A stretch of DNA of 63,614 nt, filler included. It is 17 parts of 17 records of this genome, joined end to end, with 100 filler letters (N's around TTAATTAATTAA, not from the genome) between each part and the next. Parts side by side here need not be neighbours in the genome. Positions count along the whole stretch, not along the records: positions 17,946 to 20,725 come from SRR9188676_1009; 16 more parts are not named here. One strand, given 5' to 3'. Every line of letters starts with the position of its first letter. The stretch's first letter is position 1. A program made the translations under genes and the position numbers. This document shows, piece by piece, positions 1 to 63,614 of the stretch. Under the pieces are notes generated by a model. That model made no database searches. It had not been told where the DNA came from and saw only the letters and a list, made by a program, of their open reading frames with translations.

Positions 1-75
1 TCCCTGCCACTAGTTTCGACCTCAACTCCTGGACTAGTAGCGTCTATCACTGGAGTGAAAAGAAGAAAATATCGA

Positions 76-1307
76 TCAAGTTTTGAAAAACATACACGAA
101 ATACTCGTTAAAGTCCTGGAGTATTTGCGCGCATATATCAAAGGGGGAGATGAGAATCTTATCTCGATCTCGACTGGGATCAAATCGGTCACGATAAATT
201 CAACATAAGGTAAATACTCCACCGCGACAGACGTAACAAATTCAGATAAATTACATACCGCCTTAGTAGTGTGTTCTTCAATCTTAGTAACACGGCGATC
301 GAGTAGGGTATGGTGAGCTACAAGATTGTCGATGTTTTGATTTAATGTAACGACGGCCCCCAACTCTAAGTTCGCTACTCGTTGCTGAAGGTCTGCGACG
401 CTTGAACTTTCTGTGGTCCTCGGCACAGGTGCTGCAGCTGTGACAGTGTTTTCCGTGACAGAGGCAGTGTTCTCCTGGATATCAGGAATAAGAATGCAAA
501 AAGAAAAATTAATCCCTAAGTAGTGAACTCGCTCATGGCTCAAGTCAACAAGAAGAAAATGACAAGAAACATGAAACAAAAGGATCAAGCGCAGTCCGTG
601 TATCAAGCATAGTGAGTGTAAATAATTACGGAGGCCTTTTCAGGGACAAGACATAGAAAAATGGGGTAAAAAGGGATCTAAGTGTTGTGGAAAAGTCGTG
701 AAATGATTGAAACCCATGGACATGAAAAGGCGAAGGTATTGACCCTTCCAATCGTTGAGGATGATGTGAATGAAGCTGCTGGGTTTTGTTTCTTGGTGGA
801 GTTGTACGGGAAAATGATGTGAGGGCGCAGGAACAGGGAAGGAAGCAGATGAAGACATCTCAGAAAGGAATTCGGCGTATCAAGAATGCAGGAGGATGAT
901 AAAAAGGAGAGACTGACCAGAGCTCTCTTCTTCCTCGCAGTTTTGTTGGAAATGATTCCAAATTCGAGCTTTTCAGTAGTCAAAAATCGCTGATCTCCAC
1001 CGATCAGAACCGCAAAAATAACAATCTCAAACTTCTTGTCTTCTTTCGATGGTATTGGAACTTCATCTCGTTTAAACGTGAATGTGTTTTGGGTTGGATT
1101 CGAGACATCATCGAGTAGAAAGAACTTGTCATGGATGAGGTACGGGCCTGGTTTAATATCGCCAATTAGATAGAAGTGGAGGCTTTGAACCGAAAGGGAA
1201 GGATTAAGAAGCCGGTATTCCAATTCGAGAGAGAGTTTTTTCTTCTCAGACCTGTGATAGTGATTCTTCTCGGGATCGTCAAATTGATGGATGATTAGAA
1301 TGTCCAT
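76..1307 (-). CDS. Hypothetical spliced protein, exon structure unresolved
   Basis: ATG at 1307 opens about 130 globular-looking codons up to a GTCAGT donor. A downstream segment looks coiled-coil (VADLQQRVANLE...LDRRVTKIEEH). No family recognised. Confidence 0.35.
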
Positions 1308-1641
1308 TTCTTAAGGGGGGATGAAAACTATGCGTTAAGATCGATGGTTTCAAGGAAATGATAGTCTTCCGCGAGAGATGCCGTGCAGACGCGCTTATTC
1401 AAGAAGAGAAAGGTTCAAAAAAAAAAATTGTGGCATGACGTTGACGACATGACACCGAACACCGATATGACGGTTCAGGAGTGCCTGGTTACCGAATCGT
1501 TGGTAGAACTTTCTCGAAACGTCACATGACCCAACGATTCGTTTCCAGGAGTAAGTTAAGCGCTTCGACCGCGCCGCGGCCAATTTGTTCGACTCATTTT
1601 CACTTGAAGTTGCGTCTCTTCGGCCCATTTGAATTTCGATC

Positions 1642-4202
1642 ATGAACATCTATGTATACTTGATCATCTTTGCGATTTTACTCGCAGGTCTCGAGCAGAT
1701 GATTATGACACCTGCTCGGCGCAAAGAAGTCATATATCTCCGCTATAAAATCCAGGCTCGTATTGCTCTCTGCTATGCCTTCTTTCACCGCTACGTCCTT
1801 GTAAATCTCTGTAGTATTCTTGATATGCCGCTCTCTCCTCGCCCCGGCGATACGGACATTTCTCCATCATGGCTCGCACAGATTCTTCGCGAGCAATTCC
1901 CCTCTCATGGTGAAATTGCTCTTGCATCTATCAAATTAGATGACTTATCTGGCAATCGTGGTCTGAGTGGCGCGCTCACTCGCATCCGTCTCACCTATGA
2001 TATAATATCGACTCGTGACACTTCCCATCTTCCAGCAACTCTGATTTTAAAAATGAACCAATGTCAGACTCTATCACAGCGCATTTCAGCCATAGCAGGC
2101 GGTCAATACAGAGAGGCAATCTTCTATAAGAGCCAGTTTGCAAAACAGGTCAAGCCAAGCACTCTTCCCAAGATCTTCTATGCACATGGCTCATCGATTT
2201 TTGGCGATTCTGTGGTGCTAATGGAGGACCTCCAAGATGCGATGGGTGTCAATTTCATCTTTGGGAACCAGTGCTGGGGAATTCCTCAAACTGTGATAGC
2301 CAAACTGGCGAGGAGGTATGCACTTTCCGAACAGCATCATTCTATATTTCATTTTTGATTTCAGACTTGAGTTTCGAAAATGCCCACTGATACATATCTG
2401 GTAAGAGGCGAGAAAAAAAAGTCTTCGATCTATAAGTCCCGATTGAAAGTGCTCGAAGCAAAATATACAAAAGCTACTCTAATTCTCATTCTAACACTTT
2501 CCAAAAAGGAGGGATCGGACAAAAGATATCATGAATTCCCCCAATTTCGATCAGCCCTTTCCCTAAACCTAGGTCGTCGATTTTTCTATCCCCCTCGACC
2601 TCCGGGAATTTAATTTTTTTCTCTTTTCTAAAAAAAAATTCAACGTTATTCATTAGGAGATATTTATTTTTATTGACCCCATTTCCCAACTCTGTCTCTG
2701 CATTTAATCCCTCGTTTAGATGGACTCTGAAAAAGTGTGAAGGTCATTTTGATTGAAATCCCGATAAACCTGCCTTTTCCTCGACTTCATTGACCGACTC
2801 TCGTTTCTCACCCTGCTCGAGAATCCATATTCTCTTACTACCCCCCACCACAACATTCATTGTCACCAGTTGGATCAGCGTAAATCAAGATCGAACCATG
2901 CGAAGTTTGTCTCGATGGAATAGAACCCCCTGAGGGATTCTTGCTCACTATATTTTCAACTGGCCCGAATCTCAATTGTTTTGGGGCAGTTGATATACGG
3001 TGACTTATTTTGAAGAGAGCCTGTCCGTGGCAACTATTCCTGTGTAGATTCTCTCACATTTTAGTTTCATCTTTAGTTCAATTTTTGGTATCTTTATATG
3101 CAGTCAGACCCACCTTCTGTTGTCTTGACCATATTCTATCTCTCGAAATTCTTTGAACGACTTTTTCTCGCCTAACGAGGTGTCCTAATTCTACTTCCCG
3201 AGAACCACACTTGATGTTCATGTCTCATCTTTTGAAGTTTTGTTCACTCACATTGGACGTTCTTTGAGATTTGCGCCTGTTAAAAATATCACCTGAAAAG
3301 GTTGGCATATGACTAGAATCTTAGAATCTTATTGTTAGTCCCATAGGACTGAAGCTCAAATACTATTTTGGCAGTGGTGGGAATGTCTCCATTGTTGAGT
3401 GAGTCATGTTTATCCACAACTCAAGGCAACCAAATTCAGTCTATTGATGTTCCTGATGTACGGTGCCTGTGATGATGGATAAATCTCCCGAGATCTGAGC
3501 TGATACGATTCCGATTTTTCGTTGTCTTCCAACCGTTGGTCTGTTTCAAAGGTTTTAGATCTACTTGATTGAGACTGACTTTCCAGGGATAATTCGTTCG
3601 AATTGTGATTACAATATCTCAAATATCTGTCCTTTCTTCCGTTTTCTCTCACTCTCTCGCTTCTCTTCCTTCCTTTCTTCGTTTCTTTCATCTGCTTTTC
3701 CAGTGGTATCGAGCCCCATATCATGCTCGAACGCATGTATCTCCAAGCAGCTGATTTCCATGCTCCCCACTGGAATGACTCCTCCCTTTTTACTGTCCCC
3801 TGGCTCAAGGGCTCGCAGTGGTATCAGGGCAAGGGCAGAGAGTCATGGGAACTCGCTGTTCAGACCTCTTTCAGAGCCTGGCAAAAAGTCAAGTCTGATT
3901 TCACGAGTGCGGATGCTCTCGAACTTTCTCTAAGTAAGAATGCTGGTGGTGTTGATGGTGGGGGGAGTAGTGAAGGTGCAAGCAAAGCCGGAAAAGGAAC
4001 CGAGATCAGCAGCGGGAATGGTGTAGGAAAGAGTGGGAAAAGCAAGCCTTCAAGTTCCAAAACGGACGGGAATACTGCAACCGGTGCGTCGACTGTGCCC
4101 CCTCCCCCAACTACAAGAAAATCTGCAACCAAAACTTCAAAATCCACATCTACCCCTACCGAAACACTTCCACCACCATCATCATCATCACCATCACCAT
4201 CA
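1642..4202 (+). CDS. EcKL/aminoglycoside-phosphotransferase-like kinase with N-terminal hydrophobic anchor, 3' partial
   Basis: Exon 1642-2315, GT-AG intron 2316-3703, exon from 3704; the join is in frame. Motifs PSWLAQIL, GLSGALTRIRLTY, LPATLILK, REAIFY, PKIFYA, VLMEDL and ADFHAPHW...PWL are typical of the APH/choline-kinase-like N-lobe. The catalytic HGD motif lies beyond the contig end. Confidence 0.7.
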
Positions 4203-4302
4203 NNNNNNNNNNNNNNNNNNNNNNNNNNNNNNNNNNNNNNNNNNNNTTAATTAATTAANNNNNNNNNNNNNNNNNNNNNNNNNNNNNNNNNNNNNNNNNN
4301 NN
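4203..4302. other. Artificial contig-joining spacer (first of 16)
   Basis: N44-TTAATTAATTAA-N44, with stops in all six frames. Identical spacers start at 4203, 7151, 10037, 14298, 17846, 20726, 23971, 28619, 31422, 34996, 37849, 40746, 45871, 49516, 56299 and 60046. Confidence 0.98.
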
Positions 4303-4869
4303 AGTCTCGAGCAACCTACGAGTGCCGTGAGACCCTTGGGTATCGAGTTTTATTCACTATGAGACTCCCAAATTCTCCTGTATATCCGTAAAAATGGTTC
4401 AAAGTGAATAAGAATAAAACTTTAAACAACATTCATTGTTTTCCGTTGGTTTTCATTTTGCAGCGGTCGGGGATTGGATCTGATATTGCAAAAAACAAAT
4501 TCCATTGCGGGGTTTCACCTCCGCTGGGGAATCATATCCCACCCTCAAAATTGTTGACGAAGATATGGGGAATTAAGGGTTGTAGCCGTGATCGACCACG
4601 ACATCATTGAGATTTGATGCTGAAGAATTTAGCAGAAGATCCCACATGGACTTCTAAATCGAAGGTGACTGTGGGGTAAGGTCTCAGAGTAAAGTGAGGA
4701 TATTGTGCTTGGGTTCCCAGAATCCGATCTGGATCAAATTGTCGTGTTAAGGGGGAAGTAGACTTGAGAAAAATGGCATTACTCGAGGAACCTGGACAAC
4801 CGAAGATGTGAATAGAAAGTGACATGCACAAATGATATTAACGAAGCGCTAGCACAGAGATAGACGTAC

Positions 4870-6900
4870 ATGCTCTCAGGCGGTCCTGAAACCTTCGTAG
4901 TGCGGCGCGCTGTGCATTTATCCGTGCGGCATCGAACAGATCGGCCAGGCTGGCGCTCAGCTGCGTGTACTCCTCCTCGGTCACCCCAATGTCATCAGCC
5001 CCTCCCCCTCCCCCTTCTCCTGCACCTCCCTCCCCCGCGAACAGGAACTCCGGCACGATTTCTCCATCGTCCTCCCCTGGACGTAGCTTCGGCGGATTCT
5101 GAGAGACAGTCGTGGTCGAGTGAGAAGAGGAGAAGCAAGCAAGAGAGAGAGGGGGGGTGGGGGGGTGGGGGGGTGAACCGAGGAGAGAGGGGTAGGAAGC
5201 AAGTCGGAATGAATCAGAGCCTAAGCGTGTCAGCTGCGGGTGTGCAAGGAAGGAGCAAATGGAAAGGGGCCAGATGTCGTCTGACAAATATATGTAGAGA
5301 GAGAAAGGGATATTGGGCTGAATTGTAACCCAAGTGTTTGTATGTTGACATATCTCATTCCTGTAATTATAAATAAGCACAAAAATTAACGCAACCATTG
5401 TATAAATAAATATATCAGCAACTCAAAAAAAGAGATAGATAGATATGTTGTGGCTTTACTAAATCGAGTGTGGTTTGGGGGGTGGGGGAGTGGGGGGGTG
5501 GGGTGCACATGTGAGCCAGTGTGGCAGGACTGTTAGGACCGATAATGATGCAACATTGACGTGAGATGATGGGGCGGTCCCTTCATATTAGCCCCTCATC
5601 CTTAATCCAACATTGACACCAAGATTACGGTGCGCTCCCCAGGATGATTGATTTTAAATGATGGAAGGACATGCAGAGACTTTCCGAAACAGGTCAGCAG
5701 CTGGAGTGTATCGTAATAGCAGTGTTTGAAATGATAGCTTTTGAATCCTTGTTCAGATTCAAGACTTGTTGGATGGATGTTCTAACCTGAATGGTTTGGC
5801 GACGCAGAGCAATCTGGACTGCCATGGCCTTGTCCACTTCATCCGAAACTGTTTTTAAGCGCTCATTAAGCTTAGCTTCATCTGCTGGGTTGGATGCCGT
5901 GCCCTCTAGGCTGCCGATCGCTTCAAAGATGCGATGTTGGATCGCTCTGAACTCTGCCTCAGCGGCCGACTTCTCCTCACTACGGGCAATCTCAAGAGCA
6001 TTTTGGATTGTCTTTTCATGTGCCAATGAAAGAGAGCTATGTTTCGAATGGGATTTGGTTGGAGATTGATCGGGCACAACATAGATTCTATGGCGATGGG
6101 CTCGACGGCCTGCGTCCTTGGCCATGGCATCTTTCTCCTTCTCTTTTTGATCATGAAGAGTGACTTGATACATGATTCACAATCAGTACGGGCATGATTA
6201 TGATTGCCACATACTCTCGATGTGATGAGATGTCCACCAACTGACGCTCAACATTTTTTCATTTGTTGAAAAGCTCTCTTGCGCTCCTTGAACTATCCCC
6301 TGGATCCCAGACGCCGATGACGCCGACTTCTGTCATTTCGACAGATGAGATATTAGAATCAGAAAAAAATATTCATAATCATTGTGATATCCGAAAGGAA
6401 AATGTCAAGACCAGGCTTCAGAGAATGACGAACTTGATTGATGACCCCGGATGAACCAGATGAACGGAGCCTCAATCTGAACTCTGGTTTTGAAACTTAC
6501 TTTTACCATATTGCTGGGCTTGTTATGTTCGAAGGCAAGATGATGTCTCATCTTCCTCACGCCCTTTTTGTTATCCCCCACTTATCTTCGTTTCTTCAGC
6601 TCCTGAACTATATTTCTTGATGAGCCCGTGTGTTTATGAGCGAGCTTCGTAACTCTATTCGGGTACATTCCTGTTCTCATGCGCGCTTCCGCCTGCATTT
6701 TTTTTCGCATCTAGAGATTCTATTGGAGAGAGCGGTCAAGGAACCGCGCTTTAACGGCGGCAGGTCTCAGGGCGGCAGTCACCTGTGGTGGCAGCCATCG
6801 CGGCGGAGGATGGGCGGCCGCATTGGTACTCCCGGCTGTTCAGGGCGTCAGTGGGCGAAATGTACCTTTTCGAATCGGCAATTCCACTAATACACAGCAT
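4870..6900 (-). CDS. Uncharacterised multi-exon protein with coiled-coil region, 3' partial
   Basis: ATG at 6900. The first short introns join in frame (MLCISGIAD...ATTE|SLDAKKN...RN|KYSSG). Helical exon around 5787-6160 and an acidic/Gly exon around 4870-5100. Confidence 0.45.
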
Positions 6901-7814
6901 CTTTTGTTTTTTGTCCCTCAACTTTTCTCTTTCTTTTCCTATTTATTCATTTCATCTCCTTTCGCTGTCGCTAGTTGTTGATATATTCTGGAAATTCCTT
7001 AGAATTTTACATAAAGATCATAACGGTTCTGGCTGACATAGTTTCAAATACCAGTGTCAATATTCGTAGCTATATCCCGTTCCATACCCGTGCCTAAATC
7101 TACACCTACAAAAAATCGAGAAAAAAAATCTGGGGATTAAAATGAAAGATNNNNNNNNNNNNNNNNNNNNNNNNNNNNNNNNNNNNNNNNNNNNTTAATT
7201 AATTAANNNNNNNNNNNNNNNNNNNNNNNNNNNNNNNNNNNNNNNNNNNNGGGGGGGGGGGGGGGGGGGAACCATTGTCTTTGTGTAGAAAAAAAGACAC
7301 AGCAAGAGAAGTGGAATAGTGAGATGAACCCGATTCCTACGAGTCCAACTATACTTGAGGAATAATAATAAGGACCGATCGATGTCAAAGCTGAACCCGA
7401 GAAGGGGTATGTGGGGTGAGGTTGATTGAGTATATCAATCTCAACATCAAGCAGTTCCCCTATCTGGCGAAAGGAATGCACCTGACGTTGATGTTGGTGG
7501 TGCGCTCGTAAAGAACGTTTGAGATTGTTATAGGGGCATTTTAGTCCGGACCTGAAGGTTGCGCTGGTCGCTCCCTAAACATCGTCAGGTCGCGTACGCC
7601 CGCCAGCATTCCTCTTGTCCCCTTTCTTTGAGAGGTCGAGGGCGAGTGGGGCATGATTGAGATTCTCAGAAGAAGAAAAAAGAAACAGCGCTGGCAGCAG
7701 CATCCAGCTGGCAGCTGGAAGGGTATATTGTCGTATATATGGCCGACCGATCGGTTCGGAGATTTGGTTCCGTAACTTTGATAGTATGATGTGATGATAT
7801 GCCAGAATTGTATG

Positions 7815-8310
7815 CTATCGGGTAAACCCAATCAGATTCGAAAGTTGACGTAGTCGGTTCTTCCCATCTGACGACAATAGGGACAATGAGTTATTTGCTC
7901 ACGAAGAAATAAATAAAGAAAAGACTAACCAGATAGTAGATATTCAATCTTTTGACCATCGGTAACTTGTTTCTGTCTTTCAATCTCACGTCGGGCCTGA
8001 AGGTACGAAGGGTCAGTTGACGGCGAAGTGCGCGAATTCATCTTACCTCAAGGCGGACTTCATGGGCAGTAGACTCATCAAGACGTGTTGCGAGGCGCAA
8101 GACAGAACGATAAAGCTGGAAGATTATGAGCATCTTTTATCCTGGAATTTCCAGATCAACACATACATACCTGAAGAACTTGCTGCCTTCGCATGAAATC
8201 CTGAAAAAAAAAATTGACCATATCAGTACACATCAATGTACTTAATATCATATTACCTTCAATGACAAAATTCTTCTCGTCTTTTCCAATTCTCTGAGTC
8301 GCGATGACAT
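7815..8310 (-). CDS. LYRM2: LYR-motif protein 2-like (mitochondrial LYRM family), complete, 90 aa
   Basis: Missed by the ORF track. Exons 8310-8257, 8200-8171, 8115-8047, 7996-7930 and 7867-7815 total 273 nt and give MSSRLRELEKTRRILSLKDFMRRQQVLQLYRSVLRLATRLDESTAHEVRLEARREIERQKQVTDGQKIEYLLSDGKNRLRQLSNLIGFTR*. LSLKxFxRRQQVLxLYR is the LYRM2 signature. Confidence 0.85.
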
Positions 8311-8395
8311 TTTTTTGGCTGCGATCGAGGCAATTTCATTCCCCGATTTTGCAGTCACACGCCAGAACGTTTCTGCAACAAACCGAAACAAGAAA
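8311..8395. promoter_or_regulatory. Putative bidirectional promoter / 5' UTR region between LYRM2 and ACP5
   Basis: 85 bp separate two divergent ATGs, each preceded by an A-run. Confidence 0.55.
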
Positions 8396-9948
8396 ATGAA
8401 GCTTTTTGGTCTTACATTCTCTGCTCTTTTGGCATCGAGTGCATTTGCTTTGCCAACAAGTCACTTGGGCGATGTAGAACAGCCCTTCACCTTCCTGTCG
8501 ATTGGTGATTGGGGCTTCCCAGGTAGATATTTTGTCTCATGTTCCTGATTTGTTGCTGACTTGCCCTTTTGTTTGAACAGGACCCTCTCAGTCTGATCTC
8601 GCCGATCAGATGGCCCAGCGAGCCTCCGTTGAGAAGCCTAACTTCATCATTTCCCTTGGTGACAACTTCTACCAAGATGTAAATATTTTCCTCCCAACCA
8701 ACCATCAAAATGCAGAACTGCCTCAAGCAGCCATTCATTCATTCGTTATTTTGGTTTCTCCCTTTGCTCTTCTTCTTTATCTTTAGCTTGTCTTCGAGAA
8801 TCTCTTTCACATCCTCCCAAAACAAAGAAAGGAAGGAAAGAAAAAAACAGACCCACGTTGATTGATACTGACTTGATAGATTCTGCCGTCATACGCTTTC
8901 TCTCATTCCTTCATGTTTGTTCTGAAAGAAATGCTTCGAAATTGGACCTCATCGAACCTTCATTTCGACTGCAATTCTTCATCATTATGATTTGGCACGA
9001 TTGCAGCGTATTTATGTCTGTTTTTTTGCATTATGAACAGGGTGTTCACAGTGACAGCGATCCGCTGTTCAAGACAGTATTCGAGGACGTGTACAGCAGC
9101 CCGTCCCTGCATGTGCCCTGGTACATTATTGCCGGCAACCATGATCACTACGGCAACATCACAGGCCAGATCACTTACTCTGCCCTCTCGAAGCGATGGG
9201 TACGTTTGTTTCTTGATACTGACGGAATCTTCTTGAGTGTGCTGCCGCAGCTGGGTGAGCTTGACTCTCCATGGTCGTACCCACCCCGCATGTACCATAT
9301 CCCATACCCACGCCCAGACTCGTATTCATGCCTATATCCAGATCAATTTATATTGTTCTGGATATTCGATCCATTTGTTGCTTTACTCCATCATCTCTCA
9401 CTATCACCACCGCCAGTCCTTCATGTCTTTCTCACTGCTCCCGGGCTATGCAGATCCCCGAGACACCCTTGCGAAATTGCGAATTGCAATAAAAATCGGA
9501 CTTTACTTGTGAATGATTTTGCATGGCACGGGTGAGGTCAATGCCCAAGTCGGATACAGTGAAACCTCGTTGAATGAAACCACTCGGGCGGCAAAAACTG
9601 GATTTTCACTTAACGTGTCTTTCAATTCGAGCTTGCAGAGATTATCCTCTGATGTTCACTGTAGCAGCCGACTCTCTACAATTCGTAAGGGTTGCGAGGG
9701 GTCATTTCGCAAGCCTGCATTGTCTTTCGAACCAGATTGATTTCTCTCCTTCAGACCAACTCATCTCGTTTTCCTTCTCCGCTGTATATGCTCCATTGTT
9801 CTGTCCATTCAGAATTTCCCATCCTTGTACTGGAGCCGAGAGTTCGAGATCGACGAGAAGGGCACCAAGCTGCAGATCGTTGCTATCGACACTGAGACGA
9901 TGGTGGAGCCTGCGAACAGAATCAGCGTCTACAGGGACGAGATGCTCG
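8396..9948 (+). CDS. ACP5: Purple / tartrate-resistant acid phosphatase (ACP5-type metallophosphoesterase) with signal peptide, 3' partial
   Basis: Exons 8396-8522, 8581-8678, 9041-9199, 9813-9948. Motifs [31 protein letters not shown] and IDT. N-terminus [18 protein letters not shown]. Confidence 0.92.
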
Positions 9949-10781
9949 GTATGCATGTGATCCCATCAGTAATTCAGCCGACGACCAAAAGTTACATCTG
10001 GCCTCGTCTCAACATTTTTTTTTTTTTTTTTTTTTTNNNNNNNNNNNNNNNNNNNNNNNNNNNNNNNNNNNNNNNNNNNNTTAATTAATTAANNNNNNNN
10101 NNNNNNNNNNNNNNNNNNNNNNNNNNNNNNNNNNNNTTTATTTTGACTCTGAAAATTTCTCGCTGTTATAAAAAAAAAAAAATTGAAATCAGAAAATAAA
10201 ATTGAAAAATGAGGGTTTATTCCCTGATTTTGAGCCGAATAACATCTGACAGTGTCTTCCGAGGGTCATCGGACCAAGCAACATCGGAAGGGTGCCTGGA
10301 CCTCACACTCGCATCAGACACCTGAGGGCCGGATTTTGTCCTGGTGAGTGATATCGATTTACTCCTTGAGATTCGATTGATTCTCTTCTAGCCCCCAATT
10401 AAAACGCAAATCGGTTCAGCGTCGGATTGGGGAAAATTGATATTCGCAGAACGACAAGCTCTGAACTTTCTGAAGGCAGCAGCGATCTCCAAGAGACCAG
10501 ACTGCTCTGAGAACATTGATGCAAAATATGTAGCGGAGACAGGACACTACTAATCATAAAAAGTCCCGACTTTACGTCCGGTCATTGATTCAAAAAGATG
10601 AAATTATTCAGTGTATTTCGCTGAGGCAGGGGCGTTTGAATTTGTCTCTCATTTGAATTCCTTCATAAAAGAAGAATAAAATAAGCACATAAATTCCCGC
10701 AATCAATGAATATAAATAGTTTTTGTTTTTATTCATAGTCTGGCCTCAGTGTGCATGCATAAAAGCGAGGAGGGCACGTAC

Positions 10782-12064
10782 TGGTCTCGCGAGGGTCGAG
10801 AAGAGAGCCCAAAGCCAGGGGCATCAAATGCAATGACACGGGCAAAGCGGCCGAGCAATGGGACGCATCTATCCCACACAAAGCAGCTCGCACCATAGCC
10901 ATGGATGAATACCACGGTGCTTCCGGGCGCAGATGCCTCTCCAATCAGATGACTGGGTTTCTTCGAGTCCATGTAGTGAATGTTCACGCCATATACACGC
11001 AGGAAAAGACTGTCTTCTCGCGCAAGAGCCTTGTAAATTCCATTTCCTTCTTCTTCACCTTCACTGGACATCTCATCGCTGGATATAGTTTGGATTAGAG
11101 AAGAAGAGCGGACCTTGAGAGTGTTGAGTGAAGAAACTCATTAATCCACTTTCAAAAATCATTGAAATTGGAAGCCATGATGATGTTCGATCGATTCATA
11201 TTTGAGAGATGTGAGATGGTGAAATGAATTCAGTGCGATGTGGAATGGGGGGTTGCTGAGAGATCACAATGGAAATTCCGCTGTTGTTGGTTTTCGAAAG
11301 AAGAGATTTTTAGAGAGAGAGAAAGTTGCATACATGTCTTTGACTGCAGCACTGCCAGAGAGCAGGTTGTAGTCATTCCCTAATCTCTTTCGGCGGAGAT
11401 GGGTCACCACAGAGAAATAGGACAACACTTCACCCCATGTCGCAAACCAGGACACAGCGAGTAAAGAAATCGCCTATCAAAGAATAGAATGATATGAGGA
11501 TTATTTCTCATACATGGACAGAGAATGGAAGAAAAGAGAGTGTACTTTTCCGGGGGGATCAAATTCGCCAAACGAATATGCGTAACACTTCAAGGAAAGA
11601 TAGATTGTCGAAATCACAGACATGAAAACCACCACCTAAGCAATAAGAGGTTATTAGCACTCTTCTTTTAAAAGATATGAAAGGATGGAACCTACCCAAA
11701 CCGGAACAGAAGAGAATGAATCACGAAAGAAGAACACTGTAGTCATGATGATACATCTGATTGCAGAAAGAATCTATGAAGATACATAAAGAAATGTATT
11801 GAGTGCATGAATATTCGGGGAAATGCAAGCTGATGAACATACAACAAGGTCGAATAATGTGGTTTTCATGTTGAACTCGCTCATTTCGTGTCCAATATCA
11901 GAATCTCCAGCCAAAAAATATATCAATAGAGAAACCAATAGATCTATAGGGCCCAGCAGTCGGGGTAATGATGAAGTAACAAGATAGCCGACAAAATTGG
12001 CCACAAAAACAATCGTCCCCCATCTTCTTCTCCAAGTGACGCGATCAAAGCAGTCGCATCCCAT
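10782..12064 (-). CDS. Alpha/beta hydrolase with N-terminal membrane-spanning region, 3' partial
   Basis: Hydrophobic first exon from ATG 12064. A later exon has GVNIHY, VVFIHGYGASCFVW and RVIAFDAPGFGLSSRP (Abhydrolase_1 N-terminal motifs). Middle exons not fully resolved. Confidence 0.75.
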
Positions 12065-12241
12065 TGCAGGGATGTATTAGAAAGCACTCAATTGAAGGGA
12101 TAAATACAGATTAATTAACAAGAATCTTGGAGAAATGAACAGAAAAATCAAGAAGCGGCCGCGTCGAGAGAGAGTTCAAGAAATTCCACAAGATTGTTCG
12201 AGAAAATTCGGTGACCGATCGAAAGAGTTCTCAGCAGCAGA

Positions 12242-13912
12242 ATGGCGACTTTGCTTCGTAATAACTTGAACCCCCGTGTTCTTGCTGCCGAATATGCAGT
12301 CCGAGGCGAACTTGTGCTCCGTGCCATGCAATACCGAGAGAAGCTTAAACAAGGATTCAAGCTTCCTTTCACTGAAATCGTGGCATGCAACATTGGCAAT
12401 CCACACTCATTGAATCAAATGCCCATCACCTACATCCGTCAAGTTCTCTCCTGCGTAGTGAACCCTTCATTGATCGGCCATCCTGAATCAAAGAAGCTAT
12501 TCCCTCAAGATGCCTTGAACCGTGCCCAGAAGTACCTGTGTAGCATCCCAGGTGGTCTCGGTGCTTACAGTGAAAGCCAAGGTCTTGATGTTGTTCGAGA
12601 TGTCAGTCTCTCGGTTTTTATGCAAAACATTGCATTCTCCCTCATTTTTTTCGCTCCGTCTTCTCAAACTCTCTTCCTCGACTTCCCAGGAGGTTGCTGC
12701 ATTCATTCAAAATCGAGATGGATACCCAAGCTCTCGCGACAGCATCTTTATCTCAGGTCTCTCACTCTTACTGCTGATTCATAAGTATTCACTTCTTCTC
12801 ATACCTCCGAATTCATCTCTTCAGACGGTGCCTCCCCTGCGGTGCAACGTGCCATCAAGCTGTTGATCCGTGACTCCTCCGATGGCATTTTGATCCCTCT
12901 TCCCCAATATCCTCTTTATTCCGCGACTCTCTCTGTGCAAGGCGGTTCTCCCATTGGATACTATCTCGACGAAGAGAACGACTGGAGTTTGTCTATTGCT
13001 GAACTGACTCGGTCTATCACTGAGGCTCGGAAGCGAGGTGTCCACCCCCGTGCTTTGGTGGTTATTAACCCTGGTAAGTCTCGGAGTGGGGAACTGGAAG
13101 ATACACCTCTCTATCTCAGACTTTGTGGTCGAATTGAGTCCAGGTCAAAAATTTACCCTGCTTTTTTGCTTGCCATAATTTCGCTGAAAGGGTCCCATTT
13201 TGCGGAAATACCAATTTCATGCTTTTCAAAAGGCATGACATCATTGTACAAAAATATCAACATTTATGTCCATCTGCACCGGTTGAATCATGCGTCACAT
13301 CAGTAATGATCGAGCTATTTATAAGGCATTCCAATTGAGAAAAAATTGATCTTCACTAAACTCTATGATTCGACCTTTATTTCAATCAACATGTCGAAGG
13401 CTCACCTTGAGTCATTACCGGGCTCTCAAACTTCAATTCACCCCTGAGTTGGTCATATTGGGGGTGAGCCCCGTGAGACCGTGTTGTTTCTGTGCTGTAC
13501 ATCATGCTGACGCGCTAGACACTTGTATCGCCTATATGTGTGCTCTTTTGGACCCCTCATCATCTCTGCTCTTCCTTCCTCCGATCATGTTTTTCGATTT
13601 CATCCCCAACCGCCCATGACGCATCCACACCGCCGCAATTGAGTTTTCAATAATCGAAATCGCATTACTTCCGATTCATTGGAATCCTTTTTCTGTATGG
13701 TTGTATTGGTGTGTTTGTTTTCATTTGTTATATGTACTATTCATCGACTTTACCTGAGCGATTTGAATTTGCGACACGTGATTGACATGCTGATGTGATT
13801 TATAATGTGATGTGCACAGGCAACCCGACTGGGCAGTGCCTGTCCGAGAGTGCCATGCGTGACATCATTGACTTCTGCCATCGCCAGAAGGTCGTGCTGT
13901 TGGCTGATGAAG
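12242..13912 (+). CDS. GPT: Alanine aminotransferase (class I PLP-dependent), 3' partial
   Basis: Exons 12242-12601, 12690-12756, 12825-13073, 13820-13912 join in frame. Motifs EYAVRGE, CNIGNP, GAYSESQG, DGASPAV, PQYPLYSA, VINPGNPTGQ and LLADE. Confidence 0.95.
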
Positions 13913-15082
13913 GTAAGCATTCCTCTGCTGTGGTGGTGTGGGGCGCAACGGACCCATGTGCCTGAGGGAGAAGAATGAAGAAACCAATGTGGGTGGTGGG
14001 TCGGTGATCCAGCGCAGCAGGGGGAGGAGTGGGAGGTGCACTGTAGAACAAGAATTCCATTCCATCCGTTTCGACTCGTCGGAATCCATCGAAGATGACA
14101 CTGTCATCAATTCTTTCCGGAACTATCGAAAATACGTGCATAGGCTGCATATCGAAAGGAGTGCTCCTAAGAGTGGTGGAAGAGTAGTATTTGATTGAGG
14201 TCTTGCTTGTCCAATGAGGCTAGGTTTGGGAGGATACTTTCCCGCCAAGTTATCAACTTGTTTCCATTCTCTCTCTCTCCCTCACACACACACACACNNN
14301 NNNNNNNNNNNNNNNNNNNNNNNNNNNNNNNNNNNNNNNNNTTAATTAATTAANNNNNNNNNNNNNNNNNNNNNNNNNNNNNNNNNNNNNNNNNNNNAAA
14401 AAAAAATCGAAATGTAAAATGTCCATGGACATAATATGGGGGGGATTTTCCTGAACCCCCCAAATATTTTTTTCGATTTTATAGATGTAAATTTCCGAGG
14501 AATTTTCAGAGGCAAAAGAAAAGAAGAGATTTACAGAGACGACCCTTCATCTCATGAAAGTCAGTAAACCTTGATGAAAATCACCACAATAACCAGTCAT
14601 CAACAGACATTGATAGTGATTGATAGCGACATAAGTCATACTCGATCTCACAACCTCACTACAGGCAGTTATCATGATACAAGCGATACAACCATTTCTG
14701 CATTGTTGAGATGAACTGAAACTCAATAATTACGAATGCCTGGTGTGAATAATCTCAATAAGAAGAAAGAAGTCGGCGACGACTGGACACTCATAAACGA
14801 CAACAACCAGCATGATCATCATCAAGGAGATATCAGCATCAGCATTATCCCCCACCTCCCCACTCCCCGGAAATCGCTGTCAAAATCATTTACAACCGTG
14901 TATGGAGCGTTGAGAGGTGCTGTCTCTCATATGACACCAAATGACGACCAAATTCACCAAAAATGTTGCAGGCATGCCAACTGTCAGGGTCAGGCGAAAG
15001 TCAGATGATGCATTTTTAGATTTATAAGGGAGATGGGAAGATGGGAATGGTAGGAGCGGGGGGGGGGAAGGGAGGTGCGTAC

Positions 15083-16326
15083 CAGGGTCGCCCTCCTTGG
15101 CCAATGGCGCGCCGAGCTCATAAGGCTCTTCGGCAGTGGGGGGGGCGGTTTCAGTGCCTGTGTCGTCTGTAGAGAAATAAAAAATGTTTATGAATGAGAA
15201 AGCAGTCTTTAGATGATTGGAAAGATGATTGGAAAGAGGAATTAGGTCTGGAAAATCTGATACAAGTCCTTGGGGAGAACGTCTTGATCTCTATCCCATA
15301 GGATCATTTCCAGCGCTGTGGCCGTTTTGCAATTAGCTCGGGACCATTTTACAATTTGTTTTTCCCTGACCAATTGTATTTGAATCGTTTTCGTCATTTG
15401 TTTATTCCGCTTGATGCTTGATAGAGGAGCGTCAAGATGTATGCCATGTGATATTGATAATAATACAAGGTCAGACATCACGATGAAAGGAGATAATGTT
15501 GAACCAAGCGTAAATTTGTTCCTTCAATACCTTGTTGAATCGAATTGATGGGGAGCGGAGGGACTTTTGGGCGGGCACGAGATTCCTCTTTCTCAGCGGG
15601 CTGACGCATGTTTCTGTCAACATCCTCTTGACTAGATGAAGAGTACTTTTCATTTGGTTTTGATGATTTGGAGTCGTCTTTCCTCTTCGAATGCTTTCGA
15701 TGGTTTTGTCCTGAGTCAGAGCTGCTGTCAGCAGATTCTGATTCTGATTCGCTCGATGAGTCCTGGCGGTGTTTAGAACTTTTTTTGGATTTCGATTTTG
15801 ATTTTGATTTTGATTTAGACTGCTGGTGACTTTCTTCATCGGAACTATGATCCGATCGCATAGAAGTCCGAGAAACAGGGCGAGGAGGTTGTCTAGGATC
15901 TGTGTCTTGATTGAGTGGTGGCGCAATTAGATCAGGTCGTGATGGAGGAGATTGAGGAGGGGAAGGAACAAGCTTGGCAGAACCCTGGCTGGGTGGCAAT
16001 GGACTGGCTTTGGGAGGGCCCCAATTACCTCTACCGTATTGCTCATCTAATCGTCTAACAACTTCATCAAAGGATTGGAAAACCACTCCTTCGGGTGAAA
16101 CATATCTCTACACAGAGAACAAAAAGTACAACAACAGAATAACAGTAAGGATTGAGGCGTTCTGCACATAATATATAAGCATCTCCGGGAACATGAGCAG
16201 ACAACATGTGCGAAATCGCAGATTTTGAGGGCATAATCAGTAGAATGGATGTACCTTGAATATTACGCCTCCTACTTTATCAGTTTGGATCTTCCAATCC
16301 GCAGGAAGCGGATTATTGCTACTCAT
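15083..16326 (-). CDS. Protein with N-terminal MBD-like domain followed by S/K/D-rich low complexity, 3' partial
   Basis: Exon 16326-16255 joined to an exon starting 16107 gives MSSNNPLPADWKIQTDKVGGVIFK|RYVSPEGVVFQSFDEVVRRL, matching the MBD pattern LPxxW...YxSPxGxxFxSxxEV. Confidence 0.55.
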
Positions 16327-16717
16327 TTAGGCGTTGAACTCGGAAATTTTCGAAATGTTACTATTCTTGAATCCTACGCAAGGAGGGGGGTAGTAGTGAC
16401 GGATCTCACTCCAAAGATTATGGATCTACCGTACCCGGCCCTAGATCTAACGGAAAACCAAGGCAAAACACCCCAGATTCGTCTTTTCCTTGCTTGCTGA
16501 GTCGCTGACAGCCTTGCAATTTCACTTATAAGTCTGTTATATTATGTTCCAGCGGTAGTACTAGAAGGTATACTGCACAACTAATCCGCTAATGATCCTC
16601 AACGATCTTGTTGATTGTTTCGCATCATTACATATTTCCCTTTATCCTTGAGGCCGTCGATTCTCGAGCAGCAAAACTCTACGATACTTGCTCTATTGCT
16701 AATATATATGCGTTTAG

Positions 16718-17693
16718 GTTTCGATGCAGGATTCCGGAGCTATCGATGCCTTTGTTCGGCAGGTTCTTGCGCCGTCCATTCGAGAGTCTACCCTCGGGCC
16801 TGATCCCACTCTGAAAGGAAAACATTTCCTTTTATCTGATGATGGGGCTGGTGGTGTAGCATGTTGCTCGATAAGGTAACGATCTGACCTCAATGTAGCT
16901 CACATATCAGGTTTGATCTCCATGGATTCTATTCATGTCCAGCCATTTCTTTTGAGAGATTTAACTCGATTTTTGCACTCTTATATACCGCAATTACTCT
17001 GCAATCGAATATTATTATCCCATCCTACTCTGAAATAATCCAGATGACTTGCCATTTTGCTGAATCTGATACTTTAAATAGAACAAATTGGTCTTGATAT
17101 TTGGTGACGTTCTGTTTCCACGGATTATACTATTTTGAGCGTTGTAATTTCTATTATGACACCTGTATATTTCAATCTCTGATCGTCAATATCAATAAAT
17201 CATTCAGTCATGCTCCCAACCAGGTAAATTCTTCATAATACGTCGATCCAACAGTCTCATCATGAACTGCAAGACATTAACTTCAATTACGATATTATAC
17301 TTCTTTTATTTCCTTTTATTCTCACCATGGTTCATTCTTGCTCTCTATATCATCTCGTGCTCTCTCTACTTCCTCCCTTCTCTCCTTTTCCATTGCTGAT
17401 ATACCACTCTGGATCCCTCTTTCTCTTTCTTTACTTCACAGTACTGAAGATGTTCTAGCTGGCATCCGAGGTCCGACGGACGGACACCCTGTGCCCTTAC
17501 CACCCCCATTACGCCACCAAATTGCACAAACGTTTCTTGCACTTACGCGCGACCACCCCCCTAGCCGCGAGCCCCTGCTCGAGGACAACGTGCTTGATGC
17601 ACTGCACTCCCTCATGGTCCCGAAAGAAGACTACCCTGCGAGTGTTTATACCGCTCTATCACTGATTATGACTCTTCTTCTGGCCCACCCAAG
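16718..17693 (+). CDS. Fragments of an uncharacterised helical-repeat-like protein
   Basis: AG/GT-bounded open segments at about 16718-16875 and 17442-17693. The second is Leu-rich and ARM-like (LRHQIAQTFLALTRDH...VLDALHSLM). Start not resolved. Confidence 0.3.
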
Positions 17694-18118
17694 GTACGAT
17701 AATTATTCACGCTAACCCTTGTTGTTATCATTCTATTTATGCCTGAGGCTGTATCACTTTACGCGATAAAAATAAAAATAAATCAAGCATCCTTTGGAAA
17801 ATTTTCCCTAAAGGATTTTTTTTATCGCAACCTCTGATTTTTTCCNNNNNNNNNNNNNNNNNNNNNNNNNNNNNNNNNNNNNNNNNNNNTTAATTAATTA
17901 ANNNNNNNNNNNNNNNNNNNNNNNNNNNNNNNNNNNNNNNNNNNNTTCCTCGGAATTTTCAGAGTCAAAACAAAGTGCTATAAAATGACTGACGATTGAC
18001 TCGGTCCGGACTCTACTCGAAAACCTTACCTAAGACCAACAATGATCACATAACTGGGTATCTGTAGCGTGGGGAGTTTCAGTGAGTGAGATGTTGGCAC
18101 CAGAGAATAGCATCGTAC

Positions 18119-20705
18119 CTTCGAGGTGAAATGCATCCAAACGAAAGAAATGGAGCCAGATTGGAAGTACGTGAGCGTGCCACCTGTTCATGCCCGAGCT
18201 CGTGCCGGTGGTGTGCATAGTCCTGCGTCAGCACAAGCCATGAACAATGAGACAGAGATGATAAGAGAAAAGATCGACACCATGCACAACAATGAGGGCA
18301 AACTCAAAAGTCAAACGGGTGCGTTGACAAACCTTCAGGTGGTCTTGGGCCCAGACATAGTCCTTGAGCCTGCGTAGTGCCTCCGTCTCGCCGCCGACGA
18401 TTCGTGTGGGCTCGGCCACGCTGGGTGCAGACTCCGGAGTAGGCACAGTGACTGGATTGATGAGCTGTCCGATCTCGCTGGCTTTGAATCGGCCAGTGTC
18501 CAGCGCACTGCGATGGGTGAATGTGTCCGTGGAGCCGCCGTCCTTCGCGCGGGACGTCCCGATTTGATTTGATTGGGGGACTGCAGTCGAGGGTGGGGTA
18601 TTGTGGAGAAGCTGAAGCGCAAGGGATGGAATGGCCGACGAGGCAACAGAGTCATTATCAGAATACACAGACAGATGGTCATGGAGATCATCATCCGCAT
18701 TGGAACTTTGGTCGGGCTCGATGTATATACTATCGGAATCATGCATGTCAGAATACAGATCGGAGTCCCGAGTTTGTGATCCAGATTCGTCGAGACCGTA
18801 ATATAGGCCGAGAGTTTCATCTATCAAGGGGGACTGCATCGGCGGCTGAGACTGCGATTGAGTTGCGATAATACGAGCCTGATCAATATTTTTGGCCAGT
18901 TTAGCACGCACGGGTGTGGAGGGCAGTGAGCGAGGCACATATGGTGGTGTACTCGAGGGGTTGCTGCTCGTCGCAGCTTTGGACTTGGACAATGATGAGG
19001 GTGTCATAGACCGCGGCTTGCCTCGCTTCTTATTCATTGGCCCGGCAGATGTTGGACGGGAAATGTCCGGGGTGATCGACTTGGACGGTGGCGACCACGG
19101 TCTAGCTATCGTGATTGCGTCTAGTTTCTTCAATAATGTCTCAGGATCCTCCCTGAGATTCGTTTCTAAAGGTAAGGAAGCATAGCTTCTCTGAGAGCTG
19201 GGGTCGCTGGGTTGAGCTGAAGTGGAACCGGCGGATGGATCACGAGAAGACTTTGTCCGGCTGCTGCGGTTCAGGTTCATGGAGGCTGGAGTGCCACTGT
19301 CCTTGTGGGTATCGGACTGACTATCTCGAACTGGGTGGAGTTCAATCGCCTCAAGCACCATTTCGGGCTGCTTGGTGACGTACAACAGTCCATCAAGCCC
19401 GTTCATCACAGTGTGTTGAAGCCATTCGGATGGGTCCGAGGGTCCAGGCGATGAGGCATTCGCAGAGAGTGCTCGAGACCTAGCGGGCCCAGCACTGCCT
19501 GGTTTCTTGCTTGGGTTTGCGCTACGTTGATTGAGCTTCTGTTGTTGGACTGAATCGAGGCCAATTTCTGCAAACGCCTGGCTGAGAGACTTTTTGGAAG
19601 GCTCAGAGCTTGGATTCGAATGTTTTTGCCGAATGTACCCTTTCTCGACTAAGTTGGAAGCCGGTCGTTTCTTTTTCTTTTTTCTGAGAATTTCTCTGTC
19701 CAAGTCCTGTAATACAGTCTGAGTGAACTCGGCGCTCCAATTAGCGGGAGCTCCATGCCCATCCACCCAGGTGCGAAATTTTTGTCCAACAATACCATCA
19801 TTATGTACGGCAAATAGGATGGCATTCAGGTGTGGAAATCGCTTCAACGGCTCAAGCTCTGGGTCATCGAGAATGGAAGATAAAGATGTGGGCAGCGACC
19901 GTGATAGGGGATTGGATGATTTCGGTCGCTTCAAATGTTTGGAATTCTTGTTATTCGGAGCACGAGCAAGGTCAAGAGTAATAGGCACTGGTGTTGTGAA
20001 GTCATTGGGAGCTGTTGATGCAGTGTGAGACGAAGCGGAAGAAGGTATCGCGGCTGCAGACTTGGGGCGTAGCGCTATGCGTGTAGGACGAGTCTTACTG
20101 AGTGTAGGTGTCACGGGACTTGCCGTATTGGGAGTCAGAGAATCCGATTGTGATTGTGATAAGATTGGGTGATTAGATTGGGTGATGTTGGCTGCGGAAG
20201 GCGCATCGACAGCAGGGATGACAGACAGGCGGATACGCGAAGGCGGTGCAGAGTGCACTCGGGGACCAACAGGCACGGTATGAATGGTGTCTGCAAAGAA
20301 GAAGAAGAAAAAAAAATGCAGAGAAACAGGAGCGATCAGACTTCGTATTCAGCTGCAGTTTAGCCGAGGACACAGTTTATGGCCTCTATGTAATCATTGA
20401 TGCGAGAATGGAAAAGATTCATACCGCGGACGAAAGTTGGTGCATATTCAAGTGTCCAATCTTGTAAAGAGGATATCTGAGCAGAGGAGAAGCCCAAATC
20501 CTTCAGCGTGGGGAAATATGAAAAATCGTCTTGAAGGAAAGGGAGTTTTGGAGTCAAGGTTGGTGGTACAGGTGGCAATTTCGATGGCGGTTTCAACAGC
20601 GGTCGCACTTGGCATTGTGAATCGATGAAGTTTTCGAATTCAGCAAAGCATTCCGGTAGATCCTGCAAGAGTGAAGCCAAAGATGGACATTCGTCGTGGA
20701 TCAGA
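18119..20705 (-). CDS. Cryptochrome-DASH / DNA photolyase family protein with a very large linker insertion, partial at both ends
   Basis: Exons 20705-20425, 20290-18333 and 18222-18119 join in frame. Motifs LIH...DLPECFAEFENFID...VRP...PSKLPPVP...FPTLKDLG, then GGETEALRRLKDYVWAQDHLK|DY...TSNLAPFLSFGCISPR. Confidence 0.8.
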
Positions 20706-21572
20706 CTACAACAAAATGAAATGTTNNNNNNNNNNNNNNNNNNNNNNNNNNNNNNNNNNNNNNNNNNNNTTAATTAATTAANNNNNNNNNNNNNNNNNNN
20801 NNNNNNNNNNNNNNNNNNNNNNNNNAGAAAGGAAAGGAAAGAAAGGAAAGGAAAGGAGAAAATACGAACAGAATCACCCAATATTCAGAATCAAGCAGTG
20901 GAGAGAAGTCAAGTCAGAGGAGGGCAATATGAGGGGGAAAATTTTCAGAAAATCTTTCCAATGAAGCAAGACAATTTCGAGGAATGATCATTTCTTTCTT
21001 TTTTCCCCAAATGATGCTAAGTGCTGGATATGTTGTTGATGAGTGATGAAGGAAGGCTCTGAGATAAACATACCCGTTGAAGTGTGAATATCATGCTCAG
21101 ACTTGTCGCTATCGCAAAGACAATCAATACACTGCAGAAGAGGGAAAGCAAGAGTCAGGAGAATATTTGAGTGAGGAGATTTCGGGGAAAATAAGAATCT
21201 TCCGTTTATTTTTTAAACAACATCCTATCATTGTAATAAATTGGTTTTCGCACGGATAACTCGGAAAGTCACTCTCTTGACTCCTGACCCACTTTCGTGG
21301 ACCCAGTTCACACGATCCACGATCCGTGCAGAAATTTATGGATAAAACTGAATAGTGGCGACAGAGAATAAAGCGTTCAAGTTCAAATGATTAAGCAGAT
21401 TTGCAATCCACACTAGAGATCCGTTATACCGTTCTCTTTGTTCGAAGACATCAACAATATCATATGACCACGATATTGTAGAACATCTTTAAGAAAAAGT
21501 AGATTTTAAAAAGAATACCAAAATGCTCCTTCTCAAGCGATTTCGACCCCTTGGGCAAAAGGAATTACGTAC

Positions 21573-22270
21573 ACTGCCTCCGCGCGTTTGATGTTGTGAA
21601 TCGGAAAATAGATGAGGGGCAATACAATCAGCCTGAGGGATTATCAAAGTGAGAATCAAAGTTGTTTTAAACGAGGATGAAGGATATGTTCATACACCCA
21701 GATCATGCACAATATCGTCACAAACGAGAGATACTGCACCCATGAGGAGCTTGAGCAGAACAGATGAGAGCGACAAACAGGAGTGTAGCCAAATCGGACT
21801 GAGGCAAACATAAAGAATATGAGAATCACAGTTTAGATTGAATCAACAAGCAAGGCAGGAATGAAGACGAATAACATACTCAAGTAGAGTGTGCGGCAGA
21901 TTTCACAGGTTAAATGTTCTTGGGGATCGACTCCATCACGAAGGACTCGTATTTGTCTACATATAGGTTATATTTAAGATATATAATTAATGATTCATGA
22001 GCGGTATGAAGGATACCTCGCTTTAATCCAATCCGCAAGGCATTCAAGGTGCACAAGAGAGGTGCAACTGCACACTTGATAAAGTCCTTCGTAGCCATCT
22101 TCAAAAGCAGGTTGCCGACAAATACGACACTCGATTTCATCAACACTGCAATAATGTTTTCCTCCAATGAATAAACTAGGATTTGCCTGTGACGCACAGT
22201 AACCGCACCTCCTTGTATCACTATTGTCTGGGCCTCGAGTGCCAAGCTCAAGATCTAACTTTTCTGACAT
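21573..22270 (-). CDS. RING-CH (RINGv / MARCH-type) membrane E3 ubiquitin ligase, 3' end unresolved
   Basis: CRIC...CSCTSLVHLECLADWI, then a spliced CEIC completes a C4HC3 finger. Later exons encode a hydrophobic helix (YLSFVTILCMIWVLIVLPLIYF). Confidence 0.8.
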
Positions 22271-22525
22271 TCAATGAAACTATCTGATGTCTTGATTCGA
22301 GAAGGGAAAGGTGATATGAGAGAGACGCTTTTCTTTTTGTTTCTTTTTCACCTTTTTCAGACAGGTCATGTGAAGAGGCGGTTTCGTCATGTCAGAGCCG
22401 GCGTTCATGCGCGATGACGTGACCGTCTTTATTTTATACGGGGGTAAATAGATTAACTTCAACAAGAGGATAAGAGGCATCTACCCTCTAGGAGACCATA
22501 TACACGAAAATCTGATTTGCACAAA

Positions 22526-23675
22526 ATGTCGAATGCTCGCTTGTTGAGACTCACTGTGAGGCAGATCTTCTCATCATTTTCCAAGAGAACCGTCTACACA
22601 TGGGGCGCAAATGAAGCTGGCCAGCTCGGAATTCCGATCGAGCAAAAAACAGTTGCCACTCCGCGCCTTGTTCCTGCATTACTTCAACATGATGTCGTCC
22701 AGGTCCTCCTCCTTCCGCTTTCTCTTCGGAGCTCTGGAATTTGTCTTATCTCATGCATATAGTACAGGTTGCATGTGGTGCTCGTCATTCAGCTTTTGTC
22801 ACTGAGGAAGGCGACCTGTACATATCTGGCTTAGGAATGAACAATACCCCACAGCTCGTTCGAGAACTTCAAGGCTCGGTCACGCACGTTTCCTGTGGCA
22901 GTGATTTCACGGTTGCAGTGTGCAAGGATGGTGATGTTTTCGCCTTTGGAGCGGGCAGTGAAGGACAGTTAGGTAAAGATCCGAGCACCCTTGAAAAGTA
23001 AGTCCATGCTTCTGGTTCTCTTTGGAATTTTAGGGCCTTTCGCTCTCACCTTTCTTGAGAATAACATTTAAAACAATGCATTTGGGAACGTTTGACCCTA
23101 TCTGTTTGAGACTATTTGGTTCTTCATTATCGAATACCTTCTTCATCCTGCTTCTCGATTGACCAGAAAAAGATTAAGGACCGCGCTCGGCTAATTGTCA
23201 GGGAAAATGAAAAATGTTGACTATTCAGTTTGAATATTGCAACGCAATATCCTAGGTTGCAAGTCTTCGCGAATCGAAACCTTTGCAATCCAAATGACAT
23301 CGTTCTTGTGTTGCTGACGGGTGTGCATTGAATTGATGTTTTTGAACGTTAGACCCATAATGAGCTGATTTATCTAGTTGTGTTATTGGACATGAGCTTA
23401 TTGATTTATTTAGCCACCTACTTGTGTTTCAAGCTCGGATAATGTTCATTTATGACATATTTATGTATGTATGTATTTATTTATTTATTGATCTATTTGT
23501 GTGTGTGTGTATTTGTGTTTTCCGGTAGCGGAAAGTGGGAGATGACCCCAAGCGCAGTCAAGGGACTGTCATCTGCGGGCGTGGTGAAAGTGGCATGCGG
23601 CAACAGGCATAGCATCGCCCTCACTAAGGACGGCAGGCTATACTCATGGGGCACCTCTACAAAGCATGTACTCGG
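22526..23675 (+). CDS. RCC1-repeat (beta-propeller) protein with possible mitochondrial presequence, 3' partial
   Basis: Exons 22526-22702, 22768-22997, 23529-23675. Repeats VYTWGANEAGQLG, VACGARHS, VSCGSDFT, VFAFGAGSEGQLG, VACGNRHS and LYSWG. N-terminus is Arg/Ser/Leu-rich with no acidic residues. Confidence 0.9.
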
Positions 23676-23914
23676 GTACGAATCTTCCTGTTTTAATAAC
23701 CTTTGTTATATACCTTGGGCTGGTACTCATGGGGAACTTCTACGAAGCATGTACTCGGGTACGAATCTTAGACCCGGTTCAGTTTTAATACCCTTTGTTA
23801 TATACCTTTAGGATTGCTGGTTTAACCCGCTAATAAACCCCTCATAATACCTTGAGATGGCATGATATGATCATGGGGCACCTCTACAAAGCCTATATGT
23901 ACTCGGCTACAAAG
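23641..23914 (+). repeat. Imperfect tandem copies of the RCC1 exon end plus 5' splice site
   Basis: TACTCATGGGG(C/A)AC(C/T)TCTAC(A/G)AAGCATGTACTCGGGTACGAATCTT at 23641 and 23724 (period 83), with a degenerate third copy at about 23871. Confidence 0.9.
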
Positions 23915-23930
23915 AATGTGTCGTGTCGTA

Positions 23931-23960
23931 CTTTATTTTGACTCTGAAAATTCCAAGGAA
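23931..23960 (+). repeat. Dispersed ~30-bp repeat motif found at contig ends
   Basis: TTTATTTTGACTCTGAAAATT(CC) at 10137 and 23932 on +. Reverse-complement copies at 17946-17979 and 28528-28555, and a degenerate one at 14493-14517. Confidence 0.8.
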
Positions 23961-24302
23961 ATGATCAAAANNNNNNNNNNNNNNNNNNNNNNNNNNNNNN
24001 NNNNNNNNNNNNNNTTAATTAATTAANNNNNNNNNNNNNNNNNNNNNNNNNNNNNNNNNNNNNNNNNNNNAATGTGGATAGGATATCCAGAACATATATA
24101 AATAAATAAGCTCATCATATATGCATAATAAAGCTACAGAATATCTAGAACATGAATTCATACCATTTATCCTCACACAGCTACCACCAGACTAGTATTT
24201 GAGAATTGACAATGCGATGCGCGGGTGTAGCTGTATATGAGTTGTTGATGACGATCCACTGATGGGCGAGGTGGTGGGTGACGCATGCCACTGTGTGAGT
24301 AC

Positions 24303-27300
24303 CTGATCGGAGTCGAGATAGAGCCTGGCCAGCTTGAGCTGTATCTGCAAGTGATGCGTATCGATGCGGGGCGAGCGGGGTGCAGATCTGGTCGAAGCTG
24401 AGGTAGCGGTAGCGGTAGCGGTGCGGGGTGCGGCCGGGGATGCTGACGTGCCCTGCGCTGACGTTTGCCGCCGTGTCTGGTTGTGGGTCAGCTCCACGAG
24501 CGCCGCGCGCAGGTACCCCTCAGCCTCAACGAACTGCCCGAGCTCGCTGTGCGCCTGCGTGTGCACAGAGAGAGCAGAGGGAGGGAAACAAAAGAAAAGA
24601 AAATGGAGAATGATCAATTTACATTTGGGAAGTGGAGGAAGTGATGAAAAATTCATCATGAATGGAACATAATTTTAAAAAGTCTCATGATGAAAGTCAG
24701 AAAGCTGGTGGGGAGAAGATCGACGCCTTAAACTGTCTCTCCCTCACACATTCGTGATTTAGTACATAACCAAGTCATGCTCACCTGGCTGATGAGTTCA
24801 GAGACGTAAACAAACTCAGCAATTTTGTCATCGCGGATCTGAATCATCCTTGTTCTGCCTGGTTGAGAGTGGTGTGTGTCTTGCCCGTTCGAGCCGGCCA
24901 GGCCAAAGCCCTGCCCGTGTGAGTGTGTCTGGCTGTGGCCATGTGCATCGCCGTGCGCTGTCTTCGTGTCCTCTGAGCCCGGCGTGCCACGCGTCTTGAG
25001 CCGCATGCGACTCGCACCCTTCTTCGATGATGACTGGTGGTGTGGTGATGGCGCGGGAGCCGGGCTCGAGGAGGATGAGGATGGTTTGGACAGCAGCGGC
25101 ACTGCAACCGCACTGGAGTCCGAGGACGGCGACGACACCAGGTCGTGCAGGAACGCGTGATGCAACGATGTCGCATGGAACTGGCTCGAGGTACTAGCCT
25201 TGTAGCTCTCGAGAATTTTGGCGTAGTACCCTATAAATATCAAGAGTGAGAATTAAGAGCAAGAAAGCGAATCAAGGGAATGCGCAAATGTGCGATATGG
25301 ATTCCAACAAAATATTGACCCAATACTGACCTAGGGCCCTGGACACATCACCGTGTTTCGAACACACGTCAGCCAGGGAGCGGTACAGTGCCGGGCACTC
25401 CGACCGGTGGCGCAGCTTGTGAGTCAGCACCGCGCCCTCGTACATGTGCACCGCATAGCTGTACTTGCCGTTCTCGAGCAGTGTGTCCCCGTAACTGCAC
25501 ACAATGAAACACAAGACCACCATGACGATATCAACACATGCAAACATATGCCCCGCGAGTTCACAACGCAATGAACTTGAAGCTCGAATCGATGAGAAAC
25601 TAGAACGACCAAGTGAACAATGAAGAGAGCAAGCGAGAGGATTGAAGAAAGACGGAGGGACATCGAGGCGTACGCAATGAGCAGTGAGGTTCCGAGGGGG
25701 GTGAGTAGTGGTGGAGGACCGCCGGGCAGGCCGGCAGGGAACACGGAGCTGCAGGTGTCAGTGATGTGCAGCGCCTCGAACAGCATGCGCTCGGCCGTGG
25801 CGTGGTCGCCCTTGTCGTGACGAGAGTAGTGTGCGAGTGCAAACATGGCGCGTGCTTTGAGTGCATGCGACGAGGGGATGAGCGGGTAGATGGCGCGCAG
25901 CATCTCCACGCGGTAGTTGACGTCCGTCAGCAGCCGGTCCAGGCAACCCGTGCGGCTGGCCGTGTGCGAGTGACACGACGAGCCCAGATACGGCGTGCTC
26001 GGAGATGTCACCCCCGCCGCGCCCGACACTCCGGCGATTCCCTCGGGGAGAGTGGACCGGGAGTGCTGATGGCGCGGTGCGCTGTGCGAGTCGTTCAGGG
26101 GGCACGATTTCGGGGGGGTGCTGGCCGGCGAGTGTAGGCCGAACCCGCTGCCTGAAGCCCCATCTGCGTACAGCACGGCAAGCATGGAGCATAAGAGTAC
26201 AGACATCGTGACGTAGATAATGATGATCAAGCAAGAGACCGTCCTGCTGTCAGTGAACAGCAGCCATGGGTGGCTATAATCATAGTGAGGTAAGTGTATG
26301 TTATCCAGGTCATTATACCATCATAATTGTGCAGGTTTATTGTTGATGATATTTCACCGCAGGTAGTATGCAGCGCTGCTAGTGCTCTGCAAGAAATCAA
26401 AGCGTCAATCGCGCGCAAATATTTCAGTGAAAATGTGCTGAACATGCTCTATCCTGCTGGAGATAACTTGCTTAGCACTCCCAGGACTCTTTGAGTCCCC
26501 AATGTTGGAGTTCTTCAACATGGTGTTTACCCCATTTCGACACCAGCACTGAGGTTAAATATATGGGGAATTGAGAGCACTGTGACATTAGATTGCACTT
26601 ACACTATATACAGAGGCCTACTCAGTATGGTCAGTCACGTACTAGGCGAGAATGAGGTTGAGCGGACCATGACAGGGCCCTGTGCTGATGTGGCAGAGAA
26701 GGGTGCGGCGTAGGAGTCCGGCAAGGTGCCCCCCGGCTGGGCTGGCTGGTTATTCTTGCTCATGACGGGCGACGAGGACGCAGACACCGATGTGCCCGAG
26801 GCCGCAGCTGCGGAGGGCACTGCCGCTGGGTCTGAGAACGTTCGCAGCGCTGGACGCGTGGTCCGCTTGCGTCCAATGCTACCGTTGCGGTCAAGCAAGC
26901 CGTACACGCTACTCGACACCTGTCACATCGCACAAATCAACACCATCGAGTATCCAAAAAGAATGGAAGATAGAGCGGAAATATAATAGTCTAGACAAAG
27001 CGACGCGAATGAGAGGGGGAGCGGGGGGAGGGGGGGGAATGGTGTATGAGAACGGATGGAACTAGCACTCACAGTCATAATGGAGGTGGAACGCAAGGTC
27101 ATGTCTCGATAGTCATGTGCCCAGCCATCATTGTCGGACGAGCTGTCGTCGCTCTCTGAGCTCCACTCTTGTCGCGGGCAGGAGCGCGTGTGCATTCCTC
27201 CTAGCGAGCCCGAGCGTGTGGCATTGCCATCCAGGTCAGTGCTCTCTGGGACGGGGTCCAGTGTGAACGGGGAGAGCCCACACAGCAGCAGGTGCAGGCT

Positions 27301-28269
27301 GGTCAGAGCCCAGGCCTGCAAAAGTAAAGGATGCCAGGGAGGAATTCCAGCACTCTGCAAAATGGGTGACAGGACAATGAGATTTCGGCATTGGCTGGAT
27401 GCATGGCTGCAACGCTGTCTGTCTGCGATACGTACGGAGGGTATGTCGAGGACGCTGTCGGTGTGCACGGGGCGGGGGCATGAGGCAAATGCGCCTTCCG
27501 AGGCCTGTGCTGATGACGAGGAGGCTTTACATGGAGTGCGGAATGGATTTGATTCTGTGTTGGGTGAGGGGATGCGGTCACCCGCGGGGTCGTCACGCGG
27601 CGCGAAGTCATTGCGGACAGGGCTGCTGGCGGCACCGAGGGTCACGGCAGGCGCAACGTCTTGAGCGGCTGCCAATGTGCGGCGGGACCTCTGATCGGGC
27701 GTGGGCGGGATGATCTCGATGCGCATGTAGCTGTGTGCGAGGCTCTGAGTCCTGGACGGACCGGGAGGTGAGGCTGATGCAGAAGGGGAAAGACTCTGCG
27801 CCTGTGAAGCCAAGCGGCCACTCCCCCCGCTACTACTGCCAGTGCGCTGCAAGCCGTATGCCGCAGTCCGGTCAGTCCACACAGCATCTGAAGAGGTGTG
27901 ACGAACACCCATTCCTGACATTTGCATATTAGAGTCCACGTCGATGTTGTTGGGAGAACCACTGTCCGTCCCACACACAGATGGGTCTGCATCCGAGGTA
28001 GATGAGGGAAATATGCCCGCAGGGTGGGGATACATGCGGAAAGGAGAGGTCTGTGCAGCGCAGTTCTCGGGCTCCGGGGACAGGGGCGGGCCTGGTGGAG
28101 TGGCGCTGGTCGGGGTCGGGGTGTGGGTCCGGGGCGGGGAAGAACAACGTGAGGGCGGCGGAGAGGTCCCGCGCGATCGAGGTGGCATGGAGTAGGAAGG
28201 CAGTGATGCAGCTGCGTGGAAAATGCGGCAGTACGCACTTTCTAATTTGCCGATTGCGGTGGATGGAAG
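24303..28269 (-). CDS. Large protein with S/P-rich disordered regions and TPR-like helical repeats, partial at both ends
   Basis: GC-rich exons bounded by AG/GT. Helical motifs ARAMFALAHY...AERMLFEAL, YGDTLLENGKYSYAVHMYE, AHSELGQFVEAEGYLRAAL and QLKLARLYL. Confidence 0.55.
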
Positions 28270-28718
28270 CTGGAGTGGAGCACATAAGCAGATTACAGGT
28301 GTTCACAACATCGGATTACAAGGTACAGAAGTGGAGAAAAGATGAGAGAAATTATGAGAGAAGGTTGTCCAAAAAAAATGCGACAGAAGATGGGCACAGC
28401 ATGAATGAATTTCCAGAACGAATACAACGACCGTGTCGTACGAAAAACGCTCGGAAAAAAGTTGTCAGCTTCGATTTCGATTTGTTTTTTCCATTGTTTT
28501 TCCTTTTTTTCTTTTGCAATTCATTTAGGAATTTTCAGAGTCAAAATAAAGTGCTCGAAAATGTCTGACAGTTCCTCAACCGACCTCGAGACCTTGGGCT
28601 CTCTTCGGAAACCGTCCANNNNNNNNNNNNNNNNNNNNNNNNNNNNNNNNNNNNNNNNNNNNTTAATTAATTAANNNNNNNNNNNNNNNNNNNNNNNNNN
28701 NNNNNNNNNNNNNNNNNN

Positions 28719-28836
28719 CCTGTTGCAAACTCGGGAATTTTTTTCTTTTTTTAAGCAATGGATAAAAATTCCCAAATAAGTTTTTTTTATCCCAACCTCT
28801 GAATATTTTTTTTCCTGAGTTTGAGTTTGCAACAGG
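28719..28836. mobile_element. MITE-like non-coding element with 14-bp terminal inverted repeats
   Basis: CCTGTTGCAAACTC (28719-28732) and its exact reverse complement GAGTTTGCAACAGG (28823-28836) flank an AT-rich core. The core segment TTTTTTTATC(C/G)CAACCTCTGA recurs at about 17815-17838. The left flank is cut by the contig end, so no TSD can be seen. Confidence 0.55.
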
Positions 28837-29179
28837 TCGAATGGGTAGTTAATTTTTAATTCGGGCTCTGTTCTGCGTGTAACTATTGATTAATGTGTAG
28901 CTCCCCCTTATTACAGTCATCATGAAAGGACGCGAATCCTACATTGCTTTATTTATCGTGATCGGCTCTGGTCTGTCCTCCGGTAAATTTTCAAATCCCA
29001 TTTTAGTGACGATGAAATTCTGAGCGTATTTTATATTATTTATTCTTCTGATACGACCTCTGAGTGTTCTATTTCCTCCAGGATTTCTCCGATTTTCTTC
29101 CTAATTTTCTCTGATTCATCTTCCTCTCCTCTTCCTCTCCTCTTCTTCTTCCCCCCTCGCACTTCCTGTGCTCTCTCAG

Positions 29180-30485
29180 ATACCTTTTGTTCGCTGCTGA
29201 GCCATACGAGACTATTGGCTTCAAGATCCCGGCCGTGGAAATCGATAAGAACGAGGGCAGGTTCTTCACGCATTGGGAGCCTGGCAAGAAGGTCTTCACT
29301 GTATGTCTCTCACGAACTAGATAGGCAGACATTTAATCTCATTCAGCACACATAGATAACACCGCTTGTACAGAGATTCCACTTTGATCCTTTCCATGAT
29401 GACCACTCTCCTGTCCTTTCGTTCTACCCTAGTTGTTGAGAGACTTGTTTATCCAATTAAGAATGACATTTACGTTCTGGAGATTCTATTCGTGAACTTC
29501 CTTCTGATGCCCATGATACATATGTATCACGCACCATATACTATTTGAATCGATGCTTCTCTGTGCGATATTTGTGACTCGTGGAGGTGATTGCTAATTG
29601 CATCGATGCGAGGACTTGGCATGAACTCACCCCCAGATATAGAATTTGACCTTTGCTTATCACTCATGCTGTGGGCGTGTAAGAACTTGTCATGCCAGGC
29701 ATCTTATTGTGGTTTGACGTCAATTGAGGAATGAACTGACATATTCATGGAACATGCATTTTTTTTATTGGTATTCTATTTATACGTCGGTGATCGAAAA
29801 TCATCTTATCTTCATTTTCCGCACGTATAACCCGTGGCACCTATTCATATTTCACTCACTATCAATGTGGAAAATACTCGATATTGCACCGGATCCAGGC
29901 TTGGTCTGGAACCACACAACGGGGCTGCGGAAAAATATATTCCAGCTCCAGTCGAAAAATAACATCATAGATCTAAGATCATAAATTATACTCATTCTGA
30001 GTATCTATGGATGTAGTACTCTCTGACCTGGCTTTCTCTCTCTGTTTCCATCCTTCTCTCCAATTTCTCAGCTGCAATTCTACTTCAAGCGCCCGGCATT
30101 CGCCATGACCGGTGCCCCAAGCTCAGCGCCACCTTCCTCGTCAGCACCCCCTCCCTCCGGACCCCCCCCTATGTCCCAGGGCATGCCCCCACCCCCTTCC
30201 ATGCCCCAAGGAAATATGGGTATGGGTAACATGGGTATGGGTCCTCCCCCCCCAATGGGTATGATGCAAGGAATGCCGCCCCCACCTGCCCCTTACGGAA
30301 TGCAAGGGGGTATGGGCATGGGAAATATGCCCCCTAACATGGGAATGAATATGGGTAACATGAATATGGGTAACATGAATATGGGGAACATGAATATGGG
30401 TAATATGCCGCCTCCTAATATGGGCATGAATATGGGTAACATGGGTATGGGTATGGGCCCCCCCCCGCCGCCTCGGCCTTACTAG
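29180..30485 (+). CDS. SF3A2: Splicing factor 3A subunit 2 (SAP62/Prp11), last two exons
   Basis: Exon 29180-29300 encodes YLLFAAEPYETIGFKIPAVEIDKNEGRFFTHW. Exon 30072-30485 encodes LQFYFK followed by a Pro/Gly/Met/Asn-rich tail. Confidence 0.93.
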
Positions 30486-31623
30486 CCCTCGAAGTTTCAT
30501 TCTGTTTGACGTGACATTCTGACGTGGACTTGTGTTTTTCTCTTATTTTGATTTCGATTCAAGCGTTTTCTTCTTCTTTACTCTTCTTCCCCTTTACCCT
30601 CAGTCTTCATTATTTCTTACTCTTTTCCTCTCTTCTTCTCTCCATCTTCTAAGGGCAGAAAATATCTCCGAAGAAACACATGTTTTCCGTTTTGGGTGTG
30701 GCTTTCGAGATTCGTTCGCGTCCGCTCGTCGTCCACAAATTCTCTCGCGATCCGCTCGGGCTCATAGGAACGGATCGAGCGGATTTCCGTGCAGAGAGCT
30801 ATTGGTCTTCATTCACTCACATTCACTTGCCCATCTCATTTCCTGTCTGTTGTCCTTTTGATGGAAAACTATGGTTGTGGTGGAGGTGGTTGAGGTCCAC
30901 TTGACAGACCATATTATTGTGGTTATCCTGTTATCCTGAATGGTCTGATGGAGTAATCCTAGTTTTTATGCTTTTCTATCTTCTATTCGACGATGCAACA
31001 TGCATTCTATTCCCCAATCTTCCCAATTGCCTCGTCTTTGGTTGTCTTTGGTCTATTTGCCCCATGTTTTTTTTCAAGTGTGATGTAGAACTGAACATTC
31101 CCAAACTATACTCCTTCAATCATTCAGAAATAAATAAAGCTTGCCATTCAGTCATGCACGAGATTGAACATGTGAACATTGATGACTATCTCTCTCCCCT
31201 CCTCCCTGAGTCGCCGATGTCCGGATGTCCGGATGGATGGAGGGTGCCAGGCGTTACAAGCTTGACATAACGTTATTAGTTGTATCGCATCGCTACAATT
31301 TCTCTGACGTGAACAAGCGAAGGGCCTTGTACCTTCGAAGCACCGAATACGTGAACAACTGACAATTGAGGATTTGGGAGGATTTGAATTGAGGCGTTTA
31401 TTAGTAGATACTATATCTGTCNNNNNNNNNNNNNNNNNNNNNNNNNNNNNNNNNNNNNNNNNNNNTTAATTAATTAANNNNNNNNNNNNNNNNNNNNNNN
31501 NNNNNNNNNNNNNNNNNNNNNTTTTTTTTTTTTTTTTTTTTTCAAACTCGATTCTTTGAAACTCGAGAAAATTCCTCATCTGCTTATTTGTTCGATGGTT
31601 CTCCATTTTTTTTTTTTTTCAAG

Positions 31624-34600
31624 GAAACGCTCCGACTTCAAAAGGTTGCCGATGCATACTACTGTCGAGCTAGCTTCCAATCCTGGCGAAACATCATCAG
31701 CCGAAATGAGACTCAGCTAGCCTTAGCCCAAGATCACTACTCCCGTGTCTCGCTGCGCAAATGCTGTGCACTTTTCCGAGCATGGCGAAGTCTCATCACG
31801 CTTTCTTCCTCTCGGCAAACTCTAGCCCAGGAGCATCATACTCGTGTTTCGCTTCAGAAGTGCTGGACTGCTCTTCGAGACATGATCCACGAGGCACACA
31901 CCCGAGAAAATATTGCCATAGTGCATTCCACTCACCACGACCTTCATCGAGCTTTTTCTGCCTGGTCTGATACCGTGAAAGCAAGCCATCATCATCGCGA
32001 TATCAGCATTGCATTCCATCATCGCACTCTGCAACAGTCATGTCTGAGGCAATGGTTGCTGCGAGTCTCTCAGGCTTCAGAGAAGCTGAAAATTGCAGAA
32101 ACGAAATTCACACGCACATGCTTCCTGGCATGGAAATCTCACTGTACTAGTGCAATTTCGTCTCGCTCAAAAACACTCACTGAATTCACATCTGCATGCA
32201 ATACTAGAGTCAAATCACGTACTTTCCATGCATGGCTCCAACATCATAAGGACCAGAAAATGCAGCAGGCCAAAGCAGAGAATCTCATCGCTACATTCAC
32301 ATCTGCTTGCAACACTCGCGTCCTCTCACGCACTTTCTATGCTTGGCTTCACTTCTACAAAGATCGAAAGCTCCAGCTCACCAAAACAGAAAGTATCCTC
32401 ACCGAATTCACCTCTACTTGCAATCTTCGAGTCCAGGCCCGCATTTTCCAATCATGGCTCCAATTCTATACAGAACAGAAAGCAAAACACACTAAAGCAG
32501 AGAATATCATTTCTACATTCACATTTGCCTGCAATAGTCGAGTTATGTCGCGCATTTTCCAATCATGGCTTCAATTCCACCAGTATCGGAAAGCGAAGCA
32601 GACCAAAATCCAAACATCAAATCAGCTCTATCACCACACTCTGCTTCGGACATGCATTGCACAATGGAAAATACAGCGTGAAAAAGCCCGAAACCGCGCA
32701 AGATCTGTTTCTCATTGTCATAAGAATCAGCTCAAGAGAACATTCTATCTCTGGAAGCAGGCAGCCTCAACACTACACATGGCATCCCAACGCAAAACAC
32801 GCACTTGCATTCTATCACACTACTTACAACGCTGGGCACACTATACAAGGCACATTGTATTACTACATCGCAATATTGATGCAATTCATCATCGCCATAC
32901 CAAGAAACTCCTTCACAAATCTTTCCATGCATGGACAAAACACATGGCATCATTACATAGCAACTGTGATGTAATTCGTCAGCGCTATTCCAAGTCTATC
33001 CTTCGCACATTTTTCCACGTATGGACAATGAGTGTTCAGCACAAAGCAACGGTGGATAGCATCGTGAAATCAGTCATCCATCGCCGCGAAATGCACCTGA
33101 TCTCTGCATCATTTACCTCATGGAGAAAACGGACTCATCAAAATGCAACTCTTCACCGCATCTTTGAGCGTGTAAATGCACGATACACCACCCAGCTTCT
33201 CTCACTCCACCTTGCGAGGTGGCAGGAGCAAGTGAAATTATCCAAGTCGCAGTATCAGAAGGGTGTGGATCACTATAGAATTGCACTTAAGCGCGGAGTT
33301 TTGAATGCGTGGATCTCACACTACACATCAGCTAAAACCGAGCAGCAGTCAGTATGCAATCATCGTGAACAAAGCCTCGTGTCTAATGCATGGCGCACCT
33401 GGTCTATATATGTCATTAAGCAGCGCAAAAATATGTCTCGAGCTGAAAGGCATTCCCGTAATACCACATATCTCCGCGTGTTTGCATCTTGGTGTGAGTT
33501 TTTGGACCTCAAATCCTCTACCCAGAATCACATCTCTACCGCGATTGCTTTTGCCACTCGCTCCCTGCTTCAAAGAGCATTCAGAGCACTCATTGAGCAT
33601 CACGCGCAGCAGCAACAGGAGTATGAAAAAATCCAATACGCAACCAGCCACTACATCTACTCCCTTGTATACCGCGTTTTTGTGTTTTGGTCCGAATTGG
33701 CTAAAGTAATGGCGACAGAACGATGCGACACTCTATCTCTAGTCACCATTCATTATGAGCGCTCTCTCTTGACGAAGTGCCTGCAATGCCTCAAACAATT
33801 CACGCACTTACAACAGCACAAAAAACGAATGCAGCATCTCGTGAAAGCCCACTATACCCAGTCACTATTCACAAAAACTTTCCAACTGTGGAAATCATTC
33901 AGCATCAAGACACAAAGAAATCGAAGTGCCAAAGACACAGCTCACAAGTTCAACACCCACCACACATACCAGAAATATTTTTCCACCTGGAAAACATTCA
34001 CTCACTCTGAAATTACCAGACAGCAAGAGTACAATACCCTTGCCCAAAATCGCTACAATGCCTCACTTCTTGAGTCATGTATGCAAGGGTGGCTGAACTT
34101 TATCGCCGCAAATCGTGAACTTTACACTCACCAATGGGAACTGGCCGTCAGAAACTCACGTCACACCCTCATGCACCATGCATACCACTCATGGCATACC
34201 TATACCCACACTGAACATACTCATATGTGTGAATTGCAAACTCGTGCAGAAAAATTCCACGCTCGCAATTTCATGCAGCATATCTGGAACAGGTGGCAAC
34301 AGTTTGCAAAACTTGGCCTAAAGAAAAACCGCGATTTGCACATTCAGAAATTGAAGGAGAAATGCCTAGCTCACACAAAATCTCACGCTGAGGCACATCC
34401 AAACTCATTCACCGGGAATGACATTCACCAACACACCACACACTCTGAGAATATCACTGCTGATCATACTCACAATCACACTCCATCACTACAGCCTTCT
34501 GACGATTCACTCAGCCACTCCATCATGACTGACACTAGAAATAGAACCATGTCATCTGGCGAAAAGCTGTCAGATATTATGAGCAATGAGAATGGACCGA

Positions 34601-34944
34601 AAGAACCACATAATGCACGTGATACGATCGATATGAATGATGTGAATGATGTGCTGCTATGGGCCGGACACTATGCCAAATACCGGATGTGTGATCGCAT
34701 CTTCAAGGCCTGGGTCATCACGGTGCAGCATTCCCAGGAGAAAGCACGGATGCATCTTCGAGCAAGTCAGCACTATTCCCTGGGCGTGTGTCGTGCCGTG
34801 TTTTTAGCCTGGAAAAATGACACGATTCGAGAGTGTGGGGTGGTCAAGGCTCTCGTGGCTAAAGCTGATGCCCACTTCAGTCAAAAAGCGGTTCTTTGGG
34901 CGTGGAATGTGTGGCGAGAGATCCTTGCTTGCGAACAAACAAAT
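31624..34944 (+). CDS. Sfi1-like centrin-binding repeat protein, one internal 3.3-kb exon
   Basis: 1107 open codons between AG and GTAAGT. More than 20 repeats of the pattern A/H-x(n)-L-x-x-x-F/L-x-x-W-K/R (e.g. LHRAFSAWS, SRTFHAWLQ, LHKSFHAWT, QKYFSTWKT), matching the Sfi1 consensus. Confidence 0.8.
32179..32590 (+). repeat. Four 111-bp (37-aa) coding tandem repeats inside the Sfi1-like exon
   Basis: Units start at 32179, 32290, 32401 and 32512 (xxFTSACNxRVxSRxFxxWLQ). Similarity is still visible at the DNA level. Confidence 0.9.
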
Positions 34945-35234
34945 GTAAGTAACATTCCTTTATTAACTCTGAGAAATTTCTCGGTGTTTTACATTNNNNN
35001 NNNNNNNNNNNNNNNNNNNNNNNNNNNNNNNNNNNNNNNTTAATTAATTAANNNNNNNNNNNNNNNNNNNNNNNNNNNNNNNNNNNNNNNNNNNNCGAAA
35101 AGCTAAAAATAGCGACCGTTGTGAATAGAATGGCCCGCGGGGGGGGGGGAGGGGGCAAAATTCCCATAATTTGTGTATGAACCCCTGGATAGACTCTGAG
35201 CTAGGGCGGTTTGGAAATACCAAGGATGACTCAC

Positions 35235-36901
35235 TAATGGCAGCGCACATCGGCATACAGCGGGAGCAAAAACCCGCCGATGGCCTCGTCACTCAGCATC
35301 ACACTGCCCGCCGTCACCTACAGGGCATGGAAATTGAAGAGACACAACGCACAGTTAGCTACGGCGGTAAAGAAAAGATCGCATCGCTGCCTCTGAATGA
35401 TAATCATCCCGAGAGCGGGAATCCGATTGTTGAATTTGAAACAAAGCATCTATTGCGATAGCTGGAAAACAATTTTGATGCAATGATTAGAATGCATAGG
35501 CTCTCAAAATGACAGAAATATAAAAGCAACAAACTATCATCAATGAAGCTCCTGATATACTTCTATCAAACAGCCTTCTGGAACCAATGAGAGATATCTC
35601 ACCTGACACTGAGCCACTAATGTGCGTTCTCGGTTCCCCTCTCTGTTCCTTCTGGCAGCGATGTATGTATCCCTGAGTCCGAAGGCAAATGATGTTGCAG
35701 GTCGGGGTAGACTGTGACCATTCGCGCCTACGGACTGCTTGTTTGAGCCTGCTGTGTGGATGTATTTATGGGCAGGTGGGTGTGTAAGTGTGAATGTATG
35801 TGTATGTGTGTATGTTTGTCCGTAGGTATATGCGTACAGGGGTGGTATGTGTGGATATGGATGAGAGAGAAGAAGGTGAGAAGCGAGCGTAAAAGCGAAA
35901 CCCATGGAAATACTCTATGAAGAAACTTTTCTTTACAATGCTTCAAGTTTCAATTGATAGCGTTCTGGCATTCAGGCGAGGGGAGCGAGTCATGGGTAGA
36001 CGGGGAAGGAGGGAGGGGAGCAAAGTCGAGGGATAAGGACGGTCGGGTAGGGTAGATGATATGAATAAAGAGGGAAGAGGGGAGAGAAGGGAAGATGAAG
36101 TGAGAGGATAAGAATACTGGTCGAAGGGAGAGGAAAGGTGGAGGGTAGAAGTCTTGGGGAGAGGGTATGAGGCCAGAGCGGGTAGACCTTTGGATGTCTT
36201 CAGGACTTGATTGAGGCAAGCCTCGAATTGTGGGCGCTCTTGTAGAGAGCATGTAGCGAGGCCAGACTGGATATCCCCCTTCGCACTGGTGCCATCCCCG
36301 GTCAACACGTGGCACTGGCTACGCCTGTACCATGCCTTGCTGTACCCCGGGTTCAGCAGCAGTGCACGGGATGCATCTGCCTAAATATTCAAGCAAGAAG
36401 AAATGAGATGAAATGATGAAATGATGAAAGAAAATGAAAAGAAAAGAAAATACAATACAATTGACTTCTCAAAATATCATCTACCTCGCCTGGATATAGG
36501 AAGCTGAGAGATTCCATGAAGTATATACTTATTGGTTTCTAGCAATAGTATGCAATCTGTCGAGAAATGTCGGCTTGTCCAATGTATACCAGGCGACTCG
36601 ACTTACACATGCTAGTGTCGGTTTTGGAGGAGTGAGATGCAGTAAACATGTCGCACGGTTCAAATAGATACTGGCAAGAAATTCTTCAATCCCCGAAGTT
36701 CCAGAATGAGGCTTCTTTGCAAACAAAGCCCGATCTTCGGCAAGCTTTAGGGCCTGAAGTGAAGATGATGAACAATTGACTTCAGAAAAGAATCAGATAC
36801 GGCACCGTTGTATAGTGAGATACTGCTCGAAGATAGCGCTGTTGAGAAAAGCAGCGATTTCCCTCGGCTTTTTCTTCCTCTGCTTTTCGGAAAGATTTCA
36901 T
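35235..36901 (-). CDS. TPR + SET/MYND protein (SMYD4-like lysine methyltransferase), 3' partial
   Basis: TPR motifs KAEGNRCFSQQRYLRAVSHYT, IYLNRATCL and DASRALLLNPGYSKAWYRR. Then a SET-N-like RTLVAQCQ|VTAGSVMLSDE and the start of a MYND finger RCH(Y). An upstream exon cannot be excluded. Confidence 0.7.
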
Positions 36902-37162
36902 GTCGGATAGCTCCACAAAGTTGGCCTAACCAGTATAATCGTTCAGTTTGAGTGTATTGATGGAGGAAACCTATAGTACCATGAATATTTATGCTATTTT
37001 CACCCTTTTCAGGTCGAAATGCAAGCGGTATCTTGTAAGAAATGTCGACTATTTATTTGGTGAGAAATCCTTGCATCACTTCACATGACCCGCCTCTCCA
37101 CATCTGTCAGGAGAACATTCATCGCTCAATTCGATTTTCGCTTTTTTCAACTCATCATTCGA

Positions 37163-37826
37163 AGTGAGTGCGCGCTTTATTCTGCTTCTCTATCTCTTCA
37201 GTCTGGTCTTTTCCTGCTATCGTATGTTGTCTTTTGGTCCGCGACTTATTCTCGAGTCCTTTCATGCGATGCAGTGGCCCCAAAGAAAGCTCCTGCAAAG
37301 ACGGCCGACGCACCCGCTAAGGGTGGTGAAAAGCTCGGTACATGCAACCATGTGACTGCACGCCATATTCTTTGCGAAAAGAAGGGGCGAATGGATGAAT
37401 GCTGGGCGAAGATCAAGGAAGTCCTTGATGCAGGGGACAAAGTTACCGTAGCCTTCTTTGGAAAGGTAGTTTTTCACAAATCATTATATCATATGATATT
37501 TGACCGTATGTGGGTATCTCAGATACAAATAATCCTTTCATCCACTCGACCTCACAGCATGCACCTTACCGGTCCTTCGAGTCCTTGACAAATCTTCATA
37601 TTTCGTCAACTTCAACCTCTTGTTTATCTTTTCTTATGATGTGTTGACAGTTGGCCGAAGAGTACTCTGACTGTCCTTCCAAGAAGCGAGGTGGCAGTCT
37701 CGGGGAATTCCCTCGGTAATATTCTCTTATCATCCAAGGATTCATTCTAACATTTCTCGTCAGTGGTAAAATGGAGCCGAAGTTCCAAGACATGGCCTTC
37801 TCGACCCCAGTTGGTGAAATTTCGCA
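37163..37826 (+). CDS. PIN4: Parvulin-type peptidyl-prolyl isomerase (Par14/PIN4), 3' partial
   Basis: Coding parts 37163, 37275-37465, 37651-37715 and 37764-37826 give MAPKK...LGTCNHVTARHILCEK...LAEEYSDCPSKKRGGSLGEFPRGKMEPKFQDMAFSTPVG. Confidence 0.92.
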
Positions 37827-38021
37827 GTACGTTGCACACACACGTTCCNNNNNNNNNNNNNNNNNNNNNNNNNNNNNNNNNNNNNNNNNNNNTTAATTAA
37901 TTAANNNNNNNNNNNNNNNNNNNNNNNNNNNNNNNNNNNNNNNNNNNNGAGCGAGAGAAGAGGACGGGAGAGGGGGGGGAGGATAGGCAAGAGTGTGTGA
38001 GCGAAAGAATCAGGGACGTAC

Positions 38022-40455
38022 ACGATGAACGGAACATCCTGGACCCTTCTTTGTGCCGAGGCAAATCTTTCTGCATTATTTCTCAGGATGAAAGTTGATG
38101 ATAACTCAGCTCAATTTCCGAGATTTCGGTTTCACTTTTCGTTTGTTTGGATGATCCCAAAGAGGCTACATACCATTGTTGTGACTTGATCCATGTACCG
38201 GGTGATGTTATGCGCATTTGCTGGAGCCATACACAAGAAAAAAGCAAGAAAAAGATGTTCAGAAACAGAAAAAACAAAAAGGCCGGAGCCAGGAAGGTGC
38301 GGGTCGATGAAGTAGTACAAGATGAAATTAAAAAAGGCATAGATATCAAAAGAATTGTATAAATCAATATATCCGCAACTAGGGTCGAGCAAAAGGGACC
38401 GAGATTGAAGGAAAGATAGGCAGAATGGAACAATAAAAAATTATCTTCCTATTTTCACAAAGTGAAAAAAGAAACCGGGTTGGAATGAATGAGAGCAGAC
38501 TTAGTTCACAGCGGGCTGTGACCTCTCGGGTGCCGCGCCGCGTCCAAAATAGTTCATACAATTCATGAATGAGGCGTGGAGAAAAATCAGAAAATATACA
38601 AGATATGTGACATCGGCATAGGAAGGTCATAACCCATCAACAGTAGCAGTTACATAACGTACCAAGCATGTAGAACAGCTGCGGGATAGTGCCAGGCTTG
38701 TTCTTATCGAAAGTCCTGAAGTCCGCCATGGTCAAATTCGCCAAATACTTTCCGTTAGTAACATATTCTTCCACAGCCATATGCCCGTTCATATGCCCCG
38801 CTACAATGCTGTTGTCCTTCAGCGACTTGTAAATGGGAATGTCCAATTTGTTGAAGTAGAAGTCCTCGATGGATGTGGATGTGACAGCGCTCACATCGAA
38901 CAGGTACCGACGTGTCACATCATTGCTGAGATCAAGAAGATCTTGCAGCCGATTCTGGAATGTGACAGACGTACAAGCAGAGATGCATGAATAAAATAGC
39001 TTGTGTTCCACAAGGACAGTAAGGCGAATGTGGATCACGCTACCACGGATCGTCACTCCTGTGCTCAAAAACAGATGCGTTCAGAGCTGTAGAGGGAAGA
39101 AAAGAAATGGAAATTGACGGATACCACGAACAGTGTAAACAATATGAGAGAAAAAATTAGAAAAGAGTTTCATCTTATCAACCTATTTTGGACACCAAGC
39201 GATCGTAATAACGTTCATACCGAGATTCGGGTGTGGGCATCATTGAAGAGCCAAGTGTCGTTCAGCATTGAGGCAATGAACAGGCTGCGGGCGTGGAATG
39301 CGTTCGCCATCACATGACGCTGACGGAGACCTGAAAGATATCGAAGCAACGAGCCTCGTAGAATTAGAAAATAAACTAGTAGGTTGATAGAATGTGCTAG
39401 AAATTGATCCCGGGACAACGCAAATGCAAGCTATCCGCATTGAAGGGTCAGGGAGAGTACGGTGTAAGCGTAATGGATGTAATGCTAATCTAGAAACAAT
39501 GATCAGTGCATGATCTTACCGGAAATATTGAGAACAAGCAAAGTTTCTTTGTAGGTCTCGTACTGAGCAAACACCACAACAACCACAGCGATGATGATGC
39601 CCAGCAGCAGCACTGTGATAACTTGCAGCTTCCGGCTCATAAGTTTTGTCTGCAGTTTCATGAAACAAGACGGGACGTAAGCGGAAAGCAATAGGAGAGA
39701 TTCCAATGAGGTGGATGGTAAGCGGCACGATAACGCAGTAAGCAGATAGACTAGTGGAGGGAGAGTGATTTGCGTGAAAGAGAACGACTCTGAAGTCTGA
39801 TCAGGGTTGGATTACCTTTCTGGCTTCATCTCCACTCTCATCCAAATTCTTGGTTGCACTCATCACTTTGGCTCGAATGATGTCCATATGGTAAGATGAG
39901 CTGCCCGTCGACCGGGTCTCATCACCTAACATAATGAAAGAGAAACAAACGTTGTTCAAATCAGCATCAAAGTGAATATATGGCATGATACTCAGGTCCG
40001 AATTATCCCTGACTGCAAAAACAGAACAGTTGGAGACGATGGAATGTGATGAACGTGATCATGGGTCAGGGTATAGCGTCCGGGGATCGGGAGGCACTCA
40101 TAGAGTGCGGATGTATGAGTGGAACAGTCTCAGGAAACGCATAATGAATCAGAAAACATCCAAAGATGTTACTCTTTAGAGAATTAATCAAAAACGGGCA
40201 GTATGTTTGAGAAGTCAATTCCTTACCTTGTGTGAGCGCCTGCGCAGCCTCTTGAAGGGCATCCGCTGTGACATTGTCCCACTTGATTTCGCGAAGGAAC
40301 CTCGAGTAGCTATATTCCAGAACCATTGCATCGCAAGTAAAGTTTAGGTCAATTCTTTCTCTAAAGACCACAAGAGGAGACGGATGCATTGGGCACTCCG
40401 CGATGTTTACAATATCTATGCCGTCTCTGGGGTTCTTTTCCACTCCTACCCACAT
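38022..40455 (-). CDS. Multi-exon membrane protein, possibly TmcB/TmcC (tiny macrocyst)-like, partial
   Basis: A TPR-like segment (YSYSRFLREIKWDNVTADALQEAA), a Ser-rich linker (DETRSTGSSS), a TM helix (LQVITVLLLGIIIAVVVVVF) and a helical luminal domain. The order resembles Tmc proteins as I recall them; the family call is tentative. Confidence 0.4.
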
Positions 40456-40900
40456 GACTTCGTTGAGAAGTCCTCCACATGTAAGATTATAGGGTCAAAA
40501 GCGGCATCAAGTGGTGGAAATTGCTTAGAAAGCTTTGGTTTCCAGAAGTCTCAGCATGGATGAATATATCGTTTCGAAAGGTTTGTCCTGAACTTAGAAT
40601 GGATGTTGCTTCGTTCATCACTCGATGGAAATACCCATTTTTCTTGCTCTACTGTTCTCAATTCGATCATCTTCAAGACGGTGTATCTTATATGCGAGAC
40701 GAAACGTATTTGATTGCTTACTTGAACAAGATCTCGGGAGAATCGNNNNNNNNNNNNNNNNNNNNNNNNNNNNNNNNNNNNNNNNNNNNTTAATTAATTA
40801 ANNNNNNNNNNNNNNNNNNNNNNNNNNNNNNNNNNNNNNNNNNNNAAGAAGAAGAAGAAGAAAAAAGGAATCATCCCAAAATAATTGAAAATACACATAC

Positions 40901-41986
40901 CCTCTCTTCTTTCTTCGAAGGCAGGCACAGAATAGTTTTCCGGCGCCTGATGGGAAAAGAGAATTAAACTGAGTCAGCGTTCAAAAGAAAAGAAAGGACT
41001 GCCAAATAGGATAAATAAATCTAGTAGTATCATACCTTTCGGGTAGGGGTAGGAGAAGGAGAGACCTCTCCGCTTTCTTCGAGAACCTCCTGGAAGATGA
41101 GAATTATGAAATGGATGTCAGGGAACAATGCGCGATTAGTTGTAATGATCGCAAATAATAATAAAAAACCTTCAAAATAGGATTTACATATATGCAGCGC
41201 ATCTTCTGTTCTGTGATGTTATCAGGATCCACACTGTCCCAAGCGGCCTTGAGAGCTTTCTTATCCTGAAAACAGCAAATAAATTGTCGATTCCATAATC
41301 ATTGTGAATCCTCAAAGCAAAATATACCTCTGCGTCCGTCAAGGGGTTGGTGAGCAAGACGCTCTGGACAAGGAACTTATCCTTGCATTTGAGATCAGTA
41401 GGCTTCTCCTTCACACCTTGCAAAGTGACTGAAAGCGACCAGGAAATTGACAGGGACATATCAACGCAAGAAGTGAAAATGCAGAAAATATAGAGAATAA
41501 CAATCAGAAAAGACGTCAAGATAAAGAGTGAGTGAGTGGGACAGACAAACCTTCCACAGTTACTGTAGTATGAGGACCAACAACGCCAGAGTTCGGCTTA
41601 ACGCAGTACTTCTTTGGTGCGGTTGTTTTCACCTACAAATGGGATGTTACGAAAAGTTCCTCATAGACTCGGGAGAAAGTCTAGGACAAACCTTAAAAGC
41701 AACGGCCTTGTCCTGAGTGTTGGTCAATTGCATGTTCACTGAAACATTTTTGCCAACTTGGACTATATTCAACAGTGCGAATATTGTGTGAGAAAAATAT
41801 ATTTACAGCTCGAAAAATTCGAAAAGGAGTGTGTCGGCATGCAAATCGTTCATGTAAAATTGAAACTAAGCGCACAAACGCCATATTTTCAAAATGCAAA
41901 GAGCGCGTACTCTGGAAATGAAGATCACTAGGATGGATACGCAGAAGAGAGGCAGGAGGTGTGCGGGTTGAATTTTCGCCGTCCAT
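40901..41986 (-). CDS. VAP: VAMP-associated protein (VAP/Scs2, MSP domain), 3' partial
   Basis: Spliced sequence LLRIHPSDLHF...LTNTQDKAVAFK|VKTTAPKKYCVKPNSG...KCKDKFLVQS contains the VAP consensus. Confidence 0.93.
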
Positions 41987-42130
41987 TTTTTGGAGAAACC
42001 TCGAAATCGTTGTGTTTGAAAAACTGATGGGCCTGAAACGGTAATATGATGTGTTCCAGGGGATAGAAAATGAAAAATCTACACGTAAGAGAGGCTGAGA
42101 TTTTTTTTTCTCTTTTTCAGAAGAGATCGA

Positions 42131-45012
42131 ATGTCTATTCCATCGACAGCAGATCGTGGGTATCTTATTTGTGATGAGTGTGGAAGTGATGATGTCTTTG
42201 AAGGTGTTGCTTCGAACTTTTTTGAACGCTGTTTGGTCTTGAGGATCGATTGACTCATAGAGGAACGTACAAACAGATGTGCAGAACGGTGCGGTCACAT
42301 GTCGAGGATGCGGTCTTGTCCTCAGTGATCGGTACAATCCATTTTTTGCACTGAGATTTGCAGTTCACTCAACATTCTTGCAAAACACAGGCTGATTGAT
42401 GTCCATTCCGAATGGCGTACATTCGCAAATGATTCCAAGAGTGTAGGCATTATTTCTTCTTCGAAGCGCTCCCGAAAATAGTATCCTTATTCAATGATTG
42501 ACAGAAAAATCACGATCCGAATCGTGTTGGTGGTCCGGCCAACCCCTTCTTGAGTGATCCGGGCCTTGCAACTAATGTCGGAATTCGAAGCGGGTTCGCT
42601 GACGACAACCAGAAATCGCTTTCTCGTCTTCAAGTTCGTCATTCGATTTGCATTAATTCTTTAATTTCTATCCTATCATCTGGAGATCTTACTCTGCTCC
42701 CGCTCCTCTAGAATCGAGGCTCTCTGAGTTCTGGTGATCGTCATCTTCTGTCAACCTTCAGTGACATCGAAAAATACTGTGAAAATCTCGGTCTTCTACG
42801 ACACATCAGAGATAAAACGAACCTCATCTTTAAATCTGTCCATGAAAAGAAGGTTGGTTGAATATTTTTTTCCGATTCGACGAGTTGTACTTGAACATAC
42901 TTTGTCCACTATCAGCTTTTGAAGGGTCGAAGTAAAGATGCGACCATCGCTGCTTGCATCTACCTCGGGTGCAAGTACACTGATTGCCGTCGTCCTCCTA
43001 CAGATATCTATGTTCCTCTCAATGTACGCATCCCCCCACCCTCGCCGGTCATTACACCTTTATCTGTCACGTCGCTGAGCGAGCCATACTGAACCTGTCG
43101 CTCTATAGGTATCTCGAAAGGACTTCAATAAATGCATGAAAGCCATTGATTCTGATACCGATATCAAGGGAAGATTCGGCTCGAGTACTTCCAACGTGTC
43201 CACCGCTGAAGATTACACGGTCTGGATCATCTTTTTCCACGCGCTTTTCTTTGATGCCTGTGCATCTGAGTTAATCGTCAATCTCTTATTGCCCCCTTCA
43301 GAATCGTTTCTGCAATAATCTTAAGAACGATCCCAAGTTCCAAGTCGCTGCTGGTCCCAAGTTCCAAGGTGCTGTTGCCGCGGTTTGCCGCGCTTCTCGA
43401 GAGCTTGGTTTAGTTGATTCAAAGGCCCAGAAAACTGTCGCTGCTGCTGCAATTTTGCACCTGGCCCTATTGGTCGACGAGAAGGTATGTTTCATTGCAA
43501 GGAAAACGATTTTCCGGGTAAATTATCCTTCGAATTTTAAGTACTCTAGACTCTGCATGCATCTTACTGTCTATTGCTTCTTTTCATTGACTCAAATTTC
43601 AAACAGATTGCCACAAGCGCAGGTTCGCTGCGCATGCAACGCCTTGCTGAGCTGAAAAAGAGTATCACATACGTGTGCGACGTCGCAGATGGTACTGTCA
43701 AAAACGCTTACAAGGTATTTTCTCGAGTTTTTTTGTGTTTGCATTCATTGCTCAGTCTGGTCTCTCTATATTTGCAGGATATCTTCCACTATGAAGTGTC
43801 TCTTGAACGTGTTAGGGTCCATGTCCAACAGGTCATTATGCGATTACGGCAGCTTTTCCAGCATAAGGTACTTCAACACTTTCCTTTATCTTGTTCTTCT
43901 TCATCTTTCTTGCTTTTTTTTCGTTTTCGATAGGAGCTTGTTGTATTTCAGGGATCAAATTGAGCCTTTGCTCCTGTTGTGGAAAATTCGACAAATATGA
44001 CTCTGACTCGATCTATTTTGCAGCAATGCGGACCTGACAGTCCCGAAGTTCGAGATATGATGCGCGAGGTGGCCAGTCTCATTGCAGATGCCAGGTATAT
44101 CTCGAGAGAAACGTTGATTCTTTGATCGTCAGCATGAAAGTTATTCTTACAATTGCCTCCTATACCAATCACTGTCTCAGACCCAAATGAACCCTCCTCT
44201 TGTCCTATAGTCTTGTGATTCTTGCTCTCCATTTGAGCTTACTCATTCTCTCCCTTTCCTTCTTTTATTTACCCTTTACAGCAAACCATCCAATGCTGCA
44301 AATGAGCTGGAAATGCTCAAGAAGCGTTGGACAATGGGGTCTCGTTTCTGTGCATTATATGAACGAGAACTCCGGGTCGAGGGATTCGGAGACTATGTGC
44401 GCGTGTTATACCGTGAGGCTGATGAAACCCTTGCCATTCGCGATATTATCGATGACGTGCAGCGGGCTGAGTTCCCAGGCACATTCACTTATTTGAAGGT
44501 ATCCGTCCTGTTACATGATTTCGGGCTAGGACATCACGGGGCGGTGATACATTTTCCGATTTTTACTCACGATTCTTCCATAACTCCATTGAATATTTCA
44601 GCGTCTAGTCTATCTGTTGATTATCAATCATGAGGTCCTCTGTATCCTGATCGTGAAATTATCAAACTAGCCCCTGCCCAATTGCAGCAGATCCCATCTC
44701 CCGTCTTCTTCCTCCCCTCCCTTGCACCTCTGCTCTCTCACTGCACATCGTCGCACTCTTTCTCTCTGACGATGATTGATGATACATCGTCATATATTTC
44801 CCTGTTGCGTGTTCTTTGTGTCCCGTTTCGTCCTCATCTATGTGCTCGATACTCTATGCTCGATGCTCGATTCCGCCGTGTAGACGACAGGCATTTCCAG
44901 TCCCGGGTTCATGATCACTCCTGATCGCCCGCTCCTGCTCACCGAGGGCATGTCTATCGACGCTGAGCTTGTCGAGGACTACACTTCTGCCGCGAGAAAG
45001 TACGACGATTAG
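42131..45012 (+). CDS. TFIIB: Transcription initiation factor IIB family protein, divergent, with possible C-terminal extension
   Basis: Zn ribbon CDECG...CRGCGLV, B-reader IDVHSEWRTFAND, linker DPNRVGGPANP, cyclin repeats LKGRSKDATIAACIY and VADGTVKNAYK. The core ends near 43867; exons to the stop at 45012 are less certain. Confidence 0.85.
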
Positions 45013-45970
45013 CTTCTATCTTTTGTGTTCTAGTTCGTTTTTCCGACTTAATCATACTGCCCAAGAGACCTAGATAAAAACGAGGACAAACGGGCAAGCC
45101 CAATTTTTTTCTCCCTCCCATTGTGCATGGTCAGAAAATATTGCCCCAGAAACTGCATGTGGTGGTAGTATGTGGCTTTGCTGCAGTTCGACTTGATACG
45201 GTCTTTTCGACAAGGAAATGTCGTACAGAATAAGCGAAGGTCTATTCCTTCCTGAATGATGAATATGATTATTCATGGTAACGAATGTCGCCTAACTGAT
45301 TTAATTCCATACAACCAAAAGAAATTTCCTATCCGGCTTCTGTCTGATTTTTCTGCTTTATCCATCCCTCCAGTTACACTGGCGAGGCGCCCAAGAGAGA
45401 AAAGTCTCTGAATGAAGAGCAGTTCCTCGAAGCACATAAGCGATATTCTGAAGCGATTATGAAGCTCCAGAAGCGGAAAACCTTCATTTTTACCACCGGC
45501 TGGGAGGTGTTCGTCAAGCATGGCGAGATGTTGAGTTTGAGACAATTGATCGCAAAGAAGAAATATGTGGTATGTGATGTTTGATCCAGTTTTTCTGTCC
45601 CAGTCCTTTACCATGGACTTCATGTTGTGCTCGAACCTTCCCTTTTTTTTAATGTCATTTCTGTCAGGAGTTTTTTGGCTGTCATTCGTGCCAAAGTTAG
45701 CATCATTCTTCATTTTTACCTAGTCGCATATTCAATCACCTCGATTTATTCAATTATAATTGACGAATGCCAGTGATGAAGAACCTTCATGCTAACTCTA
45801 TTTCCACTGAGCTTGGGCGAACACGACGCGCCCTTGTTTTGCTGTGAGGAATACCGCAGGGGTCCCGAGGNNNNNNNNNNNNNNNNNNNNNNNNNNNNNN
45901 NNNNNNNNNNNNNNTTAATTAATTAANNNNNNNNNNNNNNNNNNNNNNNNNNNNNNNNNNNNNNNNNNNN

Positions 45971-46001
<31 letters not shown>

Positions 46002-46073
46002 ACACTTTCTCCCTTTCGGTGATTGGTTTCTGATTCTTTTTTTTTCTTTTTTTTTCTGCTATTGACACGTTAG

Positions 46074-47666
46074 ACGTCTCTGCAATCGACAAGCTGTGTG
46101 GACTTTGCGCGTGCGTTTTCTGAGGGGCTGGAGAGGCAGAGAGATGAGGTCACCTCTCTGCAATCTCGCCTCGAGAAGACCACAGAGCTGCTCGAAAATG
46201 AGAGGGCTATCGCTTCCAACCAGGCTAGCGAACTCGAGGTCAGTCCCGCGTGGCTAAACAAGGCATACTTCTCAGCCGCATATTCGTTTTCCAGACCCAT
46301 ATCTATACCCATGCCCATACCCACTCACACACACGCAACCAACCAACTCACCAACCAAGCTAACGAACTCGAGGTCAGTCCTGCCTGGATAAATAGTGAC
46401 AGACCCCGACCCGCATATTCGAACTATCTTGACTCTTTTAAGCTCAGTATATTGTATCCATTATGGGTTTATTTATTTCATCTCGTACATATATCTATAT
46501 CCCGCATTGATTTTCTCCTGATTTTATTCACACCGGGATGGTCACTGGTTTTGGATCCTCACCACCCTCAAGTGATGACGTAATTTCTGATTGATGCGCC
46601 TTTACCGAACTCTGCGAATCGGGAAATTACGACTCTCGCACCCTCAATCACCCACTCTCTCTGCTTCTCCCGGACTACTGCATAAGAAATGTGGAATCTC
46701 ATTCGATCTTTTGTCCCCTTTCCTGGCAGATTCTTCGAGAGGAGCTCGCGCGAAGAGATATCATGATTCGAAACCTTCAGGTAAGCAACACACATCCCGA
46801 ATTATTGTTCTGTTGATGGTTATTCTAGATTATTCCAATCGTTAGTCCTAGATTTATCGCTCTATTTGTCCACTTGATGATGAAACTGTTGACCATAAAG
46901 CCGTGAAGAGGTTCTCATAACAACACGTATGCCAAGGTACTAACCCTCAGAATTTAGGCCTTGACCTCGGTCACTTCACTTCTTTTAATCACTCATATTT
47001 TCTTTCTCTCTTTTTTTTTTCTTTTCCTCGCAGCAAAATCAGCCGACAGCTGGCAGTTCGCCCGCTGGAACCGCTGCTCCTGCAAGCCGGTCCCCAGCTT
47101 TACCCCCCAAGGCACGCCGCTCCATTTTCAGCCGAAACAAGAAGAAGGAAGACGAAGCCGAGCAGGCACAATCTCAGTCCCAGCCAAATACCTCCCCACC
47201 CCCGCAGCGCAAAGCGAGTACGAATGCGACTGACCTCGAGATGTCTCGGTCCGGTTCCTCCACGAACTTAGCTGCTGCTGGTACTATGACTGGTTCTGGC
47301 TCAGGTCTTACGAGTCCCTTAGCTTCTGCCCCTCTGCAGCATCACAATCAAGGTGCCGATAATAGCTCCGATGAGATTGTCTCTGGTTCTGTGGAAGTAT
47401 CCCCCATTGGAAGCCGTCAGGCAAGCTTCGATATCGATGACGGCCTAAGCCATCCGCATGAGCATGAGGCCAAGACGGAATTGCTTGCTGGGTCCTCTCT
47501 AGGGCTTACTTCGGGAAGCTCGAGCAATTTGAATCAAGCCAACACCAAAGGACGAAGAAGATTCACCGCAATGGCGTCCTTATTCCCAACACGGAAGAAG
47601 TCTCAGCTCGAGACACCTTTAGTGCCCACCCTCCTCCGGACCAATTCAAATAGTAGTAACCAATAA
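46074..47666 (+). CDS. C-terminal part of an uncharacterised coiled-coil protein
   Basis: Exons 46074-46238, 46730-46780 and about 47034-47666 join in phase 0 (LERQRDEVTSLQSRLEK...ELE|ILREELARRDIMIRNLQ|QNQ...), ending in a Ser-rich tail and TAA. Confidence 0.55.
46216..46421 (+). repeat. 135-bp-period duplication of an exon end plus donor site
   Basis: CCAACCA(G/A)GCTA(G/A)CGAACTCGAG|GTCAGTCC...TAAA...CCGCATATTCG occurs twice, with donors at 46239 and 46374. Confidence 0.9.
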
Positions 47667-48178
47667 GTCCATTGTTATGCTAATTGACTTTCCTTCATTT
47701 TGCTTCTTGAACTTTTGTCGTTGTGGCATCACGTGGCATCTTCGCATCGTTTTGATGCATTGTGGTTTTCGGTTTTTTTCCCCCACGTTTTTCGATTTTT
47801 ATTGTGTAATACTGATTTTTTACTTCATCCTTATAATTTATATAATCGAGCTCTGAAAGATATCGCTCTCTAAAATAACACCTATTAAGTCAAGAAAAAA
47901 TAAAGATCATCTTGTTCTTGCGGGCATGATATTTGAGGATAGTTCAGAAGTGGACATGGTGTAGCAAGTCTCTCAGATGAATTCAATTGTATCGGCTGTT
48001 GTCAATCGAGATTTGCTGCCCGCTAAGGGATTAAGAAGCAAGGAAAGCACTGGTGGAAACAAAGCGTCGAGAATATCTACCAAGGGGGGTAGAAATCAAA
48101 AAGCTATTTCGAGTTTGTTGAAATTGTGAGGGGTAAATCAATCGTACAAAGCATGTGGAAACCTCTGTCTTTGTAGTC

Positions 48179-49252
48179 ATGCCATTGCCTCTCTTCACGG
48201 GTGCATCTATTCTACCGACTTGGAGCTTCACTTATTCACCTCCTGTTGTATCATATTCCCAATTTTCCAAATCGATTGAGACTATTCCAGAGGTTCCAAC
48301 ACCATCTTTCCTCAATCAACCACGACCTCTTGGCGAATTGACTCTGCATGTTCGCGACTACCAAGCAGAGGTATTGGAACATGCGAAAAAAACAAATACG
48401 ATTGCGTTTTTGCGCACAGGCGCTGGCAAGACACTCATCGCAGTCATGAGTATCAGATACGAATATGAACAACATATCCTTCCACATAGTAAGGGATTTT
48501 TCTCTTTTGTTTCATTATTATTTTTTAACTTACGTTTATTCTCTCTTTTGCAAGAGAGTTTCCCTGATAGGCGTCTGGCTGTCATGCTTGTGCCCAAAGT
48601 GAATCTTGTCAAACAACAAGCAGAAGTCATTCAGAAGAACACTGTTCGTCCTGTCTTCATGTTTGCTTTTAAAAAGATATCTAACTGCAATGCTATTTCT
48701 TTTTAGAATTTACGAGTTGGGGAGTACCATGGAAAAAAAACTGAACGATGGACAGATGTGAAATGGCGTAATGAAGTCGCAAATGTGGATGTAATGGTCG
48801 TCACACCTCAGGTATTTCTGGCTTGTAATTTTGAGAGTAATGGCATGGGTTATTATGGTCAGATCCGAGGGATTGTGACGTCACCCGGGCCGTCGGTATC
48901 GAGGTGATGGCACTAGACACCTGTCAGAATTCCCTGTGCTATTGCAGTTTTAATAACGTCACTCTTGCCCGATGAAAAGTGCAAAAAGCTGTTATTTCTA
49001 TTTAATCTTTCTGATGTGCTCTTGTTGTCTCTCGCACAGATTTTCTTAGATGCTCTCCGAAATGATATTCTCACTCTGGCTCAAGTCTACCTCTTGATCT
49101 TCGACGAGTGCCATCACATCAACGGCAAGGATAATTACCGTATCATTATGAAGGAACATTACTTCTCTCTTGCTGAGAATGACCGACCGAAAGTTTTGGG
49201 TCTAAGTGCGTCGCTTATTAAATCCAGCGTCAAGAATCCCTCAGTTGACAAG
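48179..49252 (+). CDS. Dicer-like DExD/H helicase N-terminal region, 3' partial
   Basis: Spliced motifs RDYQAEV, NTIAFLRTGAGKT, LVPKVNLVKQQ, VVTPQ|IFLD, LLIFDECHH, YRIIMKEHY and RPKVLGLSAS match the Dicer helicase. The RNase III domains are not in the contig and the start codon is uncertain. Confidence 0.8.
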
Positions 49253-49712
49253 GTACGATATTTTCCCGAACTTAAGCTGAATTAAATTGGGTAGGTAGAC
49301 GTTCGCTCAACCCTGTTTGTATCCCTCTTTGCCTTGAGTTATAATTTTCCCGAATAGGAAAACGAATGTCCAGGCCTTGCCCAAACTCATTAAAGAGGTC
49401 AGACGCGGAGATTTGGTAGAATCGCTTCGATTTTTATTTTGGGATGGCTCAATGCTCAATCATCAAAATATAATCCCTCTCAATCCCTCATTCTCTCTCC
49501 CTCTCTCTCCCTCTCNNNNNNNNNNNNNNNNNNNNNNNNNNNNNNNNNNNNNNNNNNNNTTAATTAATTAANNNNNNNNNNNNNNNNNNNNNNNNNNNNN
49601 NNNNNNNNNNNNNNNGTGGTTTTGTGTGAATGGAAATGGTAGAACGTGAATGAGCATGTAGGCTATATGAGAAGATGATTATTCTTATCAAAACATCTTT
49701 ACAGATGCATAC

Positions 49713-52700
49713 CTGGAAGTTGACCTGCAGCTGGCTGTTGTCGCCGAGGGACTGCATGGTGAGAGAGAAGGGCGCGGACCCGAGGTCGTTCTGGGCGGAC
49801 AGCGTCATCGTGGGGGTGTTGCTGGGCACAACCGTCAGCACGTACCCGTCAACATCAACGTCATCCTGCAACACAGAACATACATACACACACACAGACA
49901 GGAGAGAGTGTGAGAGTGTGTGTGTGCGTGTGTGTGAGAGAGATAACGATCGATAACCTGATAGATAACGGCTCAATGCAGGCAATAGAAATTGACTTCG
50001 AGAGGGGGGAAAAACGATTCTGATTTACTAGACTGATCCATGCTCTTACAATTACTGACTTAGCACAACTACAAGTTGTTCCTTAAAGGTGCTAGCAAGG
50101 CCGGTTGTGTAGAGAGGGTCAGGACATACAAGACTCTCATCAACAGTGATACATTGATAATAATCAAGACAACATCCTCGCATAACTCATAATGAATCGA
50201 CAAGCAAGTCATGAGTCGAATATCATGATACAACAGGCATTTCGTCACAAGCAGCGCATTAGTTGCTCCTTAAACCCTTAAAACCAACTCACAAAAGAAG
50301 AGGTGGATGTTCCGGTGACGTACTCTGAAGCGGACAATCACGTTGGGCTCGGTGGTAGCTGTGGCATCGCTACGCAGAGACAGGTCAAAGGCTTGGCTCA
50401 GGTCTGTGTTGTCGTAGGCCTCGAAGATGGCTGTGGACGATGACGTCGGGTTCACAGTCAGTCGGTACCCATCATCACCAACATTGTCCCTGGAAAACAC
50501 ACATATCTACCAAGTTAGTTTATGTTCTCTTACTCTATAGTAACTTGGGCAGTTCAAATCTGGTATATGATTAATAGATTTTGGTTTTGTTCGCTCGCTT
50601 GGATACCGGATAGTTACATAGATGGGTGTAAGGTAGTTTACCATGTGTTTACGAGCCTCAGAATGTGTGCTGTACACATCCCTGCTCTACTTTTTCAATA
50701 TTAGTTGCGAGTAGTCGAAGCATTTTCGGATACCCATTCCATTGCCATATAATTCCCTCATTTATACTGATTGATCGTTGCAAAACATATTCACGAAGGT
50801 TTGGTGATTCTAATCAGTGTTTGCAGTCGGTCTGAAAGATCAAAACAAAATTACGAATTGCCAAACCCGAAAATAGTCATTATGTTTGAGAATACCGTGC
50901 CTCGCTCTGAAAGATCAGGTCGAAAGCTGATAGAAGAAACCCATCTCAACAACCAAACAGATGATGATGTACCTGAAAGTAGTCATGAGGCTCTGTCCAG
51001 TGCCGTAGCTCTGGAAGATCAAGTCGAAGGGCGCGACGTCTCCGTCACCAATGTTGATTGCGCTCATCATGAACTGCGGCGTGGCATCCGTGGTGACGTT
51101 CAGCTGGTACCCGTCCGAGCCAGACTCGTCCATGAACTTCAGGTTCACGTTCTGGTCATTTCCCTTGGAGGTCAGGAAGCCATCCCAAACGACATCTGAG
51201 CTGGGCCCATCCACTCTCACGGTCAAAGAGGCCTTGTTCTGCCCTGTGGTCACGGTGGTGCGGTATCCGTCATACCCGTCGGTCATCACGGAAACAATTT
51301 TACCCATGGGGCCGGATGTGAGGGTCATGGTGGAGTCTAGGCCATATCCAGAGGTGGAGCTCGCTGTGAGGTCAAGCATGGTGCGCGGGGACTTATATAC
51401 ATCATCGGGGTATGACACGGCCACGACGTTTTGCAAATTCGGGCTACGACCTTTACGAATTGCGATGCTATCGCCATTGGCAAAGTTGCTAGTGATAGCC
51501 TTATCCAAAATCAAGTCGGTCTCCGTCCCTGCGACAGTCACCTTGAGAATCTTGTATGCTGTGGTGAGACCAGAGAGATACACTTCATCTCCAACCTCAG
51601 CGGTGGGCTGCCAGATCTTGATTGCTGCGCTCGCGGTGAACCCAGTCGAAACAGGCCTGTCAAGAGTAAGCAAAGTGCGCTGCGTTCCGGCCAAGTAGAT
51701 GCTCTCGACCTTCAGAATGGTCCAGATATTCGTACCGCTGTCACCCGTGACAATATCACCCACAGTGAACTTGGACTGGTCCACGATATTTGCTAATCGC
51801 ACGGTGTTTGCGTCCGTGGTGGTGGTGGCGTAGGGGTTGACGGTGACGCTCGCCGAGGCCGAGGTCACGCTGATGGTACAGGCCAGGGTGCACCCCAGGT
51901 TCACAGTGCTGATCGTGAAGGTGGTAGCACCCGAAGAGAATGCACGGTGAATAGTGATGCGGAACTGACGTCCATTTGCAGGCGGGGAGGAGCCTGCTGC
52001 CACGGTCACGTACACATTGGAGCCGCTGTTCATGGCATTGATGGAGGTCTGCAACTCGCTGGCTGTGACGTCATAGGATTCAACAATCTGCTGGCCGCCC
52101 CAAGTGAGCCGGAACGAGCCGGAGACCACTGAGGCGGTGTCGCCGGAGAAGGAAATGTCCTGCACTTGGCCAGAGACCAATGAAGCATCCACGGTGGTGC
52201 CAGCGGACTGGTAGTTGGTGTTCAACGCGCGGTCCAAGCGGATCTGCTTGCGGCCGGCGCCCCAGGCATTCGAGTCGGGGCCTTCTATGCCAGTGCCGTA
52301 CTTGAGAGTGTACGAGGCGAGCTGCTTGCGGAAGTACAGGGCAGCACCACCGTGAGCCATACTGTACTTGCCCAGGGCACTGTCGTCGAGAATCACGGCG
52401 GCTTCGCTCGAGGAGCCCGACGAGAGCACAGTGAGTTGCGAGTTGGCATTAGTGCCTGTGGACACAATGCGCACGTCCGCGGTGACACCGGACTGCAGTG
52501 GCGAGATGGTATACTTGGAGTAATCGTCCTGAGTAGTTGCCTGCTGGGAGGTGGTGTCATCCATACCGTATGTTTGCAAGTCCGTGGATACGCGCACGGA
52601 GTAACCGTCAGTGCTATCGGACATGCTGAACACCACATCGGAGTTATGGCCCGAGGTCAAAGCGGCCGAGGTCATGGAGTTGTACTGGATGGCAGAACCG

Positions 52701-55700
52701 CTACCGTCGACTGCAGCGGCTTGCACCTTGAAGAGTTGGGCAGGCGCGCTATGAGTAGGAGATTCAGGGTACACCACAGAGAAGGCGGATTGCCACGAGT
52801 TGCTGTTGCCCTTGCGCAGGAGCACGGCGTCGCCCGAGACAAAGTCGTACGTGAGGCCGGTCTCGAGGTAGATAGATGTGCCTGAGCCCTTGTAAACCTT
52901 GTAGATGGTGGACTGACCAGAGAGCATCACTTCATCACCAGTCTCGACCTTCGCTTGCTTGATCTTGAGCTGCTTGCCGGATGAAATCTGGGTGGAGTCC
53001 ACATTGGTATTCAGCACGAGACACAAGTCATCTGTGTAGCTATCGCTGTCCCAGTCGCAAGCATAGGAGTCGTAGATCAGGGTGTAGTCGGTGGTGGCTG
53101 TGACATCTGCGGAGCGGATCACGGCGCCTGCGCTCAGGTACTGCTGGTATGTGGTGGCCATATCGATCAGCGCAATGACGTTGTCGCTCGGGGTGCCTAG
53201 GGTGCCTGTCAGCGCGATGTAAGTCTGGTCGATGGCGTTGGTCACAACGATGACCTTGAGGCCGCGTGCGACAGAAGTAGGCGCACCGGTGGCAAGCAGG
53301 CGCACGAAGCCCAGCTGCTTGCGCAGGTCCAGAGAGGTGGATGCAAGGGAAGTACCCAGGTTGGTATGCGACATGGAGAAACGACCAGGGACCATGCCAG
53401 AAGTGCCCAAGTCCAGAATCACGCTGGCCTCCTCGGCACTGCCGGAGTTGTCATCGCCCGAGCGCACGGCAAAGAAGGCATCATAGGTGCCTCCCGCGGC
53501 AACCTCGGCCTGCGCGGCACGCGACGAGACCAGGGAATACCGAGGGTTGGGGCTCTGCTGGGACAAGTTGGGCAGCACAATGCTACCGAGGTTCGTGCCC
53601 GTGAGCTCGCCAGCGGCATACCCGCCCGAAGACAGCGAGATGTCCACTTGATAGGTATCCACAAGCGTCACTAGGAGAGCGACGGCAAAGTCCTGAGTAG
53701 CCACGCGACCGACTAAGTCCACTAAGGCACTCTGGCCCACAAACTTGTAGTACCCACCGCTGTTGGTGATGCCGTGCGGCTTGAAGGTCTTGACACGAGC
53801 AGTAAAGAAGTCCGCCTGCACCGTGATGGAGAAGATGGGCATGAGGTCCTGGGTGAAGTAAGTAGCGGCACCCAGGTCGCGTGCATCCGTGGTGGTCTGC
53901 GCCGTGTACCCTTGTCCCTCGGTGTCCTGGATTGCGAACTTGGCCACGGCATCGGTCGCAGACTGCACGCGCACATTCGCAGGTGCATTGTGCGCCGAGT
54001 CGCCCTGAGAGAGTGCTTGTAGCGTCATCACGGGCGCATCCAGGGGGGTGTTCACAGTCATAGAGTACCCATCGAGGCCGTCAGAGAGGGTCAGAGAGGT
54101 GTCACCATTCGCACCAGAGGTGATACTCGCGGCAGTTGTGGTGTGTGTCGTGGCGCTGGCTGTGGTAGCGAGCTTCCAGATGGGGCGGTCGATAGCTCGG
54201 GTGGCCTCTGGAGAGTCCATATAGGTCAAAGTGTCGAAGTTGGAGGCATAGCCCTTGCGCACATGCACCGAGGCGCCGGCAGTCATGTCGGCCACTGCCG
54301 TCCACACACGATCACAAGTCACATTGACCAAGTAGTGGCGCCCAGTGCCGAAGTTGGAGTTACTAGCCGAGGCCACAGTGTCCACATACAGGTAGGGGGT
54401 GGACACGGACACAACCGTGTACACGTTATCGGCATTGGAGTTGAAGTAGAGCTCGTCGCCTACGGCTACGCCAGGTGTCTCGACGGCCCACCGGTCTCCC
54501 TTAGCCGTAGCGGTCTGGAGCTGTCGGTCCAAGGTCACAATATTGCCGGTTTTCGCGGTGATCACGTAAGTATCGGATGTGAGTGCCGAGGGTGCGATGG
54601 TGTCGCCCACACTGACCAAAGAAGCATCGGAAAACTCGACCTGCGAGATGCTGACTTGGTGCACGCGGCCGGCAACGGTCGAGAACGCGTACCACCCGTT
54701 GTTGAGCTGGTTCACGTTGTTGGTCACGCGCAGCAGCACAGAGTTGGAGTCTGCGGTGGCGGCAATGTGCACGGGCTGGCCTAGGAGCTGGCGGAACGGC
54801 ATCTGCCTGCGGGTGGCAGTGTACCCTGTGCCATGCGCGACCGCAATATCCGTAGCAAGAGTGTTGCCGTACGTGCCCACATCAAGCACTAGCTGCGCCT
54901 CCATTGCGGTACCACCCGTGATGCGCACAGTTGCATGCTCGGCCGCCTTGGCCGCGAAAGTCACGTCCAGTTTCTCGTTTGTCGCGGGGCCCACAGGCTG
55001 GAACAAAAGCTTAGCGGTCTCCTGAGAGTTGCCGAGATCGTCACCGCCATCGGAGCGGATCATGTAGCCCTCGAGGTCGGCGTCCTGAAGCACGAGGGAG
55101 CTCGCGCCAGAGTCATCTTCCTTGCCGGCATGCAGAGTCATGGTGGTATCCAGGTGCCCGTTGGACGCGGTCTTGGCAGCGGTTCTGAGGCGGGTACCAT
55201 CGTCTACGGTGGTCTGGACCTGTACAGGGGGGAGCTGTGTGCTCAGGTCGTTCTTGTTGGCCGAGTTGGAGTTGGCAAAGTGGGTCATGGAGTCCGGAAT
55301 GTCCATCGCGAGCGCGTTCTGCAACTCCTGGGGATTGGCCTTGCGCAGGTACACAGTGGGGCCGGCAACGCCGAGCTTGCGCTGGGCAGAGACCGCGGCC
55401 ACTCGCACTGCCGAGTTCGCAGAGGACGAGTCATGGTACAGGGTAGAGATAGAGGGCATAGTGGTGGCGCTGCTCACAGCACCCACTACTCGGGACACCC
55501 CGGACACGAAGCTCACGGAGAGTGTGGTTCCTGTCTGCCCCGTCACGCGGATCGCGTCGTCGTCGAAGCTGGACGAAATGTCGGACCCATCAGAGGCCTT
55601 GAGAGACACAGCACCAGAGATCCAGTAGTATCCATTGGCAAATGACAGCGTGGAGGTAGAGGGCAGGTCCAGGGTAAGAGTGGCGGTCAACCCACCAGCA

Positions 55701-56209
55701 AGCACCGTGATGTCGGTCACTTTCACGGTCTGGAGGGGCTCGAGCGGGTTAGACACGGCGCCGTTGATGCTGTCAAAGAAGATCTCCCAGCCATACAGGT
55801 TGCGGGATGTATCCACAGGGTACTGGGCAACGGTGCAGTAGTCTAGATTGTCCATGCTCTCCAAGTAGCTTTCCATGGTGGCGGCGCTTGCACTGACGCT
55901 GAACGGATAAGAGGTGGTCGAATCGCGGGCCACGCCCGTCACGTCATTCACGGTGCCTGCGAGGTCAGGGTGCGTGAGAGAGAGCCCGAAGAAGCCGCCC
56001 ACGGTGGCGCCGGCGGGGCCTGACACTGCCACATACTGCGTCTCGATCTGGCGCCCCGTGGCACTGACCACAAGGTTCTGGTCCAGAACGAGCTCGTGCA
56101 CGTTGGAGTTGCCGCCCTGGTGGGCCTGGATGCCCAGTACCTTGAATGTGATGTACTTGCAGCTGCCTGACGCGCAGGTTGTGCTCACGTACTGCCCTTC
56201 GATGAAAAT
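49713..56209 (-). CDS. Giant S/T/A/G/V/D-rich modular beta-strand protein (>1800 aa), partial at both ends
   Basis: Exons 56209-50973, 50489-50324 and 49865-49713 join in frame through GT-AG introns, with strong GC3 bias. Recurrent motifs DGY, RKQL/RQLL, VGDE and RKG. Confidence 0.85.
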
Positions 56210-56708
56210 CTGATCGATGGAACACCACATCCACAATCACAAGAGCAGGTTGAATAAATAAAATCACTCATAATCACCAAAATCAGTGCAGAATCTATNN
56301 NNNNNNNNNNNNNNNNNNNNNNNNNNNNNNNNNNNNNNNNNNTTAATTAATTAANNNNNNNNNNNNNNNNNNNNNNNNNNNNNNNNNNNNNNNNNNNNCA
56401 TGAATATTTTCTTCAACACGTTTCTTTTTCCATTTCTGTGGAGCTCTGTGTTCTTAATCTGGATCGATGGAAATGACAGAATCAGTTTTAGCCGTTTTTG
56501 GCACCTGAGATATTGTTTGGATTAGCTGGAGCTCTTTTTTGAAGCGCATAATGATGTGGTATTTTTCAGCAAAAACCATTCGACCATTTTTTTTCACAAC
56601 GTCAGTCGAAATTGGCAGTTCCTCATGTCTCTGTGTGGATGTCTCTCTGTGTACATGCGTGTTCGTGTGTGCCTATGTGTGTGTATCTTCTTTTCGCTCA
56701 CTCCCCAG

Positions 56709-59700
56709 GAATATCGTGTTCCAAGACCGTCATCTCACACGAGCCAGATACCTGACACCCACGCGAAAGGTAGGGAACAAAGTGCGCTCAATATCTGGCT
56801 CGAAATAGAATCCTTGCTTCACTCAACCTGGAAATATTTCGTTCTCCAAATAACAACCTCTGTGTTGCCCAACACCGGGCCAGATAGATCACACCCATGC
56901 GTCAGCATAGAAGAAATCTCACATCGTTATTATTTATCTTCAATGTGATTTTCATCTTTCACCTCTCTCTCACACACACGCACACACACGCCCTCTCGGC
57001 TATTTTTGTGTTTCAGCAAGCAGTGATCGTGATCCAAACATGCATTTCGAACCACATACCCTTCCCTTCTCTCCTCCCTCCCTCCCTCTCAGGTCGCTCT
57101 CGCTTTTCCCAGCAAGCTGTACTCGTGATCCGCAACGTCCATTTCGACACACACACACACACACATAGACTCACTTCCCTCCCTTTCTCTCTCCCTGTCT
57201 CTCAGCTTGTTCTTGCTTTCCAGCAAGCGGTACTCGTGATCCACGACGTCCATTTCGACACCCTCGAGCAGGACATGCGCGAGTTTCACTCCTCAGAGTT
57301 CCTGCACTCCAGCGGCCACTCAGCCTTCGCACTGCGCCAGCTGCTCACGATGGCCGCTCTCTCTGCCTCGGGCATACCGAGAAACACACATTCTACAGAC
57401 CCACTGCACGACGCCTCTCCCGTACCATACCACCCTAGCCAGGATCAAAATGCTACTTATCAAGGTCGAGCCGAACGCAATGACCTCGATCATAGAAATA
57501 TCCAGACGTCTGACTCACAATACGACTCCCCCGAAGCATACCGCCAGAACCAAAATCAACTCGTAAATTCTGACCTCGACCCTCGAGATATACTTAGAAC
57601 CACTCAGACTACTGACTCACACCATTCCGACTCTCTAGAGCTAGCACCTCGCAACCAAAGTCGCTCAGATGAGTCTGTTGAGCATCAACCCCATAGCCGT
57701 GATGAAAATCTTAACCACACGCCGCCTCTTCAGAGCCCTGATCGAACTCCCAATTCTATGTCCACGAACCATCATGAGACCATTCGTGATTCTCACTTTT
57801 CTCGTGGTAGTTTCGAGATGGCAGCTCCTGTGCTGACCACGAATCACTCGAACCCACTTTTCCTGAGGAACGTGCAGATGCAGACCCAAGGCTCTACACC
57901 CGCAGACACATCCACACTTATCCCCACACCCACGCATCTGACAACCACACCACGCACACGCACACACCCGTTACTTTCACAACTCCCCCCACCCCGACAG
58001 CGTTACCAGTCCTCGACACGGTCACAATCCCACGCACACTCTCCTTCCATTATAAATGTCATTTCACAGTCTCCTTCTTACTCCCCCCATCATCATCAGA
58101 CCTCAGATAACACAAATAAGAACCATAATGACGACGACGATAGCGTCAGTTCAATATCTTGCTCGATTTCAACGCCCTCTAGCGATCTCAGCGAGATCGA
58201 TGATGCTGAACTGGATGCCTTCCTAGGATCTGATTCGGATAGAGCGAGCTTTGATAACGATTCGAATGATGGCGATAATAATGATAATAATCATGTGGAC
58301 CATCATTTAGGAAATGAATTGCCTTTTCGTCATTCTCGATCACAGCAGCGCATTCGCCTGTCACATCCCACCCATGGCATGTCACATCAAACTCATCGTA
58401 TGTCACATCACCGAACAAGCCAGACCAGTGCGCGCGCTTTTTCACCTTCATCATCCTCATCCTTGCCTCATTCTTCGCCTACATCTACAGCGTCATGTTC
58501 TTTCCCGTTTTCCGGCCAGAATGCTCTCCCCCGAAATTCATACCCCCAGCAAACTGCCCGAACATCCCACTCTCATTCTCATCCTCACTCTCATAGCCAT
58601 CATTCGGACACCACACGAACACTGACATATCCCAATTATCGTTCCTCCGCGATAAGCAGAACTCATTATCGTAGTATCCATCATGGTCCCAATCACCAGG
58701 ATCATCATCATAACCATGGTAACCGTAGCACGATGGCTATGCACAGAGGGGACCGAAATCAAAGCCCGATTATGAGTGCCGAGCCCTTACCTGGATTCCG
58801 ACCGGATTCTGAATCTGACACAGATTTTGATCAAATCCTTGATGATCTAGACTCAAGCGAATCGCGCTCTTTCCTCAAGCAGAGTAGAGCAGTCCTCGCC
58901 CAGAGTACGAGGACAAATAGAAATTCTTCATTCATGCAATCGAATGGTACCAGCTTTTCCACCCTATTTCCCACCACCACGATCACAATTGCCCGAACGC
59001 ATGACTCTACTACTGTTTCCACGAGTGTGAATCTCATGGTGAATGATAGTGACTATCACTTCCCTAATGACTATAGCTTTCCGAACGACAATGGTGAGAG
59101 TTTTTCTCGTGATAATGATGCCGTCTCTCGAGATTTTTCAGACACCATGAGTGAAGATTTTTCCAGGGATAGGAGTACATTTAGACATTCTCCTGTCGGC
59201 TTGCGTTCTCCTCAATCTCCCAGTCGTGCGGCAGAAGCGAATTCTCCCCAGAATACTGAGGTTGTTAATTCTGATCAAGCTCAAGGGACAAGTGCACGTG
59301 TAGATTCTCCTCAACTTGATCGCGATGCACCAGTTCTTGACTCTCCCGAAACACATACCTCTCCCCGCGCACATCACACAACGGAACCCCTCGATGCCCT
59401 GATGAACTCTCATACTCCACCCGTCACACAGACAATCGACCCTCCGACCATGCATAATGATATATCTCACTCCTCGAGTGGCATTCATCCCCCAACCACT
59501 ACGAATTCTATGCCTAGAGATTCTCTTCACAACTCATCTATGACATTGGTTATGCCTAGTTCAATGCCGATCTCTGAGTCAACGAATGCAACGACCTTTG
59601 TGAATAGTGATATGACGGGAACTTCACGAGGTGATAGCCTAATGACGGTCGCCGAAGTGGATGATGATAGTGATGAAGATTGGCCAACGGATGATATGGT

Positions 59701-59976
59701 TATTGATCCCCACCCTCACACCTACCCCGGCCCCCACCCCAATCCACATGGCCATGTGCGTATCCATGACAATGACAACCACCACACATCCCATAGCCCT
59801 CACGCCCTTTCCTCACAAATTTCTCACCATACCTCTGCAACCGCACACCTAAGAAGACGGCCTGAGAGCGATAGTCATCGCAATACGGCCAATGGTCATG
59901 ATGATAGCGGTCATGATGATAACATGGCACGCACACGCCGGTTCATGCGTGAGGGCTTTCAATTGGGCCCGTTACG
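56709..59976 (+). CDS. Uncharacterised protein with a long S/H/D/T/P-rich disordered exon, partial
   Basis: Short exon 56709-56769 (NIVFQDRHLTRARYLTPTRK) splices in phase 0 to QAVLVIHDVHF... (acceptor 57223). About 900 open codons follow to a GTACGA donor at 59977. Confidence 0.55.
57005..57262 (+). repeat. Three imperfect copies of a 3' splice site plus exon start
   Basis: Pyrimidine tract-CAG|CAAGCNGTNNTCGTGATCC...CATTTCGA, with exon starts at 57017, 57113 and 57224. Confidence 0.9.
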
Positions 59977-61359
59977 GTACGACTTCTCTCCAACTATAAC
60001 TCATATCTCTCACCCCTATCCTTGTTTTCCTCCCATGACCCTCTCNNNNNNNNNNNNNNNNNNNNNNNNNNNNNNNNNNNNNNNNNNNNTTAATTAATTA
60101 ANNNNNNNNNNNNNNNNNNNNNNNNNNNNNNNNNNNNNNNNNNNNAGTGGGAGTGGGGGTGGGAGTGGGAGTGGGGGTGGGAGGGTATATTGCCCACTTC
60201 AATCCTGATTCAGATCGGATTACATACTCGTACACCCATTTCCTCTCTATCACATCACATGTCACATACATCGACCTCAGATTGAAGAAACTGACCGAGT
60301 GCTACGTTCCCGACTCATGAAGGCTTTACTTCTTTTGATGTTGTGAATTGTTGGAAAATGACAGAAGAAAAATGAATGGGGGAAAAAAGAAGAAGAAGAA
60401 TCAACAGGAGATCAGAAGAGCACGGTGGGGAGGGGGGGGCAGAGGTGAGAGGGATTTCCCCTCGACACTGTCTTTTTCGTTACATCCTCTCGGAGACCAT
60501 TCCTCCTTATCACAATATAAGCTTGTACTCATATCTGATCAAGAATGCAATTTCCAATCTTTAGTTGTCCTGGGCATTTAGGGAGGCAAATAATGAATCG
60601 CTCGGGGGAAGCGCGTCTAATCGAAGGATCATGTACATTCCCGTCAAAAATAATATATCTAGATATAGTCAGGAGGTATCAAAGCATGTTTTTATTTTTT
60701 TCTCCTAATATAGATTGAATGGAATCATACAGTCGGCGCACGGGCATTCGGAGTCTCAGCACGAAAGGCAACACAGCCAGCACAGTCACAGTCGAGACCA
60801 TTGCTTTCCGTCGAGTTATGATCACTTGATTTTCGGTTGCATCCTGCACAGATATCCAGACTAATGGATGAATCTGAAGCACTCTTTGAGGGGACAAAGT
60901 GAACGCATCGCTTGAGCTTGAAGGTTTGTCTGGATATACCAAAAGAAGTTTTCTCGCGTTTCAGAAAGAGAAAGTATAGCAAAACAAGGAGTATGGTCAG
61001 ACCTCATAAACACCTCCTTCTCTGCTTCATGTTTGAACTTTTGATTGCGCCCATGCTGAGTCTGGGCCATAGCTTCTAAAATTCGCTCTTTCGAGCGACA
61101 AAGCTTGTAGATATAGGTATTAGCTGTGAATCAGGAGAGAAAGGATGAAAATGATAGAGAGACCACGCTACTAAATCAGAGTTTTTTGAGTCCAAAATTC
61201 CAAACGGAAGTTGGTTTGTTTGTAAACAGTTCATATCCACGAAGTTTCTTATCGGGGGTGCCGGTGCCACAGTTCATAAAACTCACACCGGTCATTCTTG
61301 AGCTCTTTCACAGCCTCTTCTTGGTCTTTTTTCCTGTCGACTCGGTTACGAGGTAAACT

Positions 61360-61827
61360 ATGACCAGCCACACCAATCAGCAGTTGGGATTTTATCGAGA
61401 ATGCTACTCCCGGGAAAACAGTGTGAATGACATTCCCAAACAGCAACGCTTCTTATACCGCTGCCAGAAAGAGTCTTGTCATACTGGCATTACCGACCTG
61501 CCTGACTTCTTTCTCAAGACTCAGATCCCGCCTCTGGAGAACAGACCAGAAAGACCCCCTCAAAACAAATCCACACCCAACCTCATGCAACAAAGACCTT
61601 CGCCATTTGCTTTGAATCACCGCCCACCAGCGCCAGTATTCCCCCCCACATCTACTCAGTCTCGAGGTCCTGTGAGACCACATGATGTGGAAACATTCCG
61701 CTCTGCAGTGCGCATACTCCGCGAAGAATCCCCTCGTGGTGTCACTCCCAGACAGATTTATGGGCTGAGACAAGCTCTCCGTGTGTATCGATCGCATGAA
61801 ATGGACAAAGCAGCGACCATAAGATAG
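61360..61827 (+). CDS. Hypothetical single-exon protein, 155 aa
   Basis: ATG-to-TAG ORF followed by an AT-rich 3' region. No family recognised. Confidence 0.35.
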   Translation: MTSHTNQQLGFYRECYSRENSVNDIPKQQRFLYRCQKESCHTGITDLPDFFLKTQIPPLENRPERPPQNKSTPNLMQQRPSPFALNHRPPAPVFPPTSTQSRGPVRPHDVETFRSAVRILREESPRGVTPRQIYGLRQALRVYRSHEMDKAATIR

Positions 61828-62518
61828 ATTTCTACAGTACTAGCATCGAGCTGCTGAATTTCATCCCTGGCTTTAAATATCGATGCTTCAGCGAAATGTC
61901 GATTTGATCATTTTATAGTGAATTGGTATATCTTTTGATGTACTTCACAATCAATACATCAATATCTTTCACATTCTCGAAGACACATGATGTCAGCCTT
62001 GATCCGTCAGGACTCGATTAGACTCCATTGATGAATGGCACCTCATATTTCATGTATGTAGTGTTTTATTTGTATGTTATATTCATTTATATTTATATTT
62101 CTCACCCCTCTCCTGATTGATCCTCTTTTTCCCTCATTTCCTCATTTTCTATAGAATTCACTCATGCTATTTTTCTGATCATTGACATGTATACTACACG
62201 GAAATCATTGATTTTTCTTGTCAAAATTGGTTTATATTTTATCCTTTTTTTTTAATAAACAATCTATTTTTTCCGGAGCGATCATCTTCGATCATCTTCA
62301 TCATCCTCGAAGAAGCAACCACTTTTTTACCTGAACATTTGTCAGCATCTCAAGCTAATATGAGAAGACTGGTGTGTATTTTTTGGAAATTTAGAGCGCT
62401 TTCGGGCTCTTGATGCAAAAACAAACGACGACGACGGGGACAGGCCCAAATCGGGGGATAGCTCGATATTTTCCTTCCCCGGCAGAATCCTGTTTTTCCC
62501 CTTTTTCTTTCAAAAAAA

Positions 62519-63413
62519 ATGGGCTCCGTAACTGCATCTGTTCGACCCTTTGTCGCTCCCGAAAGGATAGATTACAATTGTCGATGCATCGTATGTAGTG
62601 CGCCTCATGAATTAGAAGAGGAAATTCCAGCTTTCTATGAGTACAAGCTGCTTAAAGTTGATGAATCAGGTAATGAGTTATTTATCCGAGCATCCAATCT
62701 GAAAGAAATATTAATTGCTATTATTGATGAAGGTGAAAGAAAAGAACTTAGCGATAGTGACTGGGCGATGATTGAGAGTGATCCAAGATTCCAATGGCTT
62801 TTCACCGAGCAAGATGCTTGGAAGCGAAAGTGTGCCGCTATTCTTGTTACTCTCCAGGTAATTGTTCTCTCTCACACACACTTCCCATTATTATGGCATT
62901 TTCTCACTTTCTATTTTTTCTCCCTGTAGAAACATAAATTTGCTGAACCCTTCAACGAACCAGTCGATCCCATCGTCCTCAGTAATTCTTCTCTTATTCT
63001 CGTAGCCTCATTTGATTTTTCGAAAACAATGATATTTATTATTCACAACGAGACAAATTCTGATATTCTCATTCTCTCTATTCTCATCACTATTATTACT
63101 CATTAGTCTATGAGGGAGGGGCATCTAAATCTCTGTCACGATCGTTTTGAACAAATATTTGGCCTCCGGTTGTTTCATAAATAATGATACATATAATTGA
63201 AACCCAACCAGGTTATCAGACACACATACTCCTAGATCACTAATCATGGCAACCGCCTTTTGCATCTTTCTCTACTATTTGATTTGAAAAAGTATAGTTG
63301 ACGCCTTAGTATGTTTCAGCTTATTTAATTACTTCTATATGAATTTCTGATCTGTAGATATCCCGGATTACCTCAACATCATCCGTCATCCGATGGATCT
63401 GGGCACCGTCAAG
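62519..63413 (+). CDS. Bromodomain-containing protein, 3' partial
   Basis: Exons 62519-62857, 62930-62981 and 63358-63413 give WKRKCAAILVTLQ|KHKFAEPFNEPVDPIVL|NIPDYLNIIRHPMDLGTVK. Confidence 0.92.
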
Positions 63414-63614
63414 GTATGGTGACTTTTTTCGGACCTCTCAAGTGAACATCGGAATCATGACTGCATGTAAACGTCTTTCTCTCCGATCTCATCTTACTAT
63501 CATCCCGAGGAATGAAAAGAAATGTCTCGACTCCAGCACGAAATACCAGACTTCATCTCCAACAGATCTCCCACATCTGATCGATCGCTATCAATCTTTC
63601 TTATCTTTATCTTC

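Follow-up and report, generated by a model that had tools for sequence, protein, structure and literature searches.

How some 650 residues come to lie between two conserved motifs of a photolyase/cryptochrome of the DASH type, and whether they belong to the protein at all, is the question raised by the locus described here. The window, that is the whole stretch of DNA analyzed (63,614 nucleotides), is made up of 17 short contigs of 2.8–6.7 kb from a very fragmented assembly, joined via linkers of the form N44-TTAATTAATTAA-N44. Such linkers flank the contig with the DASH gene (N runs at 17846–17889/17902–17945 and 20726–20769/20782–20825). As this contig of 2780 bp cuts the gene at both ends, only the start of the FAD domain is in view; the N-terminal domain is missing from the contig, and the cofactor and Trp-chain residues of the FAD domain lie beyond its end. 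A search for the rest of the gene elsewhere in the window gave no Pfam match to the photolyase family in 64 of the 96 frames of at least 110 aa (a set from which overlapping shadow frames and the frames of the DASH gene itself had been left out), a best other E value of 1.9 for our own DASH HMM against 1581 window frames of at least 25 aa, and no further gene part with regular expressions for FAD-domain motifs across the window.

The gene model on the minus strand is summarized in Table 1. Upstream of exon A, 20 nt of intron remain before the contig ends; the exon is bounded by the acceptor ..TTGTTGTAG/ and the donor G/GTATGA, while exon B lies between the acceptor ..TCTTTGCAG/ and the donor AAG/GTTTGT. 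Introns 1 and 2 are canonical GT-AG introns, and their lengths fall within the range of 68–746 nt covered by three introns of the same window that were verified against a transcript-derived protein and have the donors GTCAGT, GTCTCT and GTAAGT. Both splices are in frame, with the sequence R-D-T across the junction of exons A and B, and the frame that follows the intron at the 3' end is open to the contig end (..HFIALCFDSENSEE). Neither stops nor frameshifts occur in the 780 modelled codons, and the exon coordinates and motifs given by a first-pass annotation of this DNA proved to be as described.

Table 1. Features of the contig carrying the DASH-type gene; positions count along the window
Feature	Position	Strand	Remarks
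Contig with DASH gene	17946..20725	.	2780 bp, linkers on both sides, joined contigs unrelated
Exon A	20425..20705	-	Connector end up to FPTLKDLG, plus 22 further residues
Intron 1	20291..20424	-	134 nt; GTATGA...polypyrimidine...CAG; GC 0.40; exon A frame has stops in it
Exon B	18333..20290	-	1958 nt, 652 complete codons; insert and GGETEALRRLKDYVWAQDHLK helix at 3' end
Insert proper on exon B	18402..20290	-	~630 codons; S/P/A/L/T-rich; pI 9.46; no Cys
'Island' (DDPELEPLKRFPHLNAILFAVHNDG...)	19674..19868	-	Helical by prediction, low confidence
Basic run RKKKKKR	19665..19685	-	Putative nuclear localisation signal, by motif alone
Acidic Ser/Asp-rich patch	18609..18848	-	Net charge -8 in each of two 40-residue blocks
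Helical (FAD-binding) domain start	18333..18401	-	IVGGETEALRRLKDYVWAQDHLK; TIGR02765, PDB and own HMM matches
Intron 2	18223..18332	-	110 nt; GTTTGT...GACGCAG; GC 0.455
Exon C	18119..18222	-	DYAHHRHELGHEQVARSRTSNLAPFLSFGCISPR(R), then GTACGA donor; own DASH HMM positions 233–262 within domain 2
3' end of contig	17946..18118	-	Intron of ~106 or 130 nt (two candidate acceptors), then open frame

The sequences on either side of the insert were compared with family models and with proteins of known structure. The first-pass annotation had called them photolyase/CRY-DASH-like and had named flanks failing to align to the photolyase family as grounds for giving up its reading; both flanks align to DASH profiles. 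Among 18950 NCBIfam models, TIGR02765 is the only one matched by either flank, exon A covering profile positions 142–198 (E 2.3e-6) and the 3' end of exon B positions 205–228 (E 0.02) or 206–236 (E 0.005), so that the two flanks take adjacent profile positions in the right order. About 120 of the 431 profile positions are present on the contig, and the gene fragments, scored separately, reach 26.7, 13.8 and 15.8 bits against a curated whole-protein cut-off of 317. The best PDB matches of the flanks are likewise DASH proteins (1np7, 6kii and 2j4d/2ijg); exon A aligns to residues 146–226 of 1np7 (E 0.034), and the 3' end of exon B to residues 212–234 of 6kii and 213–234 of 1np7. A profile of our own, built from 43 bacterial DASH proteins, matched the spliced model with an E value of 1.4e-14 in two pieces, positions 147–194 and 210–262. 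The statement that the FAD-domain motif comes on the next exon finds support, as the addition of exon C raised the match to this profile from 21.2 to 36.3 bits and extended it through ..TSNLAPFLSFGCISPR, a rise that supports the splice of intron 2; about 57 residues of the FAD domain start are thereby aligned to positions 210–262, with a score for this second flank that is inflated because the profile sequences were chosen by their GGETA...DYFW motif. Exon C alone gave a non-significant E value of 0.17 with our profile and no match in PDB or NCBIfam, and the 22-residue piece at the 3' end had no family match in these two collections either. Of the HMM searches that had been proposed, the one with the CRY-DASH model thus found its counterpart in the flanks, whereas Pfam yielded no family on the three exon translations at E values up to 1. 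Taking this together with fragment scores far under the TIGR02765 cut-off, the flanks are divergent. The matches support an assignment of the gene to the photolyase/cryptochrome family and its DASH subtype; since the fragments are short, the evidence for the subtype is weak.

Between FPTLKDLG (20515–20492) and GGETEAL (from 18395) on the minus strand there are 654 residues, nearly all of them on exon B. Positions 194 and 210 of our HMM are 664 residues apart in this gene, compared with 14–16 residues in all 43 bacterial DASH proteins, which agrees with the earlier statement that the two motifs normally lie close together. The connector-end length of 14–16 residues typical of the family is therefore not found here; the long connector is itself the anomaly and no ground for excluding the gene from the DASH family. 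An addition of about 650 residues is unusual for this family in both place and size. In an assembly as fragmented as this one, in which S/P/T-rich frames are common, the contig might be a chimera in which a DASH gene has been fused to an unrelated S/P-rich coding sequence. We regard this as very improbable, because the insert is bracketed by DASH-matching sequence whose two parts come in the right order and take adjacent profile positions, the 3' junction lies within one continuous frame, the 5' junction is a phase-correct intron, no repeat is found at the join, and the insert is unlike any other frame in the window.

The presence of some 650 open codons, nearly all on one 1958-nt exon, had also been noted before and holds up. 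From stop to stop, the frame of exon B is open over 706 codons (18228–20348), while the longest frames in 2000 mononucleotide shuffles of the contig averaged 131 codons with a maximum of 293; at the base composition of the contig, the probability of 652 open codons is ~2e-11. Trained on the other long frames of the window, a codon model ranked the proposed frame above the two shifted ones in 22 of 25 windows of 150 nt; it did not do so in those starting at 20138, 19163 and 19088. These three weak windows make short hidden introns conceivable, and exon B could be spliced out in part, or nearly wholly in one isoform, which would leave a shorter insert or a canonical connector. The probability that a hidden intron of ~40 codons is open by chance is ~0.2, the verified donors of this genome (see above) are loose, and two phase-0 sites, GTCCGC behind ..APTF and ..GCCGAG/ ahead of PTRIVGGETE, would join in frame, so that skipping between them would leave a connector of near-normal length. 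We nevertheless consider such splicing unlikely: nothing compels a constitutive intron to remain open, which conflicts with the full length of the open frame, a hidden intron would have to be stop-free and of a length divisible by 3, and for a constitutively removed piece of at least 100 codons the probability of staying open is ~0.02. In addition, the candidate donor GTCCGC is weak, a pyrimidine tract is lacking at the candidate acceptor for skipping, and 2 kb of DNA hold many chance GT/AG pairs.

Codon usage in the frame of exon B resembles that of the other long frames in the window. This, the intact and phase-correct splice sites, the absence of interruptions from the modelled codons and the frame that remains open to the contig end all speak against the idea that the locus is an unexpressed or decaying DASH paralogue with a functionless insertion. 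In other photolyases, a motif TS.LSP is found where the present gene has TSNLAP, and this substitution would fit decay, as would the divergence of the flanks and the lack of any matching protein in collections that include the transcript-derived proteins of the organism. On balance, decay appears quite improbable to us.

Homologues of the insert were sought in several collections, a search that had been suggested for protist proteins with an insert at the same place. None was found in 1.84 billion representative proteins. Exon B had no homologue among proteins of 1142–3260 residues and exon A none among 34 candidates of 164–2000 residues; of 55 pattern matches in JGI metagenome contigs none proved to be a relative of the insert, and there is no paralogue of it in the window (best E 1.8). 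AlphaFold2, run on the single sequence of exon B, returned a mean pLDDT of 40.8 with 566 of the 652 residues below 50, low values that in a single-sequence prediction are no proof of disorder. The 'island' within the insert had been described as globular-looking, an impression that structure prediction did not sustain: its helices (residues 143–205 of the exon B translation) lie in blocks with pLDDT values of 46–55 in the whole-exon model, the mean was 41.4 when the island was folded as a 196-residue piece, no Pfam family matched, and the best ESM Atlas score for residues 125–215 of the exon B translation (0.80) is at chance level. Neither the island nor the insert as a whole has a confident fold.

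Tandem repeats are confined to three short entries (15–31 nt; periods 6, 6 and 13); around the insert, direct repeats are chance-like with a length of only 15 nt and terminal inverted repeats are absent. As there are thus no tandem, flanking or terminal inverted repeats of note, an origin by transposition or duplication was dropped. A search of the window against Rfam gave no match. In the alignment with 1np7, the tail of exon A (..AQISSLQDW..) had been placed on the GGET..LQDY helix; with 3 identities in 16 positions and no repeat at the DNA level, we took the resemblance to be due to chance. A large insertion adjoining a conserved motif of its host protein also calls to mind an intein, or what is left of a mobile element that had a reading frame of its own. 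Inteins start with Cys or Ser and end with His-Asn, followed by Cys, Ser or Thr. The ends of the insert (..TFVR/DTIH.. and ..PTRIV/GGE..) do not fit this pattern, the insert contains no cysteine, and no Hint, homing-endonuclease, transposase or other Pfam family was detected at E values up to 1. With Hint blocks, cysteine and fitting end residues all lacking, we rejected the identification as an intein, and in view of the lacking homologues and the lacking terminal inverted or flanking direct repeats, any origin of this kind is extremely improbable.

The explanation that we consider probable is that the connector of a divergent DASH-type protein, from a predatory, Rhodelphis-like heterotrophic flagellate, has taken up a lineage-specific and largely disordered insertion that loops out. 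The connector is described in a passage of a review as a long surface loop that crosses the alpha/beta domain and leads into the helical domain at its first helix (PMC11362059). In the proposed scenario, this loop, which links the N-terminal alpha/beta domain to the helical FAD domain, would have gained ~650 in-frame residues immediately ahead of the GGE(T/S) helix with which the helical domain begins, and the insert would be translated as part of the DASH-type protein, probably over the whole of exon B. We assume that the photolyase fold of this protein is intact. If the largely disordered insert loops out from the protein surface, the two loop ends remain able to come together and the fold to form.

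As to what such an insert might do, its sequence offers some hints. It is S/P/T-rich with a basic, NLS-like run and an acidic patch, as had been noted, and further basic clusters are present at 19931–19920 (KRPK) and 19031–19011 (KKRGKPR). Because of this S/P/T-rich make-up, the three basic clusters, the acidic Ser/Asp patch and the few predicted helices, the insert could be a flexible tether whose short linear motifs would serve nuclear import, phosphorylation and the binding of partners, and such a tether may act internally in the way that disordered C-terminal tails act in other cryptochromes. It is equally possible that the insert is an expansion that is nearly neutral and of a sort common in this genome. 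Its S/T/P content (0.33) is matched by two of the four other window frames of at least 400 codons (0.33–0.36), which lie on other contigs, and from which it follows that S/T/P-rich coding sequence is common in the genome. Since such sequence is common and the evidence comes from a fragment of 2.8 kb, the cautious reading is a lineage-specific expansion of an ordinary kind that happens to sit in an unusual place.

A bolder proposal, and in our view a rather unlikely one, is that the insert does inside the protein what the C-terminal tail does in cryptochromes, as a disordered regulatory arm of ~650 residues. Such an arm would emerge beside the first helix of the FAD domain, and its import signals, acidic phospho-patch and short helices might be exposed or hidden with the state of the flavin; alternatively, the arm might tether the enzyme to chromatin or to partners. 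If true, it would make a scaffold or sensor of a DASH-type repair enzyme from a non-photosynthetic relative of the red algae, an architecture that has not been described for the photolyase/cryptochrome family.

Elsewhere in the window there is a gene for alanine aminotransferase whose exons are identical to a transcript-derived protein labelled Rhodelphis limneticus. The presence of this aminotransferase in the protein set, set beside the lack of any match to exons A and B, means that the DASH transcript is rare, unassembled or absent there. Rhodelphis is characterized in part of the literature as a plastid-bearing, non-photosynthetic sister lineage of the red algae (PMC7348690). Returning to the loop-out insertion that we favor, an addition that is internal and exceeds the photolyase homology region in size would mark the end of the connector loop as a permissive site, and the insert would be a natural experiment on the ability of a disordered arm to work from within the fold.

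In the open-access literature searched, we found neither a photolyase or cryptochrome with a large connector insertion nor a paper dealing with both Rhodelphis and photolyases. The closest family are the DASH cryptochromes (TIGR02765; Synechocystis 1np7, Arabidopsis CRY3 2j4d/2ijg/2vtb, and 6kii), with which the gene shares the connector end and the first helices of the FAD domain, provided in order by exon A, the end of exon B and exon C; it differs from them in the length of the connector end, in the divergence of its flanks and in that only the middle of the gene is at hand. Additions to the photolyase/cryptochrome fold are treated as terminal tails in the relevant passages of two reviews (PMC8591175, PMC11362059). 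The C-terminal extensions of cryptochromes (CCT or CCE) are portrayed in one of these passages as long, poorly conserved and structurally undefined, the tail of Chlamydomonas pCRY with ~500 residues being given as the longest known (PMC8591175). The present insert is likewise long, poorly conserved and structurally undefined, but it is longer than the pCRY tail (~650 residues) and lies within the photolyase homology region and not at the C-terminus, the position by which a CCE or CCT is defined. Light sets such a tail free from the photolyase homology region, on which it otherwise docks. Conserved enzymes of some protists also carry low-complexity or disordered insertions, which are best known from Plasmodium. 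While the insert, unlike these low-complexity sequences, is not a simple repeat, it resembles the insertions of the Plasmodium type in that it is in frame, lineage-specific, biased in composition and placed in a surface loop of a conserved fold.

The window (positions 1-63614) consists of 17 contigs of 2.8-6.7 kb separated by 16 linkers, all of which read N44-TTAATTAATTAA-N44, so that features on opposite sides of any linker are not neighbours in the genome. The gene of interest resides on the minus strand of a 2780-bp contig (positions 17946-20725) and is visible in part, since this contig ends at 20725 on the upstream and at 17946 on the downstream side. When we read the contig, we arrived at the same three exons, termed A, B and C here, as the first-pass annotation. 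Upon splicing, these exons yield 780 codons without a stop, with the frame kept across both junctions. The motifs FPTLKDLG in exon A (20515-20492) and GGETEAL at the end of exon B (from 18395) had been described as lying about 650 open codons apart, and indeed we measured a separation of 654 residues. Downstream of exon C, an open frame compatible with two candidate acceptors reaches the end of the contig, and a family search with this 3' piece gave no match.

Features of the window (+, - denote strands)
Feature	Position	Strand	Remarks
Exon A	20705-20425	-	
Intron 1	between exons A and B	-	134 nt, GTATGA...TTTGCAG, GC 0.40
Exon B	20290-18333	-	1958 nt, GC 0.53
Intron 2	between exons B and C	-	110 nt, GTTTGT...GACGCAG, GC 0.455
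Exon C	18222-18119	-	followed by GTACGA donor
Basic clusters			in insert; KRPK, RKKKKKR, KKRGKPR
Acidic Ser/Asp patch	18848-18609	-	in insert
Alanine aminotransferase gene	12242-13911	+	four exon blocks, another contig
Frame of ~1158 codons	31522-34995	+	fills whole contig; Trp-containing ~30-residue unit (..F..W......) repeated many times, by eye; presumably reminiscent of Sfi1-type centrin-binding repeats
Open frame of 1773 codons	50918-56236	-	rich in T, S, A, V, G; no Pfam family at E <=0.001
Open frame of 1052 codons	56888-60045	+	S/T/P 0.33, make-up like insert
Open frame of 459 codons	26926-28302	-	S/T/P 0.36, make-up like insert; no Pfam family
Cys-rich frame	21995-22270	-	RING-CH zinc finger-like by eye; contig listed after 17946-20725; no Pfam family for frame 21913-22254 of same region
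RCC1-repeat frame	23443-23808	+	PF13540, E 1.5e-11; same contig as Cys-rich frame
DEAD/DEAH-box helicase fragments (PF00270, E 1.6e-5, 4.2e-5); alpha/beta hydrolase fragment (PF00561, E 2.9e-7)	48137-49282, 10736-11137	+, -	
Linkers	4203-4302, 7151-7250, 10037-10136, 14298-14397, 17846-17945, 20726-20825		and ten more

From stop to stop, the frame of exon B extends over 706 codons. In shuffled versions of the contig (n = 2000, all six frames) the longest frame had a mean of 131 and a maximum of 293 codons, and at the base composition of the contig the probability of 652 open codons is ~2e-11. A codon-usage model trained on the other long frames of the window and scored per 150-nt window against both shifted frames preferred the proposed frame in 22 of 25 cases, the weak ones beginning at 20138, 19163 and 19088, and both introns are richer in AT than exon B. 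Taken together, these observations mean that most of exon B has to be coding. A piece of 100 codons would stay open with a probability of ~2%; short in-frame introns may be hidden within the exon.

Although a Pfam search of the three exon pieces gave no match, the assignment of the flanking segments to the photolyase family was borne out by matches to the DASH family cryptochrome model TIGR02765 on both sides. This model was the sole match in NCBIfam both for exon A (profile positions 142-198, E 2.3e-6) and for the terminal 46 residues encoded by exon B (positions 205-228, E 0.02); a longer piece of the exon B end aligned with positions 206-236 (E 0.005). DASH chains also ranked best among PDB sequences, exon A retrieving Synechocystis DASH 1np7 at the top (E 0.034), with Arabidopsis CRY3 chains lower, and the GGETEAL piece retrieving 6kii and 1np7 (residues 212-234). 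We also built a DASH profile from 48 bacterial loci retrieved by a pattern back-translated from a stretch of 1np7, 43 of which provided complete frames (420-530 residues) while five truncated or too short ones were excluded. The spliced model matched this profile with E 1.4e-14 among 1585 targets, a value to be read with the proviso that the profile favours the second flank, its 43 sequences having been picked by the GGETA...DYFW motif, whereas the TIGR02765 matches are free of this bias. The match falls into two pieces, in which profile positions 147-194 correspond to residues 12-59 of the spliced model and positions 210-262 to residues 724-780, the latter spanning intron 2. The score of the second piece rose from 21.2 bits for the exon B tail alone to 36.3 bits upon inclusion of exon C, which supports the intron 2 splice and the TSNLAPFLSFGCISPR motif. 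As judged by these comparisons, the flanks are of the DASH type, though divergent.

The gap between profile positions 194 and 210 comprises 14-16 residues in all 43 bacterial DASH proteins compared with 664 here. We conclude that this divergent gene of the DASH type carries a real and statistically solid insertion in its connector, which is about 650 codons long and keeps the frame. It is unlikely that the contig is an assembly chimera, because DASH-family sequence flanks the insert on both sides, in the correct order and frame.

According to our searches, the insert is unique sequence: zero homologues were found at E <=0.001 among 1.84 billion representative proteins, none among longer proteins, no relative in metagenome contigs and no paralogue within the window. 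Tandem repeats are confined to three short rows of 15-31 nt. The reading as an intein or mobile element found no support, as the insert matches no Pfam family, lacks cysteine and has neither direct nor inverted repeats at its flanks. In the tail of exon A (20440-20492, minus strand), phmmer placed ..SSAQISSLQDW.. on the GGETAGLARLQDY helix of 1np7; such a placement might reflect an ancient partial duplication near the insertion site, but with only 3 identities in 16 and no repeat in the DNA it was judged to be due to chance.

The insert has a pI of 9.46 and is dominated by S (16%), P (11%), A (8%), L (8%) and T (7%); the basic RKKKKKR run and the acidic patch noted earlier were both located. 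Single-sequence AlphaFold2 modelling of exon B returned pLDDT values below 50 for 566 of 652 residues and helices at residues 143-205, 286-299, 382-390 and 636-651 of the exon translation (P0001), the last being the GGETEAL helix proper to the DASH family. A globular-looking island that had been suggested within the insert reached block means of 46-55 in the whole-exon model and a mean of 41.4 as a separate 196-residue piece, while its Atlas neighbours scored 0.80, i.e. at chance level. These values lend no support to a globular module and point to a probably disordered chain with scattered helices, low single-sequence pLDDT not being proof of disorder. An S/T/P content equal to that of the insert (0.33-0.36) occurs in two of the four other window frames of at least 400 codons, neither of which is similar to it; such sequence is thus common in this genome, which favours the ordinary reading of a nearly neutral expansion.

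The source of the DNA was approached via frame 12215-12781, which encodes alanine aminotransferase and has its best match in P0002, a transcript-derived protein labelled Rhodelphis limneticus (EukProt EP00735). Across its four exon blocks the gene matches residues 1-256 of P0002 without a single difference, and the window therefore probably stems from this species or a near-identical organism. Rhodelphis is characterized in passages of two articles as a non-photosynthetic predatory flagellate, sister to red algae, with a relic plastid (PMC7348690; PMC12495952). The introns verified in the aminotransferase gene (88, 68 and 746 nt) have GT-AG ends, and those of the DASH-type gene are consistent with them. 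The donors of the verified introns (GTCAGT, GTCTCT, GTAAGT) are loose and a skip of exon B sequence in frame is conceivable, so that exon B may be spliced in part or alternatively. Exons A and B found no match in protein collections that include transcript-derived proteins of R. limneticus, which is a weak sign of a transcript that is scarce in, or missing from, these data. The locus could possibly be an unexpressed or decaying paralogue, as the flanks are divergent and no transcript product was matched, but the 780 codons without a stop and the preserved splice sites speak against decay. For this gene, seen in part, splicing and expression are putative.

The connector is depicted in parts of PMC11362059 as a long surface loop that passes over the alpha/beta domain and joins the helical domain at its first helix. 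The insertion lies directly before the GGE helix, and the insert could loop out while the two ends of the connector loop stay close and the photolyase fold is left intact. Such an arm might carry signals for import, sites of phosphorylation or helices for binding, or else represent nearly neutral expansion; a signalling role is speculation. The open-access literature we searched neither describes a large insertion in the connector of a cryptochrome or photolyase nor contains a paper treating both Rhodelphis and photolyase. Cryptochrome additions, as far as covered by the relevant parts of PMC8591175, are C-terminal tails of undefined structure with a maximum length of about 500 residues, whereas the insert described here spans about 650 codons and is located within the connector.
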